This document shows, piece by piece, positions 1 to 64,000 of a DNA stretch of 64,000 bases. A program made the translations under genes and the position numbers. Source of the DNA: Octopus sinensis (Eukaryota); the NCBI RefSeq assembly GCF_006345805.1, contig NC_043004.1:89466001-89530000 (forward strand), given 5' to 3'. A model generated the notes under the pieces. The model ran no database searches. It had not been told where the DNA came from and was given only the letters and a program-made list of their open reading frames with translations. Each line of letters starts with the position of its first letter. Within the stretch, counting starts at the first letter, position 1.

Positions 1-421
1 AGGATTTGACTCATCAAAAGAGTGTGTTGAGTTTCAGTGACTGCTTTGGCAGGGTTTTTGCAGCTGGATACCCTTCCTAATGCCAATCACACACATACAC
101 ATCTATACAGGCTCTATACAGTTTCCATCTACTCACAAGGCTTTGGTTGGCTCAGGAGTATAGTAGAAGACACTTGACTAAGGTGCCATGCAGTGGGATT
201 GAACATGAAACTACATGGTTGCAAAATAAATTTAGTAACTACTCTGCCATATCCACACCGATAATTATTAAAATACATGGGGAAAATACAAATTATAAAT
301 TTTGATAAGTGATAGCGTCTAACAGATTGAGGTCACATATTAGATGTCTGTGTATAAAAATTTATTAAATAATAGGGAAAATGAAAAATAATAATAAATT
401 TTAAGAATGAAATACACTCAC

Positions 422-482
422 TGCTTTTTAGATTTCTTTAATCCATCTTGAAGATTATGCCAAGCTATATTGTCACCCCATC
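422..482 (-). CDS. TXNDC12: Internal coding exon of a TXNDC12 (ERp18)/AGR-family thioredoxin-like gene; the gene continues left beyond the window and its upstream exon was not found
   Basis: Minus strand reads ttcttccAG|GA TGG GGT GAC AAT ATA GCT TGG CAT AAT CTT CAA GAT GGA TTA AAG AAA TCT AAA AAG CA|GTgagt = (G)WGDNIAWHNLQDGLKKSKK. This resembles TXNDC12 GFGDHIHWRTLEDGKKEA and AGR2 GWGDQLIW. It is 61 nt, phase 1 to phase 2. TXNDC12 versus AGR assignment is by similarity from memory. Confidence 0.72.
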
Positions 483-874
483 CTGGAAGAATTAATAATA
501 ATGATAATTTGTTATATTTTAATTATCTTCTTCATACTAATTAATATAAAATGTCGGTGACCAAAGACATAAAAAAAAAATGACATATATACTGATATGG
601 TTAACAGTAAAAAAGAAAATATAATTAAAGAGGTTGAAAAGATCTCCAAAATGTAAAGGTTGATGGTTTCAAACTTTTTCAGTCTCATCAGCCAAATGCA
701 ATCTAAACTGAACACTATCAGATAAATGATATTACCTCTCTTTAGTCTCTTTAGCTAATGGCAGCTTCAGGATAGTCTTAAAACTTACTTCTAATGTGTA
801 TATGCATACATGTGTATTCATGTAGAGACAAACACTAACTTGCTGACATTCCTACATGTGAGCAAGTACACACC

Positions 875-1218
875 TTTGAACATATATGACCCCCTTCGGT
901 CACGACACTGACCATGGGATTGCACCCAGAAAGCTACCCTCCCAGGCACAAGTCCGGGCAAGGTTGTTTATGGAAGACCAGCAGTCGCCCATGCATACCG
1001 GCCTCGCCTCTCCACGCCACCAGTGTTATCCAAGGGAAAGGCAAAGGGGCCAATACAGCTTGGCATCTGTGACATCGCAACTCATTTCTACAGCTGAGTG
1101 AACTGGAGCAACGTGAAATAAAGTGTCTTGCTCAAGAACACAACACGCAGCCCGGTCCGGGATTCGAGCTCACAACCTCACGATCGTAAGCTTGACACTC
1201 TAACCACTGAGCCATGTG
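875..1218 (-). mobile_element. tRNA-derived SINE, third family
   Basis: Reverse complement carries a tRNA-like head (gctcagtggttagagtgtc...ggttgtgagctcgaatcc). A plus-strand homologue lies at about 1680-2015. Confidence 0.8.
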
Positions 1219-3054
1219 CAAGTACACACTTTTGAACAAGTACAATCATAAACATTGAATGTTGTGCTGGAAAACACACTCACATCTATGCAAATATGGT
1301 GACAGGAAGGGCATCCAACAGTAGAAACCATGTCACAACAGACAACTGGAGTCTGGACAGATCCATGTCAAACTGTCCAACCCATGCCAGCATGGAAAGC
1401 GGACATTAAAACGATGATGATGATGTGTGTAAATAAGAGCAGGCATGGTTGTGCGTATAAGCAGCTTGCTTCACAACCACATGGTTTAGGGTTCAGTTCC
1501 ACAATGCAGCACCTAAGGTGTTTTCTACTATAACCCCAGGCCAACCAATGCCTTGTGAGTGACTTTGGTGTGTGGAAGCCTTTCATGTGTGTGTGTGTGT
1601 GTGTGTTTGTCCCCCACCACCACTTGACAACTAGTATTTGTTAATGAGTTTACGTCTGTTTATGATTGTTTACGTCCATGTGAAGACACATAGCTCAGTG
1701 GTTAGACCGTCGAGCTTACGATTGTGGGGTTGTGAGTTCGAATCCTGGACCGGGCTGCGTGTTGCGTTCTTGAGCAAGACACTTTATTTCACATTGCTCC
1801 AGTTCACTCAGCTGTAGAAATGAGTTGCGATGTCACTGATGCCAAGCTGTATCGGCCTTTGCTTTTCTTTTGGATAACACTGGGGGCGTGGAGAGGGGAG
1901 ACCGGTATGCATGAGCAACTGCTGGTCTTCCATAAACAACCTTGCCCAGACTTGTGCCTAGGAGGGTAACTTTCTAGGTGAAATCCCATGGTCAGTCATG
2001 ACCGAAGGAGGTCTCAACATCCATGTAACTTTAACAGTTTGGTAAAAGAGACATACCTTAGACAAGTGTCCTCTACTATAGCCCTAGGCCAACTAATGCC
2101 ATGAGAGTAGATTTGGGACACAGAAACTGTACAAAACCTGTTATGTGTGTGTGTGTGTGTGCATACATTCGTACTTTACATGAAAAAGCACTAAGTTACA
2201 AATGACAAAATTTGTTGTAATTTGTAAGGTCTGTGTTTCCAAAGACATGGTATAAAAAGAAATCCTTTACTTGAAAAACCAGTAAGGATTAGCAACAGGA
2301 TGGGCATCCACCTGTAAAACAATGCCATAATGGAATGAATTCATCTGCTCCAGGCTAGCAAGGAAAAACAAATGTAAATCAAACAAATGAAGATCTGAGA
2401 TTAAAATTTAAGTAGCGAGAAAAATGGCTATAATCAAATATTCAAAGTGAACTCTTAAGAACTAATAGCCTGGATTTAAATTAGGTTGGTGCAGGCATGG
2501 CGGTATAGTTAAGAAGCTTGCTACCCACCACATGGTCTCAGGTTCAATCCCACACTGTGTTCTTGAGTAAGTGTCTTCCACTTTAGTCCTAGGCCAACTA
2601 AAACCTTTGAGTGGATTTGGAAGACAGAAACTAAAAGAAGCCCACTGAATAAATGTGCGTGTGTGTGTACACATATATCATCATCATCGTCATTGAGCAT
2701 CATTTTCCATGCTAGCATGAGTGAGATGGTTTGACTGGAACTTCTAAGCTGGAGAGCTGTACCAGATTCCAACGCCAACCACTCCACAGAGTGTACTTGG
2801 TGTCTTTTTATGTGTCATTGGCACAGGTGCTTTTCACATATCACCGGCACTGGCCATGACTATGATTTCACTCAGCTTGATGTGTCTTCTCCAGCGCAAC
2901 AAATCGCCAAAAGTCTTGGTCACTTGTCATTGCCTCCCATGAGACCCAATATCCAAAGATCATATCTCTCCATCTCATCCCACATCTTCTTGGTTCAACC
3001 TCTTCCACTGGTTTCCTCCACAGTGATCAGCATTTCTTTATATATACATATATA

Positions 3055-3181
3055 CTTTATTTAAAAGCAGCAGAAATATAACAAAAGCTATTACTCAGAG
3101 TTTCACATTCCTGTTCATCGAACAGGAACATGAAACTCTGAGTAACAGCTTTTGTTATATTTCTGCTGCTTTTAAATAAAG
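3055..3181. repeat. Near-perfect 127-bp palindrome (arms of about 62 bp, 3-nt loop)
   Basis: ctttatttaaaagcagcagaaatataacaaaagct..gttc-ATC-gaac..agcttttgttatatttctgctgcttttaaataaag. Confidence 0.9.
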
Positions 3182-3259
3182 CATATTACTCTACCACTGG
3201 TATTGGAATACTCTTTTTTCCACCTTGTTTCACATTTATGTGCTTACTCCAGTATATTT

Positions 3260-3293
<34 letters not shown>

Positions 3294-6076
3294 ATAAGCA
3301 TGGCCGTTGCCAGTACTGCCAGACTGGCCCTCATGCCGGTGGCATGTAAAAGAACCAACTACACCCTCGGAGTGGTAGCATTAGGAAGGGCACCCAGCTG
3401 TAGAAACTCTGCCAGATCAGACTGGAGCCTGGTGCAGCCATCTAGTTCACCAGTCTTCAGTCAAATCGTCCAACCCATGCTAGCATGGAAAGCAGACGTT
3501 AAATGATGATGATGATGATATATATATATATATATGCTTCTTACGCCCAACTTTTCTCTCAGGATGCTTACACTCTGTAATGTATGCACACTGACATTAC
3601 ACACCCAGCGAAGCATACTAGCTTCATTTCTTATAAGCCTATGCATGTCCTCAACAGTCACAGCTCATGTTTCACTGCCATGTAGCATGGCTGTTTGCAC
3701 ACATATACACAGTCTGCCTTTCACTGAGTGAAAGGCCATTTGTTACCAGCAGAGATAAGAGCCCCTCTGAACTTTGCCGAGCCTATTCTTTTTCTAGCAG
3801 CTACGCTCTCAGAGCATCCACCCCTGCTACTGACTTAGCTACCTAGGTAATGAAAGCTATCAACTACTTATAGTTTTTCCCCCTAGCATGTGATGAAATT
3901 TATTTTCTGTAAATTTTTAGTGTTAATTGTATGTGTACACCTTCCACACACAAAAACTAACTTCCCTGTTAACCTTCCTCTGATATTGCTGTACTTCTTG
4001 TGTCAATGGCTTACACCAAGTACATCTTCATGAGTTTCTACCTACACATTTTCTAGTGATTGAGCAAGATGATCTACGTGAAGGGATTTGTGATTTGTCT
4101 GCTTTGCTAATAAGATTTTGGTCTTTGTTAGGTTAACCCAAAGGCCCTTCTATTCTAGACCTTGCTTCCACACTTGAAACTTCTTCTCTAGTTCTGATCT
4201 CTCACCAGATGGAGTACTTTATTTGTTGATTTTACCATCACAGAAAAGTACACTATGTGTGGGTGTGTACCTTTGCCTTGACAACGTGAAATAGTTGAAA
4301 ATGAGTATCATCATCATCATAAAAACACTGTTGCTTGTTTCCAGTCTTCCATGGAGAAAAATGTCAGGCCATGGGGAAATATTACCTTACCTGGAAACAG
4401 GTGAGGGTTGATGACAGGAAGAGCATCCGACCATAGAAAATCTGCCAGCATGGAAAAGTGGACGTCAAATGACAATGAAAGGACAATGATGTTAGTCTAA
4501 GCTGAAAATATGATGACATCCTTTTGAAAATAGCTATGTCAATAATGTTTAACAAAGTAGAGAAGAAAAATCATTCTATGTAGACTCAAAATTCAATACT
4601 AATATTGACACAGCTGGGAAAGAGAGCCACAGAAATCGCAGTGGAAGCCATCATTTTTATTTGAACAGCCCTGCAGTTTATTGAAATTATATCAAACAAT
4701 GGCCTGACCCTAATGATGAGACTAAAATTACTGATATATCAGAAAATAGGTCAGCCTTCAATGAATTCTCTCTCAACTCAAACTGTGGTTCTACATTCTT
4801 TGTTTATAATAATAAAATATCAACAGTATCTGTTTATAATAAAATATCAATCTGAAGATTGGATATGGTTAGACATTAACAAGTTTTGAGAGAAAAGACA
4901 GAACTTATAAGATTACAAATAGATTCAGTCTTAAAGCAGTTTTACATATAATTTATACAAAACTATATATGATGTATTTATTTTTTATCTGATCAGAGCT
5001 GGCAAGCTGGAGAGCTGCACTAGGCTCCAGTCTGAGATACACACACACACACACCATTCTCTTTTACTCTTTCCGTACTCTTTTACTTGTTTCAGTCATT
5101 TGACTGTGGCCATGCTGGAGCACCGCTTTTAGTCGAGCAAGTCGACCCCAGGACTTATTCTTTGTAAGCCTAATACTTATTCTATCGGTCTCTTTTGCTG
5201 AACTGCTAAGGACGTAAACACACCACCAGCGGTTGTCAAGCGATGTTGGGGGGACAAACACAGACACACAAGCATATACACACACACATACATATATATA
5301 CATATATACGATGGGCTTCTTTCGGTTTCCATCTACCAAATCTACTCACAAAGACACTTGCCAAGGTGCCACGCAGTGGGACTGAACCCAGAATCATGTA
5401 GTTCATAAACAAGCTACTTACCACACAGCCACTCCTACACTATATATATATCACAGCCATGGCTAATGCTGGTGTCACGTAACCAGCACCCATGCTGGTG
5501 GCACATAAAAAGCACCTTTCAAGCATTGAGCCTGATGGTTGAGCTCCTTTCGAATGTTGGGCCTCACAGAGGCAATGACTGAGACCTTTGGCATTATGCT
5601 GTGCTTAAGAAGAAAACCCATCAAGCCAAGTAAAATCGCAGCCGTGTAAGATACCAGTGTCACACATAGTACCTGTACTGGCGGCATGTAAAAGCACCTT
5701 TTGAGCATTGGGTCTCAAGAAGGCAAGGACCAAGACCATTTGGCATTATGCTGGGCTTCAAGCATTGGGCCTCGCAGAAGCAATGACCAAGTCCATTTGG
5801 TATTATGCCATGCTTGACAAGAAGACCCATCAAGCCAAGTGAAACCACAGTCGTGGCAGATACCGGTGTGTCACACAAATGGCACCCATGCTGGTGGCAT
5901 GTAAAAGCACCCATTACATTCTCGGAGTGGTTGGTATTAGGAAGGGTATCCTGCTGTAGAAACCATACCTAAACAGACTGGAGTCTAGTGTAGCCTTTCA
6001 ATTTGCCAGCCCTGGTCAAACCATCTAACCCATACAAGCATGGACAACAGATGTTACATTAAATGATGATGATATA

Positions 6077-6124
<48 letters not shown>

Positions 6125-7185
6125 TACATGATGTGCTTTCACAAGGTTTCTGTCTACCAAATTCACCCACAAGGCATTGGTCAGCCTAGAGCTAAATAGA
6201 AAACACTTGTCCAGTGAGACACACAGTGGGTCTGAAACCAGAACCACATAGTTGCAAACCAAGCTTAACGACACAGAAATATATACATACACACGTGTGT
6301 GTGCATGTATGTGTACACAAATGCACACACATGTATGTATATAATTGTATATATCTGTATACACACACACATATAGGGCTGTAATATTTCCCCATGAGCA
6401 GACAAAATTTTTATTTAAATACTGCAAAAACAGAAAGAAAAAGAATAAATAAATAAACGAGAGAATATGTTTTTCTCCTGAAACTGCAAAAAAGAGAAAT
6501 GTTGTTTTCCCCCTAATTGAATCATGAATGTTTCAAGACCAGAAGTTTAAGTTGAAGGTGAAATCAGTACACCTAATTACCAAGGCAGTACCATTTCATT
6601 GCAATATATACATTATATATATATATATATATATATATAATAAACAAGAATTTGAGGCTAGTCCAAGACAAAATATTCAAGGCCTTGAGAGAAAGAGAAT
6701 GTGTAACAATATACCCATTAACCTGTCAGTTTTAGTGTCACTTAACCATCACAATGGTACAACAATATAATGTTGTTTTATATAACACAGTTCTAAATTC
6801 AATAGTGAAAGGCAAGCTTAATGGGAGCTATTTATTATCAAATTATTTTGCACTTGAATGGCCAAATAATTACCAGCAGGTGAGAAATTGCTCAGCCACA
6901 ACAAAAAAAAAAAATCAAATCAAAAATCAAAAGTAGTGTTTGTCTCTAGAAACAGCAATTTTATAATTAGTCTTATTCTGCCAAAGACTTTACAAGAAAG
7001 AAGCAAATGGTTCTTCATCTCTAAACTACATCATTAATTGTCTTTGAAGTACACCTTGTCTGTTATCTGTAAGGCTGGAGCAACAGAATTTTTACAACAC
7101 AGTCCAAAGTGCCGAACCGCTAAGTTATGGGGACATAAACACACTAGCATCAGTTGTTAAGTGATGTTGGGCAGGATTAACACGT

Positions 7186-7241
<56 letters not shown>

Positions 7242-7610
7242 TATATACACACACACACATATATACGATGGGCTTCTTTCAGTTTCTGTCTACCAAATCC
7301 ACTCACAAGGCTTTGTTCAGCCCGAGGCTATAGTAGAAGACACTTGCCCAAGGTGCCACGCAGAGGGACTGAACCCAGTGTGGTTGGTAAACAGTGGGAC
7401 TGAACCATGTGGTTGGTAAGCAAGCTACTTACCAAACAGCCACTCCTACACCTAGTAGAAATAAAATATTCAAATCAGATAATACTTATGTTTTTTTTTT
7501 GGTTGTTTTTATGCTTGTTTCAGTCACTTGACTGCAACCATGCTTGAAGTTTTTTTTTTTTTTAGTTGAATGAATCAACTTCAATACATATTTTTTAAAG
7601 CCTGGTACTT

Positions 7611-8040
7611 ATAATAATAATAATATAATAATAATAATAATAATAATTGTGTACAGTGCTCAGGTGCACTACAACTCATCTAAAGTGTATATATAATCAG
7701 GTGTAGTTTCGACGGATTTCGGGAAGCATGAGGGCCTTAAAGGATGCAGTGTCATGGCAGTCAACAACTGATGCAGGCAGTTTATTCCACGCTTCAGCAA
7801 CCCTGAGCGTGAAAAAATGTTTCCGAAAGTCATGGGAGCTGTGCTGTTTTCTGACTTTGTAGGCATGTCCACGTGTGTTAGACACATGGAGATCAAAAAG
7901 GTGTTCAGTGTTGTTGTTGGTGAGGTGGTTGATAACCTTGTGGGTGTTTACCAAGTCCGTCGCCAGACGCCGGAGCTTCAGTGAATCCATGCCCAGGGAA
8001 ACAAGGCGCTCAGAATATGGTAGGTGTCTGATGGAGGGTT
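7611..8040 (-). mobile_element. CR1-type LINE 3' end with (ATT)n tail
   Basis: PYSERLVSLGMDSLKLRRLATDL...TRGHAYKVRK...RKHFFTLRVAEAWNKLP. Simple-repeat tail at 7611-7647. A shorter homologous 3' end lies at about 36860-37082 (+). Confidence 0.85.
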
Positions 8041-9224
8041 CTATCAGTCTCCTCTTATCAAACCGCTATCTTACAGGGACGTAAACACACCAACACCAAT
8101 TTTCAAGCAGGGGTGGGGGACAAACAACTATCTACCTATCTATATATATATATATATATACACATATGTATATAAAGACGGGCTTCTTTCAGTTTCTGCC
8201 TACCAAATCCACTAACAAAGCTTTGGTCTGAGGCTGCATTAGAAGACATCTGGCCAAGGTGTCATGCAGTGGGACTAAACCCAGAAAAATGTGGTTGGGA
8301 AGCAAATTTCTTATCACAGCCATGCCTGCACTATCCACACAATTTCAAAAAACATTTTGTTGGTATATGAATGTGTAAGACATAGTGTAATCAGCAAGCA
8401 AGTACATAATTAACGATTGTGACGCAAATCCAATAAATTTACCTAAGAGCTAGCCTTCTTTAGTAATAGCCATACAAATTAAACATAGGAAGCAGTAGAG
8501 CATGCAACTATCTACAGAGGTCTATGCTGAATGGGACTGTATATCTGCATAGTTTGATAAAATAGTTTGCGAAGGGCCGTTCGAATTGCTTTTGTAGCTT
8601 TGTGCCGATTAGGAGTGTGTAAAAGCAGTATACGTATTCATGTGTTGAGTGCTACTTCTGTTTGTTCTACTAAACCTATATCATCCTCATCATCATTTAA
8701 TGTCCACTTTCCATGCTAGCATGGGTTGGACGATTTGACTGAGGTCTGGCGAACCAAACTCCAATCTGATCTGGCAGAGTTTCTACAGCTGGATGCCCTT
8801 CCTAACGCCAACCACTCCGAGGGTGTAGTGGGTGCTTTTACATGCCACCGGCATGAGGGCCAGTTTGGTGGAACTGGCAACGGCCACGCCCAAATGGTGC
8901 TTTTTGTGTACCACCTGTACAGGAGCCAGTCCAGCAGCACTGGCAACGACCTCACTCGAATGTTTCACATGCCACTAGCACAAGTGCTAGTAAGGCGATG
9001 CGGTAACGATCACGCTCAAATGGTGTGTTTAACATGTCATCGGCACGAAGGCCAGCTTGTTGCTCTGGCAACGATCACGCTTGGATGGTACACTTAGCGC
9101 TCCACTAGCAACGGTTGCCAGACACCAAGTTTGATTTCACTTGCCTCAAGTGGTCTTCGCAAGCAGATTTTAGTGTCCAATGAAGAAAAGGCACGCATAA
9201 GTGGACTGGTTACACCCCTAGCAT

Positions 9225-9487
9225 AGGCCACAAGGTTATGGTCACACTTGTGCTTGCCAAGTCTTCTGAAGCATAGCATATCTCCAAAGGTCTTGGTCAC
9301 TAGTCATTGCCTCAGTGAGGCCCAATGTGAGGTCATGCTTCACCACCTCATCCCAGGTCCTCCTGGGTCTACCTCTTCCACAGGTTTCCTCAACTGCTAG
9401 GGTGTGGCACTTTTTCACACAGCTATCCACATCTATTCTCGCCACATGACCATACCAGCGCAAAATATTTAGTTCTACCACAGCCAA
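9225..9487 (-). mobile_element. RTE-type LINE 3' fragment
   Basis: LRWYGHVARID...GRGRPRRTWDEVVKHDL...DLWRYA motif. Confidence 0.8.
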
Positions 9488-10845
9488 AAGTATGTATGTG
9501 TGTATAAGATTACATAAATACGTTTAAGATTTAAGGATTTTTTTTTAAAGATTCCTGTGCGATAAAAATAAATTTCAAATAGCTTTTTTGGTGAAACACG
9601 GGAAAATGTGACCTATTTGAGGAAATTTATTATGAAACCGTTATAAAAAGTGTATATTGAGGTGTGTAATTGAGGTTTAATTTAGGTATAAGCTAAACAA
9701 GCTTACAGCTTAAGGCCTCACGATCTGCTAGTACTTCAAAATAATTTTTTAAAAAAACATAAAAAGCATTTTTTTAAAATTTCGCAAGACCTTCTGATGT
9801 AATTTTTTATCAAATAGCTCCCAAGCCTTATAAACTATATAAGGGTTTAACGAGCCTAAATCCGACAGTGACTAAAAGGAATAACTTTCGACATCGTGTA
9901 ACCGGCAATTATGTTTATCTAGTGGGTCAGGTCGACCGGCGATCGCTATCTGACAACGAAATTAACACAAAAACAAAGCACCTTAATTAGTTCCGACAAT
10001 TACAAAAACAACAAATATTACACATTGCGTGGGTATTAATAGTAGTGTGATTTTAACTGTCAAATAACCCTAATTCCACTGTACTCAAAGACCGCCACGT
10101 AATCTCACTAATCTTGCTTATTCTGTGCCTCTATTTCAGCCCTGCTCACTTTTGATCTCTTTTCTTTTGTATTCTTCTCAAACAAGAAAGCTTACGTCTT
10201 CCACCACTTACTCAGGTACCTCGAATTAACCATTTTACTGTTTAACGGTATTAGCCGGCCTTCGGGCTGGGACCAAAGCATGTGACCCAGCCATGACTAT
10301 CTGCTCAACATTTTCTCTTAATCTATAAACGGTACTTTCATTATGTCTCCGACTATTTCCTTTCTTGCAAATCAAGCCATTAGATTCCTGGATATTCTTC
10401 AATTTGTCAAACATAACGAAAAAAATAAATTCTATAGGGACATATATTAAAGGTGTGCTGGGTGAGCACTGCACCGATAACCACAATTTAAGCATTATTT
10501 CGGAAGAAGCGAAAGTAAAGAATTCGCACGCCGAAAACGAGTGGTGTGCGTATTCTTTACCTCCGCCTACAAGGAATGCCTTTAATCTTATCACACAGTT
10601 TGCTTTCAAATTTAATAATACTCTCATTGAAGTTGCATTATGCATTAAATATAAACTGTAGCTTATATTCATGCCGGAGTAGTAAATTCGGCAGGGAAGC
10701 ACTCCCTGTTACAAGAACTTACAATGCAAGTGGTAAATTCTGTATTGCTACTCGGAGTTAAATAATTATAACCTACAACAAAGAATATATTTGGTACTTT
10801 TCTCTCGTTCGAGGTAAAAAATTAAGCGCGATGCGAGTGTATAAT

Positions 10846-10863
10846 TAGGTGTGTGTGTGTATG

Positions 10864-10902
<39 letters not shown>

Positions 10903-10936
10903 ATATATATATGTGTGTGTGTGTGTATATATTATA

Positions 10937-10967
<31 letters not shown>

Positions 10968-11002
10968 GTGTGTGTTTGTGTGTATATATATATGTTTGTG
11001 TT

Positions 11003-11051
<49 letters not shown>
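10846..11051. repeat. Compound (TG)n/(TA)n microsatellite
   Basis: Directly visible. It generates the spurious VC/YI ORFs. Confidence 0.95.
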
Positions 11052-11053
<2 letters not shown>

Positions 11054-12327
11054 AGAGAAAAGGAGAGAAAAATTACATGGATAATTACAATCACAATTAG
11101 ACAAGAAAATGCTAAAAATAAAAGCTAGTAAATTATAAAATTACCGTTTGGTAAATCATTTTCATTACATAAACAAAGAGTCAGCTGCACCGAAAAAATA
11201 AACAAAATTACAGTGTATGCCGCCATATTAATAACAACCCACACCAAAGGTTCCCTGCCTCAATAATACCTTGTAGGGACTGTGAACCAAATGTAGCTAA
11301 TGTAAACCAGTTCTGAAATTATCGTCTGCAGTGAATATCAAATTAGATTTTTCTCCACCTTTTATTAATCAAGATATTTATTTTCCATATGTTTTCCATA
11401 ATTTCAAAATTTGTAACTGATCTAAATATACCGTGTGGTATCCCGTTCATTTACTCTCACTTTGCATTCCATTCTTCCTGATTAATCAAAAAAAAAAAAA
11501 AAAAAGCTATGATTATAAACTGGAGAGGAATCTCCGTCGTTTGGTGGTGAGGATTCCGTTGTTTGTTCAATTGAATGGTTTCTACGCCTGGATACCTTTC
11601 CCAATGCTAATCACTTAACAGAGTGTGCTGGGTGTTTTTTGTAACGTGCCACTGGCACAGGTGCAGTCACACAGCACTGACAAGGGTGGTTTTAATGTGA
11701 CACTGGCATCTGAAAGGACAAACCTGCATGTGTGGAAGATCAATTTTACTTAGTTTGACGCATTTTATCAAATACAGCAAATTTCCACATCTCCTGCTCC
11801 CTTGCCATTTCCTCAGTGAAACTCAGCATCCAAAGATCTTTTCTCACCACTTTGTCCCATGTCTTCCTGGGTCCACCACAGCTACCCTCCAGAATTTGAG
11901 CTTGGCACTTCTTTAATCATCACATGACCAAACCAGTGCAGTCTTATCTCCTGCACACAATATCTGATGCCTCTTATACCCAGTTTTCCTCTTAAATCAT
12001 TACACTCTGTCATACATGCACACTGGCATTACCCATCCAGCAGAGTATTTTAGCCTCATTTCAATACATTTGATTTTTACTCTTTACTCTTTTACTTGTT
12101 TCAGTCATTTGACTGTGGCCATGCTGGAACACCACCTTTACTCGAGCAAATTGACCCCAGGACTTATTCTTTGTAAGCCTAGTACTTATTCTATCTGTCT
12201 CTTTTGCTGAACCGCTAAGTTAGGGGCAGGGCGTAAACACACCAGCATTGGTTGTCAAGCAATGTTGGGGAGACAAACACAGACACACACACACATACTC
12301 ATATATACGACACGCATACACACACAC

Positions 12328-12358
<31 letters not shown>

Positions 12359-15300
12359 CGACAGGCTTCTTTCAGTTTCCGTCTACCAAATCCACTCACA
12401 AGGCTTCGGTCTCCCCGAGGCTATAGTAGAAGACACTTGCCCAAGGTGCCATGCTGTGGGACTGAACCTGGAACCATGTGGTTGGTAGGTAGGTTATATA
12501 CCACCACATATGTTCAAAATCAAACATGTTTAGAATGTAAGAAAATGTTTGACACAACATACATACCTTTCTTAAGTATGTTGGTTTCAAATTTTGGCAC
12601 ATGGCCAGTAATTTCAGGGGAAGTGGGGGCGGGTCAATTTCATCAACCCCTGTGCTCAACTGCTACTTATGACCCTGAAAAGAAGCAAGGCAAAGTCAAC
12701 CTCAGTGGGTTTTGAACCCAGAACATAAAGACACAAAATGCTGCTAAGCATTTTGCCTGGAGTGCCAATGGTTTAGCCACCTTGCCTTACCTTTCCCATG
12801 TATATTACTGAGAGAGGTGATTGAGCTGAGTACAACAGTCCTAGCTATTTCTGCTTATGCTTTTGATATCAAGCAAAATTTTTACAGCTGCAAAACAGAT
12901 AAATCTGAGATAAGACTATAAAGCAGAAGTGTCGATAAGGTTTTAATCACAAACGAAGCAAATCTTGAGTAATGGTCATATTGTCCAGAAGATAAATAAG
13001 AGCAAATAATACCAAATGGAGACAAATTTTAGTTTATTCAATACATCTTACATATATTTCATTAACAATGTTATATAGGGAAAAACCTTATAAACAGAGA
13101 ATATCAGTAAATCTTCAGAGATAGCATAACAAATACTTTTTTTTTCATCGAAGTGTTTTTCTTTTTATCCAATATTCTATGTGCTATTGTTTATAGCTTT
13201 ATCTACTTTGAATTCCACTATTACAAATTATTCATTTCATATTTCTCAAAATTTCTAAAATTCATATGATGTAAACAACAATTTTTGCTGGTAAGAACAA
13301 AGCTTCTAAAAGTGGACAAAGAAAATTTGAAACATTGTTTTGGTATAATAGTAGCAAGTCTCCCATGTCCTCAGAAAATGTGGATTCAAATCCCACAGGC
13401 AGCCATTGCTCTGCTTCCATCCAAGAGGTTTTTTTAAATCAATATTCTACATGCTATTATAGCTTTGAGTTCAACTATTAAAATGATTTATTTCATGTTT
13501 CTTGAACTTTCTAAAATTCTTATGGTGTAAATATTTCAAATATTTATTTCAAAATAAAAAACTACAATTTGACATCACTTCATACAGACAATTACAAACA
13601 TACTTACACAATTGATAGGATACTCATAACAAGCATTTGCCAGCTCAGAGATTTAAGAGAAAACAAACACCAATAGTGCTCTTTTACTTGTTTCAGTCAT
13701 TTGACTGTGGCCATGCTGGAGCACCGCCTTTAGTTGAGCAAATTGACCCCAGGACTTATTCTTTGTAAGCCTAGTACTTATTCTATCGATCTCTTTTGCT
13801 GAACCGCTAAGTTTCGGGGTCATAAACACACCAGCATCGGTTGTCAAGCGATGTTGGGGGTGGTGGTGTCAAACACAGACACACATACATATGTATATAT
13901 ATGATAGGCTTCTTTCAGTTTCCGTCTACCAAATCCACTCAAGGCTTTGGTTGGCCCAAGGCTATAGTAGAAGACACTTGCCTAAGGTGCTACGCAGTGG
14001 GACTGAACCCAGAACCATGTGGTTCATAAGTAAGCTACTTACCACACAGCCACTCCTACGCCTATTCAATAATTTTTAATTCTAAAAAGGAGAATTGGTC
14101 AAAATGATTACGAGAACAGCAGTGAGAATAACACATCAGTATTTCTAATTTCTATGAAAGGCCCAGGTAACAGGAAAATAAATTATTTATTTCAATTGAA
14201 TGATGGCCTATGCAACATTCAGTTTGTCCTAACATGGGTGTGACTGACATCAAAGGATAACTTTCTCAAAAGCCAACAAATAAGGGTTGCAAGTCCAATG
14301 AGAAAATCTAGCAAGGACAACCAGCAGTTTCTGCCCAATTGATTATCATCAAGCCATTTTTTATTTCGAAGAACTGCTTCACTCTTCTGAAAATCCTCTT
14401 TTTGGTGCACACTGTATAGTACTCTCTCCTGTCAAGTCTGAAGAATTCACCTGCAAATGTTGTTTTCAAAGACATTGACTGGCAGCAAGGGAAACATCAC
14501 ATAAGGTTCAATAGTCTTATTTTTTATTTGTTTATTGCCCACAAGGGGCTAAACATAGAGGGGACAAACAGACAAAGGGGTTAAGTCAATTAAATCGACC
14601 CCAGGGTGTAACTGGTACTTAATTTATCGACCCCGAAAAGATGAAAGGTAAAGTCGACCTCGGCGGAATTTGAACTCAGAACATAACAGCAGATGAAATA
14701 CCGCTAAGCATTTCGCCTGGTGTGTTAACGTTTCTGCCAGCTCGCCGCCTTTTCAATAGTCTTGGCTTCAATAGTCAACAGTCAAGGTTCAATAGTCTTG
14801 GCTTCCATACAACATCCATCATGACATTGCCATCAGCCATTCATTTGTTCACAAGGTTCTTCATAACATATCCAAGCCTAATATAGACTGCAACTATGAG
14901 ACAGCACAGGCTTTATGGGTTAATGATGACTTCATTGTCTTTGTGAAAGCAGCCAATCAACAGAACTGGGACATCATCAAATATAATTCCACCAGCACAA
15001 GGACCACTCACCCCTCGACCAACAACACTGTCTTATCTACCTGTAGATTACCTGGTAGCCAAAGTGCAGTTCCTAACACCTTTCTTGATGATGAGTGCAC
15101 GTGCATCAAAGTTGCTCTTAGTGTGTGAGTTACTGGACAGGAAGGAGAGCAGCAGCAACAGCAAGTGGAGGCGCAATGGCCCAATGGTTAGGGCAGCGGA
15201 CTTGCAGTCAGAGGATCACGGTTTTGTTTCCCATACAGGTCGTTGTGTGTGTTTATTGAGCGAAAACACCTAAAGCTCCCCAAGGCTCTGGCAGGGGGTG

Positions 15301-15956
15301 GTGGCGACTCCTGTTGTATTATTTCGCTCCAACTTTCTTCCTGTTTCTTGTCCCTGACTTCCTACGCAACCGCTGAGCCTGGATGCGCATTCATCCATCC
15401 GTTGATGCTCTCGGTGTTGGGGGTTGACCTGCTTTCTCTTCTGCGGATCTTATGAATAGCAAAGGACCACGTTGCGGACTTCTCCCAATGGGACGAAGAC
15501 CGCTTTGCTCAACAAACAAACAAGCAGCAACAGCAAGCTCAGGGCTACTAATGACAGCTTTGGCACTGCCGTGCTACTGGAAAAGCACTAATCGACGTGC
15601 TGGTTAACAGGCTGGAGTCTCAACTGTTGAGTTCAGAATGCATCTACTTTTTTTTCTGTGTGGAATGTCTCCTTCCCCACATTGTGTCGAACGATATCAT
15701 TAAAAAGTACCTTCAAGCCACAAGTTTCCCAGTGCAACTGGAGACAACACTTTACCTATCCAGGGAATAACACATTTTATCACTGCTTGATTTGACATTG
15801 ACTTATTTGACATCAGACTTTCTACTGCTTCTTTTATTCTCTCCCTTCCTCTCTCTCTCTCTGTGAATCTATTTCTCTTTATGTGTATGAGGAGAGGGAA
15901 AGTGCTCATGCCAATCATGTTCAGTTAATAAATTGTGATGTCTCTATCTCACTCAC

Positions 15957-17068
15957 TTTACCTCTAAGTGTATGTTTCTTATTTCTTTATTGCCTACAAG
16001 GGGCTAAACATAGAGGGGACAAACAAGGACAGACAAAGGGATTAAGTTGATTACATCAACCCCAGTGCGTAACTGGTGCTTAATTTATTAACCCTGAAAG
16101 GATGAAAGACAAAGTCGACCTCGGCGTAATTTGAACTCAGAACGTAACATCATCATCATCGTTTAGCGTCCGCTTTCCATGCTAGCATGGGTTGGACGGG
16201 TCAACTGGAGTCTGTGAAGCTGGAAGGCTTCGTCAGGCCCAGTCAGATCTGGCAGTGTTTCTACGGCTGGATGCCCTTCCTAACGCCAACCACTCCGCGA
16301 GTGTAGTGGGTGTTTTTTACGTGCCACCTGCACAGGTGCCAGACAGAGCTGGCGAACGGCCACGAACGGATGGTGCTTTTATGTGTCACCGGCACAGGGC
16401 CAGGCGATGCTGGCAACGGACACGAACGGATGGTGCTTTTACGTGCCACCGACACGGGGCCAGACAGAGCTGGCAACCGGCCACGAACGGACAGTGCTTT
16501 TACGTGTCACCGGCACGGGGGCCAGCCGAGGCTGGCAACAGACACGAACGGATGGTGCTTTTACGTGCCACTGACACGGTTGCCAGACAGAGCTGGCAAA
16601 CGGTCACGAGTGGACGGTGCTTTTACGTGTCACCGGCATGGGGGCCAGCCGAGGCTGGCAACGGACACGAACGGATGGTGCTTTTACGTGCCACCGACAC
16701 GAGGCCAGACAGAGCTGGCAAACGGCCACGAACGGATGGTGCTTTTACGTGCCACCGACACGGGGCCAGACAGAGCTGGCAAACGGCCACGAACGGACGG
16801 TGCTTTTACGTGTCACCGGCACGGGGCCAGGCGAGGCTGGCAACGAACATGAACGGATGGTGCTTTTACGTGCCACCGACACGGGGCCAGGCAGAGCTGG
16901 CAAACGGCCACGAGCGAATGGTGCTTTTACGTATCACCGGCGCGGGTGCCAGACGAGGCTGACAGCGGACACGAACGGATGGGTCACTTAGCAGACAAAA
17001 TACCACTAAGCATTTTGCCTGGCATGCTAACGTTTTTGCCAGCTCTCCACCTTTACCTCTAAGTGTAT
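15957..17068 (-). mobile_element. tRNA-derived SINE with 17-bp target-site duplication, interrupted by a second SINE
   Basis: TSD tttacctctaagtgtat at 15957-15973 and 17052-17068. Intact homologues of the host SINE lie at about 14520-14752 and 20297-20530. Confidence 0.85.
16300..16985. repeat. Minisatellite of 11 units of about 60-62 bp inside a SINE
   Basis: The anchor gtgcttttacgtg recurs every 60-62 bp. Two unit types occur in the order A B A B A B A A B A B. Confidence 0.92.
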
Positions 17069-17419
17069 ATTTCTGTATGCACTTGCATGTGTATGTTTGT
17101 GTGTGTCCTCCTAGTGCCAAAAAATACTGTCGCCAAAATCAGGCTGAATACCCATACTGAGGAATGGAAGATGACAGCACAGATTCCTTTCCATGATGCT
17201 TATTGTTGAGTCAGTTGGAATATTCCCTCAGTATCTGGATTACAGCTTATATCTTTTAAATTAGGACAAAGGCATGAAACCTGAGAAAGAGTCTCAGGAG
17301 GTAGAATATCTCATACAGGTATACTGGGGGGTACTCTTCAAGACAGGTGCTTTTACCATCTTGTATGTAGAGGGGATATGTTATTCAACAAAGGGTATGG
17401 AGTTTGTTTTGACGAAGTG

Positions 17420-17660
17420 TGCAAGACAGATAACTGCACTGGTATGTCCATGTGATGCGTGTGAATGAAAACAATTGCATCAAGAGGTACCATCCCTAAT
17501 TGTAGAAGAAACATGTGGAAGGGGTAGGCCCAGGAAGAAGTGGGACAAAATGGTGAGAAAGGATCTACAGACATTGGGACTCACAGTGGGGATGACAGGG
17601 AACCAAAACTCCTGGCGGTTTGCTGTGTTTGAAAAGACATGTCAGGCTAAGTAAAAGCAT
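17420..17660 (+). mobile_element. RTE-type LINE 3' fragment
   Basis: LHWYVHVMR...CGRGRPRKKWDKMVRKDLQTLGL...WRFAV, with stops. Confidence 0.75.
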
Positions 17661-19138
17661 GGTTGCCCTTGCATACAGGCTCATCCCCTGCAACCCTCTT
17701 CAGCTGAACATCCCTAATCTTGTGGGCTTGTAGGTGCTGTTGCCTTGTAAAAAGCACCCATGCTGGTGCTGCACAAAAGCACCCAGTACTCTCTGTAAAG
17801 TGGTTGGCATTAGGAAGGGCATTCAGCTGTAGAAACCATGCCAAAACAGACATGGAGCCTGAACAGCCTTTCAGCTGGTCAGCTACTGTCAAACCATCCA
17901 ACCCATGCCAGCATGAAAAACAGCTGTTACATGATGATATGTATTTAAGAGAAATATATGTGACTCATACACAAAATAACAAAACAGTTTATATAATGGC
18001 ATGACATGTATACAAAAAAATGAAAAGAAAAAAAAAGATTTTATTCAAAATCTTAAAACAATGAAATAAAACAAAGAATAGAAAAGTAATTTTTAAAATT
18101 TCCAGGGAGATGTTTTTCTTCATCTGACACAAAAACTTTTCATTTAACTGTTTAATATTCACATTATTTTGCCAAATGTAATGCTTATTTATTCATTTTG
18201 TTTTGAATTAATCAGGGACTGTCTTGTAGTTTTGAGATTTCCATAATGTAACTGTTTATTTAAGAATGACATTGTAGGGCTGGTGTGAGAGGTCAGATCT
18301 GGCCAGTTTGAACATAATATGTAGAACATTTGGGCCAGGTATGGCCAAAATGCTAAAGAGTTAAAAGAAAAAAAACAATAAGACAAGGTGATAATTAATC
18401 CCTCAAGTTATGCGAGGAAAATTTATTTTACATTTCACTAAAACATACATCTTTAAAAAACTTCTTCCATGTTTAATCTATGTGTAAAATGTCAAGCTTA
18501 TCTTTAAAAGTAAATAATAAAAAGTCTTAAAATAAATGTGTATTGGTAAAATAAAAGAGGAATGGCATAAAGAACTAAAAAAAAAAACCTAAAGCAGTCT
18601 ATTCATGTGAAAAATTATAGAGTTTACTACTGTTTAGCCATTATCATTCTTTGGTTAAGCTGATGAATTAGTTTCTTTCAGCTAAATTTAACTTAGCACA
18701 TTATTGTACCCATTGGTAAAATAAATTACAATCATGTAACAGAGTTGTTCTTTTCTCTTTTTAAAACTGAATATTTGATGTCAAGAATGGCAGACACTAT
18801 GCCGAAAAATTGCAAGTCCAAATTAGCATAACCATCTAATCCCTACAGTAAGCAAAAGAAAAAAAAAACTTTATTATTTAGCAAAATGGTCTGATAATTT
18901 TGAGATAAATCTAATTCAACAACAATTGATGTTGAAGATATACAGTTTCGCTATAAAGATCTAAGGAAGTAAAAAAAAATGAGATTTAAAAGATGGAGAG
19001 CTATTATTTGAAATTAAAATGAATTTTTATGTTGGCTTGATTGTGAAAACAGAAAAAAATATGCAGATATATAATCTTTATAATCACTGGTCATCACAAC
19101 CAAAATATGGCATCAGATATTTCCATGTAGAAGCAGGA

Positions 19139-19210
19139 CTACTGGCAGGTGTTGTAAGAACCACAGTCAGGACACTTCAGTCCTAAAAAGTGAAGGTCAA
19201 CAACATTTTG
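19139..19210 (-). CDS. RCHY1: RCHY1 exon 8 (last coding exon): QNVVDLHFLGLKCPDCGSYNTCQ*
   Basis: Acceptor tttatttttctttgtttcAG, phase 0, TAG stop at 19139-19141. Matches the Pirh2 C-terminal Zn-ribbon motif H-x-G-x-K-C-x2-C-x-SYNT. Confidence 0.95.
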   Translation of the reverse strand, partial: QNVVDLHFLGLKCPDCGSYNTCQ

Positions 19211-19250
19211 CTGAAACAAAGAAAAATAAATTAAAATGTGCCTATATATG

Positions 19251-19793
19251 ACGAGGTGCTGAAAAGTTCCTGGCTTTAAGGATATTGCAAAAGGCCTGGT
19301 CAGAAGCTAAACCTTCAGAGTTCTTTTACAGGGCTTAGGAAAACTGAAGGGCCATTGCCGTAAATGTGTGAATCTGAGAGGGGAATATCCTCCTTCCATG
19401 CTGGCATGGGTTGGACAGTTTGACGAGAGCTGACCAGGTAGAATATTGCACCATAATTCTGTGTCTGTTTTGGCATGGATTTTATGGCTGGATGCCCTTC
19501 CTGACACCAATCACTTGACGGAGTGGACTGAGTGCTTTTTACGTGGCACCAGCACAATTGAGGTCAGCTTTGGCATGGTTTTCACAGCTGGATGCTCTTC
19601 CAAATGCCAACAATTTTACAGTGTGGACTGGATGCTTTTCACATGGCACCAAGTAACTTGCAAGACAAGGAATCTTTGAGAGGAGAGAGGGCATTGGAGG
19701 AAGTGATCTTGTGTCAGATGATGAAAAGTTAGAGTGTAACAGACAGACAGAAACAGAAGTTTTGCTGTAGAGAAAGCACATGGAGAGAGAGAA

Positions 19794-19872
<79 letters not shown>

Positions 19873-20001
19873 AAAGAGAGAGAGAGAAAGAGAGAGAGAG
19901 AGAAGAGAGAGAGAGAGAAAGAGAGAGAAGAGAGAGAGAGAGAGAAAGAGAGTTGATCCTCCTGTATTTTCTATTACCAAAAGCCAGGAACTTTTCAGTA
20001 C
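19251..20001. mobile_element. Mariner-like MITE with nested SINE pieces and a (GA)n tract
   Basis: Inverted termini gtgctgaaaagttcctggcttt (about 19255-19276) and aaagccaggaacttttcagtac (19980-20001) in TA context. Confidence 0.7.
19782..19952. repeat. (GA)n/(GAAA) microsatellite
   Basis: About 170 bp of pure purine repeat. Confidence 0.95.
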
Positions 20002-22007
20002 ATAATATCAAAATACATACAGATTATTAAGTTGTATTTCAAGAGGCTTATTTGCCAATTATAAACACAAGATACAACAGTATCTGTTGCAAACACACGA
20101 GTTTACATCAAGAATCTTGCAAACCAAATACAGAAACGAAACATATAGATAAATGTTAAACAGAAAACCAGAGAAATAAAGATCTTTGGAGTATAAGAGT
20201 TGTTTCGCCACAGGCAAGGCCTGATCACGAATGTTTATAATCAAAAGTATTCCAACCCATAGCCATCTTGTCATTTTGAATATCACAAACTATATTTATT
20301 TCTTTATTGCCTACAGAGGGCTAAACATAGAGGGGACAAACAAGGACAGACAAAGGGATTAAGTTGATTACATCGATCCCAATGCGTAACTGGAACTTAT
20401 TTAATCGACCCCGAAAGGATGAAAGGCAAAGTTGACCTTGGTGGAATTTGAACTTAGAACGTAATGGCAGACAAAATATCACTAATCATTTCGCCCAGTG
20501 TGCTAACGATTCTGCTAGCTTGCCACCTTTCATGAACTAAATTGTCTCTATATATCCATCCTTTCCTTTAAAAACTGTAGAGTTTAATTTGAGGGCGACT
20601 CAGCTGCTACCTTCATGCCTGGCTCTCTCTGTTGGTTATGACAAGTGTTCCTGTCAATACAATCAACCGAACAGCCTGTGCGTGAAATTAACGTGCAAGT
20701 GGCTGAGCACTCCACAGACATGTGCACCCTCTTAGGGAGATTCAGTACGACACAGAATGCAACAAGGCTGGCTCTTTGAATTACAGGTACAACTCATTTT
20801 TGCCAGCTGAAGAGACTGAAGCAACGTGAAATAAAGTGTCTTGCTCAAGAACACAGTGCGCCAGTAGGAATCGAACTCACAACCTTACAGTTATGAGCTG
20901 AATACCCTAACCACTAAGCCATATGTCTACACTGCTGCCTTCAACAGATTAAGTGACTGCATAAAGGATCCCTTCTGAACTAGGGTCGTTAGGCTCTGTC
21001 TGTCTGTCTGTCTCTATCTGTTAGAGACAAGTGAGCACTTATGACTGATGAGGATGTTTCTGATCAAGCGGCCAGTTCACCGTGTGCAGTCTATAATAAG
21101 TGTATTTGATCATAAGGGTTACATGAGAAACTTCCAGAAGGCTTTCCCAGTACTATTTGCAATAACTCACTGAAGTGCTTTTAGTAATACAGTTGGCCAG
21201 CAGGTGGTAGATAAATATAACAGCATCAGCATAAAGTAGAAGACAATCAAATAATGATTATGTTCCATTAATGTCAGAAAATTTTATCTTAATGGCTAAA
21301 TCAAATGAAGGAGGGTCACATCATCATCATCATCGTTTAACGTCCGTTTTCCGTGCTAGCACGGGTTGGACGGTTGAACCGGGATCTGGGAAGCCAGGAG
21401 GCTGCACCAGGCTCCAGTCTGATCTGGCAGTGTTTCTGCAGCTGGATGTCCTTCCTAACGCCAACCACTCCGTGAGTGTAGTGGGTGCTTTTTACATGCC
21501 ACCGGCACATATATGACCTTATTTCACAGGAGCTCTGAGGCCGAGAGAACATAGTTAAACTTGGACTGGGAATCTGGCTTCTATGTTGTAATTGTGTAGA
21601 CTCTGCTAAAGGCACTTAAGGGCCAGGTGGTCATGGCAAACCAGATAATTGATTAGGTTTACTGATGGAAGGTGCAAAGTGACATGGCAAAAGTTAGCAG
21701 AGATTCGTTGAGCAGTGGTATATTTATGATTCTACTTATGTACTTGATGATTTCCCTAGCTGCTGGTGCCATGTACAAAGCACCCAGTACACTTTGTGAA
21801 ATCATTGGTGTTAGGAAAGGCATCCAAATGTAGAAAACAAACCAAAGCAGACATTGGAACTTGATGTAGACTTCTGGTTTGTCAGTTTCTGTCAAACTGT
21901 CCAAACCAAGACTGGAATTTTTCAAGGAGGTGCCCCAACATGGCCACAATATAATGACTGAAACACTCAACAGATAAAAGATAACAAACAAGTGACTGCA
22001 GTATTAC

Positions 22008-22152
22008 CTTATGACAATCACGGCAAAGAATATTTGTTTTGATCTCTTTATAATCCTGAGGCATTTCAGTTTGTTTGACTTCTTCATCTTTCAATTTCCA
22101 GATTGGAGTCATGTTCGTCATTGATGTACCACAGATAGGACATGCAAAATGG
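22008..22152 (-). CDS. RCHY1: RCHY1 exon 7: HFACPICGTSMTNMTPIWKLKDEEVKQTEMPQDYKEIKTNILCRDCHK
   Basis: 145 nt, ttttttccAG...AAG|GTaata. Contains the last RING CxxC and the MP-x2-Y...ILC-x-DC motif. Phase 2 in, phase 0 out. Confidence 0.96.
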
Positions 22153-22401
22153 CTGGAAAAAAAAAAAAGAAAAAGAAGTTTCACAAAACGTTTGAGCATC
22201 ATTATTGTTTTAATATCCACTTTTCCATGCCTGCATGACTCAGACAGAGTTTACTGAGGCAGATTTTCTATGGTCGGATAAACTGCCTGTTGTCAACCCA
22301 CACTGGTTTCCAAGCAGGGTAATATTTTCCCATAACCAGACATACCTTTCACAGAAGACGACTGGAAACAAACAACATCACTAGTTTGAGAGTGACACTT
22401 T

Positions 22402-22434
<33 letters not shown>

Positions 22435-24248
22435 TATATATATATATATATATATCATCATCATCATCGTCGTCGTCGTCGTTTAACGTCCGCTTTCCAT
22501 GCTAGCATGGGTTGGACGGTTCAACTGGGGTCTGGCAAGCCCGAAGGCTGCACCAGGCCAGTCAGATCTGGCAGTGTTTCTACAGCTGGATGCCCTTCCT
22601 AACGCCAACCACTTTCTGAGTGTAGTGGGTGATTTTATGTGCCACCGACACAGGTGCCAGACGAGGCTGGCAGACGGCCACGCTCGGATGGTGTTTTCTT
22701 ATGTGCCACCGACACAGGTGCCAGACGAGGCTGGCGAACGGCCGAGGCTGGCGAACGGCCAGTGATATATATATATATATAGCAAGAAGTAAACACTGAA
22801 CTTCATGACAAAAATGACACAGGCTGATAAAAGTGGCCAAAAATGCTAAGCTGAAGGGTGCTCACCCAATCCATGCAAACACAGAAAAAAAGGAAGTAAA
22901 AATAGAGATAGTTCAGGATGTTTAATATTCATTTGGGTCCCTTTGGTCCCTTTACCCAATATGATCATGTTAACTCTCCCTGCCATGAGGTATCTTTGCT
23001 TACTGTCTTTTGCCCTTTTTTCTCTTCATTACTTTCTCCACTGAAACCAACTCCCTCTCTTATCACTGTCATAACTCCTACCATTCATCGACATCCATCA
23101 CACACTCCTATCTCCTTCTCTATCACACTCTCTCACCTGTCCTTCTGTCTCTCTACCATTAGCCTCTGATTCTCTTACCCCCGACTCCAACTCCTTGACT
23201 ATTTGGACTCAGTGGACACTGAGTTAGCCTGGACTGCAACATGTTAAGTTCACCCATACTCACTTTGCCTAAACGTCCTACCTGGTGCTATGGAGATGGC
23301 ACCAACCTGGACACCCCTGACAATCACACACCAGTTTGCCATTACATCTTCAGCAAGAGCTGAAGCAATATAGAAGTGACATCCATGACCCTAGTGGACA
23401 GCTCCTTGAGCAATTACCTGGTCATTTACTACTTCAATTCAGCATGAACTCTACCTTGCGTAGATTTGAACCAGCAGTGTAATAGCATATTCACTCAGTC
23501 ATTCTATCCTGGCATCACATTGAAGCATACACATTATAGACTACATTCAAGAAATTGTTGCTGTTAAGCAATCAATCTGGCTGTGATTTACTTACTTTGT
23601 TTACCATTACTGTGATAGCCTTTACTCTGAACTTCAGAATTGGCCATCCTCTCTGCAAGAAGTAACAGCCAAATTCCCCTCAAACAAACCTTTATCATTT
23701 AAAAAAATGCAAGGACACATTGGATAATGTAGCCCTGAATACACATTGTCCAACATCAAGAAGAGCATCCAGGCATAGGTCTTAAGCTGATAGTGGAGTG
23801 CTCAACCATATGCAGAGTGTTCCACTGATTGCATCAATTGGAACATTCATTGCTGTAGCTAGTGGAGTCCCCAGCTTTTGATGCATGCTGAGCATAGTCA
23901 ACTTCTCAGATGGCAGAGTTCTGTCTTCTTTTTTACTAATTAATATTTTGCTAGCTTTAATTTGAGGCCCGTTACATCCGTGTTTTACTTCCAAACTCAA
24001 TATTTCTTCTCTTAATCTTTCATAGATTTAGTTATGAAAACTAGGTCTAAGTATTCAAGACCTCTACACATACAGGCTATAAGTCTAAAACTCCTGTTAG
24101 GGCCAAGAGGACTATAATAAAAACAATACATAGAAATAGCAAACATGTTACTTGACCAAGTATTAGTTAAACAGAATGCTGCAAAATTGTTTCAACACAA
24201 CCACAAAATAGAAAAGTAAAGCAAAATATAAATAAAACAAATACATAC

Positions 24249-24278
24249 CCATATTGAAAAAGTTTTTTAAAACACTCC
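24249..24278 (-). CDS. RCHY1: RCHY1 exon 6, a 30-nt microexon: (E)ECFKKLFQY(G)
   Basis: tttttctttttttctttcatAG|G GAG TGT TTT AAA AAA CTT TTT CAA TAT GG|GTatgt. Supplies the RING-H2 Cys of H-x2-C and joins exons 5 and 7 in phase. Confidence 0.92.
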
Positions 24279-25519
24279 CTATGAAAGAAAAAAAGAAAAA
24301 TTATATAGATAAATTGTTTATGAATTAGAGAATAACTGTATTTTTCAATATTTTGTTAACATATAGAATTTATAAACACTTTATAATAGTTGCAGCGTGG
24401 AAGGTGTTTATAAGCCATTTAAAAAACACACAAAAACTGTTAGATTCACTTCAAAGCGATGAAAATATTTTGACAAATTAAATTTAAATGTTGAAGTGAA
24501 TTCAATGGTTTTTGTGTGTTTTTAAATGGCTTATAATTGTTTTTGTTTCAGCACACGATCTCAGATCAGGTCACTTGCTATGCAAGTACATCTCCATAAT
24601 TATAATAGTTGATGGTAGGAATACAAACCCATGATGCAAGGGAATTAAAAGATAGTGAAAAGATGCACAGCAAAATCCAATTCATCATCACCATTATTTT
24701 AAATTCCACTTTTCCATGCTTGCATGGCTCAACCACTGTTTACTGAAGCAGATTTTTTACAGCCAGATGCACTTCCTTTTACTAATCCTCACCTGTTTTC
24801 ATGTAAGGTAATATTTCCCTATTGCTAGACATCTCACAGAATACTGGAAATGAATGACCCAGCTTGTATGACAGTGATGCTCATTTACAACGATCACTTG
24901 ATGTTACGACAAGGAAACACAAATGTACACTCACACACACACATGGCCAAAAGTCATGCACCAAAACATCTGACATTTTATTTATATTACATTATTATTA
25001 TTACTGAGTGAGAGAGCAGTGCATGCCATCAAAGTGACACTGCAATAAAACATACGAAACCCAGTATACCCATCTGATAAGAGTACACCAGCACATCCCT
25101 GGTGTACCATAAGTGCACGACATGGTGATCTCATATCAAGATAAACAGAGCATGACCTTGCAAGTGGGGCCCAGTTAGAATTTTCTTCAGGTTGAGTAGT
25201 CCATCCTGGTACTGTCATCAGTCACATCAGCGATTTTGATTTGTTTACACTTGTCTCAATAGGTCTTTGCAAGCAAAGTTCATTGTCCAATGACTGAGGG
25301 GTACTCATAAGTGGGCTGGTTACACCCCATGTTCAGATGTGCTTTTAACGTTCCACTGGCACGAGTGCCAATCAGGCGGAACTGTCATCAGCCACGTCAG
25401 CAATTTTGATTTCATTTGCCTCAATAGGTCTTCACAAGCAAAGTTTATTGTCCAATGAATGAGGGATATACATAAATGGGCTGGTTACACCCACTGGCAT
25501 AGGCCATGGACTTGTCTCA

Positions 25520-25810
25520 ACCGCAGCACATCTGCAAAGGTCTCGGTCGCTAGTCATTGCCTCGGTAAGTCCCAATGTTCAAAGGTCATGCTTTACCACC
25601 TCATCCCAGGTTTTCCTGGGTCTACCTCTTCCACAGGTTCTCTCAACTGCTAGGGTGTGACACTTTTTTCACACAGCTATTCTCATTCATTTGCAACACA
25701 TGACCATACCAGCACAGTCGTCTCTCTAGCACACCACATTTGATGCTTCTTAAATCCAACTTTTCTCTCAGGGTGCTTATACTCGGTCACATATGCACAC
25801 TAACATTACA
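25520..25810 (-). mobile_element. RTE-type LINE 3' fragment
   Basis: Nucleotide homologue of the 9225 and 35866 fragments (ctggtatggtcatgtg...ggtagacccaggaaaacctgggatgaggtgg). Confidence 0.7.
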
Positions 25811-26330
25811 GCTTGCTTACCAACCACATGGTTCTAGGTTCAGTCCCACTGTGTGGAACTTTGGGCAAGTGTCTTCTACTATAGCCTCGGGCCGACTAAA
25901 GCCTTGTGAGTGGATTTGGTAGACGGAAACTGAAAGAAGCCCGTCGTATATATATATATATATATACAGACACACACACACACATATATATGTATGTATT
26001 TGTGTGTCTGTGTTTGTCTACCCACCATTGCTTGACAACCGACGTTGGTGTATTTATGTCCCTGTAACTTAGTGGTTTGACAAAAGAGACCGATAGAATA
26101 AGGACTAGGCTTACAAAGAATAAGTTCTGGGGGTTGATTTGTTCGACTGCAGGCAGTGTTCCAGCATGGCATGGCCACAGTCAAATGACTGAAACAAATC
26201 ATCATCATCATCATTTAGTATCCGCTTTCCATGCTAGCATGGGTTGGACGGTTCAACTGGGGTCTGGGAGGCCAGAAGGCTGCACCAGGCCCAGTCTGAT
26301 CTGGCTGTTTCTAAATAAAAGAATAAAAGA

Positions 26331-26363
<33 letters not shown>

Positions 26364-26580
26364 AATATAATGAGCTTTTTCAGTTTCTGTTTACCAGATC
26401 CACTGACAAGGTTTTGGTTTACCCAGGGCTGTAGTAGAAGATCCTTGCCCAAGATGCTTTTCAGTGGGACTGAACCAAAAACCATGTGATTAGAAAGCAA
26501 GCTTCTTAACCTCACAGCCATACCTGTTTTTTTGTTTTTTTTGTCAGAAATGTCAGAAGGAAAAGTTTTCTCCAACTTAC

Positions 26581-26684
26581 TCATGAATCATATGCCGACA
26601 CTTAGGGATCCTTGAAGGTTTTCTGGAAGTATGCAGATTCTGAAGACAAACTGGGCATTCATTGTGAGATATTTTTTCTAGACA
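26581..26684 (-). CDS. RCHY1: RCHY1 exon 5: CLEKISHNECPVCLQNLHTSRKPSRIPKCRHMIH(E)
   Basis: 104 nt, ttttttttAG...GA|GTaagt. N-terminal half of the RING-H2 (CPVC...C-x-H-x2-H). Confidence 0.96.
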
Positions 26685-27258
26685 CTAAAAAAAAAAAAAA
26701 AAAATGAAAAAAAGATAAAAAAGATGAACTATTTAAGATTTTATTCACATAAAGAAATAGAAACTTTATTTCACTTTAATTTTTATTTTGTCCTCATCAT
26801 TCTATTCTGCAATTTGAAGAAGTTAACAATAAGCTATATGTAAGCGAAGTTCTTTTATGACAATGATGTACAGAAAGAGAGAAGGAAGCATAAATTATCT
26901 AATATATGAAATAGACATGTGTGTGTATTCACTTTTTGCGTGAAAATGGCTTCACTAATTACTTCTATACTTGTGATGCATGAATGATTTAACCTCAGAC
27001 ATATAATAGGGTCTTTATATTTATGATTCACATCTTTACAAAGGTTTCTCTAGGTCAACTTCCAGTACTGACGTAAAAACAGCAAAGTCTCTCACTCTCT
27101 ACTTTAATGTTTGCGATTTGTAAACAACTACGATAAATTGCTGTAAGAAACATTTACGAAGTTCACAAACTTAAATATTTGGTACAAGATAGTTTTTAAC
27201 ATGCTTTTATTTATACAATATTTTTCATTCCATGTTTATCTCATTCATTATTTGCAAT

Positions 27259-27296
<38 letters not shown>

Positions 27297-27899
27297 GGTT
27301 TGATTTTGTTCCGAACTCACACATTTCATTAATTTCCGTAAAAAACTTGTATCTATTTTCTTTTTGCACATCGTGTTCAGCTCTATGTATTTGTAGTCAG
27401 TCATACATGCACATGTGTGTTTTTCAATGAACATTTGTATACATTTATGTGTGCGTTTGTGGTGTCATGTATACGTACATACATAAATACATATGCATAC
27501 ATCTTTTTTCTATGTATGTGTGTGTGTGTGAGAGAGAGAGTGATAAGTGGCACGTTCTCTCTCTTTCTCTCACACACATCCATACAAGAAAGATATCATC
27601 ATCATCATCGTTTAACGTCCGTTCTCCATGCTAGCATGGGTTGGACGGTTCAACCGGGGATCTGGGAAGCCAGAAGGCTGCACTAGGCTCCAGTCTATAT
27701 ATCTATTTATTTATGTACATATAAATGACAACACACCCCTTCACTCGCTTTCTCTCTATCACACACACACACGTCTTTTTCATCTAATGTTTGATACCCT
27801 GTGTGTGCGTGTGTGTGTGTGTGTGTGTGTCTGTGTCTGAGTCTGTGTATGCATGCCTACAGGCAGCATTCCACAATTGCCAGAAAAAAACAGAGGAAT

Positions 27900-29400
27900 T
27901 TTCTTTCTTGATGCTTCTGGTGGCACAAGTAAAACATTTGTAACATTACTTCACTCCAAGGTAATGTAACAAAAAAGAATTGAAGTTGCTATACCATTGT
28001 CTGGCTTTGCTGCCACCATTCTCCCTAGGAGGACGAACAGCTCATTCTGCTTTTAAATTACTACTAAACCTGGTCACAAATGACAGTCCAATTTGTAACA
28101 TAAGCAAAGATCCAGGTTCACCAGAAGTGTTGTGTCAATGTCACCTTATCATTTGGGATGAATGCACCATGTCACATAAGGGTGCAATGGAAGCTCTTGG
28201 TAAGACCTTACAGGACACCAGAGGCAACAATAAATCTATAGAAGTTACATTAATTTTACCAGGAGACTTCAGACAGACATTACCAGTCATTCCGAGACAA
28301 ACAAGATCTGAGGAAATAAAAGCATGCATTAGGTCTTCACACCTATGGAATAAAGTACTGAAATCCTCATTCAATACTAATGTGCGACCTTTATTACATG
28401 GGGACCAATGTGCAAAACAGTTTTCAACCTGGCTCCTCCAATTAGGAAATGGAAAAGTACCATTTGATGGGAATGGTGATATCAGTTTGGCTCATATTGC
28501 TACCATGGTGAATTCCCCAGCTGAATTGAAGAACAGTGTTTTTCCAGACTTAAGTAATAATTATAATTCACATAAATGGTCGTGTGAAAGGGCAATTCTT
28601 GGTCCAAAAAACGAGACAGTAGCAAGGATTAACTATGAATTAATGAATAAGATTCCAACAGTCATTAAGAAGTACAAATCAGTTGATTCAGTCCTTCATG
28701 AAAATCAAGCTGTCCATTATCCAACAGAGTTCCTTAATTCTCTTGAACCACCTGGAATTCCTCCACATAAACTTTTTCTGAAGGTAGGAGTCCCAATAAT
28801 GCTTCTAAGAAATTCAGATCCTCCTAAATTATGCGAAGGGACAAGGTTGATTGTGAAGACATTACTACCTAATGTAACAGAAGCTAACATCATCAATGGA
28901 TGAGCCTCTAGGGAAGAGGTTTTCATTCCAAGAATTCCAATCAAACCAATAGACATGCCATTTGAGTGCAAATGAACACAATTCCAGGTGAGACTTTGCT
29001 TTTCAATGTCTATTAATAAAGCTCATGGTCAGTCTTTGAAATCTACTGGGCACCTTTAAGTTGGTTGCTCCAGGGAAGGTAGTTTGCAAGACTTATTTTG
29101 TCTATGCTCCAAACCAGAAAACAATAAAATGTTGTTTACCCAGAAGCTCTTACGTAATTTCCTTCAGCATAGAATTTATCTCCTTTCATAAAAGTGGTAA
29201 ATTTTGTATTTTGATTTATTATTATTATTAATTTGTATTATGAATTCAAAATTCATTTCCCAAAAAAAGAATAAATTGAATCCCAATTGAAGAATAAATT
29301 GAATTTAGAATAACAAATTTCTATACAACGTATTTTGCTTTTTTTTTCCAATATATATGGAAAAATTTAATTCCCAGGTAATGCTGAGTGCCTCTATTTA
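27900..29400 (+). mobile_element. Helitron PIF1-like helicase fragment, decayed, in RCHY1 intron 4
   Basis: FFLDASGGTSKT (mutated Walker A), GGRTAHSAFKL, LIIWDECTM, GDFRQTLPV, PIMLLRN...LCEGTRL, FSMSINKAHGQSL, with stops and frameshifts. Confidence 0.9.
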
Positions 29401-29555
29401 TAACAAGAAATGATTAAATCTTTTTTTTTTTAGTATAGAGAAATAAATAGACTTAAATGTTAGAAAAGCAAGTAATTTTAAGAAAAACTATCAAGTAAAA
29501 ATTGCAGAGAAAATTACAGAGAGAAAATTAATTTTTAACAAAGATTATTATTCAC

Positions 29556-29634
29556 CTCATGCGAGTCTTTCATAGTCAACAAAAGGCACACATCACATTT
29601 TTCACAATGAAAATAGTTTTCTCGTCCACCAACC
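29556..29634 (-). CDS. RCHY1: RCHY1 exon 4: (R)VGGRENYFHCEKCDVCLLLTMKDSHE
   Basis: 79 nt, tttttgttacAG...GAG|GTgaat. Matches the Pirh2 IG-x2-ENFFHC-x2-C-x2-C motif. Confidence 0.96.
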
Positions 29635-29920
29635 CTGTAACAAAAAAAAAATAGAAAAATATATTAAATATGTGTGTGTGCACGCGTGCATGTGCATATA
29701 TACACACAGTAGAACCTCAGTTTTTTAACAACTCTGATCACAAATAAATCATACTTTATCTTCTGTCTTTCTCATATTCATTTAATACAGTAGTACCTCA
29801 GTTTATGAATGCCTCTGATCATGATTAAATTGTGCTTTATATATATCTATCTGTATATATAATGCACAATTTACTTGAGATCAGAGTTGTTAGAAAACCG
29901 AGTTACTACTATGTATATAT

Positions 29921-29964
<44 letters not shown>

Positions 29965-29974
<10 letters not shown>

Positions 29975-30221
29975 ATTGAGGTAATCAGATCAGATGGTTC
30001 ATATTTGTAGATATTTATTTATATATTACATTTTTTACATATATATCATATCATATCATTTGGATTTCGGATTAGCGCTTGCTCCCATTCTAGTGGGCTT
30101 TTCAAATCAAATCAGTTGTGGGAAGTTTGAACATTTTATAGTTTTGTAGTAGTGGGTGAGGAGGAAGTGAGACAGAGAAAAAATGTGTGTATGTGTATGT
30201 GTGTGTGTGTGTGTATATGTG

Positions 30222-30261
<40 letters not shown>

Positions 30262-31969
30262 TTTATATCTGAGAGTGAAGAAGTGTTATTTCCGTTGGTC
30301 TACTGGACCGCCTGTGGTTTTATAAGAACTTTGGCCGTCCATTTCGATATCACTGAGTGTGTGTTGTGCGTAGGTTGGCCTGGCAAATGTCATTTGGGGT
30401 CACACTTTCTATGATCATTCTGTGGAGGTGTGTGTGTGTGTGTGTGTGTGTTTTTGTGTGCGTGCGTGTGTGTGTATGTGTGTGTGTGTCTGTGTGTTTG
30501 GAGAAGGGGAGAGACAAAAAGAGAAAAGGGAAAATTAAAAAAATAATAATAAAAATAAAAAAATATAGAAATATAAAAATAAAAAATAAAATATAAAAAA
30601 ATAAAAAATAAAAAATATAAAGAATAAATAAAAATATAAAAAAAAAAAAAAATAAAAATAAAAATAAGGGAGGAAGTGGAGAAGAAAAAATATTTTTGTG
30701 TGTTGATATTTATACCAACACATATATATACACACACACAGACTTATACATAAAATATTTGAAAAAACCTTTTTATTGGTTCAAAATGAACAACCAAATT
30801 ATACCATCTTGAAAATTGTATATCATAGGAAAGTTAAAATTAAAGTGACAATTAAAAGGTAAAGATGGAAGTGAATTATAAAGATAATAATATAATATGA
30901 TGTATATAACAGGCAATACACACATCTACACACACACAGATTTGTCCTTCAATGTATGTTGAGTAAAGTTTCAGCCATTTAATTTGGGGGAGAACTTAGC
31001 TATGAAACGTTTTTCCATATTCCTCCTGAAGGGGGTGTCGTTCTTTGGACACTTGTAGAAGGGAAATATCTTAAATTTTCCTTCTCCACATGTAGCTAGG
31101 TGTGTGCTTAGTGGTATTTTGCGTAGTTCTTCCTGCCGAATATGTTGTCGGTGGATCCTGGCTCGCTGGCACAAAGAATTACCAGTTTCACCTACGTAAT
31201 TCTCCTTGCACGTGGGGCAGGTTATGCAGTATATGACGTTCTGCGTCTTGCAGTTCATATCTGCATTTACTTTGAATATGACACCATTTTTAAATCTTAT
31301 CTCTCTGTTGCTCTCTATGTATTTGTAGGTGGGGTTGCTGCAGGTCCCACATCTACCATCTCCGCACTCTTTTGCAAAGAATTCCGTTTTAGTTTCTGAA
31401 GAGAATTTCGCTCTTGTTAGGTGTTTTTTTTAGGTTTTTGTCCTGATGTCTACTGTTTTTTATGCTATATTTGTTTAATATGTTTTTCATTTTGGGGCTC
31501 TGTAAGGCTATTGTAGGTTTGAATGTATGGTTTGAAGATGTTGGTAACTCCAGGGTTGTGTGTGTTTATAAAAGGGATAGTGTTTTCTTTGTTTTTTGTT
31601 TTGGGTGTCCTGAGTTGTGTGATGTCTAGTTTTAATGCTCTTGTGATTCCATTTTCTATTAGTTTAAGGGGGTATTTTTGCTCTAGGAGGAAGCTTTGAG
31701 TTCATCTAGTCTTATTAATCGTATTTGTGAATCAGTTACTATGCTACATATTCGTCGTGCCATACTATATGGGATGTTTCTTTTTGTGTGGGATGGGTGG
31801 CAGGAGTGAAAATTTAAGTATTGATGTGTGTCAGTTTTTTTGTAGTGGATGTCTGTTGTGACGATGGAGTTGTGTATTTTGATGTTGATGTCTAGGAAGG
31901 GAAGTTCGTTGTGGCTGGTATCTATTGTGAAATTGATAGATGGGTGCAGCGTATTGAGGATGTTGTGGA

Positions 31970-32007
<38 letters not shown>

Positions 32008-32465
32008 GCACACAAAAACACACACACAGAATGATCATAGAAAGTGTGACCCCAAATGACATTTGCCAGGCCAACCTACGCACAACACACACTCAGTGAC
32101 ATCGAAATGGCCAAAGTTCTTATAAAACCACAGGCGGTCCAGTAGACCAACGGAAATAACACTTCTTCACTCTCAGATATAAACGCGCACACACACACAC
32201 ACACGCACACACACATATATACACACACACACATACACATACACACATTTTTTCTCTGTCTCACTTCCTCCTCACCCACTACTACAAAACTATAAAATGT
32301 TCAAACTTCCCACAACTGATTTGATTTGAAAAGCCCACTAGAATGGGAGCAAGCGCTAATCCGAAATCCGAATGATATATGATATATATGTAAAAAATGT
32401 AATATATAAATAAATATCTACAAATATGAACCATCTGATCTGATTACCTCAATTTTTCTAATATA
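29965..32465 (-). mobile_element. 5'-truncated Penelope-like retroelement (RT thumb plus GIY-YIG) with an inverted copy of its 3' end at its 5' side
   Basis: RT C-terminus LPFLDINIK...HYKKTDTHQYLNFHSCHP (31683-32027), one frameshift, CGDGRCGTC knuckle, and GIY-YIG NVIYCITCPTCKENYVGETG...EKRFIAKFSPKLN (30971-31258). About 500-bp inverted arms at 29965-30500 and 31975-32465. Confidence 0.88.
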
Positions 32466-35000
32466 TAATACCTGTACATCATCTCCAAACCTTCCGATAT
32501 ATATATATATATATATGTATTAGAAGAAATGAGATACTCAGAAATCTGGATGGTTTTATATTTAAAGATATTTATTAAAATGTCACATGTTTTTTATAAA
32601 TCATATATTAGCGCTTGTGTCCAATCTGATGACTCCACTAGAGTGGACACAAGCGCTAATGTATGATTTATAAAAACATGTGACATATTAATAAATATCT
32701 TTAAATATAAAACCATCCAGATTTCTGAGCACCTCATTTTTTCTAATATATAATACCTGTACATCATCTCCAAACCTTCTAATATATATGTGTATATGTA
32801 TGTATGTATGTATATATTTTTGTACAACTGTAGGAAGTTACAGATTTTCTACAACCATATAACCTAACTGTCTCCAATCCTCACCTGTTTCCAAACAGGA
32901 TAATATTTTTTATTGTCAAGGCATGTTTACATAGTTGACAAGAAATGACATTGTGCATATGGTGGTAACACCCCACCTATCACTTCAGGTGAAGAACACA
33001 ACACACACATTCACATGCATGCACACACAAACAGGCTTGTTTCAGTTCCCATTTCTACTAAATATACTCACAAGGCCTTGGTTAACCCAGTGTTATAGAC
33101 AAAGACACCTGCCCAGAATGCCACGAAGTGAGATTGAACCTGAAATTATGTGGCGAGGAAACAAACTTCTTAACAACACAAGTATGTCTACACCTAAAAA
33201 CATAATTATGTGTGTGTGTGTGTGTGAGATATCATCATCATCGTTTAACGTGCGTTTTCCATGCTAGCACAGGTTGGATGGTTCGGCCGCGGTCCAGGAA
33301 GCCAGGAGGCTGTACCAGGCTCCAGTCTGATCTGACAGTGTTTCTACAGCTGGATGCCCTTCCTAACGCCAACCACTCTGCAAGTGTAGTGGGTGCTTTT
33401 TACGTGCCACCAGCACAGGTGCCAGTGGAAGCTGGCAACAGCCACGATCGGTTGGTGCTTTTTATGTGCATGTGCCACTGGCACGGAAGCCAGTCAAGGC
33501 GGCACTGACATCAGCCACGTTCGGATGGTGCTTTTTACATGCCACCAGCACAGGTATCACAACTACAATTTCCATTTGATATTTATTTTGATGTTGATGT
33601 ACTTGACTCAATAGGTCTCCTCAAGCACAGCAGGTCACCCTACGATCCATCAATATTCAGGCATGGGGGCTGCATGGTTCAACAGGAACTGACAAGCCAG
33701 AAGACTGTGCTGAGGTCCAATATCTGCTTTGGTATGGTTTCTATAGCTGGATGCCTTTCCTAACATCAATTACTTTAAAGAAGGTATTGGGTGATTTTTT
33801 TCATGGCACTATTACTAGTGAGGTGACCGAGAGAGAGAGAGAGAGAGTGTGTGTATGTGTATGCTCCCACTTGTGTATCATCATCCTTAATTAGTTTATA
33901 GACTGTTCATTTGCACTGCTGTAGAAAGATTTGTTCCTGTTAGATCATATACCAAACCATCCAGTGAACTTGAAAGAGTTTTCCGATAATGTGAGAGTAG
34001 AATGTATCCCCCAGAATAATTTTGCTATTGTCGTAGCTAACTTCAAGACAAATTTTCTGAAAACCGAAAAACTGTGAAGCAACTTATGAAAGTAATTGAT
34101 GAGACAGGTTGAAAACTTAGCAGCCAGAGTAAGAAGAAAGCAGCAAATGTTCAAGAATCTATTACTTCTATTGATTATATGGTGATTTGCTTTTCAAGTG
34201 AATGGTAGATTGAATATTACTTTTGCATATTGTATATTGTAGATTATAAGAATGAAAAAGATCTTCACCTTCCTGATGTCAATGGCTAATATTATTATCA
34301 GTTTTTTAGTAGGTGTAGGAGACAACTCCAAATATGTTTTGGTTAAATAATTATTATAACCTCATCAGCAGAGCAAACAATTCACTATAGGTGCATGCAC
34401 AGCTGTGTAGTAAGATGCTTGCTTCATAACCACATGGTTCCAGGTTCAGTCTCATTGTGTGGTACCTTGGGCAAATGTCTATTATAGCCTTGGGCCAACC
34501 AAAGCTTTGTGAGTGGATTTGGTAGATGGAAACTAGAGGAAGCTTGTCATACATATATCTGTGTGTGTGTGTGTTTTTGTGCCTGTTCCCCACCATTGAT
34601 TGACAGCCGGTGTTGGTGTTTACGTCCTCATAACTTAGTGATTCGGCATAAGGGACCAATAGAATAAGTACCAGGGTTAGCAAATAAAATGAAGAATTAG
34701 GGTTGATTCAAAATGGCCACAATCTAATGACTGAAGTAAGTCAAAGATAAAAGATACATTCCAAAGTAGTGGAAAAGACTTAGTAAAGATAGAAGACTGT
34801 ACACTAATTGGCATAGCAATATAGAATTGTACAAAACAATTCTAGGAAAATTTCAACGATGAGGTTTCATATACAGGACCACCAAAAGTCAATTTCAACT
34901 AAATGATTTAACCTAACTTAGATAATTGGGTAAGAAAGACAAAGAGAAATGATTTTATGACACAGTTCTAAATTTAAGAGATGAGGAATTATGTACATTT

Positions 35001-35372
35001 TTTACATTTGACGGATATTTTTCCTCATCTTATTTGTTGTTAACACAAATCAGATGTCTTGGGGAAATTTCGAACCTGGATTCTCATTCCTAAGGTATTT
35101 TTGTTGTTGTTGTTATTGTTATTATTATTCAGGTCACTGCCTGGAATCAAACTTGGAATCTTGGGGTTAGTAGCCAGCACTCTTAACCACTACACCATAT
35201 GCCCGTAACCTGAACAACAACAACAATAGCAACAACAACATCGAAAAATACCTTAGGAATGAGAACCCAGGTTCGAAATTTCCTCCAAGACACCTGATGA
35301 AGGCTGGAGGGTATATCAGCCGAAACGTGTTAACAACAAACAAGATGAGGACAAATATCTGTCAAATGTAAA
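35001..35372. mobile_element. Palindromic non-autonomous element with a tRNA-like centre and a hammerhead-like motif in one arm
   Basis: Inverted arms at 35001-35134 and 35207-35372. Centre 35131-35204 (minus) has A-box TGGTGTAGTGG and B-box-like AGTTTGATTCC. CTGATGA-a-GGCTG..CAGCC-GAAA at 35294-35325. Confidence 0.75.
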
Positions 35373-35412
35373 TAATGATTTCAGGACATTCTAAAAAAAC
35401 ATTTCTTCTCAC

Positions 35413-35531
35413 CGACAGAGTCCGCAACCATCACAGTGAAATTGTTTTAGGTCATTGCTATCATAAAGTCGACACTTGCCGCAGAAGTACTGTGCAAACT
35501 TGATGTCACATTTTGAACAACGGTCACCAAC
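35413..35531 (-). CDS. RCHY1: RCHY1 exon 3: VGDRCSKCDIKFAQYFCGKCRLYDSNDLKQFHCDGCGLC(R)
   Basis: 119 nt, catttctttcAG...CG|GTgaga. CHY/CTCHY zinc-binding motifs. Confidence 0.96.
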
Positions 35532-35865
35532 CTGAAAGAAATGATGCAAAAAGAAAAAAAAATTAAAAATAACAAAGTAACATGTGTATTTATGTGTGTG
35601 TATAATGTAATACTTTCTAATATAAGTGCAAAGCCTGAAATTTTTGTGGGGATGGTGGGGCTAGTCAATTACACTGACCCCAGTGTTCAACTGGTACTTA
35701 ATTAATCAACTTTTGAAAGGATCAAAGGCAAAGTCGACCTCGGCAGAGTTTGAACTCAGAACATAAAGAAAACCAGAAGAAATACCACTGAGCTCACAAT
35801 TCTCCAACTCACCACCTTTAGTGTGTATTAAATAATACATATACATAAGAAGCATCAGATGTGGC

Positions 35866-36130
35866 ATGCAGGAGAGACATTTGCATTGGTATGGTCATGT
35901 ACTACGGATGGATGAGGAGAGATGTGTGAAGAAGTGCCACTCCCAAACAGTTGAAGGAATCTGGGGTAGAGGTAGACCCAGAAAGACATGGAATGAGGTG
36001 GTCAAGCATGACCTTCAAATGTTGGGCCTCACAGAGGCAATGACAAAAGACCAAGACATCAAGAGATATGCTGTGGCTACGAAGACCCAACAAATGAAGT
36101 GAGTTCATGCCTTACAGGATGGCCTGCTGT
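35866..36130 (+). mobile_element. RTE-type LINE 3' fragment
   Basis: LHWYGHVLRMDEERCVKKC...GRGRPRKTWNEVVKHDL. Confidence 0.8.
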
Positions 36131-37734
36131 GCTTACCTTGGATCATAGGGCAACCTGCTGTACTTGAGGAGACCTACTGAGTCAAGTACATTAACATCAA
36201 AATAAAAATCAAATGGAAATTGTAGTTGTGATACCCGTGCCAGTGGCACGTAAAAAGCACCAACCGATCGTGGCCGTTGCCAGCCTCCTCTGGCCACTGT
36301 GCCGGTAGCACATAAAAAGCACCCACTACACTCACAAAGTGGTTGGCATTAGGAAGGGCATCCAGCTGTAGAAACACTGCCAGATCAGACTGGAGCCTTG
36401 TGCAGTATCCTGGCTTCCCAGACCCTGGTCAAACCATCGAACCCAGCTGGATGCCCTTCCTAATGCCAACCACATGGAAAGCGGATGTTAAACGATGATG
36501 TTGATGATGATGATGACATACATACATACACACACACATATATATATATAACATACACACACACACTATATATATAATTGTTTCATGTTTAAATCAGCCA
36601 GATTTGGCCTCTCGCAAGTACCCTACTATGTCATTCTAAAAACAAACAATCACCTCATCGAAATCTTGAAGCTACAACATAAGCCATAATTAATTCAAAA
36701 CAATGTGAATAAATAAGCATTAGATGTGACAGAGTAATCTGAATGCTAAATGGTTAAAGAACACATAGAATGCAGATAGAAATGATAAGATACAGATGTT
36801 AAAGTAGGTGGTATCTGTAGTGCAAATCATTTTAAAACTGAACATAGGCTATGAATTAGCCATCATTACTCCTTCAAAACTTCCATGCTTCCTGAGATTC
36901 GCCAACACTACACTTGATTTTCTCCCCTCCATACACACACAAGCATGTATCTGACTCATACACTGTTCACTTTCCAGACATTTCTACATTACTGCATGTA
37001 CTTTATATGCACTTTCTGACAAGTTGTGGTGCACCTGAGCACTGTATACAATAATTTCATTATTATTATTATTATTATTATCAGATCAATGGTTCTCAAC
37101 CAGAGTCCATATGGCCCTGATGGGGTTCCATAGAAGATTTTGCTGATAAAATTTATCTGCAATAAACTTGTTATACTTCTACAATTCATAAAATATAGGA
37201 ATCAAAGGAGTACCCTGTTGTACTATTTCGCCACAACTTTCTCTCACTCTCTCTTCCTGTGTCTTGAGTAACGCTGTGATGGACTGGCGTCCCGTCCAGC
37301 TTGGGGAACACATACGCCACAGAAACCGGGAAACCGAGCCCATGAGCCTGGCTAGGCTTGAAAAGGCTGACGTTTATATATATATATCATCGTTTAACGT
37401 CCGCTTTCCATGCTGGCATATATATATATATATATATATAAGTAGACAAAATGAGCTGATATAGGTACTTTAGTTACACAATTGATTACAAATATGCATC
37501 AACAAATAAATATGCTATATATAGCCAAAGTGAAACTAGAATTATTAAAATGGTTAAGTCAGTTGATGCAAGAAGAAATGATTTGCTATACAAATGTGTT
37601 AATGTAAAAACCCAAATTAATTTTAAAAGTACCAGAGTTACATTTTCTACCTGAATAAAACAAAGTGTATTTAACTCTTCTCATAGAAAACCTACCTCAG
37701 ATTGACTCTGATTCTATGCTACAGAATTCCTATT

Positions 37735-37964
37735 TTAACCTTTTCATTACCATATTTACATTGAGATGCTCTGTGTTTCTTTCAATTAATTTTAAATAGA
37801 ACAAAGAATTTAGTAAAATAACTTAGTTATCATTAAGCTAGTGTTAGGAACATAAATTGTGTCTAAGGCTTGGTGGAAGATTTTAATTCAGAACTTTTGA
37901 AAACAAGACATTTGTACCATAGAGCCAGAGGTGGCTTAAGGTGGGTTGGTATCAAAAGGGTTAA
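37735..37964. mobile_element. TTAA-flanked piggyBac-like MITE, second family
   Basis: TTAA|ccttttcattacc ... ggtatcaaaaggg|TTAA. Confidence 0.7.
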
Positions 37965-38248
37965 AGTAACGTCCTAGCAGAGGCATTTGTCATAATACTG
38001 GATTCTTGATCTACCCTTAGGTCTCTTGCTGGTTGCTTGTCTAGAAGCATCTGTCTTGAGTTTTTCCTGCAACATTCTAGTCATAAGTCCTGGAGCTGTA
38101 ACATCTCAATGTGGAGAAGTAGTGGCTCAACCTGGAGACACCTCGATTGCCAAGCTACACACCTTGTAATATTTTAAAGGTTGTAATACTAAGTAACTGA
38201 GCAAATAGCTGACATAGAAATGAGAAAATTAAAAACAACTAAACTTAC

Positions 38249-38368
38249 GGGCTGTCTTGTTGAGCATTTGTTACACACTATTTCCTCAACTGTAGTCCGA
38301 TCTAAAGTGTGATCTTCAACATCATCATGGCATACCCGGCATACATATACCTTGTTGCAGCAAGGTGC
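38249..38368 (-). CDS. RCHY1: RCHY1 exon 2: APCCNKVYVCRVCHDDVEDHTLDRTTVEEIVCNKCSTRQP
   Basis: 120 nt, ttttttaatgcAG...CCC|GTaagt. CHY zinc finger APCC...C-R-x-CHD. Confidence 0.97.
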
Positions 38369-38892
38369 CTGCATTAAAAAAAGGAAGAAAAAAAACAATG
38401 AGAGAGAGAAAAGTAATTGAAATATATATTAATTTCATCATCTGACACAAGATCAACTTCTCTGAAAATTCCTTGCTTGCAAGTTACTTTGTGACCCTGC
38501 TGGTGATGGTGCCACATAAAAAGCATCCAGTGCACTGTTACATGGTTGGCATTTGGAAGGGCATCCAGCTGTAAAAACCATGCCAAAACTAACCTCACCC
38601 AAGCTGGTGCAATGTAAAAACCACTCAGTGCACTCTGCAGGGTTGTTGGTGTTAGGAAGGGCATCCGGCTGTAAAAACCATGCAAAAACAGACACAACAA
38701 CCTGATATAGACTTCTACTTGGCCAGCTCCTGTCAAACCCGTGCCAGCATAGAAGATGGACATTAAATGCTGCTGATAATGAATCAAGTTAATAACAAGC
38801 AGCTCAGCTTTCTAAAAGGTTTTTAGCATCAATATAAAGTCAGTGAAAACATACATAAAACAAAATGAATTTGATAGCTTACTACCTGTACA

Positions 38893-39113
38893 TTAACCCT
38901 TTAGCATACAAATTACTCTGTCAACTCTAACACTAATTTATTCACATTGTCTTGAATTAATCATGCATTATCTTGTAGCTTCAAGATTTCAATGAAGGGA
39001 TTGTTTATTCTTAGGATGACACTACAGGGTAGGTGTAAGATGCCAAATCTGGCTTGTTTGAACAGGTGGAATATCTGGGCTGAATATGGCTAGCTTAAAT
39101 GCTAAAGGGTTAA
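38893..39113. mobile_element. TTAA-flanked piggyBac-like MITE
   Basis: TTAA|ccctttagcat ... atgctaaaggg|TTAA. Confidence 0.8.
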
Positions 39114-40040
39114 TAAAACAATATCTACCTATCTTTGGTGTCAAGCTTCAAACTATGGAATAAAATCAAAGACATTTTGACAGCTATTTCATTTGTAAGA
39201 CTGATTGATAAATAAATATTTTTAAACCAAGTATGGTATATATAAATATATGTAGATTTTATTCATTTAGTCCTTTACCAGTTATTAGATGTGGCCATAA
39301 TAAAATAATAAATAAATGCACCCTTTTAAAGCCTAGCCAGGCTCATGGGCCCGGTTTCCCGGTTTCAATGGCGTATGTGTTCCCCAGCTGGACAGGATGC
39401 CAGTCCATCGCAGCTTTATTCATTTTTGCCAGCTGAGTGTACTGGAGCAATGCAAAATGAAGTGTTTTGCTCAAGAACACAACATATTGCCCGGTCCAGG
39501 AATCAAAACCATAATCTTACAATCATGATGCTGACATCCTGACCACTAAGCCATGCGCCTCCACAGATGTGGCCATACTAGAGTATAATCTTCAAGGGTT
39601 TAATCAAGAATATTCACACCAGTAATTATGTTTAAGTTTGGGACATAGTTTATTAATCAGATTGATAAAATATGTCCCAAATTAGTGAAGAAATGTGACC
39701 TAGTAGTTAGGGTGTTGCACCCACAATCATAAGATTGTTGTTTCAATTCCTGGACAGGGTGGTGCATTGTATTCTTGAGCAAAACATTTTACATTGCTCT
39801 GCAATCATTTCAACATCGGACATGTCACACACTGTGCACCTGTACAGGCAATGTCAATTTGATGGAGGGAGTGTGAGCTAATGCACAACACACACAGCTG
39901 ACCACTATAGACAAATCATTTGTGCAGGTTGTTCAGCGAAGAATTGCAGAAACCTCATCTGTTGTAGACAACACCTGACAGTTCAAACAGTAGAGCTCAG
40001 CACAATGCTCTGCTTGCCAGCTCCAGAGAGAGAGAGAGAG

Positions 40041-40138
<98 letters not shown>

Positions 40139-40291
40139 TGTATATAATCATAGGCATAGGAGTGGCTGTGTGGTAAGTAGCTTGCTTACGAACCACATGG
40201 TTCCGGTTTCAGTTGCACTGCATGGCACCCGACCAAAGCCTTGTGAGTGGATTTGGTAGACGGAAACTGAAAGAAGCCCATCGTGTGTATA

Positions 40292-40357
<66 letters not shown>

Positions 40358-41339
40358 CAAACACACACACATTCATCATCAGTGTCATCATTTAATGTCC
40401 GCTTTCCATGCTGGCATGGGTTAGACGGTTTGACTGAGGTCTAGTGAGCCAGAGGCTGCACCAGACTCGATCTGGTCTGGCAAAGTTTCTACAGCTGGAT
40501 GCCCTTCCTAATGCCAACCACTCCGAGAGTGTAGTGAGTGCTTTCTATGTGCCACCGCCACAAGGGCCAGTCAGACAGTTCTAGCATTATATATATATAT
40601 ACGTATATATATGACCCATCAAACCAAGCAAAATTGCAGTCATGGTAGATACCAGTATTGTGCAAATGGCACCTGTGTCGGTGCCACATAAAAACACCTA
40701 TTACACTTTTGGAGTGTTTGGCATTGGGAAGGGCATCCAGCGATAGAAAACCATGCCAAATCAGACTGGAGTCTGGTGCAGCCTTCTAGTGTGCCAGCCC
40801 AATCAAACTATCCAACCCATGCCAGCATGGACAACGCACATTAAATGATGATGATGATGGTGGTGGTGATGATGTCTGTGTCTATGTAACCTATATAGTA
40901 GATATATAAGTAGGGTTAAGTTAGCTAATTCTCCATAGATTGAAAAAAAAATGATGATCAACCTTAATCAATTTTCATCAGAAGTGTCTACATCAATTTG
41001 ACTAATCCCAGAGAAACAAGCAGCCAATCTGTTTATATACTCAACAATTACAGTAGCTACAGAAAACTGGTGCTACAAATTTGAATATATATAGATGAGT
41101 GTATTTTTCCCTTGTTAACAATAAACACGGAAAAAATAGATAAATAGTTACCAGGGTAGCAAAAAATCACACAAGTAAAGAGGTTGTAACTCCTTGTTTT
41201 TAAAGGTAGAAACTTCGGGTTTACGTGGAATTTTAAGTATAATATATAGATAAATAATATCAGTGAAATCTTTGAAACATGTGTCGGAAGTAAAAGTATT
41301 TGATTTATACCCGCGTTAAACTCCATTTATTTATTTATA

Positions 41340-42017
41340 TAAACAAAAATTCTTATAATTATGAGTATAATTATAATTGGGGTTCAGCAAAAATTTACTT
41401 CGCAACATACCGAAATTTAGAAATAGCAATTAAAACTAACTATTTCACTACCATAAGAAAATCTCTCAGACAGCAATACTCAACAACCTACGCAGGTAAA
41501 GAGAAAAAAAAAATAACAAATCCACCAGGCTTTGATTAACTGAATACGCATTTTGGATTTAGATGGAAGTGAAAGTAAACTACAGTTTTTTTTTCTGGGT
41601 GAGTGAGGAGGAATAGGAGATCTCATTTGTCTGTTTGAATTCGGAAGTACTGGTCATTGGATATACGTTGTCTGATGTCGCCTGGTCAGATAAGTATGTT
41701 AATTTTTGCAGTGCTCTCAAATTTAAAATCTTGAATTACTGTACTGAAGAGGAGAATGATAGAGTGGAAATATGATTTTACATTTTTCACATCTGTCTAA
41801 CTCTGAAACGCGTATACAGTTAATCAAAGCTGGGTGGATTCGTTATTTTTTTTTCTCTTTACCTGCGTGAGTTATTGAGTATTACTGTCTGAGAGATTTT
41901 CTTATGGTAGTGAAATAGTTAGTTTTAACTGCTATTTCTAAATTTCGGTATGTGATGAAGCAAATTTTTGCTGAACCCTAATTATAATTATACTCATAAT
42001 TATAAAATTTTTGTTTA
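41340..42017. mobile_element. Foldback/MITE with about 210-bp inverted arms
   Basis: 41340-41549 is the near-exact reverse complement of 41810-42017, with a spacer of about 260 bp. Confidence 0.85.
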
Positions 42018-43815
42018 AGTTTACCGATTATGGTTCTTTTAACATACCAAACTACTTGGTAAAATTATTAATTATTAATTAATTTTGCCCTTTATTATTA
42101 TTATATACACACACATAAACAAATAAATACAAACAATGGGCTTTCAAACTGTTTCTGTGTACCAAATTACACTCAATACATTAATCAACTTTACACTATA
42201 ACAGAAGGTATTTGGCTAAGGTGTTACACAATGAGACTGAACTACAAACTACGTACAAAGCAAACCATACAGTTACACCTGTACCTATTTATTTATATGT
42301 TCTTTCTTTTTTTAGAATCCACAGCTCAGTGGTACAGCTACTATATTTCATTCACTGGAAACTAGGACTATCCGTTCAAAACTAACAATATGATCTTTTC
42401 TCTGATATAAAAAGAATATAATACAGTGTATTAAAAATTATCAGAGCATTACCATGACAGTCATACAATAGCAAAATAATATTATGGATAGATTATGTCT
42501 GCAATTTTATTCCATAGTTAAGACTGTTTACTTCTTGGTGTCAAGTGAAAAATAATAGACAATAACTCTCAAAGCAGAGATGACAAGCATATAACAAGGA
42601 CTACAGCTTTCATAGATGTTGTCTCTGGCAGAAATGTTTGAAAATGAAGAGAGACGGAAGCAGATTTTGACTAAGAAGCAAACAGGAAAGGAGGAATAAT
42701 ATATTTTGTGTGTGTCATCATCATACAAGTAATGTTGTTCACTTCCAGTCTTCCTAGAAAAGCTTGTCCAGTGATGGGAAAATATCACCTTGCTTCAAAA
42801 AAGTGAGGATCAAGAGCAGGAAGGGCATTCTGCCACAGAAAATCTGCTTCAACAAATTCTGTGCTTGGAAAAGTGGATGTTAAATTATTATTATTATTAT
42901 TATTATTATGGTGATGGTGATGTGTGTGTGTGTGTGTGTGTGCATGTGTATATGTGTGTTTACTTGTGCTTCTACTGCCACTGAGCTACCAGCAGTGCTG
43001 AGGTTGTTAGCTAATAATTTGCAAGATTTGGGCCTTCAAACACTTGTGAAATATGCAAGCGTACATGTGTTTGCATATATATATATATATAGCTGTGATA
43101 CCAGTGCCGGTGGCATGTAAAAAGCACCCACTACACTCATGGAGTGGTTGGCGTTAGGAAGGGAATCCAGCCGTAGAAACATTGCCAGATCTGACTGGGC
43201 CTGGTGCAGCCTTCTGGCTTCGCAGACCCCAGTTGAACCGTCCAACCCATGCTAGCATGGAAAGCAGATGCTAAATGATGATGATGATGATGATGATGAT
43301 ATATATGTGCACATTACACAGGAAAGGGTTAGCAACAACAAGAGCATCCAGTTATAAAATAGGGCTGCAACAATATATTTGTGTAACTCATGATGGCATG
43401 GGAAAATGAGAAAGAAGAGAAGAAATAACAAAGCATGAGAATAATAAAGGAAAGCAAGGAAATAAGAAGTGAATTTCCTTCTACTAGATTCAGTCAACAG
43501 ACTACAAACAGACTGAGGCACAACTTCAAGGGTTTAGTTAATCATATTGATCCTAGTATTTCAATCTGGTACTTATTTTATTGATCTGTATTCATCAAAC
43601 CCCTAAATTAGAGGGCATAACAAAGCTGGTTTTAAACAGTGTAAATGCACACACACACACACACACACACAACAACTGTTTCTGTCTTTCAAATTTCATT
43701 CACAAACAACTGGTCAACATGAGTTTACAGTAGGAGATAGACTTGCACAAAGTATGCATGCAGTGTGACTGAACCCGGAATTATATGATGGTGAAGCAAA
43801 CTTCTTAACATAACA

Positions 43816-44209
43816 GCGCAGGAGTGGCTGTGTGTTAAGTAGCTTGCTTACCAACCACATGGTTCCAGGTTCAGTCCTACTGCGTGGCATCTTGGGCAAG
43901 TGTCTTCTACTATAGCCTCGGGCTGACCAAAGCCTTGTGAGTGGATTTGGTAGATGGAAACTGAAGGAAGCCCGTCGTATATATGTATATATATGTGTGT
44001 TTGTTTGTGTGTCTGTGTTTGTCCCCACCAACATTGCTTGACAACCGATGGCGGTGTGTTTACATCCCCGTAACTTAGCGGTTTGGCAAAAGAGACCGAT
44101 AGAATAAGTACTAGGCTTACAAAGAATAAGGGTTGATTTCCTCGACTAAAGGCGGTGCTCCAGCATGGCCGCAATCAAATGACTGAAACAAATAATAGAG
44201 TAAAAGAGT
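43816..44209 (+). mobile_element. Full-length tRNA-derived SINE, the most abundant family in the window
   Basis: Head ggagtggctgtgtg..aagtagcttgcttaccaaccacatggttccaggttcagtcc, internal (TA/TG)n and tail aaatgactgaaaca..aaaagagta. Other copies at about 5075-5440, 7120-7450, 12080-12500, 13680-14060, 25810-26200, 34340-34680 and 47494-47879. Confidence 0.88.
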
Positions 44210-44822
44210 ATGTCTAGCCTCCAGTTCAAATATGTAAATGGTAAGTTAAACAGACCAAGTTCTCAATCAGAGAAACTGCTTGACTTCAAACAGCAGAAAC
44301 ACAAAAGAACAGAGCAAGGCTTCAAGCAGTAAGACTAAGAATTACTTAAAAGAAGATGGCAGTAAACCTTACCATTTTTAAGAGAGAGAGAGAGAGAGAC
44401 AGAGAGAGAATAGACAGTGTGTGAAATAATATGATGAAGAAGCAATGAATCTAATAGGATGCTTTTTAAAGGAGATTGAATAAGTGAGGTGGGGAGTGAA
44501 ACAGTAGGCAAGATAGATATGAATTGACTCCAAGTGATACAATCTTACCATTCTGACTGGAAAACAGATAATTTCCAGTTATTCTGCCACTTGCAATGAT
44601 GACAAACGAATCGCAAGGCCAAACTTTTAGTAAAGTAGGATTGTTCCTGCTGCAACCTGTGTTCAGACATGGCCGACTGTATCTAGCTCAGAGTAGAACA
44701 AGGACCAACAAGGCTAACTTGAAATTACAGATTGAAGATTTACAGAGGTCAAGAAAAAAAGAGAAAAAACACGGGAATCAAACATCTTTACAAACAATGT
44801 TGTAATCAAGAAATTCTTTACA

Positions 44823-45033
44823 TTAACCCTTTAGCATTCACATTGTTCTATCAAAAGTAATGCTTATCTACCTATTCACAGTGTTTTATAGTTTTGAGAT
44901 TTTGATGAAGTAACAGTTAATTTTTAGAATGATATTGTAGGGTTGGTACGAGAGGTCACATCTGGCCAGTTTGAACCTGAAACAAGTAGAATATTTTGGC
45001 TGGATATGGCCAGTTTAAATGCTGAAAGGTTAA
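44823..45033. mobile_element. TTAA-flanked piggyBac-like MITE, same family as 38893
   Basis: TTAA|ccctttagcatt ... aatgctgaaagg|TTAA, with homologous internal sequence. Confidence 0.75.
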
Positions 45034-45959
45034 CTACTTTTGTACTAATTTTAGGTTGTTTTTTTTTTGTCTTTTAGGCAGAGAGAAGAGAGCAATCATG
45101 ACCCTTTGCAGAGTCTCTGAGATTGGCTGGACAGAAGAAGGAAACCTGGCCTAAAGGCTCCCAACAAAGTAGGCTCCCCTAAAGGCACGTGAGGTGCCAG
45201 GTGGTGATGTTAAAATGGGCCACAGATTAAATTGTCCAAGGCATGATTTGAGCTCAGAGCACAAAGAACTAGAACTAGTACTGCAAGGCATCTAGTCCAA
45301 TATTCTAGTTCTATCACTCCACCGCCTGAGACTAGTACTTTTTTTTTTTTTTGCTTTTATCGACCCTAAAAGTATGAAAGGTAAAGTTGGTATTGGTGGA
45401 ATTTGAACACACAAATAGCATTCTATTCCACAACTAATAACTCTGTCAATAATAATTTTATACCAGCCCCTTGCATTTTTTGTCTTTGTTTTAAACAGTA
45501 ATGCATTTTACTAAATCATTCCAAATTCATTCTCTTCAAAATTAATTAAAACACACAGATAGTGTATTTCAAAAGAAACATGGTCATGAAAGAGTTAAAG
45601 AAGCTTACTCTAAAACTTACCCAAGTAACTCAATCTGTTTCCATTCTGCTATAATTAGTTCAGTCTTTTAGTTTTGGGTGGCTAAATTCAAAAGTTATTT
45701 AAAACTTATATCCCTTAACTATTTTTTTTTTATTTATGCGCCCTTTTCAAGCCTAGCAAGGCTCATGGGCCAGTTTTAATGTGGTTTTGTATTACACACG
45801 TACTATTTACATGCTTGTTATATTCCAATTAATCAATAATGATAGTTTTTCTGTGGTTTAGAAAAATACTCCAATCGTTTTGGGGTACCTCAAAAATTTC
45901 TTTTCAGCAAATACTAGTTTTTCTTTGGTGTGAGTATTATGAAAAATAATTGCTTCTTT

Positions 45960-46144
45960 TATTCTTTTATTCGTTTCAATAATTTGACAGTGGCCATGCT
46001 GGAGCACCGGCTTTGGTCAAACAAATCGACCCCAGGACTTACTCTTTGTAAGCCTAATACTTATTCTATTGGTCTCTTTTGCCGAACCACTAAGTTATGG
46101 GGATGCAAACACACCAACATCAGTTATCAAGCAATAGGGGTCAA

Positions 46145-46177
<33 letters not shown>

Positions 46178-46725
46178 CTCTTTTTTTTTTTACTCTTTTT
46201 ACTTGTTTCAGTCATTTGACTGCGGCCATGCTGGAGCACCACCTTTTAGTACTTATTCTATCGGTCTCTTTTTGCCGAACCGCTAAGTGACGGGGACCTA
46301 AACATACCAGCATCGGTTGTCAAGCAATGCTAGGGGGACAAACACAGACACACAAACACACGCATACATATATATATACATATATACGACAGGCTTCTTT
46401 CAGTTTCCGTCTACCAAATCCACTCACAAGGCATTGGTCGGCCCGGGGCTATAGCAGAAGACACTTGCCCAAGATGCCACGCAGTGGGACTGAACCCGCA
46501 ACCGTGTGGTTGGTTAGCAAGCTACTTACCACACAGCCACTCCTGCGCCTATATATATATATATATACGACGGGCTTCTTTCAGTTTCCATCTACCAAAT
46601 CCACTCAAGGCTTTGGTCGGCCCGTGGCTATAGTAGAAGATACTTGCCCAAAGTGGGGCTGAATCCAGAGCCACGTTGTTGGGAAGCAAGCTTCTTACCA
46701 CACAGCCACGCCTGCACCTATAACT
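45960..46725 (-). mobile_element. Cluster of tandem, partly truncated copies of the same SINE family
   Basis: At least three successive partial copies of the 43816 family in the same orientation. Confidence 0.75.
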
Positions 46726-47879
46726 GATTAGTGATCCTTCTTGATTATCCGAATTTTTTTTTTTTTTTCTTTTTGTATAAAATGGTTTGTACACATTTGT
46801 TTATACATCGATTACAATTTTCTTTTAAAAACAAATGAAATTATAACAGAAAACTAACCAAAAGCAATAGGTTGTGAAGGGAGATGACTCCATTTCGATG
46901 AGCAAAAAGCAAAAAATAATTAATTAATGGGTCAAAGGAAAAACATTCAAAATTTTAGCTGAAACGATTGGGCAATAAATAGTCTTACGACCATCCTATG
47001 TCAAAACAACGCCCAAGTTTTCAATGCAAACTTGGCGGAATTGTACTGTACGCACGGAATATAGTCCCTCGTAACTTCTTTATTTTTTGGAATTTTCAGA
47101 AAATTTTTGAGAATTTGTGTTCTACACATGGAAAATTCACACGACTACGAGAGAGAAAAAAAAATTTTAAGTTTTCGGAATTTTTTTTTTAATCTTTGGA
47201 ATTTTTTTTTTTTAACGCGGTTTAAAATACGGACAGTCCGGACTTTTTGCTTAAATCTCAGCAATATACCATTAGATGTATTAATGGGGAGAAACATATT
47301 GAAAAGCATCAATTGTCTCAATTGTCAGACAAACAAACGAGGACGATATAGGGTAGTCGTAAGTTGTGCTAAAAATAACAGCTAAATACCCCCTTAAATC
47401 ACAAGTTTTTTTCCCCCCTGCATAGTCGTATGAATTCTCGTGTGTTGAACACAAATTCACAAAAAAGTTTCTGAAAAGTTAAAAAAAATAAAAGGTGGCT
47501 ATGTGGTAAGTTGCTTGCTTACGAGCCACATGGTTCCGAGTTCAGTCCCACTGCGTGACACCTTGGGCAAGAGCCTTCTACTATAGCCTCGGGCCGACCA
47601 AAGCCTTGTGAGGAGATTTGGTAGACGGAAACTGAAAGAAGCCCGTCGTATATATGTATGTGTGTGTATATGTTTGTGAGTCTGTGTTTGTTCCCCCAAC
47701 ATCGCTTGACAACCGATGCTGATGTGTTTACGTTCCCGTAACTTAGCGGTTCGATAAAAGGAGCCCGATAGAATAAGTACTATGCTTACAATGAATAAGT
47801 CCTGGGGTCGATTTGCTCGACTAAAGGCGGTGCTCCAGCATGGCCGCAGTCAAATGACTGAAACAAGTAAAAGAGTATA

Positions 47880-50800
47880 TGAAGGGCTATATGCTGTGCG
47901 TAAAGCAGAGTTCCGCCGTTTTAGGGTCATGCGGCGAGTGACCAACACACCCGCATGACTAAACGATTTTGTTACATCCTACCAGCATTCGTCTTCCTGC
48001 TCTCCACTTCCGTCACATTCTAGTGGGGTTAACATGTATCCCCTATCTTTTCCCCACCCCTTCTACAGTCATATTCGGTTGGGATTAGTCCTGCTCATCC
48101 CTTTATTCACTCCTGTAACATCTAGCCTGCTGCCATCGCCTCCTGTTCTCCACCCCCATCGCCAGTGTTAATGCTCTTCATCCAGCTCCCCATTCAACCT
48201 AAGCTGCCCCATCTCCCCTTATTTACCCCCAACACTCCCATAACAGCCAGCCAGTCTGCCTCAATCAACCTCCTGTACCTCATCCGAGTCCTTCTGCCAG
48301 AGTTAATGCTGTTCAGCCAGCTCCCCGAATCTACCTCCACCGTCACCCTTCCCCCATCTGAATTCTAATCCTGATGCTGCCAATTCACCTCCAAGTTGTG
48401 TTCTTTGCACCTGTAGAAGTTGCTATTTGAAGGCCACCAACTGCCACATGTGTAATCTAAGTTATCACAGGAGCTGTGTTGGCATTGCTAAGACTCAAAC
48501 CAAAAGTTTTTCAAACTGCACATGCAACCAATGCCACTTCAGCTCTGATGTCCAGATCCTTGTTGAGGATTTTGCCACCAACTCCCCAGAGCTTGTCCAA
48601 GTTGAAGCTCATCAACCAGAACCCCAAGAGAGCTCAGACTTGTCTCGCCTGTGCTTTCCTCAAGCTGTTGAAGAACATCTGCCTGTCCAACACTTCAGAT
48701 TGACAGAAACCATTCCTACTTCCTTTGGTCTCTCTCCACGTGACAAACGTGAATACTGGATCCATCACAACTTCCCTAAAATGGCAATTTGAGACATTCA
48801 ATTCCATGCCAACTTCTGTTCATGTCAGGTCAGTGATCAGCACAACCCCAAACAATGATCAATCACCAAGCTTAAAGAAGGCTATTAATGCCAAATTTGA
48901 TGAATTTAACATTAAAAGGAATGTTTGCATCCTCTCTGTCCTCCCTCACCCAATGCACAACAGATGCTCTTAATCAATTTGGATGATTACCTATACTGGC
49001 CTGACCCACCGTTTTCTATAACCTATTTCCACCTCTGACAATGTCAAGAAGGTAACTGCATCCTTACTTGTGGGTTCTGGTGCTGGGATCGATCACTTAT
49101 GATCTCAGCATCTCAAAGATGGTATCTCCTTGTTAGCCAGTAATGCTGGTCTTGAGCTCTTGGCGAACCCCTCTACATTTGTCCTGTTCTTTGGGGTTAA
49201 ACTATTTGCTCTCACAAAGCCCAATAGTGACCTCCACCCCATACTTATTTGGGGGGTGGCTCCTGATAAGGTCCTTGTAGCTGGAAGGATGACGACTGAA
49301 GAACCTGGCCATAGGGGCCTTAGCATCAGTAGTTCCAAATACAAGCTCTAGCCCCTCAATCATCCAGCTTCATATCAGCAGACTGTAAACCTGGTTACAG
49401 ATTCCTTCCCCTTCTATCACAATTCCTCCCTCATCAGCATGGTGTTCTCATGGAGCTCCAGTTACTGAATGAGCTTTTCAGTCCATTTTTCAATCTCAGA
49501 TGGCTAACCTTGAGCAACTATTAAAAACCTTGAGGTAATTGAATCTCACCAAGGTCTTTTGATACTTAAGAATTACATGTCAATTCCTAAGTTATTGTAT
49601 TTTTTTTTTCAGAGTTAGTCCCTCTTATAGATTCTTCTAGTCTCTCCATTGCTTCAACAACCTCGAATGCTTGGTCAATGTCAACCTCTCTCTAGAGTCC
49701 TGTGACCAGGCTGCTTCGCACAAGCAGTTTGGGGGCTTGGGTTTGCTTAAGTGCCCATCTCTATCTCTTCCCTGTTTTCTTTCCTCCATCCACACTTGCT
49801 CCACTTTGGTTAACAAAATCCTCTCCTTTTCAACATGCTCTAGTTCCAGCAGGGAGATGGATGAAGATCTGTTACAGTGGAGAGAGCTGGGTTAATCAGT
49901 TCCTGACACAGCTGAGGATAGACAGAACCAGAGTATGGGACAAACTGTACTTAGGATTGATGCCCTGCTTGTGACCAACATTAGAAGTCTACTCAGCCTA
50001 AATGAACTGCACATCTCCTTTGCATTCAGAGTGGGAGCTGAGGTCTGGTGGGGGACTGAGATGTCACTGTGGTAGGCCCCTTAACTCCATAGGCCTAACA
50101 GTTTGTCTTTCCACCTAGATGCTGGTCATTTTGTTCATCACATAGAGCTAAACTTAATCATGAAGCAGGTCCTAGCTCAGGTTAATATCTCCTCAGTTCT
50201 GGATCCAACGGGTTTATCAAGAAGTGATGGGAAGAGATCAGATGGTCTTACCCTTTATCCCTGGGTAAGAGGTAGATGCTTCATCTGGAACACCACAGTC
50301 TGTGATTCTTTTGCTCCCTCCCACATCCTAGATGCTGCGGTAAATGGGAGGCTCGCTCCTTTCGTAGCCGAACAGAACAAAATCCTTAAATAGCAGGACC
50401 TGGCAGTGAACCATTTCTTCCGGGCTGTGGCACTTGAGACGTTTAGAGGGACTGGGCTGCAAACGGCGAAGTTATCATCGTTGGCGGCACGCTTTACCCA
50501 GGTGTCAGATGACGTTCGTGAGGGTGCTTGGCTGTCTCGACGCCTTAGTCTCACCATCGCCGGCGGTAATGCCGCGAGCGTGTTGGCTTGCTTCAGTAGG
50601 TTGAACGTTGTGGTGTGCGACCAATTCAAGAACTTGTGATGAATTGATGTATTTTTTTTCTTTCTTGTTCTTTGTTCCCCTTTTTCCATTTTTTCTCCCT
50701 GCTTTGGATTTGTTATTTTTCATGTGGTTTTGTATGTATATATATATATATATGTATGTATGTATGTATATATGTATGTATATATATGCATAACCTGCAT

Positions 50801-50880
50801 TCTCTATGTATCATTTACATCAGTGTTATATTCCAATTAATCAAGATAGTTTTTTCGGTGAAAAATAAATAAAATAATAA
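47880..50880 (+). mobile_element. Decayed CRE-like non-LTR retrotransposon with an RLE endonuclease, in RCHY1 intron 1
   Basis: PHD-like Cys cluster at 48400-48540, RT relics (ALTKPNSDLHPI; FGGLGL...LPCFLSS), CCHC relic CHCG...HH, and RLE GLSRSDGKRSDGLTLYPW...CDSFAPSH...AVALETF...LSRRLSLTIAGGNAASVL. Many stops. Ends are approximate. Confidence 0.82.
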
Positions 50881-51419
50881 AAGTAATTTCCGCACAATTT
50901 TGAAATAGATTTGATTACCATATATGGGATCGAATTAGAAAAATGATTGACTTGATATAAAAACAACTTCGATAAGCATTGAAAACAAATAGCAAATTGT
51001 TAAACTACGTTTCCATATAAAAGTGTCTGACTTAGCTACGGAGTTTGGATAATGATATCTATCATAAAATATTCCCTTTTCGATCATTTCGGATCGAGAT
51101 ATTATATTTTTCGATTTAAACGTTTACGTTCGAACCATGAACGATTGTTATTGTTATTATTATAATTATTGAAATGTGCTCATAAATATCTTTTAACGTG
51201 TTTACCCTTATAATGTTTCATAATCTAAATATCGTTAAAATATATTCATATCTCTTAATGTGTTTACCTTTATAGTTTCCATAACCTATTTTACTATCAT
51301 TTACATAACTAGGAAAGAAAGAAAGAAAAAAGAAACGTTGACGGGGTAAAGTGATGGTAATTATAAAGATTGTGTGTCCACAAAATAAAGTTATTTGTGT
51401 TATTCAATTGACAACTTAC

Positions 51420-51473
51420 CACTAAAGAACAATCTCGCTTGTAGTGTGAACAGTCAAGTGCAACGCTAGCCAT
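51420..51473 (-). CDS. RCHY1: RCHY1 first coding exon: MASVALDCSHYKRDCSLV
   Basis: caagATGG (A at -3, G at +4) ... GTG|GTaagt. Contains the C-x-HY-x-R-x-C motif. The eight exons sum to 54+120+119+79+104+30+145+72 = 723 nt = 240 aa plus stop. Confidence 0.94.
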
Positions 51474-52344
51474 CTTGACAATAACAGACCATGGAGAAAA
51501 AACACCTGATAATAAAAGTTGAGATTTATATTTAAAGAAAAAAAAAACTAATCAATTAAAAAAAATTTTTGAGGTATGAATTTAACTATAAATGATTAAT
51601 AATTCTTGTTTAAAAAGAAGTATTCTATTTTTAAATATTTATTTATTTGCAAAGTGAAAAAAAAATTTGTCCGTATCACAAAACCATATGATGTCATTTC
51701 CTGTCCATCCTTTTTTTTTTTTAATCTTTTACGCTTGTCGTGAATCTCTTTTGTAATTGTTGAATTACTCGGTTGTTGAACTCACGATCATAAAGGCATG
51801 GATGCGATTCTTAGTTTAGGTCATGCGTCGTGTCCTTAAGCAAGAACGAAAATAAGTACCGACAGCAGCTGGAAGATAAACTTGCGATCAGCGGGCGACA
51901 CATCCAGCAAGAAGTCGTCTGTATACCTCGGGACCATTCGAGATACGCTCTAGCCGAATCTTCCTGTGTATGACTATGAAGATGGATACAGAGACATAGA
52001 GATTACTTGAAGGTGACTGTAAATCAGAAAGTAATCCCTGTGTGGGGTAGCACGAAATGGTCATAAAGTGGGGGTTGACAGAACCTTGCTGGATCGTCTA
52101 AGACAATGTAACAGATTGTTGAAAAATCATGACTGACAATTTCCCTAGATGCCTCCCAAAGATCGATTATGTAAAAAAGACTGTGCTGAGAAGTTTGCTT
52201 CTCAGCCACATTGTTCCGAGTTCAGTCGTACTGTGTGACACCTTTAGTGTTTTCTTGCTATAATCTTCGTTCCGACCAAAGCTTTGCGAGTAGATTTGGT
52301 CGATGGAAACTGAAAGAAACCCGCCTTATGTATGTATATATTTT

Positions 52345-53520
52345 CCGGAAAGTAGAGTATTATGTATCCGTCACGGTTGATCTTACCAATCGGTTTCGCG
52401 CAAGGAATACAATGGAGTGTTAGGTAACAATACGATTATATAACCTTACGCTCATCAGAGTTAACCGATATGGAAAGGAATATGACGACTGTTCTCTATT
52501 GTGGGGAGTGGATTAACACAACCGATTAGCGACTGGTGTGAAAAGGGTGATGAAATGAAAAAGGGCCAGGGGATTGGGTTAAAAGTTATGTCCCTTGGTT
52601 GGGTATTCTGTGAGGCCGGTAAGAGTTATCTTGAAGTGTTTGTGGGAGAAAGTGTGTATTATTAAGTGTGGTGTTCCTGTGGTGATGGGGTGTGTGATAT
52701 ATGTAATGGTGTCATATGCATCATTTTTCAGGCTGTGTAGGTATATATAGTTATGTTCATTGGTCTGTTTTCTTTCTGTAAAGGATAAGCTCGCGTGTGG
52801 GGGCGCTTTATGTTAGTGTGCTGTGTGTAATCTGTGTGGGGGGTACAATGTGTATGGAGGGGTATATGTTGGGGATGGTAGAAGACAGCTTATTTTGTGG
52901 GGTGTCCACCTTATAGGGGTGTGCGTGTGTGTAAATGGGTGCATTGGTATATGCTTTGGTCAAACCCTTTGCCCGACCCGAGGGCATTGGTGGAAGGCCG
53001 AGACCGGGGACTTGTGGTTGCAGTCATGGTAGGGTGCGGGGGTACAATAGGTCGTATTTCCTTTCATGTGGGTAAGGATTAAACACCTTACTCCTGGTAT
53101 TTATGTAAACATCCGGGAGTTGGGTGCCCTTTAAAATTGCTCTCTTCTCAGCCAGGCATAACCTGCATTCTCTACTGCTTTTGAAGTATGGTTTGCATTT
53201 CTCCAGGATCTTCTACTTTATGCTGTACCCTGTGGAGTTTTCTTTCAAAGACCAAACGTGCTTAGCTAGCGTAGTAGCATTATGTTTCTCTGGGATATCG
53301 AAGGAAGATTTCTGGTTGTTAAGGCGGGTTCTGAAGGAGCCTTCCGTTGCCCTACATACTTCTATATGCTCGGTTGTTCTTTGGGTCCTATGGCTGTTAC
53401 CTCTGCCTCGTATACAACTGCCTCCGTGTTACAGTGACTGTTCAACGGACGAGTTGTGTTACCCATGCATGAGCAGCCTGCTTCTGCCTCTGTCTCAAGT
53501 TTAGGCCTACCTACTGAAAT
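52345..53520 (-). mobile_element. 3' fragment of a Penelope-like retroelement (GIY-YIG endonuclease plus 3' UTR with hammerhead), decayed
   Basis: Translation across TAG stops and a frameshift: CSC...PLNSHC..VVYEAEV...KYVG..TEGSFRTRLNNQKSSF...TTLAKHVWSLK...CRLCLAEK...INTRS (about 53030-53510). Ends are approximate. Confidence 0.8.
52374..52467 (-). ncRNA. Type I hammerhead ribozyme, apparently intact
   Basis: Minus strand: CGGUU-AA-CU CUGAUGA GCGUAAGG [loop] CCUUGCGC GAAA CC-GAUU-GG UA^ AG-AUC-AACCG. The core is fully canonical, stem II has 8 bp, stem III is closed and the triplet is GUA. Predicted cut between 52384 and 52383. Confidence 0.85.
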
Positions 53521-56500
53521 CTTTTTTACACTAGATGCACAGCTAAAAGATAATCTCAGGGTATGTCTATTAGATATTTTGCTGAATCTATTAGTATGGG
53601 AGAAGTGTCAATCAACTATACCAAAGAAGAACTGACCTACTCTGGTTTTAGAGTTTAAAGAGAAGGGCGGCATGAACCACAGCACCTTCTGGTGGTACTT
53701 TCTCTCGGGGGGTGGGGGCTATTATCCTTGACTTGAAACTGCTGGCACACATATTCGCGCGCGTCTGTGTGTGTAAAAACTAACATTTCCTTTTCCAAGC
53801 TGAGATTCGAAACAACTGCTTCGAGTTGGCAAAGTAAAAATTAACAATAGGAGAAATATTGTGTCAACGTGATAAGGTAGAACCGGGCATGTTTTGTGTC
53901 TGTGTGTGCGTTGGTCATTCGGTTGTGTCTGTTTATGTTCTGCGACTACTACTGCATTGTGTCGTTCATGCCAAATATGTGGTTCTCTGTTGGCTGCTTG
54001 ACTGGCGCAAGCTGGCTGCTGTCTTTCGACCGTTTGCCTGTTACTGGCTGTCTGTCCATCTGTCGTGTGCCCGACAGTATTTATAATCTAGAAGAATAGA
54101 CATACCATAGGAGCAATTTCTACCTATGTAGGTTGCTTTCTGTCCACTTGAACCTTCAATGACACAGCTCAGATTGGAGGTCGAATGGAAATCCATCCAT
54201 CACTTTTGACAGGACAAAGAAATTTCTTTCGTGTCTGCTCGGCCGGTGGTGGATCAGGTGAGCGAGAATCCTTAGATTCGGTTTCGAATCTCAGCTTGGA
54301 AAAAGAAATGTTAGTTTAATATATTCTGTTGTGTCTCCCCAGACACAACAGAATATACTTCAACACACGAACACATATAAAGAATCTTGCAAACCAAATC
54401 CAAAAACGAAAATTAAAACACAAGTTTCACAATTTGCAAAGTAAATACAGCGATGTCACTTGACATACTACCTCGAGAAGGTCACTGCTATCGCTCAATG
54501 CGCACGCAACCGTGTGCAGCCATCTGTTGATGCCTTACAAAACTAGTCCAGAAACCTTTTGATACAGCCTTGTATATATAATGCGGAAGGCCAGTTTATG
54601 CGATTACCTTAGGTTTCCCATCCATAAAAGGTTTAACTTTATGGTGTATCATCAGATCCCAAAAGCCTGTTGGCCCATGACCTCTCTGATAGGAAGCATG
54701 TTTTGTGTCTATACCAGCTCTACACCCGGAGGAGCAGGTTCATGCCATCAAACAACATCATTGAGTATTATATATACGAACCGGTTAAATTGCTTAGGGT
54801 TTGGTTTGGTCTAGCTCTGCAGCGGAGAAGAAACAGGGTAAAGTGACGAGCAGGATGACTACATCCACCCAGAAATGTGCTGAGGAGGCCAACTCCGAAA
54901 AGTTGGACAGAGATAGCGAACACCTACATTGTCTCCTTCATCAGTTACCACTTGACAATCGTGCATTGCCCCAATTCACGTCCGACCAGACTGGAGTATC
55001 TACTCTACTGAGTGAAAAGGACAAATTCCACTGATCAGGCGCTCCATTTGCTTTCAATACCTGCTGCATGTTGCACTGGGCATGCTGTGGCTGATGATCC
55101 ACAGGCATGTACTGAGGTTGTAACATTTCCAGCATTTTCTTGATTAGGAAAGTTGTGGTTGCCATTTTTGTCAGACTCTTTAGAGTTGCTGCCTTGAATA
55201 AAAAACCGATGCAAGGTGTTTGGCATCATGAATTTCGTGAAGCTCTCACAACTCTCCACAAGTAAAGCAATACGGTAGATAGAAGCTTTACATTAGCGTT
55301 CTGTAATGGATTCGTGGAGGGCAAAAGCAAGAACATTCTCGGCGAAACTCTGGGCGTTGATGAAAATCAGCAAGCTGATCTGTTCCGAAAGACGTCAAGC
55401 CGATCCCATGAATAATGTCTAGGAATCTCTCGACATTGCTATCAGGGGGTGGTATTGCTGCTTCGAAATAAGCTCTACAGACAAGAAAGTGTTGTTTTGG
55501 GGGCCTGTCTGAGATGTGCGCAGGGCAACAAAACTGTTGTGCTAGCACTCGTCAGAAGCTGATCATTACTGATTTGCAGAGTTATGTTGAATAGCCGCTT
55601 TTAAATGTAAGGCTGATCCACAGGCTAGGGAACAGGGGGTGCAAGCGCACTCCCTAAAACTTTGCAGGTGGGGGCAATGAAAGCCCTTTGAACATCCTCC
55701 TGAAAAACTGGGTTTGCATCCCCTATGCAAATTTCGTTCCTGCACTTATGGATGGATCAGACTGTCGACAGAGTTGATTATTGTAGCTCGTCCTGCCGTC
55801 TTACTTTGGCGAGTAATGCAGGTAGCTTTTATCGGTATTTTAACCTTAGGGGAAAAGGTGTGGTGAATAAGACTGAAAGGGCTTAAAGATAGATACCTTC
55901 CTCTTTGTTCAAGTCCTTGTCAACTTTTTCAAGTTTCACTTAGAAAAGAAAATTAGGGTAGAGAGAGTAGTGCTGTCGCTCATTTAATTTCTTGAATGTA
56001 TGCGAGTGAGAAGCATGGTATGAATAAATGGGACTCTTCCGAGCATATGCTTGTAGATTAGAGACACAGCAGGGAGAGGGTGCTTGCCTTAGTGGTCAAG
56101 GTGACTTGTTTTTGAGAAGTTTCCATACAAGTAGTCATTGAAGATGTCTCTGCTTTGGGGAAAATTTTCTTTGTTTTGTTATTTCTCGTTTACTCATTTT
56201 TCATGTAACCCCACACTATCACCTCGTACCATCCTCAATTTTTTTGTCAACCTTTTGTGATTAATAAAGAATATTATTACTATAATTTTGCCGCCGAGAC
56301 CACTTTGCTTTCATCCTTTCGAGATCCGTACAGCAAATATCCACTGAGCACTAAGGTCGATATGTGATTGACTAACCCCCTATCCCACAAAATTTCAGAC
56401 CTTGTACCTATCGAAAAAATCAACTGCATTCACACCTGAAGAAAGATGTGCTCACAAAGTTTAAAATGTCCAACACGATATGAGTCAATGGAGACGCCCT

Positions 56501-56663
56501 CACATGTATGTGCGTATGTTTGTTTTCCCGCTTATTTTGCTTTATAATCATGATTTAAGCGACCTTGATTCACAAGCAACGTGACATCTGAAATGACCGA
56601 GCGCGTGAGAGGTTACCGCCGTTGATTTTATTCACTGAAGGTGTCTCTTTAAAAAGGTATATG

Positions 56664-56694
<31 letters not shown>

Positions 56695-56894
56695 ATTGTG
56701 GGGTTATGAGCCAGGTTTGGTTATAAAATTTACTGAGTTTTAGTTGGACTATTAGACAAAAAGTGAATGTTTTATGACGGTTAAGTTTCAGATTTGCCGT
56801 CTTAAATACCTCGTGAGAAAAGTTGAGACGTACTATGACAAATGTTTTTACAGAATTGTAATTTCCCATGTATGAAACAGGACGCCTGAAAATG

Positions 56895-57496
56895 GGTTAA
56901 TATCTAGATCCGCACCCGGTGGAAAAAATGGAAACTAAAATGTGTAACAGTTGTAAGGCATCGTATATTGACGGAATAAGACGGAAAAAAAGCGCGCTGA
57001 CAAACGGGGTTGGGGGGTGGGGGGCTCGGGAAATTCCCAGGATCAACCGTAGAGGATCATGGAAAAAAATATGTGTAACAGGTGTAAGGCATCGTATATT
57101 GAAGGAATATGACGAAAACAAAGCGCGCTGACAAACGGGGGGGGGGGGCTCGGAAAATTGCCTACGATTTAAAGAAAAATTTACCATCAATTTTCACCAT
57201 TGTGTTTCTGATTCGCGACCCCATGTCGAATTTATCGATTTTTTTCAGAACTGTGGGAACTTTTCAAAATTTTCGTGCGTTAGTTTTGAATTATGACATT
57301 GGGCTATGTGTGTGAAATGCGTTTAAAATGGTGAAATTGATGGTAAATTTTTCTTTAATCGTAGGCAATTTCCGAGCCCCCCCCCCCCGTTGTCAGCGCG
57401 CTTTGTTTTTGTCATATTCCTCAATATACGATGCCTTACACCTGTTACACATATTTTTTCCATTTTTCCCACCGGGTGCGGATCTAGATATTAACC
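56895..57496. mobile_element. Foldback/MITE with long inverted arms and an internal duplication in the left arm
   Basis: Termini ggTTAAtatctagatccgcacccggtgg and ccaccgggtgcggatctagataTTAAcc. An approximately 130-bp unit is repeated twice on the left and occurs once on the right. Confidence 0.85.
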
Positions 57497-58499
57497 GCTA
57501 AGGAGATTCCATTGGTATCTTGAATGTCATATTGGAATATGTTTTGTATGTGCCCTTCACTGCTTTTCCCTACTCAGTTCGACTCCCTAAATGTAGATAG
57601 GACAGTACTCCACCGTATCCCTTAGAACTGCGATTGTCTTGGGGTTTTTTTTTTACGCTTATTAGTTCTGAAGGGACGGGCAGGGCCTATGTCCTTCGCA
57701 GACATCCCACTCACGAAACGGGTAACATCGCGACCATTAACTTTTGCTTAACTTGTAGAAACAACATGAATAGAGAGATAAGTTCAGAGGACTGATGTTC
57801 GTATAGAGAAGGACCGCATGCAGTAGATTGTGCGTGGCTTATGAACACAACCTGGATTATGAAAGATGAGGTGGGATGGATACTGCATCTCCTGTTGCCT
57901 AATCACCTCTTATTTTCTTTTTCTTTTCTTTGTTTCCTTGCAATTAAATTGTGATTCCAACTTTATGTAAATAAAACTTTTTTTTTAAATTTTAGATTAA
58001 AATTTTTATTGCCTTCACTGTATTTACCGGAGGTTAATGCTGTTTTGCCCCTCTCCTAGAAAACTGTATAAAAAAAAAAATTCTTTCGGATTCCTACGTG
58101 TTTGATGTCGAAGATTACGAATAGGCAAAAAAAAAACCTTTTTTTTTTTAAATTTCACATCCACCTCTTAAATTTTTTATTTTGTTTACTTTAAAGAGAT
58201 CGTAGCGAATTGACGAACATATGCAAATCGAAATTAAATACAGACGAAAACATTAAAGTGAAAAGAATTTGCGTTTTACTTGTGTTTGCCTTAAATAATT
58301 GTAAATAATAATTTAATGTAAATTAAATATACACCGTTTTATGAGAAACAATGTTTAATCATAATTGTTATAAAGTTTAATAAGGTGTTCAAATTTCACC
58401 CCCTCTCCCAATTTTAAATTTTGAACTTTTTCATCCATTTATTTATTTGTCTGTCTATTTATCTCTGTCCGTTTATTCATGAAATATATTTGTCATTTG

Positions 58500-58795
58500 T
58501 GGAAGCACATGGTCTAGTAGCTAGAGCAGCGGACTCGCGGGTTCGAGTCTCAGACCGGGCGATGTGTGTGCTTATGAGCGAAACACTTAAGCTCCACGTG
58601 GCCCCGGCAGAAGGTAATGGCGAACTTCTGCTGAGTCTTTCGCCACAACTTCCTCTCACCCTTTCTTCCTGCGTCTTGCAGCTCACCTGTGACGGACCGG
58701 CGTCCCGTCCAGGTGAGGAGCCTATACGCCAAGGAAACCGGGAAACCTGCCCTTATGAGCCAAGCATGGCTCGAGAAGGAACAAACAATATTTGT
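58500..58795 (+). mobile_element. tRNA-derived SINE, further family
   Basis: Head gaagcacatggtctagtagctagagcagcggactcgcgggttcgagtc. Related sequence at about 15165-15525 and 37225-37370. Confidence 0.7.
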
Positions 58796-59614
58796 CAACT
58801 AAATGTGGCGGTCCTATAGAAGAGTGTTACTGTTGCTTTTAGCCACAGAAAGATATTCATATCTATCTCTTTATACAGATACCTATATGCTTATTGAATT
58901 TAAAATTTTGAAAATGTGGTTGTGGGTGTGTTTTTTTGCATATTCGTAATCTCTGACATCTAAAACGTAGGGATCTGAAAAGATTCTTTTAAAAACATAC
59001 ATTCTTCAAGGAGAGGTGCAAAACTGCATTAGCCCCATTTACCGTTTTACAAAATCAAACTGGAAAACTGGACAAAATAGAGAACACTATTGAAAAAATT
59101 AAAAAGAAAAAACGGAAAAAAAAAAAAGAGAGAAAAGGAAAAATACAAAAAACAACAACCGATTCACCACCTTGGGTTGAAAAGTTGGGGATGCTGTGAA
59201 ACCTTTCTCGTGTTTATTGAGACACGCCAGCACGCTTGCAGTGTTGCTGTGGGTGATTGCAAGGCTGATGCCCTGGAACAGCCAGGTGCTCACATGAGCC
59301 TCACCAATTACCTCTGCAAGGCAATAAAAATTTTAATTTAAAATAAAAAGAATTTTAAATGTAAATAAGACTAGTTTTGTTAGTTTGAAAAGTTAAAAAA
59401 AAAGACGCGTGGATTAGACCCTCCTCCTATTGTTTCTGTTTATAATTTTAAAATATAAGAGAGCTTGAGGTCATTGGGCAGAGGTAAAGAATACGCACAC
59501 CCCCTGTTTTCGGTGTAACAAAACCCTTAACCCTATAATGAGTATGAAGGTTTAGATACCTGTGGAGTATCTCCTTCTCCCATTGTAAATGCTTTGTAGT
59601 TTCAGGGAGCTGGA

Positions 59615-60000
59615 ATCATCATCATCATCATCATTTAGTGTCCGCTTTCCATGCTAGCATGGGTTGGACAGTTCAACTGGGGTCTGTGAAGCCAGAAGGC
59701 TGCATCAGGCCCAGTCTGATCTGGCAGTGTTTCTACGACTGGATGCCCTTCCTAATGCCAACCACTCCGTGAGTGTAGTGGGTGCTTTTTACGTGCCACC
59801 CGCACAGGTGCCAGACGGAGCTGGCAAACGGCCACGAACGGATGGTGCTTTTACGTGCCACCTGCACGGGGGCCAGGCGAGGCTGGCAACGGCCACGAAT
59901 GGATGGTGCTACGTGCCAGGCCAGGCTGGCAACGGACACGAACGTATGGAGGCCAGTCGGGGCGGCGCTGGCAATGGCCACGATTGGATGGTTCGCTTAA
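59615..60000 (-). mobile_element. SINE with (GAT)n tail and 3 minisatellite units
   Basis: catcatcatttagtgtccgctttccatgctagcatgggttggac... Other copies at about 8690-9200, 21320-21510, 22475-22765, 33235-33640, 36140-36505, 40380-40860 and 43095-43300. Confidence 0.85.
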
Positions 60001-60849
60001 CCACAGCTGCAATTTCCATTGATGTTGATCGACTTCGATTTTGGTTCTGCTTTCTGATATCTGATTTGATTTGGTTTGATTTTGATTTTGATTTTCACTT
60101 GTCTCAGAATTCTACACACAGCTTTACAGACAGCTGTTCCAGTCACAACCAGTGCAACCACATGGCCATGGTGCAGTGTGAGTGAGATTTTTATGGCTTT
60201 CTTTGACAAATATGCTAAAAAAAATATGAAATGGAAATAAACTACAAATCTGATTTAGCACAACTGCTGTGGGTGCAGAGGTAGCCTTGAAAAAAGTATG
60301 TAAGTGGTTGTGTAGAAAGACGTTTGCTTGCAAACCACATGGTTCTAAGTTCAATCCCACTACATAGCACCTGGGGCAAACATCTACTACAGCCTCAGGA
60401 CGACCAAAGTCTTGTCAGTAGATTTAGTCCACAGAAACTGAAAGAAGCCCGTGGTATATGTGTTTCTTTGTATCCCACCGCCACTTGACAATTGATGTTG
60501 GTGTGTTCAAATCTCTGTGACTTAACAGTTCAGCAGAAATGACTGACAGAATAAATACCAGACTTGAAAAGAAAAATAAGAACAGAAGTCGATTCATTCG
60601 ACTAGAAATTTTTCAAGACAGTGCTCCAGCATGACCACCTAATAACTAAAACAAGTAAATGACAAAAATTACAAAGTATAAAACTCCACAAAAACAAAAA
60701 CTGCAACCTACGTTCCAGCTGTACTCTTGGTATCAAGTTCAGTCTTCAACATGTCTCTTTCTTTCTGTAAATCCTCTATTTCTGATTGCCAATTTATCCA
60801 TTGAAGCTTGATTGCCAATTTGTTATGTCTGTGCGAAGTGAAGTGATGA

Positions 60850-61400
60850 GAATGTTAGGGGAAACATGGTTCATGAAGGCCTTCTTTACACCTCTAACAC
60901 ATGGTCCTGCACCTTTTCGTCCTCGAGGCATTCTCCTGTCACTAGACACAACAGTCCTTTTCTTTGTTTTGAGGGATGGTGACCATGCCTCTAGTCTCCT
61001 CAGAGGGACCATTCCTCTGGTCCGTGTAGTCTTTGATCAAAGCCTCAACAACCAAAACACAAAACCTGTATTGAGGCATGGCATGTCTATCTGATGTGTG
61101 CTCCTTGTAAAGTATACACGAGTTCTGCAGCATTATGGAGAGAACATTGAAAGTTCCTTTTTTACAGCATTTTGGTGTCCTCCTCTCATCTAGATAGCTG
61201 TACAGCATCATGTCACCCTGGTCTACCCCAACATGTACTTGTTGTAAGCAAGCACAGAGAAGTGCTTGTCAACATGTGCTGCAACTCCACAGGTTTGGTC
61301 TCGTTTTCTCACTTCCACCTGCTGTCTCCCAGCTTTCTTCTTGGTAGAGAGCAACAGCACAGCATTTTGGGGGGGACTTCTTGCAGAAAGCTGTGACCAA
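60850..61400 (-). mobile_element. piggyBac transposase C-terminal fragment, decayed
   Basis: AYNKYMLG-VDQGDMMLYSYLDERRT-K-KK...NSCILYK...EKDCCV followed by a Cys-rich tail broken by a frameshift. Confidence 0.78.
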
Positions 61401-61499
61401 GATTTGTCCCTGTCTGAAGTTCAGACTCTCACCTGGTGTTAGCTGTACTTTTAGGCCTTTTGAAAGCTCCTTTCTATTTCTCTGAACAGTCAGTTCATG

Positions 61500-62088
61500 G
61501 ATGGGTAATAAAAAATTGTTGACATAAATCCTTTCTTTCAGGTATCCCTATAAGAAAAAAATCTGGGCTAGTCAAGTTTGGGAAACGTGAAGGCCAGTTG
61601 ACATTGCCATAGTAGATTATTCTATCTCCAAAGCACTGCCATAGCAACTGTATTGTTTCTCTTGCAGTATGAGCAGTTGCCCCATCTTGCTGGAACCATG
61701 TGTGAGGTCTACTTTGACTGGCCTTGACTAGCTTGGATTTTTTCTTGTGAGGATACCTGAAAGAGAGGGTTTACGTCAATAAACCAAAGACCCTGGTGCA
61801 ACTGGAGGAGAAATGCAATAGAGAAATCAGAGAAGTGGGGTCTGAAGCCCTTAAGGGTGTTATGGTACAAATTTTGGAAAGAGCACAGATATGTGAAGCC
61901 AAAAATGGCTGCCATTTAAGCAATGTCATTTTTCATATGTGATATAGTGGTGTTGCAAAATTTGACTTGTGCATATTAATTTCCATTATGTCCTTTATAT
62001 TGTATCAAAATTTCATGCATTTATTTGTAAAGTTAAGGAAGTTATTAAGAAGTGAAACCCATCAGTGACTTTTGGGACACCCTGTATA
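61500..62088. mobile_element. Tc1/mariner-like non-autonomous remnant
   Basis: Ends in cttttgggacaccctgTA, the reverse complement of a TA-cagggtgtcccaaaag type terminus. The left end is not defined. Confidence 0.5.
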
Positions 62089-62648
62089 TCTTCTGAAGGT
62101 TTCAATCTTGGGAGATTTAAATTTTTGTACCAGTTTCAACACCATTAAGTCTTGCTGAATTAAAGGTACTTTTTTTTTCTTCCAAATAACGAAGAATCAA
62201 AATTTAATTTAAGTTTGATAGAATAAGTAATCCAACTCCATTTTATCTAATTTAACCTCTTTATTGTTTTTCATTATTTTGGTTCACTGTCAGAATATCC
62301 CTAATATCTTACAATTGCTATATATTTCAAGGTGTCTGATGATATTGAACCCACAAACTAAAGATTGAAGACTGGCATTACCAAGGACACTGAGAATCTT
62401 GTTTATACAACTTAAGTTCTACCACTGAAATATTTCCTTTGAATTGCAAGTAATATTTGATAATGACTGCACATATGTAACTCTAACATGGTTTCTGTGA
62501 TGGTGTAACATCAAAATTTACTGAGATTTTCTTTTTGTCTTAAAGACTTTGAAGAAAGTATATCTTTTTTATTGAAAATATTTAAAGAAATATTTCCTTG
62601 ATGCAAATTCCAGGAGTATTTTTTTTTATTTTGTGAAGAAAATTTGTT

Positions 62649-62828
62649 ATGGAGGAGAAACTGAGTAAGAGTCAAGTTCATAATGAGAGACGATCTAATA
62701 ATAATGGTGTTTCACATCAAATAAAGTAGACATCATACATGTGTGGCATCTGTGGGGAGTCTTTTAAAATGCAAAAATGTTTAATTTAACATCAGCCTTT
62801 GTACACAGATTCTGAACTCTATGACTGA
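62649..62828 (+). pseudogene. Disrupted former N-terminus of the zinc-finger gene
   Basis: ATG 62649 MEEKLSKSQVHNERRSNNNGVSHQIK, TAG at 62727, relic finger YMCGICGESF, TAA at 62787, then an apparent 2-nt deletion (tatgac-tgatatt) giving TGA at 62826 and a shift into the downstream frame. Confidence 0.7.
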
Positions 62829-64000
62829 TATTTGTGGTAAAAAGTTCTCCACAGATGAAAATTTATCTACCCACAAACATATTCACACAGAGATGAAACC
62901 ATATTGCCATGATATTTGTGGGGAGGCACTCTCTGAAGAAAATGGTTTATCTAACCACAAATGTATCCACACAGAAGAAAAACCATACCGTTGTGATATT
63001 TGTGGTAAAAAGTTCCTGAGAAATACTGGTTTGTTGAACCATATACGAATTCACACAGGAGAGAAACCATACGTCTGCAGCATTTGTGAGAAAGCATTTT
63101 CTCAACATAGTAACTTGATGAACCATAGCAGAATTCACACAGGTGAGAAACCACATCGTTGTGATATTTGTGGTAAATCATTCTCTCAAAACAGCAATCT
63201 GTTGGTTCATCGCCGTATTCACACAGGAGAAAAACCATACCACTGTGATATATGTGGTAAAGCATTTTCCCAGAATGGTAATTTATTAATCCATAGAAGT
63301 ACTCATGGAGGAGAGAAGCAATATCATTGTGATATATGTGGTAAAGGATTCTTTGTTAATTCTTCTTTAACTAGACACATACGAGTTCACACAGGTGAAA
63401 AGCCATACTGCTGTGATATCTGTGGGAAAACATTCACTGCTTCGAGTTCATTATCAATGCATAAACTTAACCATACAGGTAATAAGCCATACCACTGTGA
63501 CATTTGTGATAAAGCTTTCCTTAACAATAACACTTTGTTGAAGCACAGAAGAAGTCATACAGGTGAGAAACCATATCACTGTGATATCTGTGGCAAAGCA
63601 TTCTCTCAAAACAGCAATTTATTAACGCATACACGCATTCACACAGGTGAAAAGCCATATCATTGTGATATTTGTGACAAAACATTCTCGCAAAATATTA
63701 ATTTGATAATTCATAGGTCTGCTCACAGAGGAGAGAAACTCTATCCTTGTGATATTTGTGGTAATGCTTTCTCCAGTATTTCTTCTTTATCAACTCACAG
63801 ACGTATTCATACAGGAGAAAGACCACACTGCTGTGATATTTGCGGCAAAGCATTCACTGCTTCCAGTTCATTGTCAATGCATAAGCTTACACACACAGGT
63901 GAGAAGCCATACTACTGTGAAATCTGTGGTAAAAATTTCCCAAAAACTAGCATTTTGTTGAATCACAGACGAATTCACACAGGTGAGAAACCATACCAGT
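62821..64000 (+). CDS. Tandem C2H2 zinc-finger protein, 3'-incomplete: 2 degenerate plus 12 intact fingers with TGEKPY-type linkers
   Basis: The frame is open from 62785 to the window end. First ATG is at 62821 (MTDICGKKF...). Repeating Y-x-C-D-I-C-G-K-x-F...H-x3-H-TGEKP units. It is absent from the ORF track, presumably because it runs off the end. The true start is uncertain. Confidence 0.9.

What the first reader, a model, noticed from the sequence alone, without database searches (positions are those of the whole stretch)
52374..52467. Intact hammerhead ribozyme 0.9 kb upstream of, and sense to, the RCHY1 start codon
All conserved core nucleotides are present (CUGAUGA, GAAA, GUA). Stem II has 8 bp with a long loop. 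Stem III (ACC-GAUU-GGU) is also self-complementary for dimer formation. Stem I has an internal loop (CGGUU-AA-CU / AG-AUC-AACCG), the geometry that supports tertiary contacts in natural type I hammerheads. It remains perfect while the adjacent endonuclease ORF has stops and a frameshift. Any transcript running toward RCHY1 would be cut at 52384/52383, so it could truncate a 5' leader or intron, or insulate the promoter from read-through. Origin from a Penelope 3' end is established biology; a host function is inference.
Basis: partly seen in the sequence, partly recalled or inferred. Interest (0 to 1): 0.75.

Follow-up and report, generated by a model that had tools for sequence, protein, structure and literature searches.

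The report
Retrotransposon hammerhead relic upstream of RCHY1
A genuine hammerhead-ribozyme motif, left by a dead Penelope-like retrotransposon, lies 0.9 kb upstream of the octopus RCHY1 gene and has stayed unchanged between Octopus species, but nothing yet shows that it cuts RNA there or serves the gene.

Summary
The motif is real. On the minus strand, 52467-52374 carries a complete type I hammerhead: CUGAUGA, GAAA, a GUA cleavage triplet, an 8-bp helix II with a 38-nt loop, a 3-bp helix III and an interrupted 7-bp helix I. It lies 911 nt upstream of the RCHY1 ATG and in the same sense. The window is Octopus sinensis.

The motif is the 3'-terminal hammerhead of a 5'-truncated, decayed Penelope-like element (PLE) of the Hydra clade. 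Paralogous copies show that the endonuclease remnant, the 3' UTR and the hammerhead form one element. Full-length relatives carry type I hammerheads just after the same ORF.

The insertion predates the O. sinensis/O. bimaculoides split. Core, helix II with its loop, and helix III are 75/75 identical between these species, against 84% in the rest of the element (p about 0.001).

The pattern does not fit a working self-cleaver. The loop is frozen. Helix I has lost two pairs in O. bimaculoides. A hairpin that hides CUGAUGA outcompetes the hammerhead fold. Helix III is the weak, near-palindromic kind that works in dimers. One studied PLE hammerhead needed the element's protein in order to cleave.

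The origin is settled. A host function stays unproven and is not excluded.

The parts
52374..52467 (-). Type I hammerhead motif: helix I 5' strand, CUGAUGA, helix II domain, GAAA, helix III, GUA cleavage triplet, helix I 3' strand
   Evidence: Orthologues in O. vulgaris and O. bimaculoides. Paralogues L005 and L008.
52452..52458 (-). Catalytic box CUGAUGA (C3-A9)
   Evidence: Invariant in all five aligned sequences.
52398..52451 (-). Helix II domain: an 8-bp stem enclosing a 38-nt 'loop' that can itself fold into a further 7-bp + 4-bp hairpin. The loop is homologous in paralogue L008.
52384..52397 (-). GAAA, helix III (ACC/GGU, loop GAUU) and A17. The predicted cleavage is between 52384 and 52383.
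   Evidence: 10-bp self-duplex. Paralogue L008 has loop GAUC, which in the window's CC/GG context would make the 10-mer a perfect palindrome.
52383..52465 (-). 83-nt stretch identical in O. sinensis and O. bimaculoides. It is the longest perfect run in the 1.5 kb upstream of RCHY1 apart from exon 1.
52453..52470 (-). Competing hairpin UAUCGG-UUAACU-CUGAUG, which sequesters the catalytic box
   Evidence: 100% paired in 4 sequences.
52468..53023 (-). 3' UTR of the Penelope-like element, between the endonuclease stop and the hammerhead. It is C/A-rich.
   Evidence: Paralogues L005/L006 align continuously from 53622 to 52715, and L007 to 52826. An inverted copy in L005 aligns to 52580-52450.
53024..53706 (-). 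Decayed C-terminal part of a Hydra-clade PLE ORF: post-RT region, CxCX5C-type linker and a GIY-YIG endonuclease without CCHH. Lesions: stops at 53610-53608, 53364-53362 and 53215-53213, and a frameshift near 53347. The copy is 5'-truncated, with no RT upstream.
52345..52373 (-). 3' tail of the element, running into a (TA/CATA)n stretch. Homology to paralogue L008 reaches 52349.
52182..52341 (+). SINE copy abutting the element's 3' end (context, not part of the element). It is shared with O. bimaculoides.
51420..51505 (-). RCHY1 ATG-bearing exon. The conserved acceptor ...UUAUCAG|G is at 51506/51505, the ATG at 51473, and the donor GUG|GUAAGU at 51420/51419.

Best explanation
This is the 3'-terminal hammerhead of a dead, 5'-truncated Penelope-like retrotransposon of the Hydra clade. 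The element spans about 53706-52345 on the minus strand: endonuclease remnant, 3' UTR, hammerhead and tail. It inserted upstream of RCHY1 before O. sinensis/O. vulgaris and O. bimaculoides diverged.

In a live element this motif sits in the terminal repeat. It is thought to process long or tandem element transcripts. Two copies pair through the near-palindromic helix III to form a dimeric ribozyme that cuts after GUA, and in one studied PLE the element's own protein was required.

At this locus one copy remains, with no tandem partner in the 64-kb window and no intact ORF in the copy itself. Its monomer fold is predicted to lose to a hairpin that hides CUGAUGA. I therefore expect it to cleave poorly or not at all.

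The hammerhead block does evolve more slowly than its flanks, so something appears to be retained. The pattern (frozen loop, free helix I) points away from self-cleavage as the selected property.

Shown: the motif, its homology, its element of origin, its age relative to the species split, and its conservation. Inferred: low activity, and the nature of the constraint.
For: Motif and coordinates.

Element identity: a search of protein representatives with 53607-53365(-) gave 76 hits. The full-length relatives P0071, P0057, P0082 and P0050 have an RT YRDDG motif and a CxCX5C linker (P0071 also has DKT). Their GIY-YIG domain lacks CCHH, and CxxC and CxH flank the conserved E and N. These are the features that define the Hydra clade in PMC8557442. 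The relatives align to window 53706-52958 with E values of 1e-17 to 1e-30.

One element: paralogous contigs L005/L006 align continuously from 53622 to 52715 at 74.6%. They also carry an adjacent inverted 3' end reading ...UAUAUUGGCUAACU-CUGAUGAGCAU. L008 carries an inverted copy of 52459-52349 at 78% identity, with CUGAUGA, the homologous 38-nt loop, GAAAC and GGUAAGAUCA.

Relatives: L016 and L017 have type I hammerheads 293 nt and about 100 nt after the ORF stop.

Age: orthologues exist in O. vulgaris (L004) and O. bimaculoides (L001).

Low activity: the hammerhead-compatible fraction is 0.0015 (O. sinensis), 0.0002 (O. vulgaris) and 5e-9 (O. bimaculoides). The competing hairpin appears in the MFE structures of O. 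vulgaris and O. bimaculoides and in the O. sinensis dimer fold. O. bimaculoides has two derived pair-breaking changes in helix I. The dimer forms a 10-bp helix III. Literature: PLE hammerheads probably act as dimers and show low self-cleavage in vitro (PMC4209133). The Anolis PLE hammerhead showed no cleavage without protein and left no RNA-seq ends at the cut site (PMC11167929). No second copy of this hammerhead lies in the window.
Against: Conservation argues against a purely neutral relic. There are 0 changes in 75 nt (core + helix II + helix III), where the local rate of about 15% predicts about 11. Six of 7 CpGs are kept, against 53% in aligned non-coding DNA. The perfect run starts and ends almost exactly at the catalytic part of the motif.

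Nearest-neighbour folding ignores tertiary contacts, co-transcriptional folding and proteins, so 'poor cleaver' is a prediction, not a measurement.

Helix I is intact in O. sinensis and keeps pairing through a G-U in O. vulgaris.

Perfect non-coding runs of 72-85 nt occur about five more times in the 22.5 kb aligned. Local rate heterogeneity is therefore real, and its cause is unknown.
Confidence: 0.6

Rival explanations
1. Domesticated ribozyme. The hammerhead is kept because it cleaves sense transcripts that run through it, such as upstream or read-through transcripts or a 5' intron of RCHY1. In this way it would insulate or shape RCHY1 5' ends, as proposed for the conserved intronic hammerheads of amniotes.
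For: The block is significantly more conserved than the rest of the element, and its borders match the catalytic part. It lies in sense to RCHY1, 911 nt from the ATG. In O. bimaculoides the predicted isoforms X1/X2 start at L001 10001 and splice to the acceptor 33 nt before the ATG, so the motif lies in that intron. Helix I is intact in O. sinensis and O. vulgaris. Precedent: RECK, CTCL and DTNB intronic hammerheads (PMC6155905).
Against: Helix I is needed for cis-cleavage, yet it evolves at or above the neutral rate (4 changes in 19 nt) and has lost 2 of 7 pairs in O. bimaculoides. The 38-nt loop, which catalysis should not constrain, is frozen. The predicted fold fraction is tiny. Helix III is only 3 bp. 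There are no compensatory changes. The motif is absent from the Argonauta locus. The upstream exon of O. bimaculoides X1 is not found in O. sinensis. There are no transcript data.
Confidence: 0.17
2. Exapted non-ribozyme element. The conserved 83 nt would be kept as DNA or as an RNA hairpin derived from the element's terminal repeat. One example is a core promoter and first mini-exon for RCHY1: a TATA-like TATATAA at 52442-52436, then a 5'-splice-site-like UUG|GUAAGA at 52386/52385 joined to the conserved acceptor at 51506.
For: This would explain three things: a frozen loop, conservation that stops just after GGUAA, and neutral change downstream in the helix I 3' strand, which would then be intron. 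The acceptor at 51506 is conserved and used in O. bimaculoides gene models. PLE terminal repeats are reported to hold the TSS, an internal promoter and a 5'-UTR intron in Penelope and Chlamys-3 (PMC8557442).
Against: There is no TSS, CAGE or RNA-seq evidence. TATA-like strings are common in this AT-rich DNA. The GUAAG follows partly from hammerhead constraints (G16.2, U16.1, A17). Hydra-type relatives L016 and L017 have no GU at that place. The match of the block's borders with the catalytic core would be a coincidence.
Confidence: 0.15
3. Neutral relic with chance conservation. The block is unconstrained and simply escaped mutation in two lineages, through a local cold spot or chance.
For: Only one informative species pair exists. 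Other perfect non-coding runs of 72-85 nt occur in the same 22.5-kb alignment. Paralogue L008 shows ordinary decay, with CpG loss breaking helix II.
Against: At 85% local identity, 75 unchanged positions have a probability of about 5e-6. Six of 7 CpGs are retained, against 53% background.
Confidence: 0.07
4. Chance motif: not a hammerhead relative at all.
For: Rfam gives no hit. Across a whole gigabase-scale genome, the shuffle rates would give some chance matches.
Against: There are homologous copies with the same boxes in paralogues, and the motif is linked to a PLE endonuclease. Relatives of the ORF carry hammerheads. Rfam also misses those.
Confidence: 0.01

Closest known systems
Hammerheads of Penelope-like elements, in particular the Hydra clade (Cervera & de la Pena 2014, PMC4209133; Craig et al. 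2021, PMC8557442)
   Same: Type I topology. The motif lies in the 3'/terminal-repeat region after a GIY-YIG ORF. Helix II is long (8 bp) and helix I short and poorly defined. Helix III is very short with a near-palindromic loop, suited to dimers. Copies occur mostly as solitary 5'-truncated fragments or as inverted pairs. The 3' end runs into a (TA)n-like stretch.
   Different: Helix II carries a 38-nt loop, giving a 54-nt domain. The two Hydra-type relatives read here have 9-nt loops. The motif lies about 570 nt after the stop, against about 100-300 nt in those relatives. Craig et al. list Mollusca among the Hydra hosts and name cephalopods only for Naiads. My literature search found no description of hammerheads in octopus.
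Conserved intronic hammerheads of amniotes (RECK, CTCL, DTNB; de la Pena & Garcia-Robles 2010, cited in PMC6155905)
   Same: A retroelement-type type I hammerhead, in sense within or next to a host gene and unchanged at an orthologous locus.
   Different: The amniote motifs are conserved across classes. Here conservation is seen only within the genus Octopus and not in Argonauta. Helix I is broken in one species. The intronic position rests only on a predicted isoform of one species.
Protein-assisted hammerhead of the Anolis Poseidon element PAc (PMC11167929)
   Same: A PLE hammerhead that is silent as naked RNA. This is the behaviour I predict here.
   Different: PAc belongs to a different clade (Penelope/Poseidon). 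Its motif overlaps the ORF start, and the element is active. Here the ORF is dead.
Animal non-LTR retrozymes (PMC7229834; bioRxiv 10.64898/2026.07.22.740005)
   Same: Type I hammerheads related to PLE terminal repeats.
   Different: Retrozymes are tandem repeats of a few hundred nt that yield circular RNAs. Here there is one copy and no tandem unit.

Membership tests
Hammerhead ribozyme, type I | Conserved core: C3 U4 G5 A6 N7 G8 A9, G12 A13 A14, A15.1-U16.1 pair, H17 not G | tested here: met
   CUGAUGA, GAAA, A-U closing helix III, and A17.
Hammerhead ribozyme, type I | Three helices around the core, with helix I open and helices II and III closed | tested here: met
   Helix II 8 bp, helix III 3 bp, helix I 2+5 bp with an AA/AUC internal loop. 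92.5% of cells are paired over 5 sequences.
Hammerhead ribozyme, type I | The active fold is accessible to the RNA | tested here: inconclusive
   The best hammerhead-compatible structure is -21.1 kcal/mol against an MFE of -24.4. The fraction is 0.0015 in O. sinensis and 5e-9 in O. bimaculoides. The energy model ignores tertiary contacts and proteins.
Hammerhead ribozyme, type I | Covariation supporting the helices | tested here: inconclusive
   No pair changes on both sides. There are only 3 orthologues and 2 partial paralogues.
Hammerhead ribozyme, type I | Match to Rfam hammerhead covariance models | tested here: not met
   No hit at the gathering score or at E<=10. The test is uninformative, because the clear hammerheads of L016 and L017 are also missed at E<=1.
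Hammerhead ribozyme, type I | Site-specific Mg2+-dependent self-cleavage giving 2',3'-cyclic phosphate and 5'-OH ends | not testable with these tools
   This needs in vitro transcription or end-specific RNA sequencing.
Penelope-like element, Hydra clade | [quoted passage not shown] | tested here: met
   The window reads VVYEAEV..KYVGQ/TEGSFRTRLNNQKSSF..CRLCLAEK..N..(Y)PH. Relatives have CxxC...CRH or CPH. Pfam GIY-YIG scores just under its cut-off for relative P0050 (21.7 against 22.6 bits). The remnant itself has no Pfam hit.
Penelope-like element, Hydra clade | Linker CxCX5C upstream of the endonuclease | tested here: met
   P0071 has CNCRVKSEC, P0082 has CNCRIKQNC, and paralogue P0035 has CPCRGNTTC. 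The window has CSCMGNTTR, with the third Cys lost.
Penelope-like element, Hydra clade | PLE reverse transcriptase (with DKT in place of DKG) fused upstream of the endonuclease | tested here: inconclusive
   This copy is 5'-truncated and has no RT. The full-length relatives that align to it have YRDDG and the FLDV...KPN...SNHP thumb, and P0071 has DKT. No RT phylogeny was made.
Penelope-like element, Hydra clade | Canonical hammerhead in the terminal repeat or 3' region | tested here: met
   Window 52467-52374; paralogues L005 and L008; relatives L016 and L017.
Penelope-like element, Hydra clade | PLE insertion structure: 5' truncation, and partial tandem or adjacent inverted copies | tested here: met
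   The window copy is 5'-truncated. L005, L006 and L008 have an inverted 3' end next to a direct copy. L017 and L016 show tandem or terminal-repeat structure.
Penelope-like element, Hydra clade | Insertion into (TA)n | tested here: inconclusive
   The 3' end abuts AUAUAUACAUACAUA, which may equally be the tail of the neighbouring SINE.
Domesticated intronic hammerhead (amniote type) | Sense position inside an intron of a host gene | tested here: inconclusive
   It lies inside the 5' intron of the predicted isoforms X1/X2 of O. bimaculoides. The upstream exon is not found in O. sinensis. No transcript data are available.
Domesticated intronic hammerhead (amniote type) | Conservation of the whole ribozyme, including helix pairing, over long evolutionary distance | tested here: not met
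   Core, helix II and helix III are identical in three Octopus species. Helix I loses 2 pairs in O. bimaculoides, and nothing comparable is present at the Argonauta locus.
Non-LTR retrozyme | Tandem repeats of a hammerhead-bearing unit | tested here: not met
   A single copy. There is no repeat of 52342-52940 in the window.

The most novel reading that the evidence does not exclude
A piece of a Penelope-like element's terminal repeat has been co-opted in the genus Octopus. Either the hammerhead itself, held in check by the hairpin that masks its core, cuts sense transcripts upstream of or within the 5' intron of RCHY1. Or the same 83 nt serve as a repeat-derived promoter, first exon and splice donor for RCHY1. 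Either case would be an invertebrate example of a retroelement hammerhead block kept under purifying selection at a host gene.
Probability: 0.3. Interest if true: 0.7.

Novelty: new member of a known kind. Interest (0 to 1): 0.4.

Why it matters
Hammerheads in Penelope-like elements are known and very numerous, so a single relic near a gene is not surprising. Two things are worth keeping.

First, this documents a Hydra-clade PLE family in Octopus whose hammerhead has a 54-nt helix II domain.

Second, this copy is unchanged over 75-83 nt between species whose surrounding DNA differs by about 15%. If that constraint is real, the locus offers a clean natural experiment. O. sinensis has an intact helix I. 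O. bimaculoides has a broken helix I and a strengthened masking hairpin. Comparing them would show whether retroelement hammerheads are ever retained for catalysis in invertebrate host genes, or only for the DNA or RNA around them.

Tried and rejected
- Rfam, at the gathering score over the whole window and at E<=10 over 51800-53000, gave no hammerhead. I rejected this as evidence after the control on relatives.
- Pfam and NCBIfam on the stitched ORF remnant gave nothing.
- The word-indexed protein search with the remnant and with paralogue P0035 found no relatives. The exhaustive HMMER search was needed.
- O. bimaculoides isoform X3 was not on record. The longest isoform was.
- A self-BLAST found no other copy of the hammerhead-bearing sequence in the window.
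- Two metagenome pattern scans for family hammerheads found nothing.
- Argonauta: the upstream region does not align, and no hammerhead lies near the RCHY1 5' end.
- Covariation counts were uninformative with 5 sequences.
- Naiad-type PLE with an N-terminal endonuclease: rejected. Relatives have the RT upstream of the endonuclease and no CCHH, and Naiads lack canonical hammerheads.
- Pre-miRNA reading of the helix II hairpin: considered and set aside. It has only about 20 bp, and the possible lower stem is not conserved in O. bimaculoides.
- Retrozyme: rejected, because there is no tandem unit.
Full report
OBSERVATION

Read on the minus strand, 52467-52374 is CGGUUAACU / CUGAUGA / GCGUAAGG - 38 nt - CCUUGCGC / GAAA / CC-GAUU-GG / UA^ / AGAUCAACCG (coordinates checked). 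This is a complete type I hammerhead. It has both conserved boxes and the A15.1-U16.1 pair, with A at position 17. Helix II has 8 bp and helix III 3 bp. Helix I has 2+5 bp split by an AA/AUC internal loop.

My descriptor scan found no other complete motif on either strand of the window. In 300 dinucleotide-preserving shuffles of the window, the expected count per 64 kb was 0.09 for the loosest definition and 0.003 for one close to the real motif. That alone would not exclude chance across a whole gigabase-scale genome, but the homology evidence below does. Rfam gives no hammerhead hit at the gathering score or at E<=10. It also fails on two clear PLE hammerheads in relatives, so this negative carries no weight.

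CONTEXT

The window is Octopus sinensis chromosome CM016866.1, 100% identical over 6.2 kb to locus L003. RCHY1 lies on the minus strand. The ATG-bearing exon is MASVALDCSHYKRDCSLV with the ATG at 51473. The best database match is O. bimaculoides RCHY1, and the O. sinensis protein matches the window's exon translations at every position where O. bimaculoides differs. The predicted cleavage site is therefore 911 nt upstream of the ATG, in sense. A SINE with at least 12 relatives in the window abuts the 3' side at 52341-52182.

WHICH ELEMENT IT COMES FROM

Upstream on the same strand, 53706-53024 reads as a decayed ORF..VLWFMPPFS..CSC..VVYEAEV..KYVGQ/TEGSFRTRLNNQKSSF..CRLCLAEK.. It has three stops and one frameshift. 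Pfam, NCBIfam and the word-indexed protein search did not recognise it.

An exhaustive HMMER search with an 81-residue stop-free piece gave 76 hits. The full-length relatives are P0071, P0057, P0082 and P0050. They have an RT YRDDG motif, the FLDV..KPN..SNHP thumb and a CxCX5C linker, and P0071 also has DKT. Their GIY-YIG domain lacks CCHH, and CxxC and CxH flank the conserved E and N. This is the published description of the Hydra clade of C-terminal-endonuclease PLEs, in which canonical hammerheads are universal (PMC8557442). The relatives align to the window with E values of 1e-17 to 1e-30. There is no RT upstream, so the copy is 5'-truncated.

THE ENDONUCLEASE REMNANT AND THE HAMMERHEAD BELONG TOGETHER

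Paralogous octopus-type copies on short public contigs settle this.
- L005 and L006 align without a break from 53622 to 52715 at 74.6% identity. Next to that they carry an inverted copy of 52580-52450 ending in ..UAUAUUGGCUAACU-CUGAUGAGCAU at the contig edge.
- L008 carries an inverted copy of 52459-52349 at 78% identity. It has CUGAUGA, a homologous 38-nt loop, GAAAC and GGUAAGAUCA.
- Two Hydra-type relatives from other organisms have type I hammerheads, CUGAUGA-U-UGCC/UGGG...GAAA-CU-NNN-AGUA^. They lie 293 nt after the ORF stop (L016) and about 100 nt after the stop of an upstream tandem copy (L017).

The long helix II domain is thus a feature of the octopus family, not a later insertion. 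In L008, CpG decay (GCG to GCA, GCGC to ACAC) has broken helix II. That is what a neutral copy looks like. L008 also has GAUC in loop 3. The ancestral ACCGAUCGGU was therefore probably a perfect palindrome, the hallmark of dimer-dependent hammerheads (PMC4209133).

AGE AND CONSERVATION

The motif is present at the orthologous place in O. vulgaris. The only change within it is AACCG to AACUG, which turns one helix I pair into G-U. It is also present in O. bimaculoides.

In O. bimaculoides the alignment with O. sinensis starts at 52937. The endonuclease part is missing there, and the interval holds a mariner-like remnant. Because paralogues span that boundary, the simplest reading is one ancestral insertion followed by loss of its 5' part in O. 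bimaculoides. Argonauta has no alignable upstream region and no hammerhead near the gene's 5' end.

Between O. sinensis and O. bimaculoides:
- The hammerhead is 90/94 identical, against 393/470 for the rest of the element 5' of it (Fisher p=0.0011).
- Core + helix II + helix III are 75/75 identical.
- Six of 7 CpGs are kept, against 53% in aligned non-coding DNA.
- The 83-nt perfect run 52465-52383 is the longest in the 1.5 kb upstream apart from exon 1. It ranks joint sixth in 22.5 kb of alignment, where exons and about five other non-coding blocks reach similar lengths.

The block looks constrained.

WHY I DO NOT CONCLUDE THAT IT IS A WORKING RIBOZYME

1. All four differences between the two species fall in helix I. 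By comparison with the paralogues, the two that break pairs (C-G to C.A and G-C to A.C) are derived in O. bimaculoides. Meanwhile the 38-nt loop, which catalysis should not constrain, is frozen.

2. The hammerhead-compatible structure is 3.3 kcal/mol worse than the MFE in O. sinensis. It accounts for 0.15% of the ensemble there, 0.02% in O. vulgaris and 5e-9 in O. bimaculoides. A 5' hairpin, YAUYRG-UUAACU-CUGAUG, hides the catalytic box. It is pairable in all four sequences that cover it. The two 5' changes in O. bimaculoides make it perfectly Watson-Crick. These are transitions opposite G or U, however, so they would keep pairing in any case.

3. Helix III has only 3 bp. Two copies form a 10-bp intermolecular helix III at -12.4 kcal/mol, but the window holds no second copy of this hammerhead.

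4. Published work reports low in vitro activity for PLE hammerheads (PMC4209133). For the Anolis element it reports no cleavage without the element's protein and no RNA-seq ends at the cut site (PMC11167929). Here the ORF is dead.

5. The helix I internal loop lies 2 bp from the core and helix II runs 8 bp before any irregularity. A review describes PLE hammerheads as usually lacking the characteristic tertiary interactions (PMC6155905). This reading of the geometry rests on general knowledge, not on a test.

6. No pair changes on both sides among the five available sequences.

WHAT COULD EXPLAIN THE CONSTRAINT

(a) Weak or regulated cleavage of sense transcripts. In favour: predicted isoforms X1 and X2 of O. 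bimaculoides start 4.2 kb upstream and splice to a conserved acceptor 33 nt before the ATG, which puts the motif in a 5' intron. Against: that upstream exon is not found in O. sinensis.

(b) A non-catalytic role for the terminal-repeat fragment. The block contains a TATA-like TATATAA (52442-52436). It also contains a splice-donor-like UUG|GUAAGA at the cleavage site, and conservation stops right after it. PLE terminal repeats are reported to hold a TSS, a promoter and a 5'-UTR intron (PMC8557442). Against: Hydra-type relatives lack a GU at that place, and I have no transcript data.

(c) Chance or a mutational cold spot.

I cannot separate these with the tools at hand.

VERDICT

The origin is settled and refined to a Hydra-clade PLE, 5'-truncated, inserted before the split of the Octopus species compared. 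The claim that any transcript would be cut is not supported, and I expect poor or no cleavage. A host function remains open, with real but ambiguous conservation in its favour.

Hammerheads of Penelope-like elements are an established and very abundant class, so this is a new member of a known kind. The conserved block, and the natural helix I variant in O. bimaculoides, make it a reasonable candidate for a bench test.

Noticed in passing
window 30974-31970 (-): A second, unrelated PLE 3' fragment of the canonical type lies inside an RCHY1 intron. It has the RT thumb (LPFLDI..YKKTDT..HP), a CX2-5CxxC-like linker and a GIY-YIG domain with CCHH (NVIYCITCPTCKENYVGET..). No hammerhead was found downstream of it.
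   Followed up: partly
window about 35282-35345 (+), core C3 at 35294: A minimal hammerhead-like motif, GACAC-CUGAUGA-A-GGCUG..CAGCC-GAAAC-GUGUU, lies antisense to RCHY1 next to exon 3. It is also present in O. vulgaris (L004 -28093) and O. bimaculoides (L001 -23998, with an inverted partner at +24252). This is the inverted-pair arrangement described for PLE remnants.
   Followed up: partly
window 52453-52470 (-): The hairpin UAUCGG-UUAACU-CUGAUG masks the catalytic box. It is pairable in O. sinensis, O. vulgaris, O. bimaculoides and paralogue L005. The two O. bimaculoides substitutions convert its G-U pairs to Watson-Crick pairs while breaking helix I.
   Followed up: partly
window 52436-52442 and 52381-52388 (-); acceptor at 51506: Inside the conserved block there is a TATA-like TATATAA, and a splice-donor-like UUG|GUAAGA at the hammerhead cleavage site. 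A conserved acceptor lies 33 nt before the RCHY1 ATG and is used by predicted O. bimaculoides isoforms.
   Followed up: no
window 52182-52341 (+) and at least 12 other places (e.g. 43831-43992, 47502-47659, 25810-25961): An abundant SINE of about 160 bp. One copy, with its (TATG/TA)n tail, abuts the 3' end of the PLE fragment and is shared with O. bimaculoides.
   Followed up: partly
L001 10904-12790 (O. bimaculoides): A mariner-like transposase remnant (..SDYHLFPNMKKHLTGNQYHSDDDVISAVDEFF..) occupies the interval where O. sinensis and O. vulgaris have the PLE endonuclease remnant.
   Followed up: partly
L001 10001-10170 (O. bimaculoides): The upstream coding exon of predicted RCHY1 isoforms X1/X2 (METHQLRPTAF...) has no detectable counterpart in the O. 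sinensis window. It may be species-specific or a prediction artefact.
   Followed up: partly
window 20862-20923 (-): Rfam tRNA match of 32.1 bits (gathering score 29), covering model positions 6-65. It lies in an RCHY1 intron and may be a tRNA-derived repeat head.
   Followed up: no
L002 about 28443-28500 (+) (Argonauta): A hammerhead-like motif, CUGACGA-GUUCCC..GGGAGC-GAAAC, lies downstream of Argonauta RCHY1. It is unrelated in sequence to the Octopus one.
   Followed up: no
window about 62900-63700 (+): C2H2 zinc-finger repeats ([10 protein letters not shown]...) from a divergently oriented neighbour gene. The intergenic distance to RCHY1 is about twice that in O. bimaculoides.
   Followed up: no
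L016 2677-2718, L017 183-224: Rfam release 15 does not report these clear type I hammerheads of Hydra-type PLEs even at E<=1. Rfam-based scans will therefore under-count PLE hammerheads.
   Followed up: yes
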